Positions 1 to 64,000 of a stretch of DNA of 64,000 nucleotides are shown here, piece after piece (within the stretch, counting starts at the first letter, position 1; each line of letters begins with the position of its first letter). The DNA is taken from assembly GCA_044360285.1 (NCBI GenBank), contig JBIKKP010000001.1, positions 6,874-70,873 of the forward strand, in the 5' to 3' direction. The notes below the pieces were generated by a model. That model was not told where the DNA came from. It searched no databases and saw only the letters and a list, made by a program, of their open reading frames with translations. This stretch comes from Rickettsiales bacterium. GTDB lineage: Bacteria; Pseudomonadota; Alphaproteobacteria; Rickettsiales; UBA1997. Made by a program: the position numbers and the translations under genes.

Positions 1-10000: not shown

Positions 10001-10304
10001 CATGTTGTTTTTTGAGTGCTTCGTTTGCGGTTTTGATGTCGAAAAGCTCGACCAAAAAATCCTCAAGAAGTCGCGCCAGATCTATTAAAACAGCTGATTG
10101 ATGTGGAAGAGAAAAAGCCGGCGGATTTTTTTTCAGCGCCAAAAAATTTTCTGCAACTTGCAGATTTTTTTGCGCCAGAAATTCGAAAAATTTTTGATCA
10201 ATTTTCAGCAAACCTTCGCGCTCATAAAGATCGGCAAACTCAACTCCAAAGCGGCTGCGCAAATGTTCTTCTAAATTGTTATTTTGGCTAGTTTTTGAGA
10301 GCAT
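7023..10304 (-). CDS. large fused FAD/NAD(P)-dependent oxidoreductase (GltD/DPD-like Fe-S + pyridine-nucleotide-disulfide oxidoreductase fused to a PyrK-like FAD/2Fe-2S reductase module)
   Basis: Cys clusters CIFCHK..C, C..CMKSC. Rossmann motifs VCGLGPAGYTLA and VIGGGLTAVD. C-terminal FRLQNYH, GPSGTP, IGGGRGNQP and CMMKGVCSQC. Confidence 0.65.
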   Translation of the reverse strand: MLSKTSQNNNLEEHLRSRFGVEFADLYEREGLLKIDQKFFEFLAQKNLQVAENFLALKKNPPAFSLPHQSAVLIDLARLLEDFLVELFDIKTANEALKKQHDDLQKIYVARREFVQRVVAKKFSQCPAGVDGLRIIADLKISFTEIDELEQKLADEILAEKNLEVLENYSAWALYSQEGRKLHKEGALFILPQKIDHQNLVEKAPEKKSRDGFDLTDKGFGLNRALAESHYCIFCHKQEKDSCRKGFEQKNPAEGKVEIKVDPLGIRLEGCPLKEKISEMNLLKSQGSSLGALAIAALDNPMLAGTGHRICNDCMKSCIYQKQDPVDIPQVETRVLKDVLALPYGFEIYSLLTRWNPLNLQENLPKENSGKKVLVCGLGPAGYTLAHYLLNDGHEVVAIDGLKIEPLNSEISGVDIFGSRQKFRPIKFLDEIYEPLSSRVIAGFGGVVEYGITSRFDKNFLKVIRLLLERRKNFRMFGGLRFGSSITDKIAFEQYGFDHVALCIGAGRPNIINIKNNFAKGIRMASDFLMSLQLTGAFKEELFTNLQVRMPALVIGGGLTAVDVACEVQAYYLVQIKKFAKRVSLIGREKIFAILSVEEKEIAEEFLRDEEKLRRGITNFCSVKILYRKKMQDSPAYRLNHQELTKAFEEGVEFVENVTPLAADLDEFGAIKNLLCADEKQFACRSLFVAAGTSPNLSPVIEDALDIPFAGKYFKALRPGSVITKIDENSKKAVSFLGDLHPLFEGNVVKAMASAKLGYQEISEILSKTRSDKTQITRDFAADFLVKIEKVERLSNHAVEVFVKAPLLARQTKVGQIFRLQNYHAFAKKIGDQLNAMEGVTVTALFVDEERGVISGIVVETGGSTSLIKNFKSGEPCVFMGPSGTPTEIPQKEKVVFIGGGRGNQPLTALAEAFSANGCEVIFFAGYRKNDFVVRQERMENSCAKMIFAVEEEAPNLKLQKPSSLQLQGSIIDAIKTYFAKNPQKIDRIFAIGNDAMMHEVAKLRHQNLVTEFAQARFAITSLNAPMQCMMKGVCSQCLQKRVNEKGEEDFFYSCASQDQNTDKLDFAHLQARCEQNALMEKTTKLWIEFLGI

Positions 10305-11775
10305 TTTTTACAATTTCTTCTTCATCAAATTTGAATTTTTCTTCACCAATTATCTGATATTTTTCATGCCCTTTTCCGGCCAAAATCAAAATATCTGAGG
10401 GCTGTAAAATTTTTAGCGCGTGAATAATTGCGTCTTTGCGACCAGCAATTTCAAGGGTTTTTGTCATATCGCATTTTTGTAAAATTTCTTTTCTAATCAA
10501 CGCCGCATCTTCTTTGCGCGGATTATCGTCGCTAACAATTACCAAATCCGCTAAGTCTGATGCAATAGCTCCCATCAAAGGCCGCTTAGCTGCATCGCGA
10601 TTTCCGCCGCAACCAAATAAAACTAAAACTCGAGCTTTGGAAATTTTTTTGGCAAGCTGCAAAACATTTTTTAGCGCGTCTGGCGAATGTGCAAAATCAA
10701 TAAAAACTTGCGCGCCATTTGGTAAGGTGGCAACGCGCTGCATACGCCCTGGCGCTGGCTGCAGCTGGTTGAAATTTTTCAGCAACTCACTTAATTCTTC
10801 TTCGCTTAATGGGTTTTTTGCCAAGACATTTCCTAAGGCGCAAACTGCGTTGAAAGCCTGAAAATCGCCGCTTGTTGAGAGTTCAAATGAGTAAGTTTTT
10901 TGACTAAATTCAAAGAAAACTCTTTGACCAAAGTCAAGTTGTTCAATTTTTTGCAGCTTTAATTGGTGGGCTTTGAAGCCATATTCAATTACTTTTAAAT
11001 TGCGCTCGTCGCAAGTTTTTTTGATCAAAGGAAATTCTTCGATGTCGCAATTAAGAACAACCGTGGCGCTATTTTCTAGGACGCTGCTGAAAAGCAAAGT
11101 TTTGCAGCGCAGATATTCTTCCATGCTTTTGTGATAATCGAGATGGTCTTGCGTGAAGTTGGTAAAAGCGCCAACAGAGATTTTCAAACCAGCGATGCGG
11201 CCTTGATGCAGGCCAATTGAGCTCACTTCGAGTGCAACGTCATCAACGCCATTTTTTTTCAAAATTTGTAAATTTTTGTAGAGCGAAACAATGTCGGGCG
11301 TTGTCAGTGAAGATTGCTGCAACCCTTCAATTTCGTGACTTGAAAACACACCAAGCGTTCCAACTGAAGCAGATTTCTTTCCTAAAAAATTTAGAATTTG
11401 GCGCGTAAATTCTGCGCTCGAAGTTTTTCCATTTGTACCAGTAATAGCGTAGATATTGGCTGGAAGCGGTGTATAAAAAATCTGCAGAACTTCAACAAGC
11501 AGCGCAAAAACATCTTCACAAATGATTTGAATATGGCCGCCCTCAGCGCGTTTTGACGTTGAAACTATGACAGTGGCGCCGTTTTTAAGCGCATCGTCGA
11601 TAAATTTTTCGCCATTCTGGCTTTGACCAGGAAGTGCAAAAAAAATCGAATTTTTTTTCGCTAAGCGCGAATCAAGAGTGATTTCTTCAACTGGCTGCAA
11701 GCCGCATGAATCAAGGCTTGGAGCGATTTCAAATTTACTTTTTACGCCAGAAAAAATCTGGGAGATGGTAAGCAT
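10288..11775 (-). CDS. murE: UDP-N-acetylmuramoyl-L-alanyl-D-glutamate--2,6-diaminopimelate ligase
   Basis: ITGTNGKTS P-loop and the DDNPR motif. Confidence 0.9.
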   Translation of the reverse strand: MLTISQIFSGVKSKFEIAPSLDSCGLQPVEEITLDSRLAKKNSIFFALPGQSQNGEKFIDDALKNGATVIVSTSKRAEGGHIQIICEDVFALLVEVLQIFYTPLPANIYAITGTNGKTSSAEFTRQILNFLGKKSASVGTLGVFSSHEIEGLQQSSLTTPDIVSLYKNLQILKKNGVDDVALEVSSIGLHQGRIAGLKISVGAFTNFTQDHLDYHKSMEEYLRCKTLLFSSVLENSATVVLNCDIEEFPLIKKTCDERNLKVIEYGFKAHQLKLQKIEQLDFGQRVFFEFSQKTYSFELSTSGDFQAFNAVCALGNVLAKNPLSEEELSELLKNFNQLQPAPGRMQRVATLPNGAQVFIDFAHSPDALKNVLQLAKKISKARVLVLFGCGGNRDAAKRPLMGAIASDLADLVIVSDDNPRKEDAALIRKEILQKCDMTKTLEIAGRKDAIIHALKILQPSDILILAGKGHEKYQIIGEEKFKFDEEEIVKNALKN

Positions 11776-11825
11776 TTCCTTTTGATTTTAGAGGTTGGAA
11801 CAAAAGGAAATTAAACCGTAAAATG

Positions 11826-12515
11826 TTAAATGATAAATTTTTTGAACAGCTTCGCCGCCTCTTTTGGGCTCTGCGCACGAGTAATTGGGCGGCCAACGAC
11901 AAGGTAAGATGAGCCATTAGCAAGTGCAGTTTTTACGTCGCAAACCTGTTTTTGATCATCATTTACAACCGCCTCTAGCCTGATTCCAGGACTAATGATA
12001 AGAAAATCCTTACCAAGATTTTGGCGTAAATTTTTTGCTTCAACACCAGAAGCAACAACGCCATCAAGGCCTGATTTAAGGGTCAGCGCGGCTTTTTTTA
12101 ATACAAGTTCTTCTAAGGAAACCGAAGGATCAAAACCCATTTCGCGCAAATCTTTTTGGTCAAGATTGGTTAAAACCGTCACAGCAATTACTTGCATTTT
12201 GCCCTTATTTTGCGCGGCCTGCTCCATGATTCCTTGGCTTGCCGCGTGGATGGTCAAAAGATCAATTTCGTGGCCGGCAAGATTTTTTACGGCGCGTCCA
12301 ACTGTTTGTGAAATGTCGTAGAGCTTTAGGTCGGTGAAAATTTTTTTTTGGCGGCTTTTAAGGAAGTCAATAAGGCGAAAATAATCGCCACTCATCATCA
12401 ATTCGAGGCCGATTTTGTAGAAAGAAATTTCGTCGCCAAGTTCATCGATTAAATTTTTTGCGGCAACAAAGTCAGGAACGTCAAGGGCCAGGATCAGTTT
12501 ATCTGAGGATTTCAT
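11826..12515 (-). CDS. pyrF: orotidine 5'-phosphate decarboxylase
   Basis: LILALDV, FYKIGLEL, DLKLYDI and VVGRPI motifs. Confidence 0.9.
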   Translation of the reverse strand: MKSSDKLILALDVPDFVAAKNLIDELGDEISFYKIGLELMMSGDYFRLIDFLKSRQKKIFTDLKLYDISQTVGRAVKNLAGHEIDLLTIHAASQGIMEQAAQNKGKMQVIAVTVLTNLDQKDLREMGFDPSVSLEELVLKKAALTLKSGLDGVVASGVEAKNLRQNLGKDFLIISPGIRLEAVVNDDQKQVCDVKTALANGSSYLVVGRPITRAQSPKEAAKLFKKFII

Positions 12516-12516
12516 G

Positions 12517-13110
12517 CTAAAGTTTTTTCTCTTCGCCAGTCATTAGGCGCAGCAAATTTTCTTTGTGACGATATAAAATCAACGCAAAGAGTATAGAGCA
12601 GAAAATCATTTGCGACATGGGAGCATCATGGACGGAAGAGAGTATGATTGAGGAAAAAATCGAGAGCAGAGAGGCGATAGAAGAAATACGAAACAAGCAA
12701 AAAGACAGGATCCAAAAACAAATCATCAAAAATCCAACCGCTGGATCGAGCGCGAAGATTGTGGCAATTGCAGTTGCAACACCCTTGCCACCTTTGAATT
12801 GCAGATAAATTGGATAGATGTGAGCGGCCACCGCAACTGCTGCAACAAGAACTAAAAACAAATGAAGATGGGAAGAATCATAAAAAGCAAAGCGAGCTAT
12901 GATTAGCATTATTGCGCCCTTGAGACCGTCAAGTAGCAGCGTCGCTAAACCAAGTTTTTTGCCAAGCACGCGTGCTACGTTGGTTGCACCGATATTTTTA
13001 GAGCCAAATTCCCGAACATCTTTTTGTGCAAAAACTTTTCCCAGAACTAGACCGAAGGGGATTGCAGAAACGAAATAAGTGAGAACAAGAAATAGAAACT
13101 GTGATATCAT
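12517..13110 (-). CDS. plsY: glycerol-3-phosphate acyltransferase PlsY
   Basis: GSKNIGATNV and FKGGKGVAT motifs; polytopic membrane protein. Confidence 0.9.
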   Translation of the reverse strand: MISQFLFLVLTYFVSAIPFGLVLGKVFAQKDVREFGSKNIGATNVARVLGKKLGLATLLLDGLKGAIMLIIARFAFYDSSHLHLFLVLVAAVAVAAHIYPIYLQFKGGKGVATAIATIFALDPAVGFLMICFWILSFCLFRISSIASLLSIFSSIILSSVHDAPMSQMIFCSILFALILYRHKENLLRLMTGEEKKL

Positions 13111-13119
13111 TGAAAAAAG

Positions 13120-13632
13120 TTACTCTGCGCTGTTAGAATCCTTATTTTTACGGAAAGCATCAAGAGATATAACTTTAGCCGACAAATCAACGCCAGCAGA
13201 CTTCTTATCGGTATTTAAATTTTTATTGGCTCGATTTGATTCACCAAAATCAACGTCCTCAGGATGTTCAAACTCGCTATAATTCATGCTGAACTTAAGC
13301 GCAAAATTCATCGAAGGATCAGAAAAAGAAGTGATTGCCTTGTATGGAACGTGCAATTTTTCATATTTTCCAACGAAGCTCAGCGACACTTCAAAATAGT
13401 CATCTTCAACAACGAGGCCGCGATATTGGTGCTGCATGACAATGGTCATTTCTTCCGGATATTTCTCGAGCAGCTTTTTAGAAATCACAGTTTCAGGAAA
13501 GCGCGTAGCAAAGGTAATGACGAAGTAATGCTTCCCGGGCAAACCAGTTTTTTGTACTTTTTGCAAGCTGGCACGAATCACAGAACGCATCGCCTTTTCA
13601 ATTATGTCGTCATATCCGATTTGGTCTTGCAT
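13120..13632 (-). CDS. sspB: ClpXP adaptor SspB (alphaproteobacterial type)
   Basis: KYPEEMTIVMQHQY, VPYKAITSFSDPSMNFALKF and a C-terminal VISLDAFRK ClpX-binding-type tail. Start set to M28 of the track ORF because the upstream 81 nt overlap the ssrA terminator. Confidence 0.8.
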   Translation of the reverse strand: MQDQIGYDDIIEKAMRSVIRASLQKVQKTGLPGKHYFVITFATRFPETVISKKLLEKYPEEMTIVMQHQYRGLVVEDDYFEVSLSFVGKYEKLHVPYKAITSFSDPSMNFALKFSMNYSEFEHPEDVDFGESNRANKNLNTDKKSAGVDLSAKVISLDAFRKNKDSNSAE

Positions 13633-13656
13633 GATGAAAATGAGTAAAATTAGGCC

Positions 13657-13695
13657 GAAAAAAATGCCCGGGCTTCTGTTGAAAGGTGCCCGGGC
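13657..13695 (-). terminator. rho-independent terminator of ssrA
   Basis: Minus strand reads GCCCGGGC (13695-13688) - 14-nt loop - GCCCGGGC (13673-13666) followed by ATTTTTTT. Confidence 0.7.
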
Positions 13696-14125
13696 GAACC
13701 CCGACAAGATCACTTATGCTAAGCAGCTACAGCCACTTTAGCAAATTCGAAATTGTCATTAGCAAAGTTATCGTTTGCGTTTACTTGTTTTGAACGGATG
13801 TCCGTAAAGCTTGCGCCTCTAAGACCGGCAGTTTCTCAACCGAGTAAAATCATTCCCTTTAGCGAATGTCGAAAGCTATTCACCCCCCTAACCGAAATTT
13901 TCAAGAGAATGGCTCAAATAACCTTCGTCACAGATTTTCATAAATCTGGGAGAAGGCGTTGCCACACAAGCGATGTGCCTTGAAATTAGATCGTAAGCCG
14001 AAAACAGCCGTTAAGGCTGTTTTCTCGGTGGAGGTGCTGGGTACCGCCCCCAGGTCCATAACGTTTATTACGAAATGCATTTATCACCATAGCGTGCAGC
14101 CCTTACGAACCACAAGCGCCAAGCA
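13657..14125 (-). ncRNA. ssrA: tmRNA, circularly permuted two-piece type (acceptor piece upstream, coding piece downstream); outer boundaries approximate
   Basis: Coding-piece 5' end is GGGGGTGAATAGCTTTCGAC from ~13887 downward. The acceptor 3' end is T-arm CTGGG-GGCGGTA-CCCAG + CACCTCCACC, ending at 14027. Pairing gives G3:U70. The tag frame is ...GCT AAT GAC AAT TTC GAA TTT GCT AAA GTG GCT GTA GCT GCT TAG (13763..13719) = ANDNFEFAKVAVAA. Confidence 0.85.
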
Positions 14126-14165
14126 AGCTAGGAACAAAAAAGAAATTAACAAGAGACGTAAAAAA

Positions 14166-14188
14166 GGCGGGAGTTTTTAAGTCCCGCC
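14166..14188 (-). terminator. rho-independent terminator (hairpin flanked by A/T runs on both sides)
   Basis: GGCGGGA-loop-TCCCGCC, followed by TTTTTT on the minus strand just after the 14213 stop. Confidence 0.7.
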
Positions 14189-14212
14189 TCAAGTTTTTTT
14201 AAGTAAGAGCGA

Positions 14213-14566
14213 CTAATAAACGCCGGCTTCTTTAGATGTTGGAGCAGATGGCACTAAATCCTGACCAGTAATTCTTTTCATCTCAGCGCGATGTCTTTCC
14301 ATTTCTTTTTTCACTTCTTCTCTTTGCAACGGAGTTAGAGATTTCATAACTTGGTGACGTTTTTCCATTCTTGCCCGCTCTTCTGGAGAGGCATTTTGCA
14401 TACGCTCTTCTCGACGTTGCGGCATGGCTTTTTTATCATTTGAACTAGCTAACTTATCGGCAGCAAATCCCCTTTCAGAACTAGCGGAAGGAGCGGCATC
14501 TGGCGCGGCTTGACAGATTGTTGAGGTAAAAGCCAATAAGGCAAAAATTGTTAAAAATTTTTTCAT
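14213..14566 (-). CDS. small secreted LTXXQ-motif (Spy/CpxP-like) periplasmic protein
   Basis: Signal peptide MKKFLTIFALLAFTSTICQA. LTPLQ motif. Charged helical body. Confidence 0.55.
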   Translation of the reverse strand: MKKFLTIFALLAFTSTICQAAPDAAPSASSERGFAADKLASSNDKKAMPQRREERMQNASPEERARMEKRHQVMKSLTPLQREEVKKEMERHRAEMKRITGQDLVPSAPTSKEAGVY

Positions 14567-14619
14567 AAATTTCGAATTTGATTAAATTAAGGAAGGCCAG
14601 CAACGCGCAGTAAAAAATT

Positions 14620-15759
<1,140 letters not shown>

Positions 15760-15761
15760 TT

Positions 15762-16325
15762 ATGAAAAAATTTTTACCGATTCTTATACTGGCTTTTTTG
15801 CTTGGGGTAATTGGCCTTTCAACCCACAAAATCAATAAGAGCCAAGACAAAATGATAGAACAACATTCGCTGGAAAGCGAAGGTTCAAACGTTGGTTTTA
15901 CGCCGGTAAAAATTCATTTACCGGATTTTTCTTTGCCTGATTTATTTGATGACTCAGCAAATTTTTCTAAAAAAGATCTGCAAAAAAACTATTCGCTGAT
16001 CAATTTTTTCGCCTCTTGGTGCACTACTTGCCGCGCTGAACACGCAATTTTAATGCGTTTGCACGATGAGAAAATAATCGATATTTATGGAGTCGCTTGG
16101 CGTGACATTGACGATAAAACCAAAGAATATCTAGCTCGCGAAGGAAATCCCTTCACCAAAACCGCCAAAGATTCACAAGGTCTATTCCATAAAATCACCG
16201 GCATTGAAGCGGTTCCAGAGACTTTATTGATCGACAAAGAGGGAAATGTTGTGATGCGTTTTCGTGGCAATTTACAGGAATTTGCAATCGATGAGATCAA
16301 AGAATTTTTGCAGCAACATCAGTAA
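15762..16325 (+). CDS. ccmG: thiol:disulfide interchange protein, CcmG/DsbE (TlpA family)
   Basis: N-terminal TM anchor, WCTTC active site and GIEAVPETLLIDKEG. Confidence 0.8.
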   Translation: MKKFLPILILAFLLGVIGLSTHKINKSQDKMIEQHSLESEGSNVGFTPVKIHLPDFSLPDLFDDSANFSKKDLQKNYSLINFFASWCTTCRAEHAILMRLHDEKIIDIYGVAWRDIDDKTKEYLAREGNPFTKTAKDSQGLFHKITGIEAVPETLLIDKEGNVVMRFRGNLQEFAIDEIKEFLQQHQ

Positions 16326-16346
16326 AATTCAGGTCCGAGTACCAAG

Positions 16347-16439
16347 CGTCATCCTTGGATCCACCGGGCCGAGGATATTGTGAGTTTTGTTATGTTGAAC
16401 AAAATGAGATCCTCGGCGCCTTCAGCGCCAAGGATGACG
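16347..16439. repeat. palindromic intergenic element (family A), full copy
   Basis: Outer arms cgtcatccttgg (16347-16358) / ccaaggatgacg (16428-16439). Inner arms ccgaggat / gatcctcgg. Small hairpin ggcgc-cttca-gcgcc. Confidence 0.75.
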
Positions 16440-16464
16440 AACTTACACTAAGGACAATAAAAAA

Positions 16465-16489
16465 CCCGGCTCTCTTTTGGAGAGCCGGG
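16465..16489. terminator. bidirectional rho-independent terminator between convergent ccmG and rpmB
   Basis: aaaaaCCCGGCTCTCttttgGAGAGCCGGGttttttt. Confidence 0.8.
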
Positions 16490-16520
16490 TTTTTTTATAC
16501 CCTCAAAAATCCTAAGAATT

Positions 16521-16874
16521 TTAGGCGGCTGTTTTTTTAGCTACTTTCGCCTTTTTTTCTTTGACGATTTTCACTTCAGAAAGCTTGCCTGAATCAACCA
16601 ATTTTCTTTTGATTTTGATTCTAAGTTTTTGACCCAATTTGGTTAGTTTAGCAGCGCGACAATTTACCAAGAAATTGTCGATGTTGCCATGCTTGTTGAT
16701 GGTGCGAAGCGTTGAGGCCGCAACCTTTAAGTTCAAATCACAACCAAGTACATCGCTTGCAAAAGCAACGTTATGTAGATTTGGAAGAAACCTTCTTCTT
16801 GTTTTGCGGTTAGAGTGAGAAACCTTGTTTCCACTCATTACACCAACAGCAAGAAGTTCACATTTTCTAGACAT
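16521..16874 (-). CDS. rpmB: 50S ribosomal protein L28 (Lys-rich C-terminal extension)
   Basis: MSRKCELLAVGVMSGNKVSHSNRKTRRRFLPNL. Confidence 0.9.
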   Translation of the reverse strand: MSRKCELLAVGVMSGNKVSHSNRKTRRRFLPNLHNVAFASDVLGCDLNLKVAASTLRTINKHGNIDNFLVNCRAAKLTKLGQKLRIKIKRKLVDSGKLSEVKIVKEKKAKVAKKTAA

Positions 16875-16901
16875 CGTAAGTTTTTTTAAATTTAAGAGCG
16901 A

Positions 16902-17267
16902 TTAACCCAAGTCGCAATTGAAGGAGCTTTTGCCAGTGATAGCAGAAACGATAGATGGAGCACCAAACATTGCAGCAATACCAGCTACAACACCGATCAT
17001 CAAACCCCAAGAGACTTTACCAGTAAAGAAACCGATACCAACTGAAAGAATTGCAAAAGCAGCAAAAGCTTTGCCTGCGTTTCCAGTGACAATTTGCATA
17101 GCACGACACATTGTATCAACAAGAATGTTTGAGTTCGGAGTGGCGCTAACGGTTCCAGATTGCGCAGAGGCATCAGCTGCAAAGAAAGGCAAAACTGCCG
17201 GTGCAACCGCTACTAAGAAAAAAGACAAAAGGGCAAACTTTGCCAAAAAAGCTGAAAATTTTTTCAT
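16902..17267 (-). CDS. virB2: type IV secretion system pilin, VirB2/TrbC family
   Basis: Long signal peptide ending AADASAQS, then two hydrophobic helices (AFAAFAILSVGIGFF.. / LMIGVVAGIAAMFGAPSIV). This mirrors the VirB2 layout. Confidence 0.7.
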   Translation of the reverse strand: MKKFSAFLAKFALLSFFLVAVAPAVLPFFAADASAQSGTVSATPNSNILVDTMCRAMQIVTGNAGKAFAAFAILSVGIGFFTGKVSWGLMIGVVAGIAAMFGAPSIVSAITGKSSFNCDLG

Positions 17268-17385
17268 GTTTCGATAATTGTTTGATGAGAAGGTCTCGAG
17301 GTTGGATGGCCAGGAAGCCAGACAAGCGGCGAATCGCGAAGCAAATTGCCAATCCCTTTCTAAAAATGCAACCCGCTTTTTAAAA

Positions 17386-18279
17386 TCATTTTATAGTTTT
17401 TATTTCCCATTCCAAATCGACACCGGTTTTTTCTTTTACTAAACGTTTAACCTTCTCTCCCAAGCCAATCAAATCGCTAGCCGAGGCCTTGCCGCGATTA
17501 ATCATAAAATTGCAATGCTTAGTGGAAATTTGTGCGTCACCTTGTTGCATTCCTCTACAGCCAGCTGCATCGATCAATTCCCACGCCTTTTTATCCACAG
17601 GATTCTTGAAGGTGCTGCCCCCTGTTTTGGCGCGAATTGGCTGCGCATTTTCGCGCTGCAAATTGAAAGCGGCAATTTTTTGCGAGACCTCTTCAACGCT
17701 TGATCTGACTGCTTTAAACGTCGCTTCAACAAAAATAAAATTTTGCGCGATTTTGCTGCCGCGATAATAAAATCCAAAATCAGAATTTTTTAATTCATGC
17801 AAATTTCCGGCAAAATCTAATGCCTTTGCGCTGACCAAAGTTGCGGCAATATCAGAACCGTAACATCCAGCGTTCATCGCTACAGCTCCACCAATTGAGC
17901 CCGGGATTCCAGTTAAAAATTCCAAACCGCCAAGCGCAGAATTTTTTGCATTCAAGGCAACATTGCCGCAGAGAGCAGCTGCGCCGGCGGTGACAAAATT
18001 CTCATCGCAAAAAACTTTCGCAAATTCGCCGCCAAGCCTTATTACCACACCATTCACGCCTTCATCAGAAATTATGACATTTGATGCAGCACCAAGAATT
18101 TTTATGGGAATTTCCTTTGGACAATTTTGTAAAAAATCCTGTAAATCTAAGATATCAGAGGGCTTAAAGAGAATTTCAGCTTTACCGCCAACGTCAAACC
18201 AGCTTTTTAAATCGGCATTTTGGCGATAAACTCCGCGCACTTTTGGCAGAGATTGTGGCGTAATTTTTGCGTCAAACAT
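17386..18279 (-). CDS. murB: UDP-N-acetylenolpyruvoylglucosamine reductase
   Basis: FAD-binding N-terminal domain, GGSTFKNP motif, ~300 aa. Confidence 0.9.
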   Translation of the reverse strand: MFDAKITPQSLPKVRGVYRQNADLKSWFDVGGKAEILFKPSDILDLQDFLQNCPKEIPIKILGAASNVIISDEGVNGVVIRLGGEFAKVFCDENFVTAGAAALCGNVALNAKNSALGGLEFLTGIPGSIGGAVAMNAGCYGSDIAATLVSAKALDFAGNLHELKNSDFGFYYRGSKIAQNFIFVEATFKAVRSSVEEVSQKIAAFNLQRENAQPIRAKTGGSTFKNPVDKKAWELIDAAGCRGMQQGDAQISTKHCNFMINRGKASASDLIGLGEKVKRLVKEKTGVDLEWEIKTIK

Positions 18280-18964
18280 TTTTGCTTAAATTAAAAATTA
18301 CCGGCACGCGCCCTTCAACTATAGCTTTGCGCTGATATTTTGTTTCAACCCAATCACTTGGGAAATTTTGCCAATCTTTTTTTGAATTTGCGTCCCAAGA
18401 AAAATTTTTGCTGCGTAAAATTTGCGCCAGAATCCAAGTTTTGTAAGAGTCGTGATCCGTTGCAATTACTAACTTACCGCCATCTTTCATTTTTGGCGCA
18501 AGGATTGAATCAAAAAATTCCAGCGAAAGTAAGCGGCGTTTAAAATGCTTAGATTTTGGCCAAGGATCGGGGAAAAGAATAAAAATCTCGTCAAAAAACT
18601 TATCAGAAAAATTCGGCCAAAAACCGCGCACGTCTTGCTTAGAGAGGCGTAAATTTTGCAGCGGCTCTTGTTCGAGTTTGGCAAGCAAATTCACCACACC
18701 GTTTAGATGCGGCTCAAAACCGTAAAAATTTTTCTGTGGATTATTTTTAGCCTTTTCGAACAAAAAATCACCAAAGCCAAAACCAATCTCAAGCACGTTG
18801 GCGCCTTTATTTTCAGCAGCTTGCGGCTCTGCAACTAGTTCATATTTTGGTAATAATTCGCTAAGCAAAAAATTTTTATGATCGGAAAGTCGACGGCTTT
18901 TGATGCGGCCGAAGCTACGGATCAAAATCCGTTCAACATCTTTTTTAATCTCAGATTTCGACAT
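18272..18964 (-). CDS. trmB: tRNA (guanine46-N7)-methyltransferase
   Basis: LEIGFGFGDFL and FPDPWPKSKHFKRRL. Confidence 0.9.
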   Translation of the reverse strand: MSKSEIKKDVERILIRSFGRIKSRRLSDHKNFLLSELLPKYELVAEPQAAENKGANVLEIGFGFGDFLFEKAKNNPQKNFYGFEPHLNGVVNLLAKLEQEPLQNLRLSKQDVRGFWPNFSDKFFDEIFILFPDPWPKSKHFKRRLLSLEFFDSILAPKMKDGGKLVIATDHDSYKTWILAQILRSKNFSWDANSKKDWQNFPSDWVETKYQRKAIVEGRVPVIFNLSKNV

Positions 18965-18996
18965 ATTTTGAGCGCTTTTTTGGTAAAATTAGGCGG

Positions 18997-19443
18997 CTAT
19001 TTTGATAATTTGGCAACTCGGCGCTCATGCCTTCCACCCTCGAATTCAGCTGTCAAAAAGGCTTTTACCACCGACAAGGCCGTTTTGTTTTTGACCATTC
19101 TTGCCCCAAGACAAAGTACGTTGGCGTTATTGTGGGCGCGTGATAATTTTGCTGCTTTGACGCTGTGACAAAGTGCCGCGCGAATATGTTTGTGGCGATT
19201 GGCGGCAATAGAAATTCCAACGCCGCTGCCGCAAATTAATATGCCAAAGTCAGCAGAATTTTTACGAACTTTTTTACAAAGTTTGTTAGCATAGTCGGGA
19301 TAATCAACCGAAGCGCTTTCTGAATCGCAACCCAGGTCAAGAACAGAAATTTTTAGTTTTTTTAACTCAGATAATAGAGAATCTTTCAACACAAAACCAG
19401 CGTGATCAGAAGCGAGATAGACTTTTGCTGGAATTTTTTTCAT
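18997..19443 (-). CDS. rpiB: ribose-5-phosphate isomerase B
   Basis: Start moved to MKKIPAKVYLASDHAGF. Also CGSGVGISIAANR and RHERRV. The longer track ORF overlaps rpsI. Confidence 0.85.
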   Translation of the reverse strand: MKKIPAKVYLASDHAGFVLKDSLLSELKKLKISVLDLGCDSESASVDYPDYANKLCKKVRKNSADFGILICGSGVGISIAANRHKHIRAALCHSVKAAKLSRAHNNANVLCLGARMVKNKTALSVVKAFLTAEFEGGRHERRVAKLSK

Positions 19444-19546
19444 CGAAGAAATCATTAAACAAAAAAATTGCTTGGGACTTCCATCCCAAGCAATTCGAAT
19501 TTTTTGTAAAAGTGACGAAGCTTTGCCAATAAAGGCTGCAAGCGTA

Positions 19547-20011
19547 TTAACGTTTGCGGTAAGTTTGTCCTTTGCGGGCTTTTTTGAGACCGTATTTTTT
19601 ACGTTCAACAACGCGAGAATCACGAGTCAAGAATCCACCAACGCGCAGAACTTTACGAGTTGTTGGATCGAAAGCTGCTAGAGCTTTGCTGATGCCATGA
19701 GAAAGAGCGCCGGCTTGGCCACTTTTTCCACCGCCAATCATGTCAGCAACAACGTCGAATTTATTTTCGCATCCAGCTGCACCAAATGGAGCTCTGGCAA
19801 TGTTGAACAGAATTTCGCGGCCAAGGTAAAGTTTACCTTCCATGCCATTAATTTGAACTTTTCCTGAGCCTTTTTTGATCCAGACGCGGGCAATAGCATT
19901 TTTTCTTTTGCCAGTTGCGTAAGAACGACCCTGAGCGTCAATGCGTGGCTCAACCAGAGCTTCCGTCTTTGGGGTAACTTCGATAATTCTTTCTTTGATG
20001 ACTGCAGACAT
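19547..20011 (-). CDS. rpsI: 30S ribosomal protein S9
   Basis: GGGKSGQAGA, ..LTRDSRVVERKKYG..KARK..QYRKR terminus. Confidence 0.95.
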   Translation of the reverse strand: MSAVIKERIIEVTPKTEALVEPRIDAQGRSYATGKRKNAIARVWIKKGSGKVQINGMEGKLYLGREILFNIARAPFGAAGCENKFDVVADMIGGGKSGQAGALSHGISKALAAFDPTTRKVLRVGGFLTRDSRVVERKKYGLKKARKGQTYRKR

Positions 20012-20013
20012 GT

Positions 20014-20481
20014 TTAGTTAACTTTTGTGTTTTTGCGATTCAGGGAAGCAACATCCAAAACTTGTGGCGATTGCCCTTGGTGTTTGTGTTCACTGCCTTT
20101 GTAAAGGTGCAACTTGAGCATAATGTCGCGCTGCAAAGGTCCGCGAGAAATCATACGAGAAATTGCATATTCCAAAACTCTTTCAGGATGATTTCCTTCA
20201 ATGATTTGACGTGCAGTTCTGTCTTTGATTCCACCAGGAAAACCAGTGTGCCAATAGTAAAGTTTTTCGGCATATTTTTTGCCGGTTAGTTTCACTTTAT
20301 CAGCATTAATGATGACAACGTGATCGCCGCAATCAAGGTTTGGGGTGAAGGTGGCTTTGTGTTTTCCGCGCAAAAGGTTGGCAACGATTGTGGATAGACG
20401 TCCCAGGACAAGGCCTTCAGCGTCGATTAACCACCACTTTCTTTCAATTTCTTTTGGTTTGGCTACGTAAGTTTTAAGCAT
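20014..20481 (-). CDS. rplM: 50S ribosomal protein L13
   Basis: [15 protein letters not shown]..., [10 protein letters not shown]. Conserved rplM-rpsI pair. Confidence 0.95.
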
Positions 20482-20608
20482 AAAAAATCCTCGAAGGAGG
20501 CTTCAGAATTAAGGTTTGTAAGACTTTTAAATGTATCGGGAAAAAATGGGAGGCGGGGCATTCAATTCACCAAAAGTGAAATGTCAAATTTTTTCTCCGA
20601 AGAGTGTG

Positions 20609-21199
20609 TCAGACAGTAGTTGAGGTTAAGTGCCTTGTATAATCTTGACGCAAAATGCTGAAAGAATGCACGTCCACGTAGCGCCCAAGGTGATAACGGT
20701 GCTGACGCAAAACGCCCTCTAAGGTAAAACCTTTTTTCAACAACAAATTGCGCGAAGGTTCGTTTAGCACCGAGGTGTATGCCTCGATACGATTTACACG
20801 CCAATCTTTGAAGCCATGCTGCAACATCACGTCAATTGCGTGGCTGGATATTCCCTGACGCCAGAATTCACGCGCTAAATCATAACTTAATTCCATGCGA
20901 CTTTGGTAGGCATTATAGCTGGTGAGTCCAATAGTACCAACCAAACGATCGTCGCTTTTGCGCGCAATGGCAAAATAAACACCTTCATCGCGGTAATAAA
21001 TTCCGCGCCAATATCGCATTTCTTGCAGCGCCGTTTCAACACTGCGCGGGATCTCGCACATGATGTATTTATTTACTTCAGGATCGTTGTAATAACGCAA
21101 AAAATCCTCAACATCAGAATCGCGTTTTTCGCGCAAATAAAACTCACCCAAATCAAATTCGCGAAACTGTTTTTGCGGCAGAGGGTAAGCGTTATACAT
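20609..21199 (-). CDS. GNAT-family N-acetyltransferase (RimJ/RimL-like)
   Basis: Acetyltransferase core ...VGTIGL...EFWRQGISSHAI... Confidence 0.75.
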   Translation of the reverse strand: MYNAYPLPQKQFREFDLGEFYLREKRDSDVEDFLRYYNDPEVNKYIMCEIPRSVETALQEMRYWRGIYYRDEGVYFAIARKSDDRLVGTIGLTSYNAYQSRMELSYDLAREFWRQGISSHAIDVMLQHGFKDWRVNRIEAYTSVLNEPSRNLLLKKGFTLEGVLRQHRYHLGRYVDVHSFSILRQDYTRHLTSTTV

Positions 21200-21201
21200 G
21201 T

Positions 21202-22083
21202 TTACGATTCTTTGATTTTACTGATTTCAAGAAGCTTTACGCTGCGATTATCAGCGTCGATTATTTTGATGCTCAGGCCATATTTTTTAGCTTCATCACC
21301 AATATCTGGAACGCGCTTAAAGATAGACATTGCAAGGCCTCCCACGGTTTCAAACTGGTCGCTTCTTGATTTTATTTTTACCTGCAAAACTTCTTCCAGC
21401 TTCTTGATTTCAACACGACCGCCAATTTGAAAAAGATTTTCTTCAACTTTTTTAATACGGAAAAAAGAGCTTTCGTCTGGCAAATCGTGCTCGTCTTCGA
21501 TGTCACCAAAAATTTGTTCCATCAAATTTTCAATCGTCACCAATCCATCAACCGCGCCAAATTCATCAAGAACGATAGCAATATGAACGCGCATATTTCG
21601 CATACGCAGCATCAAATCAGCAAGCTTCATTGAACCTGGAACAAAAAGAATTTTGCGCAGAATTTTACTCAAAGAAAATTCCGCATCTTTTTCGCATAAA
21701 AACTTTGCTAGATCCTTGCTGTGAATGAATCCAACCACCTCGTCAACATTGTCGCGAAACACCGGAATTCGTGTATGTCCTTGCAAAGTGATAAGTTGTT
21801 TGAGGTCTTCCAAACTGGCATCGTAATCAATAGCAATAATGTCGCCTCTTGGCGTCATGATTGAGGAAACTTTTTTATCACCAAAACCAGCGATATTTTT
21901 GAACATCTTTTTTTCTTCGGCACCGATCAGACCTTCCTTTTCATAGGCTTCAACAACGTGTGAAATCACTGAAGCGAAAGATTTTTTAGTTTTTTTGCCA
22001 AAAAGACTGAAGCAAAAGTTGAGTAATTTTTTGGCGCGTGATTTTGATTTAAGTTCGTGAGTTTTCTTACTATGAGTGTCCAT
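21202..22083 (-). CDS. corC: CBS-pair + CorC/HlyC domain protein (CorC/TlyC/YbeX family)
   Basis: Tandem CBS region and a C-terminal transporter-associated domain. Conserved ybeY-ybeX neighbourhood. Confidence 0.8.
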   Translation of the reverse strand: MDTHSKKTHELKSKSRAKKLLNFCFSLFGKKTKKSFASVISHVVEAYEKEGLIGAEEKKMFKNIAGFGDKKVSSIMTPRGDIIAIDYDASLEDLKQLITLQGHTRIPVFRDNVDEVVGFIHSKDLAKFLCEKDAEFSLSKILRKILFVPGSMKLADLMLRMRNMRVHIAIVLDEFGAVDGLVTIENLMEQIFGDIEDEHDLPDESSFFRIKKVEENLFQIGGRVEIKKLEEVLQVKIKSRSDQFETVGGLAMSIFKRVPDIGDEAKKYGLSIKIIDADNRSVKLLEISKIKES

Positions 22084-22094
22084 TGAGGCTTGAT

Positions 22095-22613
22095 TTAATT
22101 GAGGCGATAGGGGTTTTGAATTCCAAGTTGTTTGAGGATTTTTATTTCGATTTTCTCCATTTTTTCAGCCATTTTTTCATCTTCATGATCATGACCAAGC
22201 AAGTGCAGAAGCGCGTGCACAATAAGATGGCTTAAATGATTTTCAAATTTCTTTTTGTTTTTTTCTGCATCTTTTTTGGTGACTTCGTAAGCAATAACAA
22301 TATCGCCTAAAAACAAGTAGCTAAGGCCTTTGGCAGCTTTTTTGATTCCAAACTCACGCAAAAAATTTTCATCAAGTTGCGAAAAAGACAAAACGTCGGT
22401 TGGCGAATTTTTGCCGCGAAACTCAAAATTTATTTTTTTGATCTGCTGATTTGAAACCATTGAAATAGCCAGCTCGAGCGTAAAATTTTTTTTGAGAATT
22501 TTTTGTAAATCGGTGAGTGGAATAACTTTTTCGCAAGTTTTTCTAACAAATTTTTCGATGTCTTTTTGCACCAGCCATTTTTTGCTTTTCACTTCTACGT
22601 CTAGAGAAATCAT
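22095..22613 (-). CDS. ybeY: rRNA maturation endoribonuclease YbeY
   Basis: HALLHLLGHDHE zinc motif. Start placed at M10, directly after the hemH stop. Confidence 0.9.
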   Translation of the reverse strand: MISLDVEVKSKKWLVQKDIEKFVRKTCEKVIPLTDLQKILKKNFTLELAISMVSNQQIKKINFEFRGKNSPTDVLSFSQLDENFLREFGIKKAAKGLSYLFLGDIVIAYEVTKKDAEKNKKKFENHLSHLIVHALLHLLGHDHEDEKMAEKMEKIEIKILKQLGIQNPYRLN

Positions 22614-23686
22614 GCTTGGCAAGGGTTTGGGTTTTGACAAAATTTAAATTCTTTTGGACAAATTCTGTGTTTTTTCATGCCCGAAAAAAATTCTGACTCA
22701 TCGCCGATATTTGCCTCTTTGCAAATTTCTGTAAGCGCTTTGATGAAGTGCCCTTCAAGATTCAAAGCCGGCACGCGCAGATAGTTTTTAGCACCCAAAT
22801 CCGTCGCTAATTTTTTATATTCAATATCAAGTTCCGCCAATGTTTCTAAGTGATCCGAGACAAAAGCAACCGGCACAATTACTGGAATTTTTTTATCAAG
22901 AATCGTGCTGCGAAGTGCTGTATCAAGGCTTGGAGAAGTCCATTGTAATGGGCCAACTTTCGACTGATAACAAATGCGAAAATCAATTTCACTTTTTTCA
23001 ACTGAGAAAATTTCCGCTAAATTCTCGACAATTTTTTCAGTAGTTTGCGTCACTTGAAAAACATAGGGATCACCAGCATTTACAAGCTTCTGTGGCAATC
23101 CGTGCGCTGAAAAAAGAAAACGAAATTTGTGTAAATTTTGTTCGTAGAGTTGAACAACTTTTTGCTTAATTAAAATAGCGTGCGACTTGATAAATTCGAT
23201 TTGCGTTGGATAGCAGCACACAATTTTAAGCGGAACTTTTTCATCAAATTTGTCGATAAAATCTTGCAGCGATGATCTGGTTGTGGCGCTAGAGAATTGA
23301 GGATAGAGCGGCAATAAAATCACTTTATCTGGCCCATATTCCTTCACCCTTTTTATCACTTCAGCGGCGAAAGGATGAAAGTAGCGCATCGCCACAAAAA
23401 CCTTAAAATTTCCAAAAAAAGAAAGCTCCTTCTCAAGGGCGTGAGCCTGCGCCGAAGTCACCTCCAGCAACGGTGACTTGCCACCAATTTCAGCATAAAT
23501 TTTTTGCACTTTCGGCGCTCTTCTTTTTGAAATAAGTTTAGCAATCAAAAAACGAAAAGGCTGCGGCAGATCAATGATTGCCTTATCTGAGAACAGATTG
23601 AAAAGAAATTTTTCAACCGAAGAAAGCGAATCAGGCCCGCCTAAATTGAATAAAACTACTGCTGTTTTTTGGTTAAAATTTTTCAT
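22610..23686 (-). CDS. hemH: ferrochelatase
   Basis: LFSAHGLP and a C-terminal Cys cluster (CPKEFKFCQNPNPC). Confidence 0.9.
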   Translation of the reverse strand: MKNFNQKTAVVLFNLGGPDSLSSVEKFLFNLFSDKAIIDLPQPFRFLIAKLISKRRAPKVQKIYAEIGGKSPLLEVTSAQAHALEKELSFFGNFKVFVAMRYFHPFAAEVIKRVKEYGPDKVILLPLYPQFSSATTRSSLQDFIDKFDEKVPLKIVCCYPTQIEFIKSHAILIKQKVVQLYEQNLHKFRFLFSAHGLPQKLVNAGDPYVFQVTQTTEKIVENLAEIFSVEKSEIDFRICYQSKVGPLQWTSPSLDTALRSTILDKKIPVIVPVAFVSDHLETLAELDIEYKKLATDLGAKNYLRVPALNLEGHFIKALTEICKEANIGDESEFFSGMKKHRICPKEFKFCQNPNPCQA

Positions 23687-24477
23687 GATTTTGTAAGAAA
23701 GTTTCTCACCAACAAGCTGAGGAAAAAAACCGCGGAAAAAACTGCGACTATTGTTGAATTTACTGTAAGATCAAAGCTGCTTGCAACCTTGAAGGAAGCT
23801 GCACAAAGGCATGTTGCAGCAATCACGCTAAACAACATCATTTGCTTGGCAGAAATGCAAAAAATTCGCGCAATTGCAGCGGGTAAAATGAACAAGGCGG
23901 TCATTAAAAAAACACCAACAATTCGCGAAAAAAGCGCAACAACAACAGAAAATAAAAGCAAAAAAGATATCTGCCAAAAATCTACGTTAATACCCTCAAC
24001 CTTTGCCAGCTCTTGATTGGTGCAAATCAGTAGAATTTTTTTGAAGGCAAAAATTACATAAAAAATCACTGCAAGAGTTATGGCAAATAGCAGCGCCAAA
24101 TCGCTGTTTTCAACCGTCAAAACATCGCCAAAAACATAGGAAGAAAAACTAAAATTTTTGATCCACAAATCATTTAATAAAAGAGCCGCAGCGACGCAAG
24201 AGTAGGACAGAATTGCGATTATTGAATCCTTAGCAAAAAAGCGGTTTTTCGAAATTAACAAGAACGTAGTGGCAAAAATTATCGCAAAAAAAATCAGCAC
24301 AAAATTGCTCTCAATTGCAAAAAGTGCACCAAGTGCCAAACCAAGCAGCGAGGCGTGTGAAAGCGAATCACCAAGATAGGAAATTTTTTTCCACAACACA
24401 AAAACGCCAAGCAAGCTGCAAGAAATTGCAATCAAAATCATTGCAAAAAACGGCTTCACTAAAAAGGATGCGAGCAC
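23683..24477 (-). CDS. znuB: ABC-3 family metal (Zn/Mn) transporter permease
   Basis: Polytopic membrane protein with the typical ZnuB/MntB pattern (GDSLSHASLLG). No partner ATPase or binding-protein gene is adjacent. Confidence 0.75.
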   Translation of the reverse strand: MLASFLVKPFFAMILIAISCSLLGVFVLWKKISYLGDSLSHASLLGLALGALFAIESNFVLIFFAIIFATTFLLISKNRFFAKDSIIAILSYSCVAAALLLNDLWIKNFSFSSYVFGDVLTVENSDLALLFAITLAVIFYVIFAFKKILLICTNQELAKVEGINVDFWQISFLLLFSVVVALFSRIVGVFLMTALFILPAAIARIFCISAKQMMLFSVIAATCLCAASFKVASSFDLTVNSTIVAVFSAVFFLSLLVRNFLTKS

Positions 24478-24506
24478 TTTGTTTTCTAAGTTAAATTAAG
24501 ACTTGT

Positions 24507-24899
24507 ATGCCAGAAAAATCTTCCCTGCTGTCGCAATTCATGAAAAAGCAGTTCAGCGAAAAATCTAGCAAAAAAAATCCGGTCAAATCCGCGCCAACTA
24601 AGGGAACAAAACCAGTGAAAGGTGACGAAGAAGAGGGAAAAAAAGATGGACAAGAACAAGAAATGACCGAGGAAGAAAAACTCGAAGATGCAAAAAAAGC
24701 CTCGCGCAACAAGGCTGCAGAGCGCGATCAAACCGAAATGCTAAAAAAATTAATTGCACAAACTTTAATCAAATACACGGTTTTACTAAGCCTTCTTGGC
24801 ATTCTTACTTATGGCATCATCGAATTTGGACCAGCCCTTATGGCCTCGCTTAACGGACTGATCTATAAAGTTTTGATGGGCGCCTTAAGCCAGAAGTAG
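24507..24899 (+). CDS. hypothetical protein: K/E-rich N-terminus with a C-terminal hydrophobic segment
   Basis: ORF only; no motif recognised. Confidence 0.4.
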   Translation: MPEKSSLLSQFMKKQFSEKSSKKNPVKSAPTKGTKPVKGDEEEGKKDGQEQEMTEEEKLEDAKKASRNKAAERDQTEMLKKLIAQTLIKYTVLLSLLGILTYGIIEFGPALMASLNGLIYKVLMGALSQK

Positions 24900-24916
24900 C
24901 ATGGCTTCAAGCCGGT

Positions 24917-24944
24917 TTGACTTTTTAATTTCGCCTCTTATCAA
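24917..24944 (+). promoter_or_regulatory. candidate sigma-70 promoter for pdhA
   Basis: TTGACT (24917-24922), 16-nt spacer, TATCAA (24939-24944), ~45 nt upstream of the pdhA ATG. Confidence 0.3.
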
Positions 24945-24987
24945 GCGCCGCCCTCGCCTAACTATTTAACCGTAAAAATTTACGTAG

Positions 24988-25986
24988 ATGCCTTCCAAAT
25001 CAGGTGCTGCAAAGCACAATTCTATCAAAGATTTTTCTAAAAAAGAGCTACTCGCTTTTTATCGCGAAATGCTGCTGATCCGCCGCTTCGAAGAACGCGC
25101 TGGCCAGCTTTATGGCATGGGACTAATTGCGGGCTTTTGCCACCTTTACATTGGCCAAGAAGCAATTGCCACTGGCATGCACCACACCATGATTCCAGGC
25201 GATAAAGTCATCACCACCTACCGCGATCACGGCCACATGATTTCTGTTGGCTCTGACCCGAAAAAAATTATGGCCGAACTTTTGGGCCGTAAAGACGGCT
25301 CTTCAAAAGGAAAAGGTGGATCGATGCACCTTTTTGATCTCGAAAAACATTTCTACGGCGGACATGGAATTGTTGGCGCCTCGGTTCCAATTGGCGCTGG
25401 GCTTGCTTTTGCTGATAAATATAACGGCAACAACAACGTCACTTACTGCTATTTTGGTGACGGCGCGGCACATCAGGGCCAAGTTTATGAAAGCTTCAAC
25501 ATGGCGAAATTGTGGAATCTGCCTGTTCTATTCATCATCGAAAATAACCACTACGCCATGGGCACTTCACTGAAGCGCTCCTCTTCTGTTGACGAGCTCC
25601 ACAAGCGTGGCATTGGCTTCAACATTCCTGGCGTAAAAATTAACGGCATGGATGTTTTTGACGTAATTCGCGATGGCCAGAAATGCGTTGATTTTGTTCG
25701 CGCCGGCAATGGTCCAATGATTTTGGAAATGGACACTTATCGCTATCGCGGCCACTCAATGTCTGATCCGGCAACCTATCGCAGCAAAGAAGAATTGAAC
25801 GACAAAAAAGACCTCGACCCAATTGAGTCTCTGCGCGCACAGGCCTTAGAAGCAAAAGTGCTTACCGAAGCTGAAATCAAAAAAATCGACGAAGAAGTTA
25901 AAAACGAAGTTAACGACATAGTCGAATTTGCCAAAAACTCTCCAGAGCCTGATGAATCAGAGCTTCTCACTGAAGTTTACAATTAA
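24988..25986 (+). CDS. pdhA: pyruvate dehydrogenase E1 alpha subunit
   Basis: TPP motif [28 protein letters not shown]. Confidence 0.95.
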
Positions 25987-25993
25987 GGAAAAC

Positions 25994-26983
25994 ATGACTC
26001 TAAGAAAAATTACCGTCCGTGAAGCACTCCGCGAAGCAATGGCTGAAGAGATGCGCGCGCATCAAGAAATTTTTGTTATGGGCGAAGAAGTCGCAGAATA
26101 TAACGGTGCTTACAAAGTGACTCAGGGACTTTTGGCCGAATTTGGCGCCAAGCGCGTAATCGACACGCCAATCACTGAACAAGGTTTTGCTGGATTGGCG
26201 ATTGGCGCGGCTTTTGCCGGTCTTCGTCCGGTCGTTGAATTTATGACTTTTAACTTTGCCATGCAGGCAATTGATCAAATTCTTAACTCGGCAGCGAAAA
26301 CAAATTACATGTCTGGCGGCCAAGTTCGTTGCCCAATTGTTTTCCGCGGACCTAACGGCGCAGCGTCTCGCGTTGGTGCGCAGCACTCGCAATGCTACGC
26401 GGCTTGGTATGGCTCAATTCCTGGTTTAAAAGTTGTTTCACCTTACAGCGCGGCTGACGCAAAAGGTTTGTTAAAAGCGGCAATTCGCGATCCAAATCCT
26501 GTGGTTTTCCTCGAAAATGAAATCACTTACGGCTTTTCTTTCGAAGAAGAATATGACGACGACCACGTTGTTGAAATTGGCAAAGCAAAAGTTCTTCGCG
26601 AAGGAAGTGATGTCACAATTATTGCCTTTTCTTTGGTCGTAAAATATGCACTTGAAGCTGCAGAGGCGCTTGCCGCTGAAGGCATTAGCGCCGAAGTAAT
26701 TGACCTGCGCACTATCCGCCCAATTGATCGCGAAACTATTGTTGAATCAGTGAAAAAAACTTCACGCTGCGTGACTGTTGAAGAAGGTTTTCCATTCGCT
26801 TCAATTGGCTCTGAAATTGCCTCAATTTTGATGGAAGAAGCTTTCGATTATCTTGACGCACCGGTGAAAAAATTGGCCTCGGTTGACGCGCCACTGCCAT
26901 ATGCCGCAAACCTTGAGCGCCTAGCCTTGCCAAAGACAAATAACATTATCGACGCCGTAAAAGAAGTTTGCTTTCGCGGCTAA
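25994..26983 (+). CDS. pdhB: pyruvate dehydrogenase E1 beta subunit
   Basis: Start moved to [16 protein letters not shown]. Transketolase-like pyrimidine-binding and C-terminal domains. Confidence 0.95.
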
Positions 26984-27333
26984 TGGCACAAAACTTTGTC
27001 TATAACATCGTCAGGCAATATAACATCACAAAACCCCTCTTCATCGGCTATTTCATTAGCTTCTTCGTCATTTTGTATTTTTTATTTTTCACGATTTTTG
27101 GCCAAAAAGGCCTCGTTGAAATGATGCGCCTGCAAGCAAAAGTTGAAAATAAAGAAATCGCCAAACAGCAGCTGCAAGATAAAATGCAGGCAAAGAAAAA
27201 CATGGTTGATGGCATGAGCCTTAACTCTCTGGACCTTGATTTACTAGATGAAGAATCACGCAAAGTTTTGGGATATGTCGGCAAAAACGAAGTGGTGATC
27301 TATCAAGAAAATCTCAAAGAAAAACAGCAATGA
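26983..27333 (+). CDS. ftsB: cell division protein FtsB/DivIC family (septum formation initiator)
   Basis: Single TM segment followed by a coiled coil (GLVEMMRLQAKVENKEIAKQQL). TAATG overlap with pdhB. Confidence 0.65.
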   Translation: MAQNFVYNIVRQYNITKPLFIGYFISFFVILYFLFFTIFGQKGLVEMMRLQAKVENKEIAKQQLQDKMQAKKNMVDGMSLNSLDLDLLDEESRKVLGYVGKNEVVIYQENLKEKQQ

Positions 27334-27947
27334 ACCTAGCCCGCGAATCACTGCGCAAGTCGCTGCATTTTACCTTAATTTTGCTGCCAATTCTTTACTG
27401 CTATTTCGGTAAATGGCCGTTTTTGATGGTTCTCTCACCAATTGCCGCAATCGTTATTGGCCTTGATTACCTGCGCCGCGACAGGCCAAAACTTAACCAA
27501 TTTTTTATTGCAATTTTGCGCCCAGTTTTGCGCGATTTTGAACTTGGTGGAAAAAAACTTTGCGGCGCAAGCTTTGTGGTTCTAAGCGCTTGCTTTGTTT
27601 TTCTAATTTTCAGCAAAGAAATTGCCGTCACTGCTTTCACAATTCTTGTAATCTCTGACGGCTTGGCGGCTTTGGTTGGAAAGGCAGTTGTCAGCCAACC
27701 ATTTTATGAAAAATCTCTCGCCGGCGCAGCGGCTTTTGCCATCAGCGGGTTCGCAATTCTTGTCACTTGCGGCATAATTTTTGATTCGCGCGCCTGGTTT
27801 TATTTATTTGGCCTCTTCGCACTTTTTTGCGTAACCATGCTCGAGTCACGCCCCAGCTTGCTTGGAATCGATGACAACTTCACAATTCCTGCTGGTTTTG
27901 CTGCAATTATGGGATTTTTCGACATCCTGTGGAACTACAACTACTAA
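27330..27947 (+). CDS. CTP-transferase-1 family membrane protein (CdsA / dolichol-phytol kinase-like)
   Basis: Polytopic, with VISDGLAALVGKAV and SLAGAAAFAISGF motifs. Confidence 0.5.
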   Translation: MNLARESLRKSLHFTLILLPILYCYFGKWPFLMVLSPIAAIVIGLDYLRRDRPKLNQFFIAILRPVLRDFELGGKKLCGASFVVLSACFVFLIFSKEIAVTAFTILVISDGLAALVGKAVVSQPFYEKSLAGAAAFAISGFAILVTCGIIFDSRAWFYLFGLFALFCVTMLESRPSLLGIDDNFTIPAGFAAIMGFFDILWNYNY

Positions 27948-27953
27948 GGCGCA

Positions 27954-38263: not shown

Positions 38264-39528
38264 TTCAAACCCTCATAGAAGCGCGCAGCATCTTGGTGGC
38301 AAGTGATTCGATCAAAGTTGATTGATTCGATAAAAACTCCCTCCAAAGAGCGTGCACGCGACAAAGCAACGTAGGCTTGGCCAGGACTAAAAACGTCAGA
38401 CAAGTCGCAAGAAATTTTGTCCAAAGTAAGCCCCTGCGCTTTGTGAATTGTCATCGCCCACGCTAAAATCAGCGGCACTTGATTGAGACCAGCATCAACG
38501 ACAAGTGCTTTTTTTTCTTCGTCAAAGCGCTCTAGCAGCCATTCTTCAGAAGTTATGGTTAAAATTTTGCCATTAGCAAATTCAACAATTGGATAATTTT
38601 TTTTCGGTGAAAATTCGCGAACAACGCCAAGCGAACCATTGATAATTCCTTCTTTTTGGTAGGTGTTTTTTATCATCATCACCTGCGATCCAACCTTTAA
38701 CCTCAAGGCTTGAGAGGCTAAGCAATTTTTTTTGAGAAACTCAATTTTCATCTCATCGCCAAAATATTTCGCCTCAAAAACAACTTCACTGCGCGGGATT
38801 TTTTTAAGCTCAACTTCATTAATTTTTTCGACCTTGAAATTATGCGTCGTCAAAACTGTTGGCTTAATTACTGAGTTTTTATCTTCGGCTCTAACCCTTG
38901 ATTCCAGAGCTTCGCGGTCACTTTTATCTAAATAACCGAAACGTAAATTATTCAGAATTTTTATGAATTTTTGATCAGTTTGGCGGAAGGTTTCTTGCAG
39001 GTCGAAAACCTTTAAATCTAAGGCGCGCCAACTTGGCGAGTTAAAACAAAAACTAAATTGCCCTGATTTTGCGACGGGAGGAAGTTGCAAGAAATCACCA
39101 AAAAGCATGATTTGCAGGCCGCCGAAGGGTTTATTATTTTCCCTCACACCACGCAAAACTAAATCCAAAATCTCAAAAATTTCCGCAGAAATCATTGAAA
39201 TTTCATCAATTGCCAAAGCCCGCGCTTGCTTGATGCGCCGGCGAATTTTGCTGAATTTTTTGCTGAAAATATTTTTGACAATTTCCTCAATTGGCAAATT
39301 TGCCAAACCAATTCCCGCCCAAGAGTGAATAGTGGCGCCGCCAATGTTAACGGCTGCAACGCCGGTGCTGGCGGTAATTTCTAGGCCAGAATTTGCGTAA
39401 TTTCTTTTGAGAAAATTTAAGAGATAAGATTTGCCGCTGCCCGCGCCACCTGTCACCAAAAGGCTTTTACCATCTTCAAATGCGCTTATGACTTCTTGTT
39501 GCTTGGAAGAAAGAGAGGAGAGTTCCAC
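38260..39528 (-). CDS. Pif1/RecD-like SF1 helicase
   Basis: Walker A GGAGSGKSYLL, DEISMIS, LFGDFLQLPPV, TIHKAQGLTLD and YVALSRARS. Confidence 0.75.
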   Translation of the reverse strand: MELSSLSSKQQEVISAFEDGKSLLVTGGAGSGKSYLLNFLKRNYANSGLEITASTGVAAVNIGGATIHSWAGIGLANLPIEEIVKNIFSKKFSKIRRRIKQARALAIDEISMISAEIFEILDLVLRGVRENNKPFGGLQIMLFGDFLQLPPVAKSGQFSFCFNSPSWRALDLKVFDLQETFRQTDQKFIKILNNLRFGYLDKSDREALESRVRAEDKNSVIKPTVLTTHNFKVEKINEVELKKIPRSEVVFEAKYFGDEMKIEFLKKNCLASQALRLKVGSQVMMIKNTYQKEGIINGSLGVVREFSPKKNYPIVEFANGKILTITSEEWLLERFDEEKKALVVDAGLNQVPLILAWAMTIHKAQGLTLDKISCDLSDVFSPGQAYVALSRARSLEGVFIESINFDRITCHQDAARFYEGLK

Positions 39529-39540
39529 ATCAAAATAAAA

Positions 39541-39575
39541 AGCTCGGCGACTTTTAAGAATAAAGGCGCCGAGCT
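39541..39575 (-). terminator. rho-independent terminator after the DsbA-family gene
   Basis: Minus strand: AGCTCGGCG-loop-CGCCGAGCT followed by TTTTTATTTT. Confidence 0.7.
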
Positions 39576-39587
39576 TGTTTTAAAAAA

Positions 39588-40451
39588 TTACTTTTTTCTG
39601 ATTGCCGCAATTTTTTGCTTGAAATCAGAAAGTTCTACTGCGCCTGGAATCAGCTCTTCGCCGATAACGAAGCCAGGAGTGCCATTAACGCCAATTTCAG
39701 AACCAAGTTTTTGGTTTTCTTGGATGATTGAAGCGATTTTGTCTTTTTGTTTTACCAAAGCTTCTTCAACCTTAGAAACATTGATTCCAACCGATTTAAC
39801 AACTTTCAGGGCGCCTTCTTTGCCTTTCTCGTTAGATTTCATCATGGCGTCGTGGAACTTTTTGTAAGAGCCTGGCTCAACCAAATGTACCGCCAAAGCA
39901 ACTGATGAAGCTTCAATAGAAGTTTGGCCAAAAATTGGGAATTCTCTGAAGATGAGGCGAACTTTTTTGTCAGAATTCAAAAGCTGCTCAATTGTTGCTT
40001 GGGCTTTTTTGCAATAGCCGCAAGAATAATCGAAGAACTCTACGATAGTCACATCATAGCCAGATGGCGCAAATTGTGGAGAATTTTTGTCGTTAAAAAG
40101 TTCGGATTTTTTTGCACTGATATTTTTTTGCGCATCTTTCGTTCTTTTTTCCATCTCTTCTTTCTGCATGTTATTTACAGACTCGATGATGGCTTTTGGA
40201 TTGGCAGCAATCCATTTGGCGATTACTTCCTCAACATCACCAACGTCAGAAACATCTTCGTCTGCATCAAGGCCACTTGACTTAACTTCCAGTTCTTTTG
40301 GCTCAGCACTTGCTGAATCTTTTTCATCAGAAGTGGAATTCATTTTGCCGAAAGTGTAGGCGCCAGAAACTGCAAGAAGGATTGCGATTGTAAGGATGGT
40401 TGGCTTAAGCACAGAAGACTTAAGCGGCACTTTTTTTCTGTGGAACGGCAT
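39588..40451 (-). CDS. DsbA-family periplasmic thiol:disulfide oxidoreductase (Com1-like)
   Basis: N-terminal TM/signal anchor. CGYC active site in a thioredoxin fold. VNGTPGFVIG. Confidence 0.8.
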   Translation of the reverse strand: MPFHRKKVPLKSSVLKPTILTIAILLAVSGAYTFGKMNSTSDEKDSASAEPKELEVKSSGLDADEDVSDVGDVEEVIAKWIAANPKAIIESVNNMQKEEMEKRTKDAQKNISAKKSELFNDKNSPQFAPSGYDVTIVEFFDYSCGYCKKAQATIEQLLNSDKKVRLIFREFPIFGQTSIEASSVALAVHLVEPGSYKKFHDAMMKSNEKGKEGALKVVKSVGINVSKVEEALVKQKDKIASIIQENQKLGSEIGVNGTPGFVIGEELIPGAVELSDFKQKIAAIRKK

Positions 40452-40547
40452 GAGATTTTTAGTTAAATTTGAAAGGAGTCTTTTAAAAAGATGGTAGAAA
40501 TTTCGTTACTCAACTTTTTCTAAGAAAGCGATATTGGCAAGCAAAAA

Positions 40548-41168
40548 ATGCCGGATTTTTCACTCGAAAAAACTTACCAAAATTTAATAATTTGTGGAAT
40601 TGATGAAGCTGGTCGTGGACCGCTTGCAGGTCCAGTAGTAGCTGCTTGCGCCATTTTAGATCAAAGTGATTTTCCTGAAGAAATTGACGATTCAAAAAAA
40701 TTATCAAAAAATTTGCGCAAAGAAATTTTTGCCAAACTCAAGGAAAAATCGATGTTTGGAATTGGCGTCGTTGACGAAAAAATTATTGATGAAATAAACA
40801 TCCTCCAAGCCACCAAAATGGCTATGCGGCTTGCTTTTGAAGATCTGCAAAAAAAATATAAAATTACGCCTAAAGTAATTTTAGTTGATGGAAATTTTGC
40901 ACCATTTGCACAAGAAAATTTACAAATTTTACCAATAATTAAAGGAGATCAGAAAAGCCTGTCTATTGCTGCTGCATCTATCTTGGCAAAAGAAACGCGC
41001 GATGAAATTATGAACAAAATTCATAAAAATTTTCCGCAATTTGGTTTCAATAAACACGCAGGTTATCCAACAAAATTTCACGTTGAACAAATTCAAAAAT
41101 TTGGTATTTGTCTTCATCATCGAAAGTCTTTCGAGCCAATAAAATCAATGCTTTATGCTAGTAATTAA
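40548..41168 (+). CDS. rnhB: ribonuclease HII
   Basis: GIDEAGRGPLAGPVV, DSKKLS. Confidence 0.95.
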   Translation: MPDFSLEKTYQNLIICGIDEAGRGPLAGPVVAACAILDQSDFPEEIDDSKKLSKNLRKEIFAKLKEKSMFGIGVVDEKIIDEINILQATKMAMRLAFEDLQKKYKITPKVILVDGNFAPFAQENLQILPIIKGDQKSLSIAAASILAKETRDEIMNKIHKNFPQFGFNKHAGYPTKFHVEQIQKFGICLHHRKSFEPIKSMLYASN

Positions 41169-41784
41169 CCAAAACGATCCAAGCGCAATTGAGCTAGCTT
41201 GCAAATTTTTGCGCGAAGGAAAAGTAATTTCTTTTGCAACTGATACGGTTTATGGAGTTGGTGTTGATGCCAGCAATTTCAAGGCCATACAGCGTTTGTA
41301 TGAAATCAAAAATCGTGAAGCAAAAAAACCAATTGCGATTTTTGTTAAAAATTTAACGGCGGCAAAAAAGATTTTTTTCTTCGGCGATTTGGCGCAAAAA
41401 ATTGCGGAGAAATTTTTGCCAGGAAGTTTGACTCTTGTCTTAAAAACTCTGCCGCAAGGCTTGTCCTGCCTTGCTTCAAACCTCAATCAAAATTCTGATA
41501 ATTTTTTAGGCTTTCGTATTGTGCGTCATGATTTTGTTGAAAAATTATTGGAAAATTTTGACAGAAATCTTGCTGTCACCAGCGCAAATTTAAGCGGAGA
41601 GCCTGCGGCCGTTGATGCTGAAATGATTAAAAATTATTTCCAAAATTCAGAAATTGACCTGCTCATTGATGGTGGAAAAACAAAAACAGGAGTTGCTTCA
41701 ACTGTCGTTAAAATTGACAACGAGACTGCAACCGTTCTGCGCCAAGGCGCCATAGACTTAACATCTTTTTTAAAAGACGCATGA
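41155..41784 (+). CDS. tsaC: L-threonylcarbamoyladenylate synthase (YrdC/TsaC type)
   Basis: TDTVYGVGVDA, KPIAIFV, TSANLSGEP. Confidence 0.85.
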   Translation: MLVINQNDPSAIELACKFLREGKVISFATDTVYGVGVDASNFKAIQRLYEIKNREAKKPIAIFVKNLTAAKKIFFFGDLAQKIAEKFLPGSLTLVLKTLPQGLSCLASNLNQNSDNFLGFRIVRHDFVEKLLENFDRNLAVTSANLSGEPAAVDAEMIKNYFQNSEIDLLIDGGKTKTGVASTVVKIDNETATVLRQGAIDLTSFLKDA

Positions 41785-42371
41785 ACATCATGGAAATTTT
41801 GCGCAACCCAATTGTAAAAACTGTTGGAATCGCTGCCATTCTTTACTTCGCGCTCTTCTACAACAAAGAAAACCCTGAATCGCTGGGCAACCGTTTATCG
41901 CCAAAAAATATCAAAGAAGGTCTTGGCGAAGTGACAAAAAAAGCACAATTTATTGCTGGCGGCATCAGCACTGCGAACGAGCAAGCTAAAGAAATGGAAA
42001 AGCTAAGAAGTAAAAAATTTCAAGATGCCGCATCCGATTATAAAGACATTAAAACAGGCGAAGGAGAGGCAATTTCTTGCGGCGATTACGCCTTAATTTC
42101 TTACAAAATCTTCAATTCGCAAAATCAAGAATTAGCCAAACAACCAAGTCAGCCAATTTCAATTGGGACGCAACAAAATCTGCTGCTTGAAAGAAACATT
42201 ATCGGCATGAAACGAGGTGGGACAAGGGTTATTACCGTCACACAAAATCCCAATATCACTGATCCAATGTTAAAATCTCAGATCGAACAAAGCGGAGGGC
42301 GCATGATTTTTGAAGTGACGCTTGAAAATTTTGACGCTCTTCCAAACAACAAAAACTCTTCCTGCAAATGA
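41781..42371 (+). CDS. membrane-anchored FKBP-like peptidyl-prolyl isomerase (divergent)
   Basis: N-terminal TM. The pattern GEGEAISCGDYALISYKIF...IIGMKRGGTRVITV...FEVTL resembles an FKBP domain. Confidence 0.4.
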   Translation: MNIMEILRNPIVKTVGIAAILYFALFYNKENPESLGNRLSPKNIKEGLGEVTKKAQFIAGGISTANEQAKEMEKLRSKKFQDAASDYKDIKTGEGEAISCGDYALISYKIFNSQNQELAKQPSQPISIGTQQNLLLERNIIGMKRGGTRVITVTQNPNITDPMLKSQIEQSGGRMIFEVTLENFDALPNNKNSSCK

Positions 42372-42937
42372 CCAAAAAATCTGACGATTCTGCGATAAAA
42401 TTTTTGTGCGATTTTCTGCCACTGGCCGTTTTTTTTGCAACTTACAAACTTTCTGAAAGCCCTAGGCCACTAGTTGCAGCAACAATTTTGATGCTCATTA
42501 CAACTTTTTTCTGCCTGTCGATTTCTTACATTTTTACCAAAAAAATTCCTGCTGTTGCACTTTTCTCTGCGGCGATTCTTGGCATATTTGGCAGCCTCAC
42601 CATCATTCTTGAAAATGAGATCTTCATCAAAATCAAACCAACCATCATCAACTTGCTACTTGCGGCAATTTTGCTTTACGGATTTTTTAGTAAAAAACCC
42701 CTTATCTCTTATCTTTTTGGCGAGAAAGTAAAAATGAGTAATCGCGCTTGGCTTACTCTCTCAAAGCGTTGGGCAATTTTCTTTATATTTTTGGCGCTGC
42801 TTAATGAAGTCATCTGGCGCAATTTTTCAACCGATTTTTGGGTACAGTTTAAAGTCTTTGGCATGATGCCGCTTTCGCTGCTTTTCACAATTTCACAAAC
42901 ACCATTTATGATGAGAGAGATGGAGAAAACGACCTAA
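42368..42937 (+). CDS. yciB: inner membrane-spanning septation protein A (YciB/IspZ)
   Basis: 5-TM pattern with KIKPTIINLLLA...W..LSKRWAIFFIFLALLNEVIW. Confidence 0.75.
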   Translation: MTKKSDDSAIKFLCDFLPLAVFFATYKLSESPRPLVAATILMLITTFFCLSISYIFTKKIPAVALFSAAILGIFGSLTIILENEIFIKIKPTIINLLLAAILLYGFFSKKPLISYLFGEKVKMSNRAWLTLSKRWAIFFIFLALLNEVIWRNFSTDFWVQFKVFGMMPLSLLFTISQTPFMMREMEKTT

Positions 42938-42964
42938 GCGGCTGTTTTTGGCCCTGCCACAGAG

Positions 42965-46388
<3,424 letters not shown>

Positions 46389-46437
46389 GGAAGCTACAGA
46401 TTCAATCCTCTAAATGTAAAATTCTTTTTCGTATAAA

Positions 46438-47370
46438 ATGATTAAAAAAAATGACATCATCGATATCGTCTCGCCTGGTACGGCGTGCAGTTTGGCAGAG
46501 ATTTTAGAAATTGAAAATTACGTCAAAAAAATTGGCCTAAAATCACGAATTTTTTTGCACGATGAAACTGCGATGAATAAATCAGCAAGCAGCGAATTTG
46601 CAGGAATCGCGCCAAAAAAACGCTTCGAACAATTTAAAAAATCAGTTGAAAGCAAAGACTCAAAAATAATTTGGTGCACGCGCGGAGGCTACGGCAGCGC
46701 GGAAATTCTGCAGTTTCTAGAAAAACTTCCCAAACCAAAAACTAAAAAAATTCTTATCGGATTCTCCGACATAACTTCGCTAAACAAGCTGTTGATTGAG
46801 AAATGGAATTGGCAAATTGTGAGTGCACCGATGCTGATCCAGCTTGCCTCAAACACGGTTTCAAAAAAAGCCGAAAAAGGAATTTTGGATTTAATTTTTG
46901 GAAAAAATTCTGAATTAAAATATCAGCTAACGGCGCTTTCAGCTAAGAAATCGGCGGTTGTGGCGCCAATTGTTGGAGGATGTTTAAGCGTTCTTTGCGG
47001 ACATTTTGGCACAAAAAATAATCTCAACTGGCAGGGAAAAATTTTATTCCTCGAAGACGAAGGAGAAACAGGCGAGCGGCTTGATCGCTATTTTAGTCAA
47101 TTGCTGACAATCATTGGTGAAACAAAAAAAATTCCTGCGGCAATTTTACTTGGAAATTTTTTGCAGGCCAATTTGCACGGCACTCCGAAAGCAAAAAATG
47201 TTGAGATTGCCATCGAGAAATTTGCTAAAAATTTAGCTGAAAAAAAATTATCAATTCCACTTTTTGTGGAAAAAACTAAGTGCCTTGGACATAGCAAAGA
47301 CATGCTTCCGCTCGTGCTTGGTTCGGAAGCGAAAATTGATAAGAATTTGCAACTCACTCAAATCCTCTAA
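46438..47370 (+). CDS. ldcA: LD-carboxypeptidase (muramoyltetrapeptide carboxypeptidase, S66)
   Basis: GGYGSAEIL, GFSDITSL, LEDEGE, GH. Confidence 0.75.
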   Translation: MIKKNDIIDIVSPGTACSLAEILEIENYVKKIGLKSRIFLHDETAMNKSASSEFAGIAPKKRFEQFKKSVESKDSKIIWCTRGGYGSAEILQFLEKLPKPKTKKILIGFSDITSLNKLLIEKWNWQIVSAPMLIQLASNTVSKKAEKGILDLIFGKNSELKYQLTALSAKKSAVVAPIVGGCLSVLCGHFGTKNNLNWQGKILFLEDEGETGERLDRYFSQLLTIIGETKKIPAAILLGNFLQANLHGTPKAKNVEIAIEKFAKNLAEKKLSIPLFVEKTKCLGHSKDMLPLVLGSEAKIDKNLQLTQIL

Positions 47371-47387
47371 CACCGCCATCTTCTACC

Positions 47388-47521
47388 ACCTCGTCATCCT
47401 TTACAACCTCGTCATCCTTTACAACCTCGTCATCCTTGAATTGCATAGCAATTCGAGGATCTCTTTTGCTCAACGCTAAACAAAACTAGATCCTCGAAGC
47501 CTTTCGGCTTCAAGGATGACG
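47388..47521. repeat. palindromic element (family A) whose left arm is tandemly triplicated (18-bp unit)
   Basis: acctcgtcatcctttaca at 47388-47405 and 47406-47423, with a third diverging copy from 47424. Outer arms cgtcatccttgaa (47428-47440) / ttcaaggatgacg (47509-47521). Inner arms cgaggatc / gatcctcg. Hairpin gaagcc-tttc-ggcttc. Confidence 0.85.
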
Positions 47522-47635
47522 GTGTTAGATTTCAATGATGAAGAGATGGCGATGTGATTTTAATTTGTTTTTTCTTTAGCGGCTTTTTAAAAAATTTCCG
47601 CAACAGCCCTTACCTCTAGATTTCCCAATTGAAAA

Positions 47636-48820
47636 ATGACTGAATCGACTCACGAAAATAAACGAATGACCATCAATTTTGGACCACAGCACCCGGCAGC
47701 GCACGGTGTGTTACGTCTGGTTTTGGAAATGGATGGCGAAGTTGTCACTCGCGCCGACCCTCATATTGGCTTGCTGCATCGTGGCACTGAGAAACTCATC
47801 GAACACAAAACTTATCTGCAAGCTGTTCCATATTTTGACCGCCTAGACTATGTGTCGCCAATGTGTCAGGAGCATGCTTACGCCCTTGCTGTTGAAAAAC
47901 TTTTGGGCTGCAAAATTCCGCTGCGTGCCAGCTATATTCGTGTGCTCTTTTCTGAAATTACACGCCTGCTTAATCACATCATGGCAGTCACAACCCAGGC
48001 CCTTGACGTTGGGGCAATGACGCCACTTTTGTGGATGTTTGAAGAGCGCGAAAAAATGATGGGATTTTATGAAAAAGTTTCGGGATCGCGCATGCACGCC
48101 GCTTACATTCGCCCAGGCGGAGTTCACCAAGACTTGCCAGACGGTCTTGAAGACGAGATCATGAAATTCACCAAGCAGCACGAAAAATACATCGACGACT
48201 TGGAAGGGCTGCTTACCGACAACCGAATCTTCAAGCAGCGTATGGTTGAAATCGGCGTGGTGTCAAAGCAAGAGGCTTTGGATTGGGGGTTTTCTGGACC
48301 AATGATTCGCGGCTCGGGAATTGCTTGGGACCTACGCAAAAGCCAGCCTTACGAAATTTATGACCAACTTGAGTTCGATATTCCAGTTGGAAAAAACGGC
48401 GATTCTTATGACCGCTATCTCATCCGCGTTGAGGAAATGCGTCAGTCGCTGAAGATGATCAAACAATGTTTGGAAAAAATGCCGGAAGGCGAAATCTGCG
48501 TCGATGATCCAAAAATTGCCCCACCAAAAAGAGGCGACATGAAGGGCGACATGGAATCGCTGATCAACCACTTCAAACTTTACACCGAAGGCTATCACGT
48601 GCCAGCCGGCGAGGCTTATGGCTGCGTGGAAGCACCAAAAGGTGAATTTGGTGTTTACGTAATTTCGGATGGCTCAAACAAACCGCACCGCTGCCGCGTT
48701 CGTGCGCCAGGTTTTGCGCATTTGCAAGGTTTGGAATTTATGGCGAAAGGCCATATGCTTGCTGACGTTGTTACGGTGATCTCAACGCAAGACATCGTAT
48801 TTGGCGAAGTCGATCGTTAA
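47636..48820 (+). CDS. nuoD: NADH-quinone oxidoreductase subunit D
   Basis: [22 protein letters not shown], ...[10 protein letters not shown] terminus. Confidence 0.95.
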
Positions 48821-48837
48821 CCAAAAAATTAAGAATT

Positions 48838-49671
48838 ATGAAACTAGCTGAACTCTGTCAAAAATTTGAAAAATACAGAATCAAAGGCAGCGATGCTGGT
48901 AGTAAAACAGAAAAAACGCTTAGCGCTCTAAGCGATGCAGAGTTAAAAGATATTCTTGGACTTCCCGAAAGCGCCACAAAAGATGATGTAAGACTTGCTC
49001 ATCGAAAAGCTTTGATAACAGCCCATCCAGATAAAAATCCTAACGACCAAGTGACGGCTCAAGGAGTTTTCACAAATCTAGCCGCACTAAAAGAGGAACT
49101 CGACGGTCGCTTCGATGGAACTAGAAAGCAAAAAGCGGCGACAACTACTCCTTCACCTAGAACAGCAAGCGCTCCAACTGATTTCTCTCACGCGCAAACG
49201 AGACATTCTGGCGCTACCCGCCCTTCAATGGTGCACAGCTTTAGCCAAAGAACCTCTTTCTTCGACGACCCACTTGCTGATATTTTAAGAGACCTTTGCC
49301 AAATTTTTTCTTTTGGATTTAATCAACGTCCAGCGGTTCGTACCGCAACTTTCCCTAGCCATTTTAGCCAACATCGGCCACAGGCTCACTTTCATCCAGA
49401 ATTTGGTCACGGCCTGCGTTTTGCAACCCCAAGACCTGCGCCACAACCAGCGGCAGATCTATTTGCTAATTTTTTATCTCAATCTTTTTTCTCTGGAACT
49501 CGCCAATCACCTTTCGCGCTAGTATTTACAGTTCATCTTATCGATTCTGTACCTTTCGTTCCGCTGTTTTGCAGCAAAGGGAATGGACTTTCTGACGCTT
49601 ATAAAAAAATTCCATCCCACAACCAAATTCCGCAAACCACTCAATCTTTAGAAAGAGGCGGCGGAAGATAG
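48838..49671 (+). CDS. J-domain protein with a low-complexity P/S/F/Q-rich C-terminal half
   Basis: LGLPESATKDDVRLAHRKALITAH63PD65KNPND. No Gly/Phe region, zinc finger or DnaJ C-terminal domain. Confidence 0.7.
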   Translation: MKLAELCQKFEKYRIKGSDAGSKTEKTLSALSDAELKDILGLPESATKDDVRLAHRKALITAHPDKNPNDQVTAQGVFTNLAALKEELDGRFDGTRKQKAATTTPSPRTASAPTDFSHAQTRHSGATRPSMVHSFSQRTSFFDDPLADILRDLCQIFSFGFNQRPAVRTATFPSHFSQHRPQAHFHPEFGHGLRFATPRPAPQPAADLFANFLSQSFFSGTRQSPFALVFTVHLIDSVPFVPLFCSKGNGLSDAYKKIPSHNQIPQTTQSLERGGGR

Positions 49672-49680
49672 CAAGGCCAG

Positions 49681-49708
49681 TTGACATTTGTTTTTTCGCC
49701 AATACAAC
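49681..49708 (+). promoter_or_regulatory. candidate sigma-70 promoter for rpmJ
   Basis: TTGACA (49681-49686), 16-nt spacer, TACAAC (49703-49708). Confidence 0.3.
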
Positions 49709-49769
49709 GCGCCGCCTTTGTTTTCCGGGTGCAAATTCAGCTTTGGATAATTCAAACTTTTAGGATCAG

Positions 49770-49895
49770 ATGAAAATTTTTAACTCACTTAAAGCCGCTA
49801 AAAAAAGAGACAAAAACTGCAAAGTAGTGCGCAGAAAAGGCCGTCTTTACGTCATCAATAAAGTAAACCCTCGCTTCAAAGCTCGCCAAGGCTAG
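49770..49895 (+). CDS. rpmJ: 50S ribosomal protein L36
   Basis: Not in ORF track because it is too short. AGGA Shine-Dalgarno, then [41 protein letters not shown] (41 aa), the alphaproteobacterial-type L36. Confidence 0.9.
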
Positions 49896-50012
49896 TTCTT
49901 CTGCAGATTTTTGGGCCTTGCTCTAACTCGTTAGGCAAAAGACGTTTGCGCCTGCCCGCCTTACTTACCCAAATTTCGCAAAGAATTCAGTTAAAGAATA
50001 ACTGGTTAAAAG

Positions 50013-50972
50013 ATGTCGTCTCAAGCCCCCAAAATCAGAATTGGCAGCAGAACCAGTAAATTAGCCCTCGCACAAGTCGCAGAAATCAACTCTCTGCTTT
50101 CGTTGCATATTGACCCAAACCAAATCGAAATCGTGCCAATCACCACTTCCGGTGATAAAATTCAAGATCGCAACCTTGCCGATATTGGCGGCAAAGGTTT
50201 ATTCATTAAGGAACTTGAGGAAGCGTTAATTCGCAACAAAATCGACATCGCCATTCACTCGGCAAAAGACGTTCCGCCACAACTTCACGAAGAAACAACG
50301 CTTGCCGCTTTCAGCAAAAGGCTTTCGGTCAATGACTGTTTTATTTCCAAAAAATTTACCTCAATTGAAGAACTGCCGCAAGGCGCTTTAGTTGGCACTT
50401 CGTCGGCGCGCCGTAAAGCTATTTTGCTGCGTTTACGCCCCGACCTAAAAATCGTAAATTTCCGCGGCAACGTCGACACTAGGCTGCGCAAAGTTGAGGC
50501 TGGTGAAGTTGATGCAACGATTCTTGCTTTATGCGGTTTGCAGCGCCTTTCAAGAAACGGAAAAGTTGTCTGTCCAAAAGGTTATGAAGAGGGAAAAATC
50601 ATCGATGAAAACATCATGCTGCCCGCTGGAGGACAGGGCGCACTAGCTATCCAAATCAAAAAATCGAACCAAGAAATTTTTTCGCTGTTACAAAAAATTA
50701 ATCATCTTGAGACGCAAATTGCCCTAAAATGTGAACGCGCTTTTTTACGCGAACTTGGCGCTTCTTGCTCTACTCCCGTCTCGGTTTATGCCGAAATCAA
50801 AAATGATGAAGTTGTGTTAAAAACGATGATTTTGGATTATGACGGCAGCGAGATTTTTGAAACTACTTCAAGTTGCAAAATTGACTTAGAAGCGGCAATT
50901 GCGCTTGGATTTGCAGCAGCGCAGCGCACAAAAGAAGAAGCAGCTAAATTACTCAAAAAAATCTGCCGCTAA
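50013..50972 (+). CDS. hemC: porphobilinogen deaminase (hydroxymethylbilane synthase)
   Basis: RIGSRTSKLALAQ, GDK...L.DIGGKGLF.KELE, SSARR. Confidence 0.95.
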   Translation: MSSQAPKIRIGSRTSKLALAQVAEINSLLSLHIDPNQIEIVPITTSGDKIQDRNLADIGGKGLFIKELEEALIRNKIDIAIHSAKDVPPQLHEETTLAAFSKRLSVNDCFISKKFTSIEELPQGALVGTSSARRKAILLRLRPDLKIVNFRGNVDTRLRKVEAGEVDATILALCGLQRLSRNGKVVCPKGYEEGKIIDENIMLPAGGQGALAIQIKKSNQEIFSLLQKINHLETQIALKCERAFLRELGASCSTPVSVYAEIKNDEVVLKTMILDYDGSEIFETTSSCKIDLEAAIALGFAAAQRTKEEAAKLLKKICR

Positions 50973-51842
50973 AAAATCGGGCAGCTCAGTTTCAATTTTT
51001 AGTTTTTTTCCAAAATAGTCTGAAAGCTCTATTTTGTGGGCGTGAAGACATAAACGCTTACTCAAATTTTTGCGCAAAACCGCACGACCACCATATTTCA
51101 CATCATTGATCACCGCATGGCCCAGCTCTTTGCAATGCACACGCAATTGATGCGTTCTGCCGGTAATTGGTGATAGTTCAACCAAAGCGAAATCGTCGAA
51201 ATTTTTCAGCAACTTGAAGTTGGTGATTGCTTCTTTTCCTTGTTCAAAATCTGGCAAAACTTTTTCGTTTTTTCCCAAAAGTTTTTTGCGCAGCGGAATG
51301 TTAATTGTGCCGAATGGTTTTTTTAAATTGCCTGCAACCAGCGCCAGATAAGTCTTGGAGATGGTTTTGTTTTTGAAGGCATCGGTTAAAAGTTCGGCCG
51401 TTTTATCATTTTTAGCGATAAGCAAGATTCCGGAAGTGTCTTTGTCGAGACGATGAACAAGCTGGTAATTTTTTGGCGAAATAAAATCGTCAACTGAAAT
51501 CTCAATGCCGCTGCCGCCTTGTACAGCAAGCCCTGATGGCTTGTTGATGGCGAGTATATTTTCATCTTCGAAAATGGTCCAAGTCGAAAATTTTCTTCTT
51601 TTTTCGTCGGAGACTTTATTTTTTTTCTCAGGCTTTTCAAAGCGATCTTTTAGAGTAGAAAAAATTTCAACTTGGTCTCCATCCTGCATTTTGTAGGCTG
51701 CGTCAACGCGCGCTTCATTAACTTTTACCTTTTTTTCGCGAACTAATTTTTGCGCAACGCCAAAAGAAATATCGAATTTTTTACAGAGAAATTTATCGAG
51801 CCGAAGATCAACAAAAGCAGAGTTGGCGGTGACGCGTGGCAT
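50949..51842 (-). CDS. rluC: RluA-family 23S rRNA pseudouridine synthase (RluC/D-like)
   Basis: S4 domain plus the HRLDKDTSG catalytic motif. Start moved to MPRV (just after the crcB stop). The 3' end overlaps hemC convergently by 24 nt. Confidence 0.85.
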   Translation of the reverse strand: MPRVTANSAFVDLRLDKFLCKKFDISFGVAQKLVREKKVKVNEARVDAAYKMQDGDQVEIFSTLKDRFEKPEKKNKVSDEKRRKFSTWTIFEDENILAINKPSGLAVQGGSGIEISVDDFISPKNYQLVHRLDKDTSGILLIAKNDKTAELLTDAFKNKTISKTYLALVAGNLKKPFGTINIPLRKKLLGKNEKVLPDFEQGKEAITNFKLLKNFDDFALVELSPITGRTHQLRVHCKELGHAVINDVKYGGRAVLRKNLSKRLCLHAHKIELSDYFGKKLKIETELPDFLAADFFE

Positions 51843-51843
51843 C

Positions 51844-52254
51844 TTAAATGAAAATAAGCTTACAGAAATAGAAGCCAAAAAATACGGCCAAGATTGACAG
51901 AAGCACTGATGAAAGCGCATAAATCAAGGCTTGTTGGATTTGCGCAGCTTCAATGAGACGAAAAAAATCGAGAGAAAAAGCAGAGAAAGTTGTGAAGCCA
52001 CCAAGAAATCCGGCGAATAAAAAATTCTTCAAACGCAAATCGAAATTAGAAAAATTTTTGATGACGAAAAAGTAGCAAACCCCTGCCAGAGCAGATCCAA
52101 AGATATTTACAAAAAAAGTTCCAAGTGGAAATGAAGCAGGAAAAAATTGTGATTTCGCCGCAATTTTTATCATCATTTCCGATGATAAGTAGCGGGCAAT
52201 TGAGCCAAGGGCCCCGCCAATTGCGATTAAAATTAGGTTCATATTGTTGTTCAT
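51844..52254 (-). CDS. crcB: fluoride ion channel CrcB/FluC
   Basis: GGALGSIARY and GFLGGFTTFSAFS motifs; 4 TM segments. Confidence 0.85.
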   Translation of the reverse strand: MNNNMNLILIAIGGALGSIARYLSSEMMIKIAAKSQFFPASFPLGTFFVNIFGSALAGVCYFFVIKNFSNFDLRLKNFLFAGFLGGFTTFSAFSLDFFRLIEAAQIQQALIYALSSVLLSILAVFFGFYFCKLIFI

Positions 52255-52255
52255 T

Positions 52256-52280
52256 AAACCTCCTTTGAAAAAGGAGGTTT
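52256..52280 (-). promoter_or_regulatory. perfect 9-bp hairpin whose 3' arm is the crcB Shine-Dalgarno
   Basis: Minus strand: AAACCTCCT-ttttcaa-AGGAGGTTT-a-ATG(crcB). It lies in the 34-nt gap after the metK stop. Confidence 0.5.
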
Positions 52281-52288
52281 AACCCGAG

Positions 52289-53449
52289 CTAAACCAACTT
52301 CTTCAGCTTCTCAGCCAAATCAGTTTTTTCCCAAGAAAATCCGCCGTCAGCCTCGGGGTTGCGACCAAAGTGGCCGTAGGTTGCAGTGCGTTTGTAAATT
52401 GGACGATTTAGTTGCAAATGCGTACGAATTCCGCGTGGGCTGAGGTCAACAAGATTGTCGATAATTTTTACCAATTCTTCGCCATGAACAATTCCGGTTC
52501 CGTGACTATCTACGTAAAGTGAAAGCGGTTTTGAAACGCCAATTGCGTAAGAAATTTGAATTGTGCAACGCTTAGCCAAACCAGCCGCCACAACGTTTTT
52601 CGCCAAATAGCGCGCCATGTATGCAGCAGAACGATCAACTTTTGTTGGATCTTTTCCAGAGAAAGCACCGCCGCCGTGTGGAGCTGCACCGCCGTAAGTA
52701 TCAACGATGATTTTACGACCAGTTAAACCAGCGTCACCATCAGGTCCGCCAATCACAAATTTTCCAGTTGGATTAACTAAGAATTTTTCTTCTTTGCACA
52801 TCCAGCCATTTGGCAATGACTTCTCAACATAAGGCCTGATTGCATCGCGAACCTGTTGTTGCGTCATGCCTTCTTTGTGTTGGATCGACACCAAAACAGT
52901 TTCAGCGTGAGTTGGAACGCCATCAACATAATGCAAAGTCACTTGGCTTTTTGCATCAGGGCCAATGTCGCGAAGTGCACCAGACCTGGTTGCGTCCATG
53001 ATGTTGTGTAAAATTCTGTGCGCATAATAAATTGCTGCCGGCATTAAAACTTCGGTTTCGTTGCAGGCATAGCCAAACATAATTCCTTGGTCTCCCGCGC
53101 CTTCATCTTTAGAACCAACTGCATCAACACCAACTGCAATGTCAGCAGATTGACCATGGATCAAGTTAGTGATTTCAAGATTTTTCCAGTGAAAGCCGTC
53201 TTGCTCATAGCCAATTTCTTTGACGGTATTTCGGATGATATTTTCAACTTCCACTTTTGAAATTTCTGGCGCACGAATTTCGCCACCAATCACAACACGG
53301 TTAGTGGTTGCAAAAGTTTCAATTGCTAAGCGCGAGTAAGGGTCTTTGGCAAGATAGGCGTCAACTAAACTGTCAGAAATTTGGTCGCAGATTTTGTCAG
53401 GATGACCTTCGGAAACTGATTCCGAAGTGAATAAAAAGTTTTTTGGCAT
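52289..53449 (-). CDS. metK: S-adenosylmethionine synthase
   Basis: [35 protein letters not shown]. Confidence 0.95.
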
Positions 53450-53501
53450 AGCGCAAAAAATTTAAATTTTCGGAAGGCTTTCCAAAGAAAATGCAGAATT
53501 T

Positions 53502-54214
53502 TTAGAATCTTTTTAGATATCCAAAGCGAACTGTCGAATAGTGCGAATCAAGTCCAGCAAGCTTCCCACTATATTTTTGAAAGGAGAAGCGAATCGCATC
53601 ATCAGAGTTTTTAAAATGCTTAATTTGAAATCCAAGCCCGTAAATCCCTGTTGTTTCATGGTTTTTTTGGGCGATTAATGAACCATTTGACTTAACATAG
53701 CTTGTGCGGCTTCTCACATCTGCAGCGCCAATTTCAGCAAAAAGCTCGAAGAGATTTTTTTCAACTGGCATAAAAAATAACGCCGAAAAATTCACGTGAT
53801 CCATTTTAAAAATAGCGCGTCGAGCCAGTGGTCCGGCATCTTGAAAGGCTATGTTATCAAGCTCAGTTTGTGCCCAATTCCACTGCAAACCAAGATAATC
53901 GTGAATGCGGAAATGTTGACCCAAAGCAATGTTTTCAATGTCGCGCAGCTGGCTGAAAATATCGTGCGAAGTTTTGAAATCTACATTCGGCCCGCCGCCT
54001 GTAATCACCGGAGCGCTATATTCAAAGGTGAAATAACTTTTTAGATAAAGTTTTGATTTAGATAAAGTTTTGACCACGGATTGGTAGTAATCGAGCTAAC
54101 ATTACCCGCTCCATTATTTGATGATCCACCAGCTGGCGGTGTGTTGTAAGGCCATTCCTGACTGAAAGCTGATTGCGAGAACAGTAAAAATGCGGCGGCT
54201 AAAAATTTTTTCAT
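53502..54214 (-). pseudogene. outer-membrane beta-barrel protein gene interrupted by a 17-bp tandem duplication (frameshift)
   Basis: AGGAGA + ATG at 54214 gives the signal peptide MKKFLAAAFLLFSQSAFSQ..., which stops at 54041. The body ORF 53502..54077 is in another frame and ends ...VRFGYLKRF. Removing one 17-bp copy restores a 231-aa ORF. Confidence 0.75.
54040..54073. repeat. perfect 17-bp direct tandem duplication
   Basis: tttagataaagttttga at 54040-54056 and again at 54057-54073. Confidence 0.95.
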
Positions 54215-54264
54215 AAATCTCCTGAGTTAGTCATGCCGAAACTGTCGAAGCATGACTATATTTT

Positions 54265-55656
54265 TTAATTTATTGCCGACTCAATTCGTCTTAGAACCTC
54301 GGCTTTTCCAAGAATCTCCACTACATCAAAAATTCCGCCAGCAGAAGATTTGGAGAATGTCAAAACCAGACGAAGTGCTGGTCCAAAATCTTTAATTTTT
54401 AGATTTTTTGTAGCAGCAAATTCGTTGAAAAAGTTTTTAATTCCATCGTGACTCCAATCTTCTAAAGCAGACATCTGCAAGGATAAATCGCTAAGCAGAA
54501 ATTTTTTTTCAGCGACGTCTTTTTGCTCAACTTCATCAAAATTTGCCGCGGCGTTATCCAAATAAATCGCCAGATTTTTTTCCAAATCACCAAGTAACTC
54601 CGCGCGTTCTTTGACAAATTTTAGCGCCAGTTTTAGACGACTTCTTTCAACATCTTGCAAGTTTTTCCAACTTTCGTTTCGCTCATAAAGTAGCGCTAAC
54701 AGCTGGTCCTCTGGTTTTTCTTTGATGTAATTTTTATTGACGAAAGCAAGTTTCATAAAATCAAAACGCGACGGCGAGCGACCAACTTTTTCTAAAGAAA
54801 ACCACTCACGCGCTTGTGCATCAGAAATAATTTCGGCATCGCCATGTGACCAACCAAGGCGCAGCAAATAATTGCGCATTGCTTCTGGCAGATAGCCCGC
54901 TTGCTTGTAATCAATTACCGAAGTTGCGCCGTGACGCTTCGACATTTTTGCGCCGTCAGATCCGTGAATCAGCGGAATATGTGCGAATTTTGGCACGTTC
55001 CACGACATTGCATCGAAAATTACTTTTTGGCGGAAGGCGTTGTTTAAGTGGTCGTCACCACGAATTATGTGCGTAATTTCCATATCATGATCATCAACTA
55101 CAACCGCCAGCATGTAAGTTGGAGAGCCATCAGAGCGCAACATCACCAAATCATCAAGTTCAGAATTTTTTACCCTCACCTCACCTTGCACCAAATCGTT
55201 AATTACCGTTTCGCCCTCAAGCGGCGCTTTAATTCGAACCACCGGTTTTACCGATGAACTTTGCGAATTTATTTTGTCGCGCCACGGACTTTTAAAACGA
55301 AAAACCTGATTTTTTTTCTCAGCCATCTCGCGCATTTCGGCAAGTTCTTCGGCGGAAGTGTAGCACAAATAAGCCTGATTTTTTTCGAGCAATTTTTGTG
55401 CAACTTCCCTGTGACGCGCAAGATTTTTTGACTGCAAAACAAAATTGTCATCATGCTTCAAGCCAAGCCAATCAAGGCCCTGCAAAATTGCGTTGATTGC
55501 TTCTGCGGTCGATCTTTTTTCATCAGTGTCTTCGATACGCAGCAAAAATTTTCCGTTATTTTTTTTAGCAAAAAGATAATTGAACAAAGCAGTTCGTGCC
55601 CCGCCAATGTGCAAATAGCCGGTTGGCGATGGAGCAAAACGGGTGATGATAGACAT
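54265..55656 (-). CDS. gltX: glutamate--tRNA ligase
   Basis: RFAPSPTGYLHIGGARTAL (HIGH) and KMSKR. Confidence 0.95.
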   Translation of the reverse strand: MSIITRFAPSPTGYLHIGGARTALFNYLFAKKNNGKFLLRIEDTDEKRSTAEAINAILQGLDWLGLKHDDNFVLQSKNLARHREVAQKLLEKNQAYLCYTSAEELAEMREMAEKKNQVFRFKSPWRDKINSQSSSVKPVVRIKAPLEGETVINDLVQGEVRVKNSELDDLVMLRSDGSPTYMLAVVVDDHDMEITHIIRGDDHLNNAFRQKVIFDAMSWNVPKFAHIPLIHGSDGAKMSKRHGATSVIDYKQAGYLPEAMRNYLLRLGWSHGDAEIISDAQAREWFSLEKVGRSPSRFDFMKLAFVNKNYIKEKPEDQLLALLYERNESWKNLQDVERSRLKLALKFVKERAELLGDLEKNLAIYLDNAAANFDEVEQKDVAEKKFLLSDLSLQMSALEDWSHDGIKNFFNEFAATKNLKIKDFGPALRLVLTFSKSSAGGIFDVVEILGKAEVLRRIESAIN

Positions 55657-55758
55657 TGTCGTGAGAAATTTTTTGGATTAAATTGACTTAGCTTTCGAAA
55701 GATTTGAAAAAAATTTCTTAAAAGAATTCATCTTTAATTTCCAACTAAAGCCAGATAA

Positions 55759-57462
55759 ATGCCAGCTCCAGTAAATATAACAGATATCGGTGCGCGCCTA
55801 ATTGAGAAAAAGGTAATTTCTGAAGATCAGCTGTCGATTGTCCTAAAAGAACAAACGCGGCTCAAGGGCGCAAAGACCGTCGGTGCACTTTTGGTGGAAA
55901 TGGGTTTTATCTCGGAAGGCGCTCTGGGAGAGATTCTAAACGAATCAAGCGGCATTAAAAAGTTCGACATAAAAAGCGCAATCATTGATGCCAAGCTGGT
56001 TAAAAAAATTCCAAAAGAGTTTGCGCTGCACAATAAAGTAATCCCGGTTTCATATTCGCAAGGCGTTATCAACGTTGGCATGAACGATGTTTTTGACATC
56101 GTTGCTGTTGACCAAGTTCGTAAATTTTTCCCGCCAAATTTCCACATCAATCCGGTTTATATTCCAGAAGCCGATATCATTCAGGCAATCGACCAGTACT
56201 ATGGCTATGAGATGTCGATTGAAGGGATTTTAAAAGAGATTGAGAGCGGAAATAACAAAAACATTAACGACGAAACACAGCTACGCGGCGACTATAAAAG
56301 TCCGATGGTGCGTTTGCTTGATGCAATTCTAAGCGACGCCGTGCACCGCAGCGCTTCCGACTTACACTTTGAGCCAGAGGGTTTGTTTTTGCGTATCCGC
56401 TATCGTATTGACGGAAAAATGGTGCAGATTCGCAGCATCCACAAAGATTATTGGTCAGCAATTGCAGTTCGTATTAAAATTCTTGCCGGCATGAACATTG
56501 CCGAAAGCCGAAAGCCGCAAGATGGACACATCAACACTGAAATCTTGGGCCGTAAAATTGACTTTCGTGTGTCAACGCAACCAACAATTAACGGCGAAAA
56601 TATCGTCATGCGTATTTTGGACGAAAAGCAGTCCATCCTTTCACTTGATAAGCTTGGCATGTCTGAACACAGCATTTCGCTAGTGAAAAAAGTTGTACAG
56701 CGTCCGGAGGGCGTAATCATTCTGACTGGTCCAACTGGTTCTGGTAAAACCACTACGCTTTACACGGTTTTAAACTACATCAACTCGATTGATAAAAACA
56801 TCATGACCTTGGAAGACCCAGTGGAATATCACATTCCGCTGATTCGCCAGACTAACATCAAATCCGACAGCGGCATGGATTTTGCTTCGGGAATTAAAGC
56901 AATTTTACGTCAAGACCCTGACGTGATTCTTGTTGGCGAGATTCGCGACAAAGACACCGCGGTCACCGCAATTCAAGCGGCGATGACTGGTCACCAAGTT
57001 TATACTTCGCTGCACACTAACGACGCTCTTGGCGCAATTCCACGTTTGATGAATATCGGCGTGCCAACTTACCTAATGTCTGGATCGTTGATTTGCGTGG
57101 TTGCTCAACGTTTAGCACGAAAACTTTGTCCACATTGCAAAAAAGAAAGTCCGCTCGATGCCTTTGAAAAAAGACTGCTTGGACCTAAATACAGCAATGT
57201 TGAAAAAATCTTTAAAGCAGTTGGTTGCGAAAAATGTCGCGGCGGTTATAAAGGTCGTGTCGTTGTTGCAGAAGTTTTACCTTTTGATCGCGAACTCGAT
57301 GAACTCATCGTTAGCAACGCCACCAGAAAAGAAATGCTTGATCACGCATTAAAAAATGGCTTCGTGCCAATGGTGGAAGACGGTATACAAAAAGTTGTTG
57401 CCGGAATTACCGATCTCAAGGAACTGATGCGGGTGATCGACCTAACTGATCGCATGAACTAA
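55759..57462 (+). CDS. GspE/PilB-family secretion ATPase (type II secretion / type IV pilus)
   Basis: T2SSE N-domain, Walker A GPTGSGKTTT, Asp box, His box, and tetracysteine CPHC...CEKC. Confidence 0.85.
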   Translation: MPAPVNITDIGARLIEKKVISEDQLSIVLKEQTRLKGAKTVGALLVEMGFISEGALGEILNESSGIKKFDIKSAIIDAKLVKKIPKEFALHNKVIPVSYSQGVINVGMNDVFDIVAVDQVRKFFPPNFHINPVYIPEADIIQAIDQYYGYEMSIEGILKEIESGNNKNINDETQLRGDYKSPMVRLLDAILSDAVHRSASDLHFEPEGLFLRIRYRIDGKMVQIRSIHKDYWSAIAVRIKILAGMNIAESRKPQDGHINTEILGRKIDFRVSTQPTINGENIVMRILDEKQSILSLDKLGMSEHSISLVKKVVQRPEGVIILTGPTGSGKTTTLYTVLNYINSIDKNIMTLEDPVEYHIPLIRQTNIKSDSGMDFASGIKAILRQDPDVILVGEIRDKDTAVTAIQAAMTGHQVYTSLHTNDALGAIPRLMNIGVPTYLMSGSLICVVAQRLARKLCPHCKKESPLDAFEKRLLGPKYSNVEKIFKAVGCEKCRGGYKGRVVVAEVLPFDRELDELIVSNATRKEMLDHALKNGFVPMVEDGIQKVVAGITDLKELMRVIDLTDRMN

Positions 57463-57466
57463 AGAA

Positions 57467-57940
57467 ATGAAAAACGTAAAATCAAACAAAGCTCTCGAAG
57501 ATAATTTACTCGATCAAAATGATCGAATCACCAGACCTTACGTGGCAAGCACCAACAACATTCAAGTGACGGTTTGGCCAGAATTTATCGACAGCAAATC
57601 CAGCGTGATTGGGGATATTTTCATCTGGGCCTATCACGTGCGCATCGATAATAAAAGCTCTGATAGCGTAAAGCTTATCAGTCGCTATTGGCGCATCATC
57701 GACGAACAAGGCGTAACCCAAGAAATCAGCGGCGAAGGAGTGATTGGCGAACAACCAATCATTGCACCAAGCAAGTCCTTTCAATATAGCAGCGGCGTGC
57801 ATTTACGTCATCCATCAGGAATCATGACTGGAACTTATCGTATGGTTCAGCTTGGTCTTGAAAACGAAAAGCAGGCATTTGACATCAAGATTCCCGCTTT
57901 TTCGCTTGATGTTCCAACTATCAAAAACGTTTTGAATTAA
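57467..57940 (+). CDS. apaG: ApaG (DUF525) protein
   Basis: FIWAYHVRIDNKS...LISRYWRIIDEQG..GEGVIGEQP...F.YSSG....PSGIMTGTY. Confidence 0.85.
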   Translation: MKNVKSNKALEDNLLDQNDRITRPYVASTNNIQVTVWPEFIDSKSSVIGDIFIWAYHVRIDNKSSDSVKLISRYWRIIDEQGVTQEISGEGVIGEQPIIAPSKSFQYSSGVHLRHPSGIMTGTYRMVQLGLENEKQAFDIKIPAFSLDVPTIKNVLN

Positions 57941-57941
57941 C

Positions 57942-58595
57942 GTGCTCATTCTTGCCTTCGACACCACAGCTGGAGGTCTTTCTGTAGCATTGCTTAATGA
58001 TGATAAAATTATCGCACTAACTTCGGTTTCCCTCTCCAATTCGCAGTCACAATTACTCATCCCAGAAATTGAAAAAATTTTACGCGAGCAAAAAATTTGG
58101 TATCAAGACCTTGGTTTAATTGCTGCAACCAATGGACCTGGCAGCTTCACTGGCAGCAGAATTGGCCTGAGCTGCGCTCGCATTATCAAAGCTGCAACAA
58201 ACTTACCACTAATTTTAGTTAATGGCCTTGAAGCCATGGCGTTCAAGTATCGCGGGTGCAATAAAAATATCTTTATTGCACTTGATGCAAGCGGCGATGA
58301 ATTTTTTTGCGCGGAATTTAGAGAATCAGAAATTGTGCAAGAGCCTTGTCTAATAAAAGCTGCAGAGCTTGCGGCAATCGCGCCAGAAGAATCATTTTTT
58401 CTTTGTGGTTCAGGCAAAAAAGCAGCGGCAGAAATTTTAAAAAATCAGCAATTTGAAAGCAGCGAAGGTGATGATGTTTTAAGCGCCGATGTGGTGGGGC
58501 TTTTAGGTTTAGAGAAATTTAAAAATGGGGAAGTGTTAGAGAATCTTGATCCGCTTTATCTGCGGGGACCGAGGATTGAGGCGAGGAAGAAATGA
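57942..58595 (+). CDS. tsaB: tRNA t6A37 biosynthesis protein TsaB (YeaZ)
   Basis: GTG start. ILAFDTT and GPGSFTGSRIG motifs. Confidence 0.85.
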   Translation: MLILAFDTTAGGLSVALLNDDKIIALTSVSLSNSQSQLLIPEIEKILREQKIWYQDLGLIAATNGPGSFTGSRIGLSCARIIKAATNLPLILVNGLEAMAFKYRGCNKNIFIALDASGDEFFCAEFRESEIVQEPCLIKAAELAAIAPEESFFLCGSGKKAAAEILKNQQFESSEGDDVLSADVVGLLGLEKFKNGEVLENLDPLYLRGPRIEARKK

Positions 58596-58735
58596 GGAAG
58601 AAATAGAGTCTTGTTGGACCAGCCCTACTCCGCTCGCGTTGCGAGCTTCGAAGGGCAGCCTTCGCTCTAACGATCTCCGTCTGACAGTCCAGCCCAAAGG
58701 CCGGCCTGCCGGCCGTAGCTCGTAAGAGCGAAGGC

Positions 58736-58810
58736 TGGAGGCCAGGGTCGGAATCGAACCGACGAATGAGAGCTTTGCAGGCCCTTGCATTACCACTTTG
58801 CTACCCGGCC
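58736..58810 (-). tRNA. tRNA-Cys (GCA), CCA encoded
   Basis: Minus strand: GGCCGGG-TAGCAAAGTGGTAATGC-AAGGGCCTGCAAAGCTCT-CATTC-GTCGGTTCGATTCCGAC-CCTGGCC-T-CCA. 7-bp acceptor stem, anticodon loop CTGCAAA, T-loop GGTTCGATTCC. Confidence 0.9.
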
Positions 58811-58940
58811 CCAAGAAATAAGAGGCGCGGCAACTTAGAAAAGCTTTTCAAGATTACAAGCACGCCAAGCAAATTTCGATTTCCGATTTAAATTTCCCAA
58901 TTTAACAAAACAAAAAACTCAATTTTCTTTCAAAACTCAC

Positions 58941-60164
58941 ATGCCGCAAAGCCTTTATTCTCAAAGCTTCAAGAACATTTCTGGCCTAAAAGAGCTAAAA
59001 AATTTCCAAAAAATTTGCGCCTCCGCCAAACAAAAATTACGCGCAGAAATTAAAGCTAAGAAGCTTGCCGCAATTGACGTCGCACTTGGTGATGATGATT
59101 TGAAAGTTTTTGAAAAACTCGCCAAAGAAGCAGTAAAATATAAAAAGATTTTGGTCCTTGGTGTAGGCGGCTCAAGCCTTGGTGGCAAGACTCTCAGCGC
59201 ATTAAAATTTCAAGAGAAGCTCGAATTTCTTGAATCAATTGACCCTGAAACAATCACTAAATCCCTGTCAAAAATTGACCTAAAAAATACTTACTTTCTG
59301 GTAATCAGCAAGTCTGGCGAAACAATCGAAACCATCTGCCAAACCTTGGTAATACTTGACCGAGTTAAGAAAGAAAAAATTAAAAATTTCGCCAAACAAT
59401 TTTTGTTTGTCACCGAATCAGAAAATAATTCGCTGGCAAAAATCGCTTTAAAAATCGGCGCAAAAATTGTTAACCATCCCCAAAAAATTGGCGGGCGTTA
59501 TTCTTGCTTCTGCGTTGTGGGACTACTGCCTGCTGCAATCGCTGGGCTTAACATCAAAAAAATTCGCCAGGGTGCAAGAAAAATTCTAGAAAATTTCTTG
59601 CACGAAGATGACATCAGCAATTCCTGCGCAACACAGCTTGCCCTTTATTCACAAGGCTTTGGCAGCAATGTAATTATGCCTTATGTTGATAATTTAAAAA
59701 ATTTTACCGATTGGTATCGCCAACTTTGGGCAGAATCTTTGGGTAAAAATAGTTTTGGCTCAACCCCGATCAACTCAATGGGTACGGTGGATCAACACAG
59801 TCAGCTGCAGCTTTATCTTGAAGGACCAAAAGATAAATTTTTCACTTTTATCACCGCTAAAAATCATCAAAAAGATTTATTGGTAAAAGATTTACCAACT
59901 TGCGCCACGCTGTTTGGCGGCAAAAAACTCAGCGAAATTGTTGCAATCGAACAACAAACAACAATCGAAGTTTTGAATCGCAAAAAATTGCCAATTCGTA
60001 TTTTTGAATTGGAAAAACTTAATGAAGAAAGCCTTGGCGGCTTGATGATGTTGATGTTTTTGGAAACAATTTTGATTGCCTACGCCAAAAACATAAACCC
60101 TTTTGACCAGCCCGCAGTCGAGCTGCGTAAGATTTTAGCGAAAGAAATTTTGGCTAATGATTGA
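58941..60164 (+). CDS. pgi: glucose-6-phosphate isomerase (short form)
   Basis: GVGGSSLG, ISKSGETIET, SIS-domain layout, QHSQLQLYLEG. Confidence 0.8.
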   Translation: MPQSLYSQSFKNISGLKELKNFQKICASAKQKLRAEIKAKKLAAIDVALGDDDLKVFEKLAKEAVKYKKILVLGVGGSSLGGKTLSALKFQEKLEFLESIDPETITKSLSKIDLKNTYFLVISKSGETIETICQTLVILDRVKKEKIKNFAKQFLFVTESENNSLAKIALKIGAKIVNHPQKIGGRYSCFCVVGLLPAAIAGLNIKKIRQGARKILENFLHEDDISNSCATQLALYSQGFGSNVIMPYVDNLKNFTDWYRQLWAESLGKNSFGSTPINSMGTVDQHSQLQLYLEGPKDKFFTFITAKNHQKDLLVKDLPTCATLFGGKKLSEIVAIEQQTTIEVLNRKKLPIRIFELEKLNEESLGGLMMLMFLETILIAYAKNINPFDQPAVELRKILAKEILAND

Positions 60165-60176
60165 TGGAAAGAATAA

Positions 60177-60306
60177 TCACCCTCACCCCAACCCTCTCCC
60201 CTCAAGGGAGAGGGAGACACATCGAATTTTTTTTGACTTCAGAGTTTAAATAAAAACTCGGTAAAACTCCCTCTCCCTTGAGGGGAGGGGGTTGGGGTGA
60301 GGGTGA
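60177..60306. repeat. MITE-like element with 39-bp terminal inverted repeats (38/39 match) around a 52-bp AT-rich core
   Basis: Left arm tcaccctcaccccaaccctctcccctcaagggagaggga (60177-60215). Right arm tccctctcccttgaggggagggggttggggtgagggtga (60268-60306). Each arm contains its own ccctctccc/gggagaggg hairpin. Confidence 0.8.

Positions 60307-64000: not shown

Follow-up and report, generated by a model that had tools for sequence, protein, structure and literature searches.

The minus strand of the window, by which we mean the whole 64,000-nucleotide (64-kb) stretch of DNA analysed, carries a genuine and complete circularly permuted (two-piece) tmRNA gene, ssrA, of the alphaproteobacterial type. 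The reading that best explains the locus as a whole, and one that we consider probable, is that a single precursor is transcribed from this permuted gene and cut in two, that the encoded tag has 19 residues and begins with a doubled ANDNF motif, and that the spacer between the two pieces is a region of rapid turnover. The host, a freshwater member of the Rickettsiales that has not been cultured, probably belongs to Candidatus Gamibacteraceae, the family to which its relatives L009 (UBA2645) and L035 (C-137) are assigned; both UBA2645 and C-137 have been named as Gamibacteraceae (bioRxiv 10.1101/2021.08.31.458344).

Two Rfam covariance models match the gene far beyond chance. The alpha_tmRNA model (RF01849) aligns over its full length (positions 1-355) to 14156..13665 on the minus strand with 145 bits (E = 1e-39; gathering score 50), and the tmRNA_permuted model (RF04321) aligns over model positions 1-213 with 121.7 bits against a gathering score of 47. 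Acceptor and coding pieces are both placed by the covariance model, in agreement with the original prediction of a permuted alphaproteobacterial ssrA at this site. The parts of the gene are as follows.

14027-14120, minus strand: acceptor piece, from the alpha_tmRNA and tmRNA_permuted alignments, the sequence and a stem search
14037-14053, minus strand: T-arm, read from the sequence as CTGGG (14053-14049), GGCGGTA (14048-14042) and CCCAG (14041-14037)
14027-14036, minus strand: acceptor 3' strand, read from the sequence as CACCTCC (14036-14030), discriminator A (14029) and CC (14028-14027)
13888-14026, minus strand: intervening segment (IVS) of spacer family C, separating the acceptor 3' end from G1 of the coding piece and, by prediction, excised from the precursor
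13881-13887, minus strand: 5' strand of the coding piece, GGGGGTG in the sequence, partner of the acceptor 3' strand
13658-13887, minus strand: coding piece, from the 5' GGGGGUG through the tag frame to the terminator, from the sequence and the Rfam alignment (model position 355 at 13665)

The acceptor part, ending at 14027, lies upstream of the coding piece, which starts at 13887 on the same strand, and this order constitutes the permutation. Pairing of GGGGGUG (13887-13881) with CACCUCC (14036-14030) gives a 7-bp acceptor stem that includes the G3:U70 alanine identity pair. The T-arm, the acceptor 3' strand, the 5' strand and the G3:U70 pair were all located correctly in the original prediction.

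The ssrA gene of Caulobacter crescentus, described in 2000 by Keiler, Shapiro and Williams, is reportedly the prototype of the two-piece tmRNAs of Alphaproteobacteria. The window's gene has the same order of acceptor piece, intervening segment and coding piece, the same G3:U70 pair, GCA resume codon, ANDNF start and hydrophobic tag end closing with AA, and is likewise adjacent to a homologue of the Caulobacter-type SspB. It differs in that its tag, with 19 residues, has a second in-frame ANDNF, whereas the Caulobacter tag has 13 encoded residues, ANDNFAEEFAVAA. It also encodes ACCG instead of ACCA, with a conserved hairpin that begins at this 3' tail.

The product of ssrA is an ordinary housekeeping RNA of the essential type, and its detection is routine annotation. 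In practice, ARAGORN overlooks the gene and gene callers annotate spurious ORFs across it. ARAGORN, the second program named for checking the original prediction, reported no tmRNA in the whole window or in the 600-nt sub-range 13600-14200; it detects the homologous tmRNA genes in 18 relatives.

The IVS measures 139 nt when counted from 14027, or 138 nt after the position equivalent to CCA. Its description in the original prediction as unusually long (~139 nt) is apt in comparison with the consensus loop of the Rfam model, which is shorter by ~110 nt, and with the spacers of outgroups (~30-80 nt), but not within its own family, where spacers span 5-194 nt with a median of 77 and that of the window ranks 26th of 32. 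Spacers of 5-27 nt are found in 11 of the 31 relatives, and spacer length differs between sister taxa. The contigs for P0002, P0059 and P0008, and one of the two for P0003 (L209), do not reach the acceptor piece.

The spacers fall into four or more sequence families that are unrelated to one another and strongly folded, and that are distributed patchily on the tmRNA tree. The spacer in the window (predicted fold -44.6 kcal/mol, z = -4.2) has homologues in the IVSs of L012 and L208, with which it makes up family C, and recurs without a difference (100% identity) in two independent metagenome contigs, L081 and L082. Identical contigs are present in the JGI lake samples 3300044627 and 3300042326. 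One element within it is invariant in alignments of the three family-C spacers.

13954-13964, minus strand: motif UGGCAACGCCU, inside the IVS

Turnover can be seen most directly in L207 and L208, whose coding pieces and sspB genes are 90-91% identical at the nucleotide level but whose spacers, of 171 and 102 nt, are unrelated. Family A recurs in the window after tRNA-Cys, directly following the CCA of the tRNA gene, and family D recurs elsewhere in L023, where it is duplicated. From these sequence comparisons, the IVS is most likely a dispensable, fast-turnover region that has been refilled repeatedly by unrelated structured or palindromic inserts. In the permuted tmRNA genes of this family the spacer, which is predicted to be removed, is a hotspot where structured elements replace one another much like cassettes, and the spacer-like element after a tRNA CCA may offer a handle on how tRNA-like 3' ends attract or exchange such elements.

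The same observations, that is the patchy spread of unrelated families, the occurrence of different families in very close relatives and the additional copies of families A and D, would be expected if the spacer were a mobile or selfish palindromic insert resembling the Rickettsia palindromic elements, its hairpin having no function in the tmRNA and being conserved only through shared descent of the element. There is published precedent in the palindromic element inserted in the tmRNA gene of Rickettsia bellii (PMC1458961), and other inserts reported in intervening sequences include a repetitive element in a permuted gene of 1152 bp and a tRNA-Ala gene (PMC11915505). Large inserts are tolerated in the window's gene as they are in R. 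bellii and in the permuted tmRNAs with an enlarged IVS, but the insert described here is not detectably repeated in 64 kb, and it belongs to a small family of three species with a covarying hairpin. The 64-kb window contains no further instance of the family-C sequence or of the pattern of its hairpin. The compensatory changes in the hairpin point to selection on pairing, beyond mere inheritance, and loss of the encoded A of CCA in all three family-C genes suggests a link to 3'-end maturation. We consider a purely selfish insert unlikely, though it deserves serious attention.

One spacer cassette is common to the ssrA spacers and the tRNA-Cys trailer. Searches of the spacer and this trailer against Rfam with permissive E-values placed the spacer in no family and returned meaningless weak matches (STnc420 at E = 4; mir-3160 and DUF1874 RNA, both well short of the threshold). 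A metagenome scan for more family-C spacers with the pattern AATTTCAAG-N(10-20)-GGCAACGCC gave 120 stretches, none of which has a tmRNA context; these are chance matches.

In all three family-C genes the acceptor end is encoded as ACCG. The tail occupies 14029-14026 in the window, with G14026 in place of the final A of CCA, and the same ACCG instead of ACCA is found in L012 and L208, while L005, L008 and L009 encode AGCC. The paper on the 2025 tmRNA database, a collection of 97,179 sequences, notes that the CCA position need not encode CCA in every gene (PMC11915505). Because ACCG is encoded and not ACCA, the acceptor end would need to be repaired or completed by the CCA-adding enzyme, and spacer turnover may give a handle on the maturation of such CCA-less two-piece tmRNAs. 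ARAGORN detects the gene of L012, whose spacer family and ACCG tail match those of the window.

Directly after this tail the transcript is predicted to fold into a hairpin, which had been described from the sequence as a terminator-like element at the start of the spacer.

14001-14023, minus strand: hairpin as read from the sequence, AAAACAGCC-TTAAC-GGCTGTTTT
14000-14024, minus strand: the same hairpin as a 10-bp helix, GAAAACAGCC-UUAAC-GGCUGUUUUC, with the pair G14024:C14000 included

The hairpin has an energy of -15.3 kcal/mol (z = -5.4 against shuffles), and in the predicted extended fold its helix can be lengthened by pairing of the tail CC(G) with CGG at 14000-13998. Across the window, L012 and L208, five pairs have changed on both sides and none is broken, albeit in three sequences only. 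The upper half of the helix covaries freely, and the lower half consists in these species of 4-6 A:U pairs in which A is always 5' and U always 3'. The covariation indicates that the hairpin is a real, conserved structure, and it has not been described previously. Its likeness to a terminator is weak. Like an intrinsic terminator it combines a stem containing G+C and a 5-nt loop with an A-tract on its upstream side and a U-tract downstream. It differs, however, in that the G+C core is only 5 bp (-6.6 kcal/mol), followed in the window by four U (tail UUUUCGGC), and in that the predicted fold pairs the U-tract with the A-tract. With the U-tract kept free, the core amounts to -5.0 kcal/mol in L012 and to 3 G:C pairs in L208, with 4-6 U after it, whereas the two flanking terminators have G+C stems of 8-9 bp (-15 to -20 kcal/mol) and tracts of U6-U7.

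These features bear on whether the hairpin could act as a leaky terminator or attenuator, halting some of the polymerases that start from a single promoter and so giving an excess of the acceptor piece or a tuned amount of the coding piece. The fixed polarity of the A- and U-tracts, combined with a covarying upper stem, is in keeping with such a role. A terminator scan, whose rule asks for a short-looped G+C-rich stem of 5 bp or more and for at least 5 T in an 8-nt tail, did not report the hairpin in the window, L012 or L208, but the window's tail, TTTTCGGC, misses the rule by one T. The rule is too strict for this genome: it missed both flanking terminators as well, so that its silence at the hairpin counts for little, and at the ssrA terminator it flagged only a spurious short stem. 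Attenuation is made improbable by the weakness of the stem once the U-tract is free; the absence of the hairpin from most relatives means, in addition, that it cannot be a general requirement. More speculative still, and in our view rather less probable than attenuation, is the idea that in the family-C lineages the hairpin is a working terminator, so that ssrA is truly split or its pieces are made in a deliberately unequal ratio, the spacers being 3'-end-forming modules exchanged among tRNA-like genes. We favour instead a role for the hairpin in processing, in which it would most likely guide or protect 3'-end maturation of the CCA-less acceptor piece; failing that, it would be at most a leaky terminator.

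The transcription signals of the locus are found at its two ends.

14125-14153, minus strand: likely ssrA promoter (a function we infer), with -35-like CTTGTTAA (14153-14146), 16 nt, and -10-like TAGCTT (14130-14125)
13658-13695, minus strand: likely intrinsic terminator of ssrA, with GCCCGGGC (13695-13688), a 14-nt loop, GCCCGGGC (13673-13666), A, and U7 (13664-13658), folding at -19.7 kcal/mol with the U-tract kept free

Alignment of 29 upstream regions gives the family consensus CTTGTNAA, 15-16 nt, TAnnTT. The putative promoter precedes the T-arm at a fixed distance, which is 92-101 nt in L001-L028 and 87-88 nt in the marine L031, L034 and L035. A position weight matrix built for the family promoter scores 11.5-35 bits upstream of acceptor pieces, and the motif occurs once per locus, always in that position. 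The spacers were searched both for the family's own promoter type and for the generic sigma-70 type. None contains the family motif, the best score being -2.6 bits in the window's spacer and 5.7 bits in any spacer, and the generic sigma-70 scan found no minus-strand site in 13300-14500. A supposed second promoter overlapping the coding 5' end, CTTGAAAA...ATAGCTT, was set aside: the gap between its elements is longer by 4 nt than it should be, and the stretch resembling a -10 element coincides with the conserved 5' sequence of tmRNA.

This distribution speaks against the inference in the original prediction that the two pieces are transcribed independently. In its strict form that scheme makes the hairpin at 14024-14000 a working intrinsic terminator and gives the coding piece a promoter of its own in the spacer. 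The hairpin does lie directly 3' of the acceptor end, exactly where a terminator for the acceptor piece alone would sit, and its A-tract, G+C stem, U-tract and fixed A/U polarity in three species form the pattern expected of an intrinsic terminator. Promoter-like matches can also be found, a sigma-70-like TTGGCA, 18 nt, TAAGAT inside the L012 spacer and the weak CTTGTGTG, 14 nt, CAGATT at 13970-13943 in the window, but such candidates are not shared by the three spacers of family C; the latter site is conserved in neither L012 nor L208. The spacer score of the family matrix falls far below that of the real promoters, and the hairpin core is slight beside the flanking terminators. Moreover, the 5-27 nt spacers of relatives leave no room for a promoter, so that a single transcript is obligatory there. 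A gene split in this way is therefore highly improbable.

Permuted precursors are processed by tRNA-processing enzymes (reviewed in PMC11915505 and PMC3985003), and a path of this kind would suit the window's gene. We infer a single precursor, the enzymes that process it, a role for the hairpin in that processing and, as discussed below, binding of SspB to the tag. The promoter at 14153-14125 would give one transcript comprising the acceptor piece, the 138-nt IVS, the coding piece and the strong terminator (13695-13658). Once paired to the 5' terminus of the coding piece, the acceptor 3' strand would leave the IVS looped out as an independently folded domain. RNase P would then cut 5' of G13887, the acceptor piece would be trimmed by the enzymes that mature tRNA 3' ends and its terminus completed by the CCA-adding enzyme, leaving a two-piece tmRNA as the end product.

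The coding piece contains the tag frame, in which an alanine resume codon, a hydrophobic C-terminus (...VAVAA) and a stop are all present.

13719-13778, minus strand: tag reading frame, with GCA resume codon at 13778, ANDNF (13778-13764), ANDNF (13763-13749), EFAKVAVAA and TAG (13721-13719)

The doubled in-frame ANDNF reported in the original prediction is indeed there, at 13778 and 13763, and the second copy brings a second in-frame alanine codon, GCT at 13763. Identification of the resume codon is complicated by this duplication, and tags of 14 or 19 residues had both been entertained. Several lines of evidence point to the longer. The Rfam alignment puts the consensus resume codon at 13778, and ARAGORN starts the tag at the corresponding first GCA in 17 relatives. 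The resume codon is set by positions -6 to +1 (reviewed in PMC3985003); only the first GCA follows an invariant U(-5) and A(-4), the second GCU being preceded by AACUUU. Across codons 1-9 there are six variable alignment columns, all of them third codon positions (hypergeometric p = 2.8e-4), whereas 14 of the 21 columns directly upstream of the tag vary. Among 27 distinct sequences, the first copy of ANDNF varies solely at third positions and keeps a constant length of five codons. Because both copies vary at third codon positions only, and given the Rfam alignment and the U(-5) A(-4) context, translation most likely starts at the first GCA (13778) and reads through both copies to give the 19-residue tag ANDNFANDNFEFAKVAVAA.

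Resumption at GCU 13763, which would leave the first ANDNF stretch untranslated and give the 14-residue ANDNFEFAKVAVAA, finds some encouragement in the most distant relatives L031, L034 and L035, where the first pentapeptide has become AKINF or AKKTF and the second ANDN is retained, but the synonymous-only variation of copy 1, the context of the two codons and the agreement of Rfam and ARAGORN on the first GCA make it the least probable of the readings considered.

The doubling is a conserved family trait and not a local oddity, to judge from the sequences compared. ANDNFANDN is encoded by 30 of 30 sequences picked solely by SspB similarity (the window and 29 relatives) and also by 6 further contigs. 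This pattern indicates that a tandem N-terminal degron motif has been kept under purifying selection in a family of aquatic Rickettsiales. A literature search for ANDNFANDN and related strings, extended to the supplements of the tmRNA database paper, found no mention of it, and the doubled-ANDNF variant has not been described previously in the literature searched.

Directly downstream of ssrA in the window lies the gene for an adaptor likely to recognise such a motif.

13120-13632, minus strand: sspB, 170 aa, encoding the specificity-enhancing ClpXP adaptor for tmRNA-tagged proteins, from Pfam PF04386 and PDB homology

Precomputed PF04386 matches cover the window's SspB and all 120 of the homologues listed. 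The protein is homologous to SspB structures from Agrobacterium (2NYS, E = 5e-32) and Caulobacter (2QAS, E = 1e-26; 2QAZ, E = 1e-25), and its C-terminal VISLDAFRKNK corresponds in the alignment to V(V/I)SLDAFRK, a conserved segment at the C-terminus of 2NYS. The adjacency of ssrA and sspB is conserved, as seen in 80 syntenic ssrA-sspB loci that were fetched. A crude motif search of the six-frame translation found no SmpB-like ORF in the 64-kb window.

After the alanine carried by the tmRNA itself, the 19 encoded residues would be added to the stalled product. The tag is most plausibly a ClpXP degron in which either the adaptor-binding motif is present twice or the adaptor site is set further from the C-terminal ClpX site, and it would act together with the SspB encoded immediately downstream, whose binding is predicted. 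A tandem motif beside an adaptor gene thus presents a natural experiment on the arrangement of SspB and ClpX sites in a degradation tag.

The E. coli ssrA degron, AANDENYALAA, has separate determinants for SspB and ClpX. The window's tag resembles it in the N-terminal AND-type motif and in the hydrophobic C-terminal end closing with AA, and an SspB adaptor gene is likewise present in the genome. Residues inserted between the SspB and ClpX sites alter adaptor dependence (PMC8138137). In engineered tags with extra spacing, such as DAS+4, the additional residues form a neutral spacer, whereas in the window's tag they are a copy of the N-terminal motif.

The minus strand of the window carries a complete circularly permuted tmRNA (ssrA) gene of the alphaproteobacterial type, as originally predicted, and the T-arm, acceptor strands, G3:U70 pair, hairpin and tag frame described in that prediction are all found there.

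14153-14125, minus strand: promoter-like motif (alignment of upstream regions)
14053-14037, minus strand: T-arm CTGGG/GGCGGTA/CCCAG (sequence)
14036-14030, minus strand: acceptor 3′ strand CACCTCC (sequence)
14029, minus strand: discriminator A (sequence)
14028-14027, minus strand: CC of the acceptor tail (sequence)
14023-14001, minus strand: hairpin AAAACAGCC-TTAAC-GGCTGTTTT (sequence)
13887-13881, minus strand: 5′ strand GGGGGTG, yielding the G3:U70 pair (sequence)
13778 to 13719, minus strand: tag frame GCA AAC GAT AAC TTT GCT AAT GAC AAT TTC ... TAG (sequence)
13632-13120, minus strand: sspB, directly downstream of the tmRNA gene (Pfam PF04386)

Scans with Rfam and ARAGORN had been proposed, and their outcomes differ. 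Rfam places the complete gene at 14156..13665, with RF01849 (145 bits, threshold 50, E = 1e-39) and RF04321 (121.7 bits, threshold 47) both above threshold. ARAGORN does not report it, either in the window or in a run on 13600-14200, and detects homologous tmRNA genes in 18 related loci; these include L012, a relative with the same ACCG tail and spacer family as the window. Of the defining features of permuted alphaproteobacterial tmRNA that were tested, the locus lacks only an encoded CCA, which is not universal in permuted genes according to the tmRNA database paper (PMC11915505). Since the locus is identical in two JGI contigs (L081 and L082), the window sequence is no assembly accident. 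Mechanical ORFs overlie the gene (a GTG ORF at 13120-13713, and 13753-13983 and 13959-14180 on the plus strand). Public gene calls share this error: in SspB clusters P0048 and P0049 the tmRNA 3′ end has been read as an N-terminal 'MILSG...' extension, and on a JGI contig a 43-aa gene is called within the acceptor and spacer region.

The sspB product is homologous to solved SspB structures from Caulobacter and Agrobacterium (2QAS, 2QAZ and 2NYS), and was used as an unbiased handle to retrieve 80 loci from species-representative genomes. In most of these, distant Alphaproteobacteria included, the tmRNA gene lies just 5′ of sspB. It is immediately upstream on the same strand in the window's family and in many distant MAGs labelled Rhodospirillaceae, Paracoccaceae and Rhodobacteraceae (L001-L060, with sspB at about 3001), and 1.5-2.5 kb away in a few distant alphaproteobacterial MAGs. 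The closest relatives, with an SspB identity of 48-72%, are MAGs of freshwater and marine origin, most of them under the label Rickettsiales; two of the organisms, UBA2645 (L009) and C-137 (L035), have been placed in Candidatus Gamibacteraceae (bioRxiv 10.1101/2021.08.31.458344).

The predicted in-frame doubling of the ANDNF tag start is fully borne out. ANDNFANDN plus a variable residue is encoded in all 30 sequences compared, namely the window and 29 relatives (L001-L029) chosen by SspB similarity only, and ANDNFANDN likewise in six additional contigs. Among 27 distinct sequences, six alignment columns vary in tag codons 1-9, each of them a third codon position that alternates between C and T (hypergeometric p = 2.8e-4 for third-position-only variation); just upstream of the tag, 14 of 21 columns vary. 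This three-base periodicity is seen in both copies, which argues that both are translated and held by selection on the peptide. The resume codon, fixed by positions -6 to +1 (review PMC3985003), is the first GCA according to Rfam and, in relatives, to ARAGORN. The family alignment has U(-5) and A(-4) ahead of this codon without exception, and AACUUU stands before the second alanine codon. From the periodicity, the U(-5)/A(-4) context and the Rfam and ARAGORN placement, we conclude that the tag is the 19-residue ANDNFANDNFEFAKVAVAA, one of two forms originally proposed, and that the shorter form is disfavoured.

The most distant members, which are marine, have AKINF or AKKTF in place of the first ANDNF and keep the second ANDN, and outgroup tags have a single ANDN. 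The two copies are separated by fixed synonymous differences (GCA versus GCT, TTT versus TTC), indicating that the doubling is old and not a recent slip. Copy 1 has GCA and TTT in 27 of 27 distinct sequences; copy 2 has GCT in 26 of 27, AAT in all 27 and mostly TTC, and in the window each third position is unlike between the two (13778-13749). Constraints at the RNA level, or avoidance of a perfect direct repeat, may underlie these differences. No mention of a doubled-ANDNF tag was found in the searchable literature.

Because G follows ACC in the window, the terminal A of CCA is not encoded, a detail absent from the original prediction. Six family tmRNA genes lack an encoded terminal CCA, and the form of the deviation follows the spacer family: among the genes examined, ACCG is encoded only by the window, L012 and L208, and AGCC by L005, L008 and L009. 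Judged from sequence, tmRNA in these organisms must depend on 3′ cleavage and a CCA-adding enzyme. The spacers of the window, L012 and L208 are homologous (family C), and the same 10-bp hairpin opens all three. Across the three species, five positions in its upper five pairs have changed in both strands with no pair lost, which indicates that the pairing is under selection. In the predicted fold, the CC(G) of the tail can pair with (C/U)GG after the hairpin.

The hairpin had been called terminator-like, a description that its covarying upper stem and the polarity of its lower 4-6 pairs (A invariably in the 5′ strand, U in the 3′ strand) favour, but its weak stem and a negative terminator scan do not. 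If the U-tract is left unpaired, only a 5-bp stem remains (-6.6 kcal/mol for the window and -5.0 for L012; in L208 it holds three G:C pairs), and a run of 4-6 U comes next in the three species. The two terminators flanking the tmRNA gene combine G+C stems of 8-9 bp (energies of -15.3 and -19.7 kcal/mol) with unpaired U6-U7 tracts. A consensus terminator scan, whose rule is strict, leaves the hairpin uncalled in all three family-C species. A variant in which the hairpin is a leaky terminator is unlikely.

Upstream, a motif resembling a promoter (CTTGTNAA, 15-16 nt, TAnnTT) is sharply conserved, at a fixed 92-101 nt from the T-arm in L001-L028. A position matrix derived from these sites, which score 11.5-35 bits, finds between the T-arm and the coding 5′ end at best -2.6 bits in the window and at most 5.7 bits in any relative. 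Promoter-like sites picked by eye or by generic scan show no conservation across the three family-C spacers. In eleven relatives the spacer measures 5-27 nt, too little for a promoter to fit, from which we conclude that one precursor is the family ground state, in agreement with the published model (PMC11915505, PMC3985003). Independent transcription of the acceptor and coding pieces, as originally suggested, can draw on the terminator-like polarity of the hairpin's lower pairs, but the single promoter motif with no counterpart in any spacer, the unconserved family-C candidates and the eleven short spacers make it very improbable.

A single transcript would start near 14118 and end in the terminator at 13695-13658. 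Segments 14036-14030 and 13887-13881 would pair as the acceptor stem, with the spacer folding separately (predicted -44.6 kcal/mol, z = -4.2). RNase P would presumably cleave ahead of G13887, and the acceptor 3′ end would be cut or trimmed at the hairpin base and finished by a CCA-adding enzyme; we infer these enzymes, the part played by the hairpin in 3′-end maturation and the binding by SspB. The two-piece tmRNA would append the 19-residue tag, its doubled N-terminal motif most plausibly read by the SspB of the adjacent gene and its VAA end by ClpX. Compared with the Caulobacter prototype, the tag start is doubled in the window's family, the window tail is CCA-less and sequestered by a conserved hairpin, and the spacer differs in size. 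These differences are variations on a well-understood system, and since permuted tmRNA is already well understood the interest of the locus is modest.

The spacer, predicted to be unusually long, measures 138 nt when the count starts past the CCA position; it exceeds the Rfam model loop by roughly 110 nt and is longer than outgroup spacers (roughly 30-80 nt), but within the family it ranks 26th of 32 (5 to 194 nt, median 77). Length jumps between sister pairs (105 versus 15, 136 versus 23 and 63 versus 10 nt), and the spacers fall into at least four unrelated sequence families, each strongly self-complementary. Contigs L207 and L208 are 91% identical in sspB and 90% in the tmRNA coding piece, with unrelated spacers of family B (L207:178-348, 171 nt) and family C (L208:128-229, 102 nt); as read from these sequences, this suggests a recombination breakpoint at the spacer/coding-piece boundary, with chimeric assembly of these short contigs as a possible alternative. 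Their acceptor-plus-promoter parts are only 80% identical. The C5/G5-rich family D spacer of L023 (2562-2667) has a second, inverted copy at L023:2927-2988, between the tmRNA gene end and sspB (90% identity over 62 nt), so that one locus holds the repeated element twice; this spacer is related to that of L020, with L026 listed alongside. There are published precedents in a palindromic element in the Rickettsia bellii tmRNA gene (PMC1458961), and in a repeat element and a tRNA-Ala gene inside permuted-gene intervening sequences (PMC11915505). Together with the length range, turnover and family spread, they indicate that a long, hairpin-rich spacer is characteristic of the family and not exceptional.

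This cassette-like turnover, and a palindrome common to a tRNA trailer and tmRNA spacers, are maybe the more original leads. Right after the CCA of tRNA-Cys (58739-58810, minus strand) begins a near-perfect palindrome of ~80 nt (58735-58655), GCCTTCGCTCTTACGAGC...GAGATCGTTAGAGCGAAGGC, followed by a second hairpin; the 131-nt stretch 58740-58610 containing both folds at -69.8 kcal/mol (z = -5.2). No Rfam family matched the palindrome, which is 82-85% identical to the family A spacers of five species (L001, L002, L005, L008 and L009). The window tRNA-Cys shares an identical junction of CCTCCA with GCCTTCGCTC with three tmRNA genes, those of L005, L008 and L009, and this junction accounts for the absence of an encoded CCA in those three. 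The palindrome may be either an element that targets CCA or a tRNA trailer picked up via microhomology.

Follow-up and report, generated by a model that had tools for sequence, protein, structure and literature searches.

The question raised by this locus is what a protein that carries a J-domain and none of the other domains of DnaJ is doing among housekeeping genes of a Rickettsiales-like bacterium, and whether it would serve the bacterium's own Hsp70 or that of a eukaryotic partner. The window, as used here, is the whole stretch of 64,000 nucleotides that was analysed, and the features under discussion are located in Table 1. The gene (the J gene from here on) starts 17 nt 3' of a solitary nuoD, as the first-pass annotation had stated, with nuoD ending at 48820 and the ATG at 48838. 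The identity of nuoD is given by Pfam Complex1_49kDa (415.7 bits) and NCBIfam NuoD (625–634 bits), and its immediate neighbours are an LD-carboxypeptidase gene and the J gene; no other nuo gene adjoins it. The spacer between nuoD and the J gene is kept in a sister species, where it is 16 nt long, and no terminator-like site was found on the + strand between the two genes, which are probably co-transcribed. There is no Shine-Dalgarno motif, and this absence, with an A/T-rich upstream region, is usual for genes of the window. Downstream, rpmJ is the sole conserved DNA of the interval between nuoD and hemC, with DNA identity of 77–90% over >50 related loci. No second J-domain ORF was found elsewhere in the window, and dnaK is not in it.

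Table 1. Positions within the window of the J gene, its parts and its immediate neighbours.
Feature	Position	Strand	Basis or remark
Stand-alone nuoD (NADH-quinone oxidoreductase subunit D)	47636..48820	+	Upstream neighbour
A-rich spacer, 17 nt, nuoD stop codon to J-gene ATG	48821..48837	+	Sequence
J gene, ORF of 277 aa	48838..49671	+	ATG start, TAG stop
Pre-J segment, residues 1–36	48838..48945	+	Confidently predicted helix 3–12; SALSDAELKDI motif leads into helix I
J-domain, Pfam residues 38–88; fold roughly residues 30–100	48949..49101	+	PF00226, pLDDT, PDB matches
HPD motif, H63-P64-D65, codons CAT CCA GAT	49024..49032	+	Sequence, alignment
End of helix III/IV and proximal linker, residues 83–113 (KEELDGRFDGTRKQKAATTTPSPRTASAP)	49084..49176	+	
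Orphan tail, residues 101–277 and stop codon	49138..49671	+	Basic, F/S/P/T/A/R/Q-rich, predicted disordered
Phe-rich stretch, residues 140–161 (FFDDPLADILRDLCQIFSFGF)	49255..49320	+	Sole helix predicted in tail, weakly
Hydrophobic stretch, residues 226–244 (FALVFTVHLIDSVPFVPLF)	49513..49569	+	Only one in the J protein
rpmJ (ribosomal protein L36)	49770..49895	+	Downstream neighbour; Pfam Ribosomal_L36 on identical gene in locus L082

The J-domain that had been proposed for residues ~35–100 is borne out by sequence profile, predicted fold and structural matches. Pfam DnaJ (PF00226) matches residues 38–88 at 33.3 bits (E=5.4e-8), above its gathering cut-off of 27.8 bits, and the AlphaFold2 model used here, which was built with a 56-sequence alignment, has a pLDDT of 93–96 over residues 30–95 and of ~90 over residues 1–10 of the pre-J segment; AlphaFold from the single sequence was uninformative (mean pLDDT 39.5). 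J-domains make up the first nine Foldseek matches in the PDB and the majority of the first 30, target TM-scores reaching 0.70, the weak E-values being due to a 277-residue query that includes the disordered tail, and the phmmer matches in the PDB are J-domains as well.

The codons read as HPD at 49024–49032 do encode this motif, and among the 56 aligned J-domains H63 and P64 are invariant and D65 is present in at least 90%. The HPD motif is the element that triggers ATP hydrolysis by Hsp70, and the basic residues of Escherichia coli DnaJ that dock on Hsp70 are R22, K26, R27, K48 and K51 (PMC8215388). In an alignment with DnaJ, R52, R56 and K57 in helix II match R22, K26 and R27, and in helix III T79 and A82 stand in place of K48 and K51. 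The loss of these two basic contacts could weaken or re-target Hsp70 binding.

What the first-pass annotation had said of the parts that are missing holds for the most part. There is no zinc finger, the protein having 0 CxxCxGxG motifs and three Cys in total, and there are no client-binding domains: DnaJ_C, DnaJ_CXXCXGXG and other tail families gave no Pfam match in the six frames of 49090–49770 at E<=10. NCBIfam DnaJ models score 14–26 bits against cut-offs of 338–619, and the DjlA model 17.3 bits against a cut-off of 162, in each case over the J part only. The HscB family is absent from the Pfam and NCBIfam results at E<=0.1, and the J-domain is N-terminal with no N-terminal TM segment, in agreement with the earlier view that this is neither DjlA nor HscB. 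An N-terminal hydrophobic segment is likewise absent, and the protein had been described as having no signal peptide. The claim of a missing G/F region stands in part, as the tail is indeed Gly-poor, but it has a Phe-rich stretch with a weak likeness to class B linkers of G/F type. Because there is no zinc finger, no DnaJ_C and no other Pfam domain, the protein is, going by its domain content, of class C (type III), an atypical J-domain protein whose HPD motif is intact.

Membership of a conserved alphaproteobacterial co-chaperone family had been named among the findings that would together speak against an effector role, and the distribution among relatives does not agree with it, since a homolog was found in one sister species only and the genomic slot is mostly empty. 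A phmmer search of 1.84 billion representative proteins returned 63 matches, comprising the protein itself, one homolog and 61 generic J-domains with E-values of at least 3e-9. The true homolog, P0002 of the sister species, is 49% identical over residues 1–85 and is found at the identical site (mreB-leuA-ldc-nuoD-16 nt-J). No further family member turned up among 5.8e9 proteins queried by word index with the complete sequence, or in JGI metagenome contigs scanned with peptide patterns and a degenerate DNA pattern, and there is no J-domain ORF in 80 related loci (about 800 kb). The tail has no relatives apart from its self-match, either among the 1.84e9 representatives or when the 5.8e9 proteins were queried by word index with the tail alone.

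The order leuA-ldc-nuoD-rpmJ-hemC is conserved in relatives. Between nuoD and rpmJ lies a variable slot, the one occupied by the J gene; of the 49 related loci that extend to hemC, most have nothing in it and a few hold unrelated genes. Insertion by a mobile element was considered and rejected, there being no direct or inverted flanking repeats beyond chance and no adjacent integrase or transposase. An origin from phages, plasmids or defence systems was also rejected: searches of 50,697 phage records, IMG/VR contigs, plasmids and PADLOC all came back empty, and the PHROG matches were marginal (E of at least 0.002) and confined to the J part.

Comparison with the sister species indicates where the protein may be constrained. 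The flanking genes of the two species are 87–99% identical (dN 0.006–0.07). The sister copy keeps the start codon and the HPD motif, is frameshifted just after the latter and stops at 90 aa; a programmed frameshift was provisionally rejected, as no canonical X XXY YYZ slippery heptamer was found by eye in the permitted interval, and the change is treated as a mutation. The six contigs that carry the sister locus all stop 130–241 nt past the gene. The J core (residues 29–70) and its sister counterpart share 67% identity, at a pN of 0.19 against a pS of 0.51 (p=0.002), residues 29–39 being identical in both species; the core appears to be under weak purifying selection in both, HPD included. Residues 1–28 are 38% identical, with pN (0.36) below pS (0.78; Fisher p=0.005). 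Downstream of the frameshift, residues 83–113 share 61% identity with the −1 frame of the sister locus, and this is the last stretch with recognisable sister homology. Residues 114–160 are about 20% identical, with a pN of 0.57 and a pS of 0.68, and this distal part of the tail is, as judged from these rates, evolving neutrally. Four contigs of the same species are 100% identical to the window over 2.9–5.2 kb, and the 90%-identity cluster is without variants; with all of these sequences identical, they hold no within-species information on selection. The exact gene is present in lake samples such as SRR10955855, SRR10955194, JGI 3300034064 and ERZ27272073.

The tail of 177 residues has a pI of 10.4 and is dominated by S, F, P, A, T, R and Q (63%), with 11% Phe and 5.6% Gly. 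It had been described as disordered and of low complexity: the predicted disorder and the biased composition were upheld, with pLDDT values <50 from about residue 130 in the AlphaFold2 model, but the sequence is not of low complexity, its entropy over 40 residues being 3.2–3.9 bits. There are no repeats at the protein level, the one shared 4-mer being LSDA, found again in the pre-J segment (residue 31). The tail DNA contains a weak 13-nt x 2.9 array.

The reading frame of the tail is open beyond chance, with no in-frame stops where 5.3 would be expected and 39 of 20000 dinucleotide shuffles free of stops (P about 0.002). The GC content at codon positions 1, 2 and 3 (0.54, 0.53 and 0.31) is periodic, as in genes. 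The codon usage is atypical, at 0.10 bit per codon (log-likelihood) against 0.36 ± 0.08 for the genes of the window, among which the minimum is 0.20; the frame has the best codon score of the six, yet the lowest coding score in the window. Given this lowest score and the frameshift in the sister species, the J gene may be heading to loss.

Within the tail, the Phe-rich stretch (FFDDPLADIL...IFSFGF) begins ~40 residues past the J-domain and contains the predicted helix (residues 145–159, pLDDT 54–59). It may represent a degenerate G/F- or DIF-type linker motif. When the tail alone is aligned by Smith-Waterman with what follows the J-domain in P0055, a DNAJB6-type protein, the score is 71, with shuffles at 34 ± 6. 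Against DNAJB6-type linkers z reaches 6, and forward scores exceed reversed scores over 36 targets (p=0.005), although in both comparisons the targets had been pre-selected by similarity to the query and the similarity is for this reason a lead only. BLAST with composition correction does not detect it.

The hydrophobic stretch of residues 226–244, which lies 33 residues before the C-terminus, has a mean Kyte-Doolittle value of 1.8, and its residues include H, D and two P. On the Hessa scale the stretch totals +6.7 kcal/mol; it is modelled with a pLDDT <50 and no helix, and is probably not a membrane helix.

Two other origins for the tail were tried and rejected. In several relatives, relaxed tblastn repeatedly gave weak matches of the tail on the hemC minus strand, as if the tail were antisense of hemC; nothing was returned by blastn, by tblastx against the hemC of the window or by tblastn without composition correction, and since the matches are attributable to pyrimidine-rich composition the idea was abandoned. 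The tail as a frameshifted remnant of DnaJ C-terminal domains, or of another gene, found no place either, the six-frame Pfam search (E<=10) being empty and tblastn with 60+ J-proteins and E. coli CbpA giving no meaningful match outside the J part.

The explanation that we favour, tentatively and at a little short of an even chance, is that the J-domain protein is of class C, young and limited to this lineage, that constraint acts on its J module alone, and that it would by default act on the bacterium's own DnaK. The ancestor shared by the two sister species, which belong to a freshwater Rickettsiales-like lineage, would have gained the gene at the variable nuoD–rpmJ slot. Constraint would be limited to the N-terminal ~100 residues, which are predicted to form a short helical lead-in followed by the four-helix J-domain. 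If the protein works as its family does, helix II would dock onto ATP-bound Hsp70 by its basic face (R52, R56, K57), and the HPD loop (H63-P64-D65) would then trigger ATP hydrolysis. The 177-residue tail would be a basic and disordered appendage, rich in Phe, Ser and Pro and evolving with almost no constraint, maybe a degenerate and extended linker of G/F type, and not a conserved client-binding domain. For a protein that lacks both a signal peptide and a membrane segment, the default partner would be the cytoplasmic DnaK of the bacterium itself, for which the protein would serve as an accessory modulator as opposed to a general co-chaperone. The gene appears dispensable, since nearly all relatives lack it and the sister species has a copy shortened by a frameshift, and its distribution is that of a young accessory gene and not of a conserved chaperone component.

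It is also conceivable, although unlikely, that the gene is a decaying remnant without present function. It would then derive from a longer J-protein, possibly of class B and CbpA/DNAJB-like, which lost its client-binding domains and whose 3' part drifted into a fortuitously open frame in the course of reductive genome evolution. The premature stop of the sister copy, the near equality of pN and pS and the 20% identity over residues 114–160, the tail codon score below that of every gene of the window, and the failure of searches to find a homolog of the tail would all fit this account, and the weak resemblance to a G/F linker could be a relic. Against it, the ORF of 277 codons is intact, with a tail whose openness and periodic GC3 are not those expected of chance, the J core and its HPD motif seem to be under purifying selection in both species, none of the six frames holds a trace of DnaJ C-terminal domains, and the start codon and spacer are conserved.

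A secreted effector that recruits host Hsp70, which the first-pass annotation had suggested by inference, is an improbable reading. The relatives are labelled Rickettsiales and UBA1997, a family reported to be freshwater epibionts of cryptophyte algae (bioRxiv 10.1101/2023.01.31.526412), and since this family is described as epibiotic the bacterium that carries the J gene is probably not intracellular. The J-domain of a secreted protein, exported for example via the rvh T4SS, would hijack the Hsp70 of a eukaryotic partner, presumably the cryptophyte alga, with the signals for export and/or targeting in the basic disordered tail; a eukaryotic gene of DNAJB6 type may have been the source of the J module. 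The epibiotic habit of the family is consistent with this, as is the rvh T4SS, which the ancestor of all Rickettsiales is inferred to have had (PMC9352585), and there is a precedent in HopI1 of Pseudomonas syringae, a type III effector that binds plant Hsp70 (PMC4617103). Fast evolution, restriction to one lineage and a variable slot are typical of genes for host interaction, and these, like the basic and disordered nature of the tail, argue weakly in the same direction. No secretion-system gene is found near the J gene, however, the window holding only a PilB/T2SS-E-type ATPase, and both the truncated copy tolerated in the sister species and the apparently neutral evolution of the distal tail speak against such a role.

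The best-matching J-domains in the PDB are eukaryotic (DNAJB2, Ydj1, DNAJC5 and DNAJB8, at 30–33 bits, with E. coli DnaJ at 20), but the PDB is heavily biased towards eukaryotic J-domains. The nearest generic J-domain matches are largely eukaryotic, with many DNAJB6-type proteins among them, which argues weakly for an effector and suits that reading at least as well as the favoured one, and the matches that reach into the tail are of DNAJB6 type, one of them from a nematode; this tail similarity, however, is subject to the selection bias described above and is missed by composition-corrected BLAST, and the tail-only search returned no J-protein relatives. The more specific proposal, that a DNAJB6-type J module was captured from a eukaryote and is delivered into the algal partner by an epibiotic, pre-intracellular member of the Rickettsiales to commandeer its Hsp70, is more doubtful still. 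If true, this would be an early and still-evolving effector of host manipulation in a lineage described as transitional from free-living to intracellular; the exported protein would be a rare counterpart of HopI1 from outside the plant pathogens, and would offer a handle on the origin of host manipulation in the Rickettsiales.

Least probable by far is a membrane J-protein anchored by its tail, like E. coli DjlB/DjlC, or a DnaK modulator derived from a mobile element or phage, like Rki, an ORFan J-protein that perturbs DnaK and whose C-terminal part is unrelated (PMC3486835): one hydrophobic stretch near the C-terminus and the variable slot would suit these readings, but the composition, energy, non-helical prediction and position of residues 226–244 speak against an anchor, and the negative searches of phages, plasmids and viral contigs, the marginal PHROG matches and the lack of flanking repeats, integrase and PADLOC match against an element.

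As it stands, the gene encodes a further orphan J-domain protein of class C, a kind that is frequent in bacteria and heterogeneous there. The case would illustrate a chaperone-recruiting module as an evolutionary transient, which was gained, had its J module of ~70–100 residues kept, and was broken in the sister species.

Class C (type III) proteins are defined as having only the J-domain in common with DnaJ, and range from 54 to >1000 aa (PMC8215388). The protein described here agrees with this in the J-domain as its only part in common with DnaJ, in its retained HPD motif and helix II basic face, and in its length; it departs from other members of the class in a non-J part that matches no known family and in its restriction to two sister species. 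Unlike class A DnaJ, it is without the four CxxCxGxG zinc-finger motifs and the two beta-sandwich C-terminal domains, and the equivalents of K48 and K51 in helix III of E. coli DnaJ are lost. The order of an N-terminal J-domain followed by a Phe-rich stretch resembles that of the class B proteins CbpA, DNAJB6, DNAJB8 and DNAJB2, and DNAJB2, DNAJB8 and DNAJB6 are among the best-scoring J-domains in the PDB. The protein differs from class B in being poor in Gly and in having no beta-sandwich C-terminal domains, and the similarity in the tail is weak and selection-biased; the C-terminal TSTxxVNGK motif of DNAJB6 is also absent.

The accessory co-chaperones DjlA, HscB and DjlB/DjlC of E. coli likewise carry a J-domain. 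DjlA, however, has an N-terminal TM segment and a C-terminal J-domain, the reverse of the arrangement seen here, and neither the C-terminal helical oligomerisation domain of HscB nor a convincing C-terminal membrane anchor like that of DjlB/DjlC is present. HopI1 is similar in combining a bacterial J-domain with a disordered region containing Pro and Gln (PMC4617103), but its J-domain is C-terminal and its P/Q repeats are in tandem, in contrast to an N-terminal J-domain and a repeat-free tail; there is no sequence relationship beyond the J-domain, and secretion, demonstrated for HopI1, is putative for the present protein. Rki (ORF 057w of phage RB43) is an ORFan J-protein too, and differs in being encoded by a phage, the J gene having neither a phage context nor convincing similarity to phage proteins. 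The J-domain of Rki engages DnaK specifically without generic co-chaperone activity, which provides a model for the modulator proposed here (PMC3486835).

The J gene encodes a genuine J-domain, as evidenced through a Pfam DnaJ score of 33.3 bits over residues 38–88 (gathering score 27.8 bits), an AlphaFold2 model from an alignment of 56 J-domains with residues 30–95 at pLDDT 93–96, and its matches in the PDB, where J-domains made up the best nine and most of the best 30 Foldseek hits and every phmmer match at E ≤ 0.01. The J-domain proposed in the first-pass annotation is therefore confirmed, with the codons of H63-P64-D65 at 49024–49032. In an alignment with E. coli DnaJ, R22, K26 and R27 are kept as R52, R56 and K57, and T79 and A82 stand at the positions of K48 and K51. 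In DnaJ these residues contact DnaK, the first three from helix II and the last two from helix III (PMC8215388).

The CxxCxGxG motif was not found in the protein, and neither DnaJ_C nor any other Pfam family was matched in the six frames of the 3' part, even at E ≤ 10. Searches of NCBIfam and Pfam gave no HscB or DjlA match, the NCBIfam matches being limited to the J part and far under their cut-offs, and there is no N-terminal hydrophobic segment, which agrees with the earlier view that the protein is neither DjlA nor HscB and has no signal peptide. The sole hydrophobic stretch, residues 226–244, contains H, D and two P, with no helix predicted. By the definition in PMC8215388, this is a class C J-domain protein. 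It had been described as lacking zinc finger, client-binding domains and G/F region; the first two are indeed absent, but a Phe-rich, G/F-like stretch qualifies the third.

The tail (residues 101–277) is basic (pI 10.4), rich in S, F, P, A, T, R and Q, and predicted by AlphaFold2 to be disordered except for a weak helix at 145–159. Its earlier description as low-complexity is right as to the biased composition, but not strictly so, the entropy being 3.2–3.9 bits in 40-residue windows. When phmmer was run exhaustively over 1.84 billion representative proteins, the only match to residues 131–277 was a fragment of this protein itself, and a word-indexed search of 5.8 billion proteins with the tail alone returned only the J-gene protein itself. 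By codon score the annotated frame ranks first of six, GC at codon positions 1/2/3 (0.54/0.53/0.31) has a gene-like periodicity, and there are no in-frame stops where 5.3 are expected (39 of 20,000 dinucleotide shuffles were stop-free). The codon score, however, is 0.10 bit/codon, against 0.26 for the J part and 0.36 ± 0.08 (minimum 0.20) for the genes of the window. The tail is therefore translated now, or was until very recently, and does not look like old, well-adapted coding sequence.

A two-piece tmRNA of the alpha type marks the window as alphaproteobacterial. The MAGs closest to it come from freshwater lakes and are labelled Rickettsiales, in some cases 'Rickettsiales bacterium UBA1997'. 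Judged only by nuoD similarity and shared gene order, the window would fall within the UBA1997 family, described as small rod-shaped cells attached to cryptophyte algae of fresh water (preprint 10.1101/2023.01.31.526412). The solitary nuoD, between the LD-carboxypeptidase gene (ldc) and the J gene, belongs to a leuA(-)/ldc/nuoD/rpmJ/hemC block (44844–50972) that is kept, apart from the remaining nuo genes, in ~50 related MAGs (loci L003–L065); nuoD has therefore long been solitary in this clade, with no link to the J gene. The J gene does start 17 nt past the nuoD stop codon, as noted earlier. No terminator-like site was found on the + strand of this interval and no promoter-like site ahead of the J gene, and the upstream spacer is A-rich without a Shine-Dalgarno motif, as is usual for genes in the window; co-transcription with nuoD would be the simplest reading. 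The two facing hairpins in the ldc–nuoD spacer, within 47384–47517, look like a bidirectional terminator.

Among the 49 related loci reaching hemC, most have nuoD, ~100–150 nt, rpmJ and hemC with no gene between. A few carry unrelated genes, which by eye from their translations are Cache-like membrane sensors (334–378 aa), a sensor histidine kinase (618 aa), and an FAD-type oxidoreductase divided between two ORFs and accompanied by a 305-aa unknown. The nuoD–rpmJ spacer is thus a variable slot in this clade, with cargo that differs by genome. DNA is conserved across relatives only at rpmJ and, in two of them, a short stretch upstream; the TTGACA element, possibly the promoter of rpmJ, would mark where the insertion ends on the right. 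Neither the ~800 kb of related loci nor the rest of the window has a J-domain ORF. Eight contigs, from several freshwater metagenomes, encode exactly this 277-aa protein, and the DNA of the four compared is 100% identical to the window and therefore uninformative on selection. Only one of 63 phmmer matches is a true homolog, the 90-aa copy of the sister species (49% identity over residues 1–85), so a conserved alphaproteobacterial co-chaperone family, which the first-pass annotation had set against its effector proposal, is clearly not what is seen.

The sister copy occupies the identical site (mreC-mreB-leuA-ldc-nuoD, a 16-nt spacer, then the J gene), and its reading frame is lost right past the HPD loop. 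The sequence beyond the break, KNELDGRFNGTIKQKTAASATTTRTASNAP, lies in the -1 frame and shows homology to residues 85–113 of the window's J protein, and a frame-repaired protein would still stop after ~150 residues. An assembly error was ruled out, as five contigs, built from different samples by different assemblers, share this frameshifted sequence. These contigs all end 130–241 nt past the J gene, which suggests that a repeat, or else strong heterogeneity between strains, lies directly downstream; their terminal sequence has no match in the window or related loci. With a homolog only in the sister species, a mostly empty slot and a broken sister frame, the J gene is a recent gain, and one of the two species that carry it already has a damaged copy.

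The two species differ far more in the J gene than in its neighbours. Identity of the neighbouring proteins is 99% for MreB, 98% for NuoD, 96% for LeuA and 87% for Ldc, and their genes have dS of 0.44–0.55 and dN of 0.006–0.07. In the J gene, identity is 38% for residues 1–28 (pN 0.36, pS 0.78, Fisher p 0.005), 67% for the J core at 29–70 (0.19, 0.51, p 0.002), 61% for 83–113 (0.23, 0.40, p 0.11, not significant) and 20% for 114–160 (0.57, 0.68, p 0.21, not significant). Comparison of pN with pS thus points to weak purifying selection, detectable on the N-terminal J module only. Elsewhere in the window, the 1081-aa and 834-aa ORFs could encode surface or host-interaction proteins specific to the lineage.

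Coordinates of features in the window and of slot cargo in related loci
Feature	Position	Strand	Remarks
ORF, 1081 aa	2299-5544	-	no Pfam family at thresholds used
ORF, 235 aa	6249-6956	+	no Pfam family at thresholds used
ORF, 1093 aa	7023-10304	-	only match central Pyr_redox_2, residues 371-699; long N- and C-terminal parts unassigned
Permuted alphaproteobacterial tmRNA	13665-14156	-	Rfam alpha_tmRNA, 145 bits; overlaps 3' end of mechanical ORF 13120-13713
RpoD, 781 aa	29758-32103	+	~160 residues ahead of region 1.1 without family match
ORF, 232 aa	32300-32998	-	no Pfam family at thresholds used
ORF, 834 aa	33683-36187	-	no Pfam family at thresholds used
Pif1-family helicase	38260-39528	-	PIF1 131 bits, Pif1 2B domain; also matches RecD-like components in PADLOC
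18-nt repeat array	47384-47437		three perfect-to-near-perfect copies of TACAACCTCGTCATCCTT; overlaps start of first hairpin
Facing hairpins, 12-13 bp	47432-47460; 47517-47490	+; -	
nuoD	47636-48820	+	NCBIfam NuoD 625-634 bits
J gene	48838-49671	+	ATG start, TAG stop, 277 codons
TTGACA-16 nt-TACAAC	49681-49708		putative promoter right after J-gene stop
Upstream stretch	49681-49726		overlaps TTGACA element; weak matches in L010, L011 (without J gene), 78-82% over 38-46 nt, E 0.002-0.006
rpmJ (ribosomal protein L36)	49770-49895	+	between J gene and hemC; absent from first-pass annotation
hemC	50013-50972		downstream of rpmJ
ORF, 191 aa	53502-54077	-	no Pfam family at thresholds used
PilB/GspE-type secretion ATPase	55759-57462	+	T2SSE 422 bits, MshEN domain; next genes apaG-like and tsaB-like, so in no obvious pilus/secretion operon
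ORF, 405 aa	62447-63664	-	no Pfam family at thresholds used
Slot cargo	L004 7185-9529; L019 3155-4159; L020 2797-3801; L035 7266-8402; L044 7176-9032		

J-domains dock on ATP-bound Hsp70, where the HPD triggers hydrolysis (PMC8215388), and the J-gene protein, if made, would dock likewise and its HPD would trigger ATP hydrolysis. Since it has neither signal peptide nor membrane segment, and class C proteins are common in bacteria, an internal accessory modulator of DnaK is tentatively ranked first among the readings, and the intact J module under constraint and the lack of an export signal support it. The frameshift of the sister copy and the neutral distal tail may instead suggest a decaying remnant, but with the ORF intact and the J core conserved this seems rather unlikely.

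The best PDB sequence matches are eukaryotic (DNAJB2 at 33 bits, Ydj1, DNAJC5, DNAJB8 and DNAJB6) and the bacterial ones lower (E. coli DnaJ 20 bits, Thermus DnaJ 18), a ranking limited by the strong bias of the PDB to eukaryotic J-domains. Those phmmer alignments that pass from the J-domain to query residues 170–208 are to DNAJB6-type class B proteins, one tail-reaching cluster being named 'DnaJ family protein B protein 6' and another including a nematode protein. The tail scores 71 by Smith-Waterman against the post-J part of one DNAJB6-type protein (P0055), versus 34 ± 6 for composition-preserving shuffles, and outscores its reverse over 36 targets (p = 0.005), but these statistics are inflated, as similarity to the same query had served to select every target from the 1.84 billion proteins. 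With composition correction, BLAST detected no tail similarity to these proteins. As a lead rather than a finding, the proximal tail may be a degenerate G/F-type linker, possibly of DNAJB-like origin.

This eukaryotic lean, the fast evolution of the gene, the host-attached lifestyle reported for the UBA1997 family, a T4SS inferred to be ancestral to the order (PMC9352585) and the precedent of HopI1, a type III effector of Pseudomonas syringae with a J-domain (PMC4617103), would all fit a secreted effector acting on host Hsp70. Export, however, is demonstrated by nothing in the sequence or its surroundings, and the proposal is speculation with a low probability; that such an effector carries a J-domain of eukaryotic origin, in a Rickettsiales lineage that is epibiotic and 'transitional', is more doubtful still. 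A tail-anchored or phage-derived J-protein, to which the hydrophobic stretch and the variable slot could point, is highly improbable, given the composition of that stretch and its lack of a predicted helix. Against a phage origin, phage records, plasmids and IMG/VR contigs gave no match, and the PHROG matches were marginal and confined to the J part.

For an accessory DnaK modulator, a functional analogy is offered by Rki of phage RB43: this ORFan J-protein lacks generic co-chaperone activity but perturbs DnaK (PMC3486835). To the known, heterogeneous class C J-domain proteins, the J-gene protein adds a very narrowly distributed example.

Follow-up and report, generated by a model that had tools for sequence, protein, structure and literature searches.

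Simple-sequence-repeat contingency loci, such as those of Neisseria opa (CTCTT) and the tetranucleotide loci of Haemophilus, consist of many copies of 1- to 7-nt units and are maintained by selection. Changes in coding regions can also come from spontaneous intragenic tandem duplications. In the passages of PMC4022640 and PMC4243769 that cite Waite et al. (2001, 2003), such duplications in cap3A, cap8E, and tts account for phase variation of the pneumococcal capsule, and PMC4243769 describes them there as reversible. An intragenic duplication in phcA of Ralstonia is likewise reported to revert (Poussier 2003, as cited in 10.1101/2023.04.27.538605), and two-unit tandem repeats in penA of Burkholderia thailandensis revert at 9e-7 to 3.6e-5 (PMC4169377).

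Here we analyzed a stretch of 64,000 nucleotides from a Rickettsiales bacterium (referred to below as the window), in which a gene for a small outer-membrane protein (OMP) is interrupted by two tandem copies of a 17-nt unit. The host is an uncultured alphaproteobacterium, probably from freshwater. With a probability of about 0.72, we regard the locus as a recent loss-of-function allele, that is, a young pseudogene, of a conserved gene for a small OMP β-barrel. The features expected of a pseudogene were all found: a frame disrupted relative to intact orthologues, past purifying selection, and little subsequent decay. Events of this kind are known already, and the locus adds an instance of them without revealing a new mechanism.

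The locus resembles simple-sequence contingency loci in that repeat copy number shifts the frame near the junction of signal peptide and mature protein in an OMP gene. It differs from them in having two copies of a 17-nt unit, an arrangement absent from every relative; a many-copy tract of 1- to 7-nt units conserved among relatives was not found, the segment being a single unit both in the one intact allele (contig L001) and in a sister species. The pneumococcal capsule duplications are similar in that a de novo two-copy duplication, precisely removable in principle, abolishes expression of an ORF for a surface component, but they affect a capsule enzyme rather than an OMP, and they are described as reversible, whereas at our locus no isogenic ON/OFF pair was found and the only intact allele is an older haplotype. 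An out-of-frame intragenic tandem duplication predicted to abolish the product, as in cap3A, is present, and alleles differing only by the duplication were not found among the assemblies, L001 carrying three nearby single-nucleotide polymorphisms (SNPs) as well. In Burkholderia penA the repeats are also de novo, two-unit, and within a coding region, but they are in frame and alter enzyme specificity, whereas the OMP repeat is out of frame and gives a null allele; the penA reversion rates, about 1e-6 to 4e-5, are a plausible upper range for instability at the OMP repeat.

Table 1. Features of the OMP locus in the window, SNPs that distinguish the intact allele, and contigs in which the two-copy allele was read
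Feature	Position or source	Strand	Basis or remark
Tandem duplication, 2 x 17 bp, frameshifting lesion	54040..54073	-	Tandem Repeats Finder and comparison of the copies; unit corresponds to codons 48-53 of the ancestral gene
5' fragment ORF, 57 aa, MKKFLAAAFLLFSQSAFSQEWPY...LNQNFI	54041..54214	-	ORF list
3' fragment, 191-aa open frame, nominal GTG start, ends ...RFGYLKRF	53502..54077	-	ORF list, homologue alignment, AlphaFold, Foldseek
Shine-Dalgarno AGGAGA	54218..54223	-	Read directly; 3 nt (TTT) 5' of the ATG at 54214
Sigma-70-like promoter match, TTGAGT-18-TATAGT	54255..54284	-	Overlaps the gltX stop codon
gltX, glutamyl-tRNA synthetase, upstream neighbor	54265..55656	-	Pfam tRNA-synt_1c on the identical protein; tblastn synteny
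metK, S-adenosylmethionine synthetase, downstream neighbor	52289..53449	-	Look-ups and tblastn synteny
SNP, Ala36Val	54108		L001 vs window
SNP inside the unit, A/C, Lys49Gln			Window A, L001 C
SNP, synonymous, ACC/ACT	54027		L001 vs window
Contig L002	JGI 3300042321		Two-copy allele read
Contig L003	JGI 3300042326		Two-copy allele read
Contig L005	JGI 3300034064		Two-copy allele read
Contig L004	ENA ERZ27272073		Two-copy allele read
Contig L011	Logan SRR27421182		Two-copy allele read
Contig L018	Logan SRR10955855		Two-copy allele read

The junction lies between gltX and metK and runs, on the minus strand, ...CCGTGG TCAAAACTTTATCTAAA TCAAAACTTTATCTAAA AAGTT... (Table 1). Tandem Repeats Finder reports a perfect repeat of period 17 with 2.0 copies and 100% matches, the unit being TTTAGATAAAGTTTTGA on the plus strand, and direct comparison confirmed that the copies are identical. 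As read from the sequence, the repeat cannot be extended beyond either end, and neither a direct repeat nor microhomology bordering the unit was visible when the flanks were read by eye. Only about 6e-6 perfect 17-bp tandems of this period would be expected by chance in 64 kb of the window's base composition. Since 17 is not a multiple of 3, the duplication causes a frameshift and a premature stop. The 57-aa ORF consists of a Sec-type signal peptide (MKKFLAAAFLLFSQSAFS/QE), a linker rich in P, G, S, and N, and the frameshifted tail NQNFI, and it ends at a TAA in copy 2. The 191-aa fragment contains the entire 8-stranded barrel with the C-terminal ...GYLKRF and lacks a signal peptide, and no Shine-Dalgarno sequence was seen before its GTG on inspection. 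The two ORFs overlap by 37 nt, within the repeat, and removal of one copy yields a 696-nt ORF of 231 aa with the junction ...NPWSKLYLKSYFTFEY.... These results bear out all that the initial annotation had observed here, which had described a GTG-started ORF without a signal peptide ending in a terminal Phe, an upstream AGGAGA-N3-ATG opening a 57-codon signal-peptide ORF, frames that meet within a perfect 17-bp duplication, and a 231-aa precursor on deletion of either copy. Its identification of the duplication as the inactivating lesion also holds, as this is the sole lesion that we found and the rest of the ORF is intact. No paralogue of the gene was present within the 64-kb window.

The sigma-70-like match upstream of the gene may possibly be its own promoter; two such sites were found in the sequence against 2.2 expected in shuffles, and the match is not significant alone. 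Between the gltX stop codon and the ribosome-binding site of the OMP gene lies an inverted repeat with 7-bp arms, GTCATGC...GCATGAC, and a loop of 13 nt (54230-54256, minus strand), which overlaps the final two bases of the promoter-like -10 hexamer. Lacking a T-run, it does not resemble a classical terminator, and it could be an operator or an RNA hairpin.

That the gene product is an 8-stranded outer-membrane β-barrel of the OmpA/Ail/OmpX type is well supported by homology and by structural modeling, in agreement with the initial annotation, which had called it an OMP β-barrel with a Sec signal peptide. A protein database search returned 23 related clusters, the top one (P0001) being the window's own 191-aa fragment, and seven homologues (P0005, P0006, P0008, P0012, P0018, P0019, and P0022) carry precomputed matches to PF13505 (OMP_b-brl). 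All 19 homologues that were read (196 to 237 aa) have a signal peptide followed by the same conserved barrel. An alignment of the repaired 231-aa protein with about 20 intact homologues, all with an equivalent N terminus, spans the whole sequence, and the repaired junction ...SKLYLKSYFTFEYSAPVI falls opposite ...GFFFKPYLSIEYSAPVI, at the beginning of the first strand. The signal peptide, read by eye, comprises MKK, the hydrophobic core FLAAAFLLF, and SQSAFS/QE, with no lipobox Cys. In the C-terminal β-signal ...RFGYLKRF, the terminal Phe, Y227, and L228 are invariant across 15 aligned sequences. An AlphaFold2 model of the repaired protein, built from the homologue alignment, has eight strands with a mean pLDDT of 77 (barrel mostly 80 to 96) and a disordered N-terminal linker at residues 18 to 45. 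The best Foldseek match in the PDB was the OmpA transmembrane domain (E 1.8e-9, TM 0.72); further top matches were Ail, OmpX, OmpW, and NspA. Taken together, these matches have E values of 1e-9 to 1e-5 and target-normalized TM scores of 0.6 to 0.73, at a sequence identity to solved structures of just 9 to 18%. The protein thus shares with the OmpA transmembrane domain, Ail/OmpX, OmpW, NspA, and PF13505 a signal peptide, an eight-stranded model, and a C-terminal Phe, but differs from the known small barrels in its disordered N-terminal linker of about 30 residues and in having no Pfam or NCBIfam match of its own (0 Pfam families at E<=1).

A profile scan of GTDB species representatives with a 6-sequence alignment returned only relatives of 46 to 60% identity. 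Five of these were retrieved, all metagenome-assembled genomes: three labeled Rickettsiales or Rickettsia, with isolate names resembling lake samples, and two labeled "uncultured Rhizobium sp." An intact OMP gene stands beside metK in four of the five (L012, L013, L015, and L016), the fifth (L014) being cut by a contig end, and tblastn recovered the full gltX-OMP-metK order in three (L012, L013, and L015). In protein sequences from about 20 homologues, no repeat or disruption was found at the duplication site. The comparison with orthologues proposed in the initial annotation therefore found the two-copy arrangement in no relative. Judged by gene order and alignment, the OMP gene is a conserved, syntenic gene of the clade.

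A sister species is represented by four contigs (L007 to L010) with about 86% nucleotide identity to the window, which are mutually identical over the gene region and differ by one SNP downstream of the gene. Here the unit is single copy, and the orthologue lacks its 5' end: an IS5-family element abuts codon 7 of the signal peptide. The element is about 0.88 kb long (L007, about 1826-2708), contains ORFs for DUF4096 and DDE_Tnp_1, and has terminal inverted repeats of about 23 bp, CTAAGAACCYGTCCTAAGTCTTT. Beyond it lie an N6/N4 methyltransferase gene and a LysR gene rather than gltX, the upstream gene order being rearranged. The frame of the remnant contains an in-frame TAG, and there is no start codon before the internal Leu/Met of a 128-aa gene call. 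On this evidence from the contigs, the same gene is inactivated independently, by a different mechanism, in the sister lineage. We considered and rejected two readings that would have left an intact copy in this species. A gene call on L010 (P0028; L010 85-825, 246 aa) was taken up as an intact orthologue, but the gene caller had read through the TAG as Gln; and L007 was taken as a truncated version of an intact L010, but the alignment shows the same sequence, broken in all four contigs. As it stands in a public protein collection, the P0028 call is an annotation artefact that makes a broken gene look intact. The sister species also has an extra ORF of 271 aa between metK and crcB.

Between the repaired window gene and the sister species, the OMP gene has a dN/dS of 0.09 with a dS of 0.82 (Nei-Gojobori), and metK has a dN/dS of 0.04. 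A dN/dS of 0.09 indicates long purifying selection, from which it follows that both lesions are young compared with the split of the two species. The window is densely coding, with leuA, pgi, rpoD, and dnaG present, which argues that the genome is not in general decay.

Identical two-copy DNA was read in six other assemblies, in contigs 99.93 to 100% identical to the window (Table 1), and exact-sequence look-ups found the exact 57-aa and 191-aa (or 168-aa) fragments recorded in NCBI, JGI, ENA, and Logan assemblies. The same allele is indicated in two more samples. JGI 3300044627 breaks at the repeat: the last bases of a 39-kb contig (L020, Ga0453694_0000473) are ...GG followed by one unit (copy 1), and a contig of 2.1 kb (L006, Ga0453694_0108283) opens 1 nt ahead of copy 2 with A, one unit, and AAGTT. 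The break maps to window position 54057, the boundary between the copies, and the start of L006 fits two copies in this sample. In JGI 3300059473 (NCBI GCA_041447075.1), where the allele was inferred from ORF layout alone, the 57-aa plus 191-aa arrangement is present, and the region is covered by two contigs with an overlap of about 380 nt. These breaks and overlaps might reflect mixed copy number within a sample. Allele counts here rest on exact-protein look-ups at the level of assemblies, and judged on that basis the two-copy null is the common allele in natural populations. A search of public JGI metagenome contigs with the exact DNA pattern of left flank plus unit, together with a protein-based scan, gave no match, and the species is seemingly absent from that collection. 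Contigs L004 and L005, although they come from two archives (ENA and JGI), both start at window position 54952, within gltX; they may break at a common point or derive from related source data. Within the two-copy population, no further stops were found in the 191-codon remainder. L004 carries Gly172Cys at a nearly invariant glycine, a single case that is compatible with relaxed constraint.

An intact one-copy allele was found in a single assembly, Logan SRR27420222 (L001), where it encodes a 231-aa protein (P0029). Over 6.7 kb, L001 and the window are separated by the 17-bp indel and just four SNPs, three of which lie within 82 bp of the repeat (window 54027-54108, L001 3094-3158; Table 1); the probability of such clustering is 7e-6 if the 82-bp window is taken as specified in advance. 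The stretch around the repeat is about 200 times more diverged between L001 and the window than its surroundings; candidate sources are a recombination tract, a cluster of mutations, balancing selection, or a coalescence that is deeper here than elsewhere. Polarization with the sister species makes the C in the unit (Gln) ancestral and Val36 and ACT derived on the L001 lineage; derived states thus occur on both lineages. As both copies carry the A, the window lineage must have changed C to A first and duplicated the segment afterwards. L001, which keeps the ancestral C together with the linked SNPs, is therefore a separate, older haplotype rather than a revertant produced by precise excision. 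A one-copy allele with the TCAAAAC unit was not found in any assembly. The intact ancestral haplotype, known from this one assembly, persists at low frequency.

These alleles bear on the alternative that the locus is a reversible ON/OFF contingency locus, in which duplication and precise deletion of the 17-bp unit toggle the OMP and the OFF state dominates under pressure from phages or predators. One- and two-copy alleles do both occur in nature, in the neighboring SRA accessions SRR27420222 and SRR27421182, contig breaks coincide with the repeat or lie close to it in two samples (3300044627 and 3300059473), and the reversions in penA, the pneumococcal capsule genes, and Ralstonia phcA are precedents. 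We nevertheless consider a switch unlikely. The only one-copy allele carries the ancestral C and two linked SNPs, and the one-copy TCAAAAC allele is missing from every assembly; for this reason the ON-OFF switch that the initial annotation had offered as an option is not borne out. With just two copies and no bordering direct repeat, nothing suggests a sequence evolved for high-rate slippage, and about 20 homologues lack any repeat or disruption at the site. In addition, one two-copy haplotype is substituted at a conserved Gly, and the IS-associated rearrangement in the sister species, which removed the 5' end and the link to gltX, does not look reversible. The two-copy repeat could in principle be deleted precisely, with neither deletion nor use as a switch in evidence. 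A fuller form of this alternative, in which the switch is genuine and the OMP is a phage or predator receptor that is mostly OFF in nature and restored by rare precise deletions, is a little less likely again; if it were true, strong and fluctuating selection on one conserved surface protein would account for the SNP cluster, the contig breaks, and the parallel knock-out by an IS in the sister species.

The remaining alternatives are weaker. The duplication could be the 17-bp target-site footprint of a lost mobile element, which would leave its consequence, a null allele, unchanged; an IS has acted on this gene in the sister species, and there is no bordering microhomology that would explain simple slippage. 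This origin is improbable, as target duplications of 17 bp are unusual for bacterial IS elements and no remnant of an element lies between the copies. The IS5-family group found in the sister species is reported with 4-bp YTAR target duplications (10.1101/2023.04.27.538605). It is more doubtful still that the full-length protein is made through programmed -1 frameshifting or transcriptional slippage in the 37-nt overlap: the overlap is rich in A (TCAAAAC, CTAAAAAG) and the frames would be joined again by a -1 shift, but inspection found no X XXY YYZ heptamer in frame 0 within it, its longest A run is 5, well under the approximately 9 needed for transcriptional slippage, and the rejoined product would contain six extra residues where strand 1 begins. 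An assembly or sequencing artefact over a truly one-copy genome, for which there is only the general caveat that the sequence is probably metagenome assembled, can be practically dismissed, since the two-copy sequence recurs in six or more other assemblies, made from different samples and deposited at JGI, ENA, and Logan, which presumably represent different assembly pipelines, and the 34-bp repeat fits well within a single read.

Under the preferred reading, a young pseudogene, a 17-bp segment covering codons 48 to 53 would have been tandemly duplicated at the junction of the disordered linker and the first barrel strand, presumably by replication slippage or a template-switch error. Ribosomes that start at the real ATG would translate the signal peptide and linker and stop at the TAA in copy 2, giving the 57-aa product. 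The barrel part would lie in the other frame, lacking a ribosome-binding site, a signal peptide, and a recoding signal, with the result that no barrel would reach the outer membrane. As far as can be read from the DNA, no functional OMP would be made from the two-copy allele. The initial annotation had spoken of a very recent pseudogenization. Recency stands, given the otherwise intact ORF, the dN/dS of the gene, and an intact allele that still segregates; the word "very" needs qualification, as the two-copy allele has existed long enough, or has been successful enough, to be the majority allele across many independent metagenomes.

Other repeats are present in the window. A perfect tandem duplication of 2 x 11 bp, GAGGAAGAAAT, lies on the stop codon of a TsaD/TsaB-family ORF (57942-58595) at 58583-58604 on the plus strand; it is neutral, as one or two copies give the same protein end (...ARKK stop), and it shows that short de novo tandem duplications also occur elsewhere in the genome. 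At 4712-4818, a perfect tandem repeat of 33 bp x 3.2 with the GC-rich unit GGCGGAACCGTCGCGCGCGGCGGCACAAGTGGT lies inside a 1081-aa ORF without a Pfam match (2299-5544, minus strand). Each unit encodes 11 aa in frame, and the repeat departs strongly in composition from the window with its 42% GC. An 18-bp x 3.0 tandem repeat with 97% matches, TACAACCTCGTCATCCTT, occupies 47384-47437, in the gap between the ORFs at 46438-47370 and 47636-48820. The sole tRNA in the window is a tRNA-Cys (GCA) at 58736-58810 on the minus strand.

In gene annotation, the two ORFs are best joined into a single entry marked as a pseudogene. The locus illustrates clearly how, in nature, a conserved and syntenic OMP gene was lost independently in each of two sister lineages, in one by a short tandem duplication and in the other by an insertion sequence. 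A null allele that is common, together with loss of the gene in the sister species, indicates that loss of the OMP is at least tolerated. The null allele has possibly been selected, and one might speculate that loss is favored, for example, as an escape from a phage or predator that uses the protein. A null allele that predominates across environmental samples while an intact haplotype persists is the pattern expected when phages or grazers exploit a surface protein, and the difference between one and two copies is a ready marker for tracking such selection in metagenome time series.
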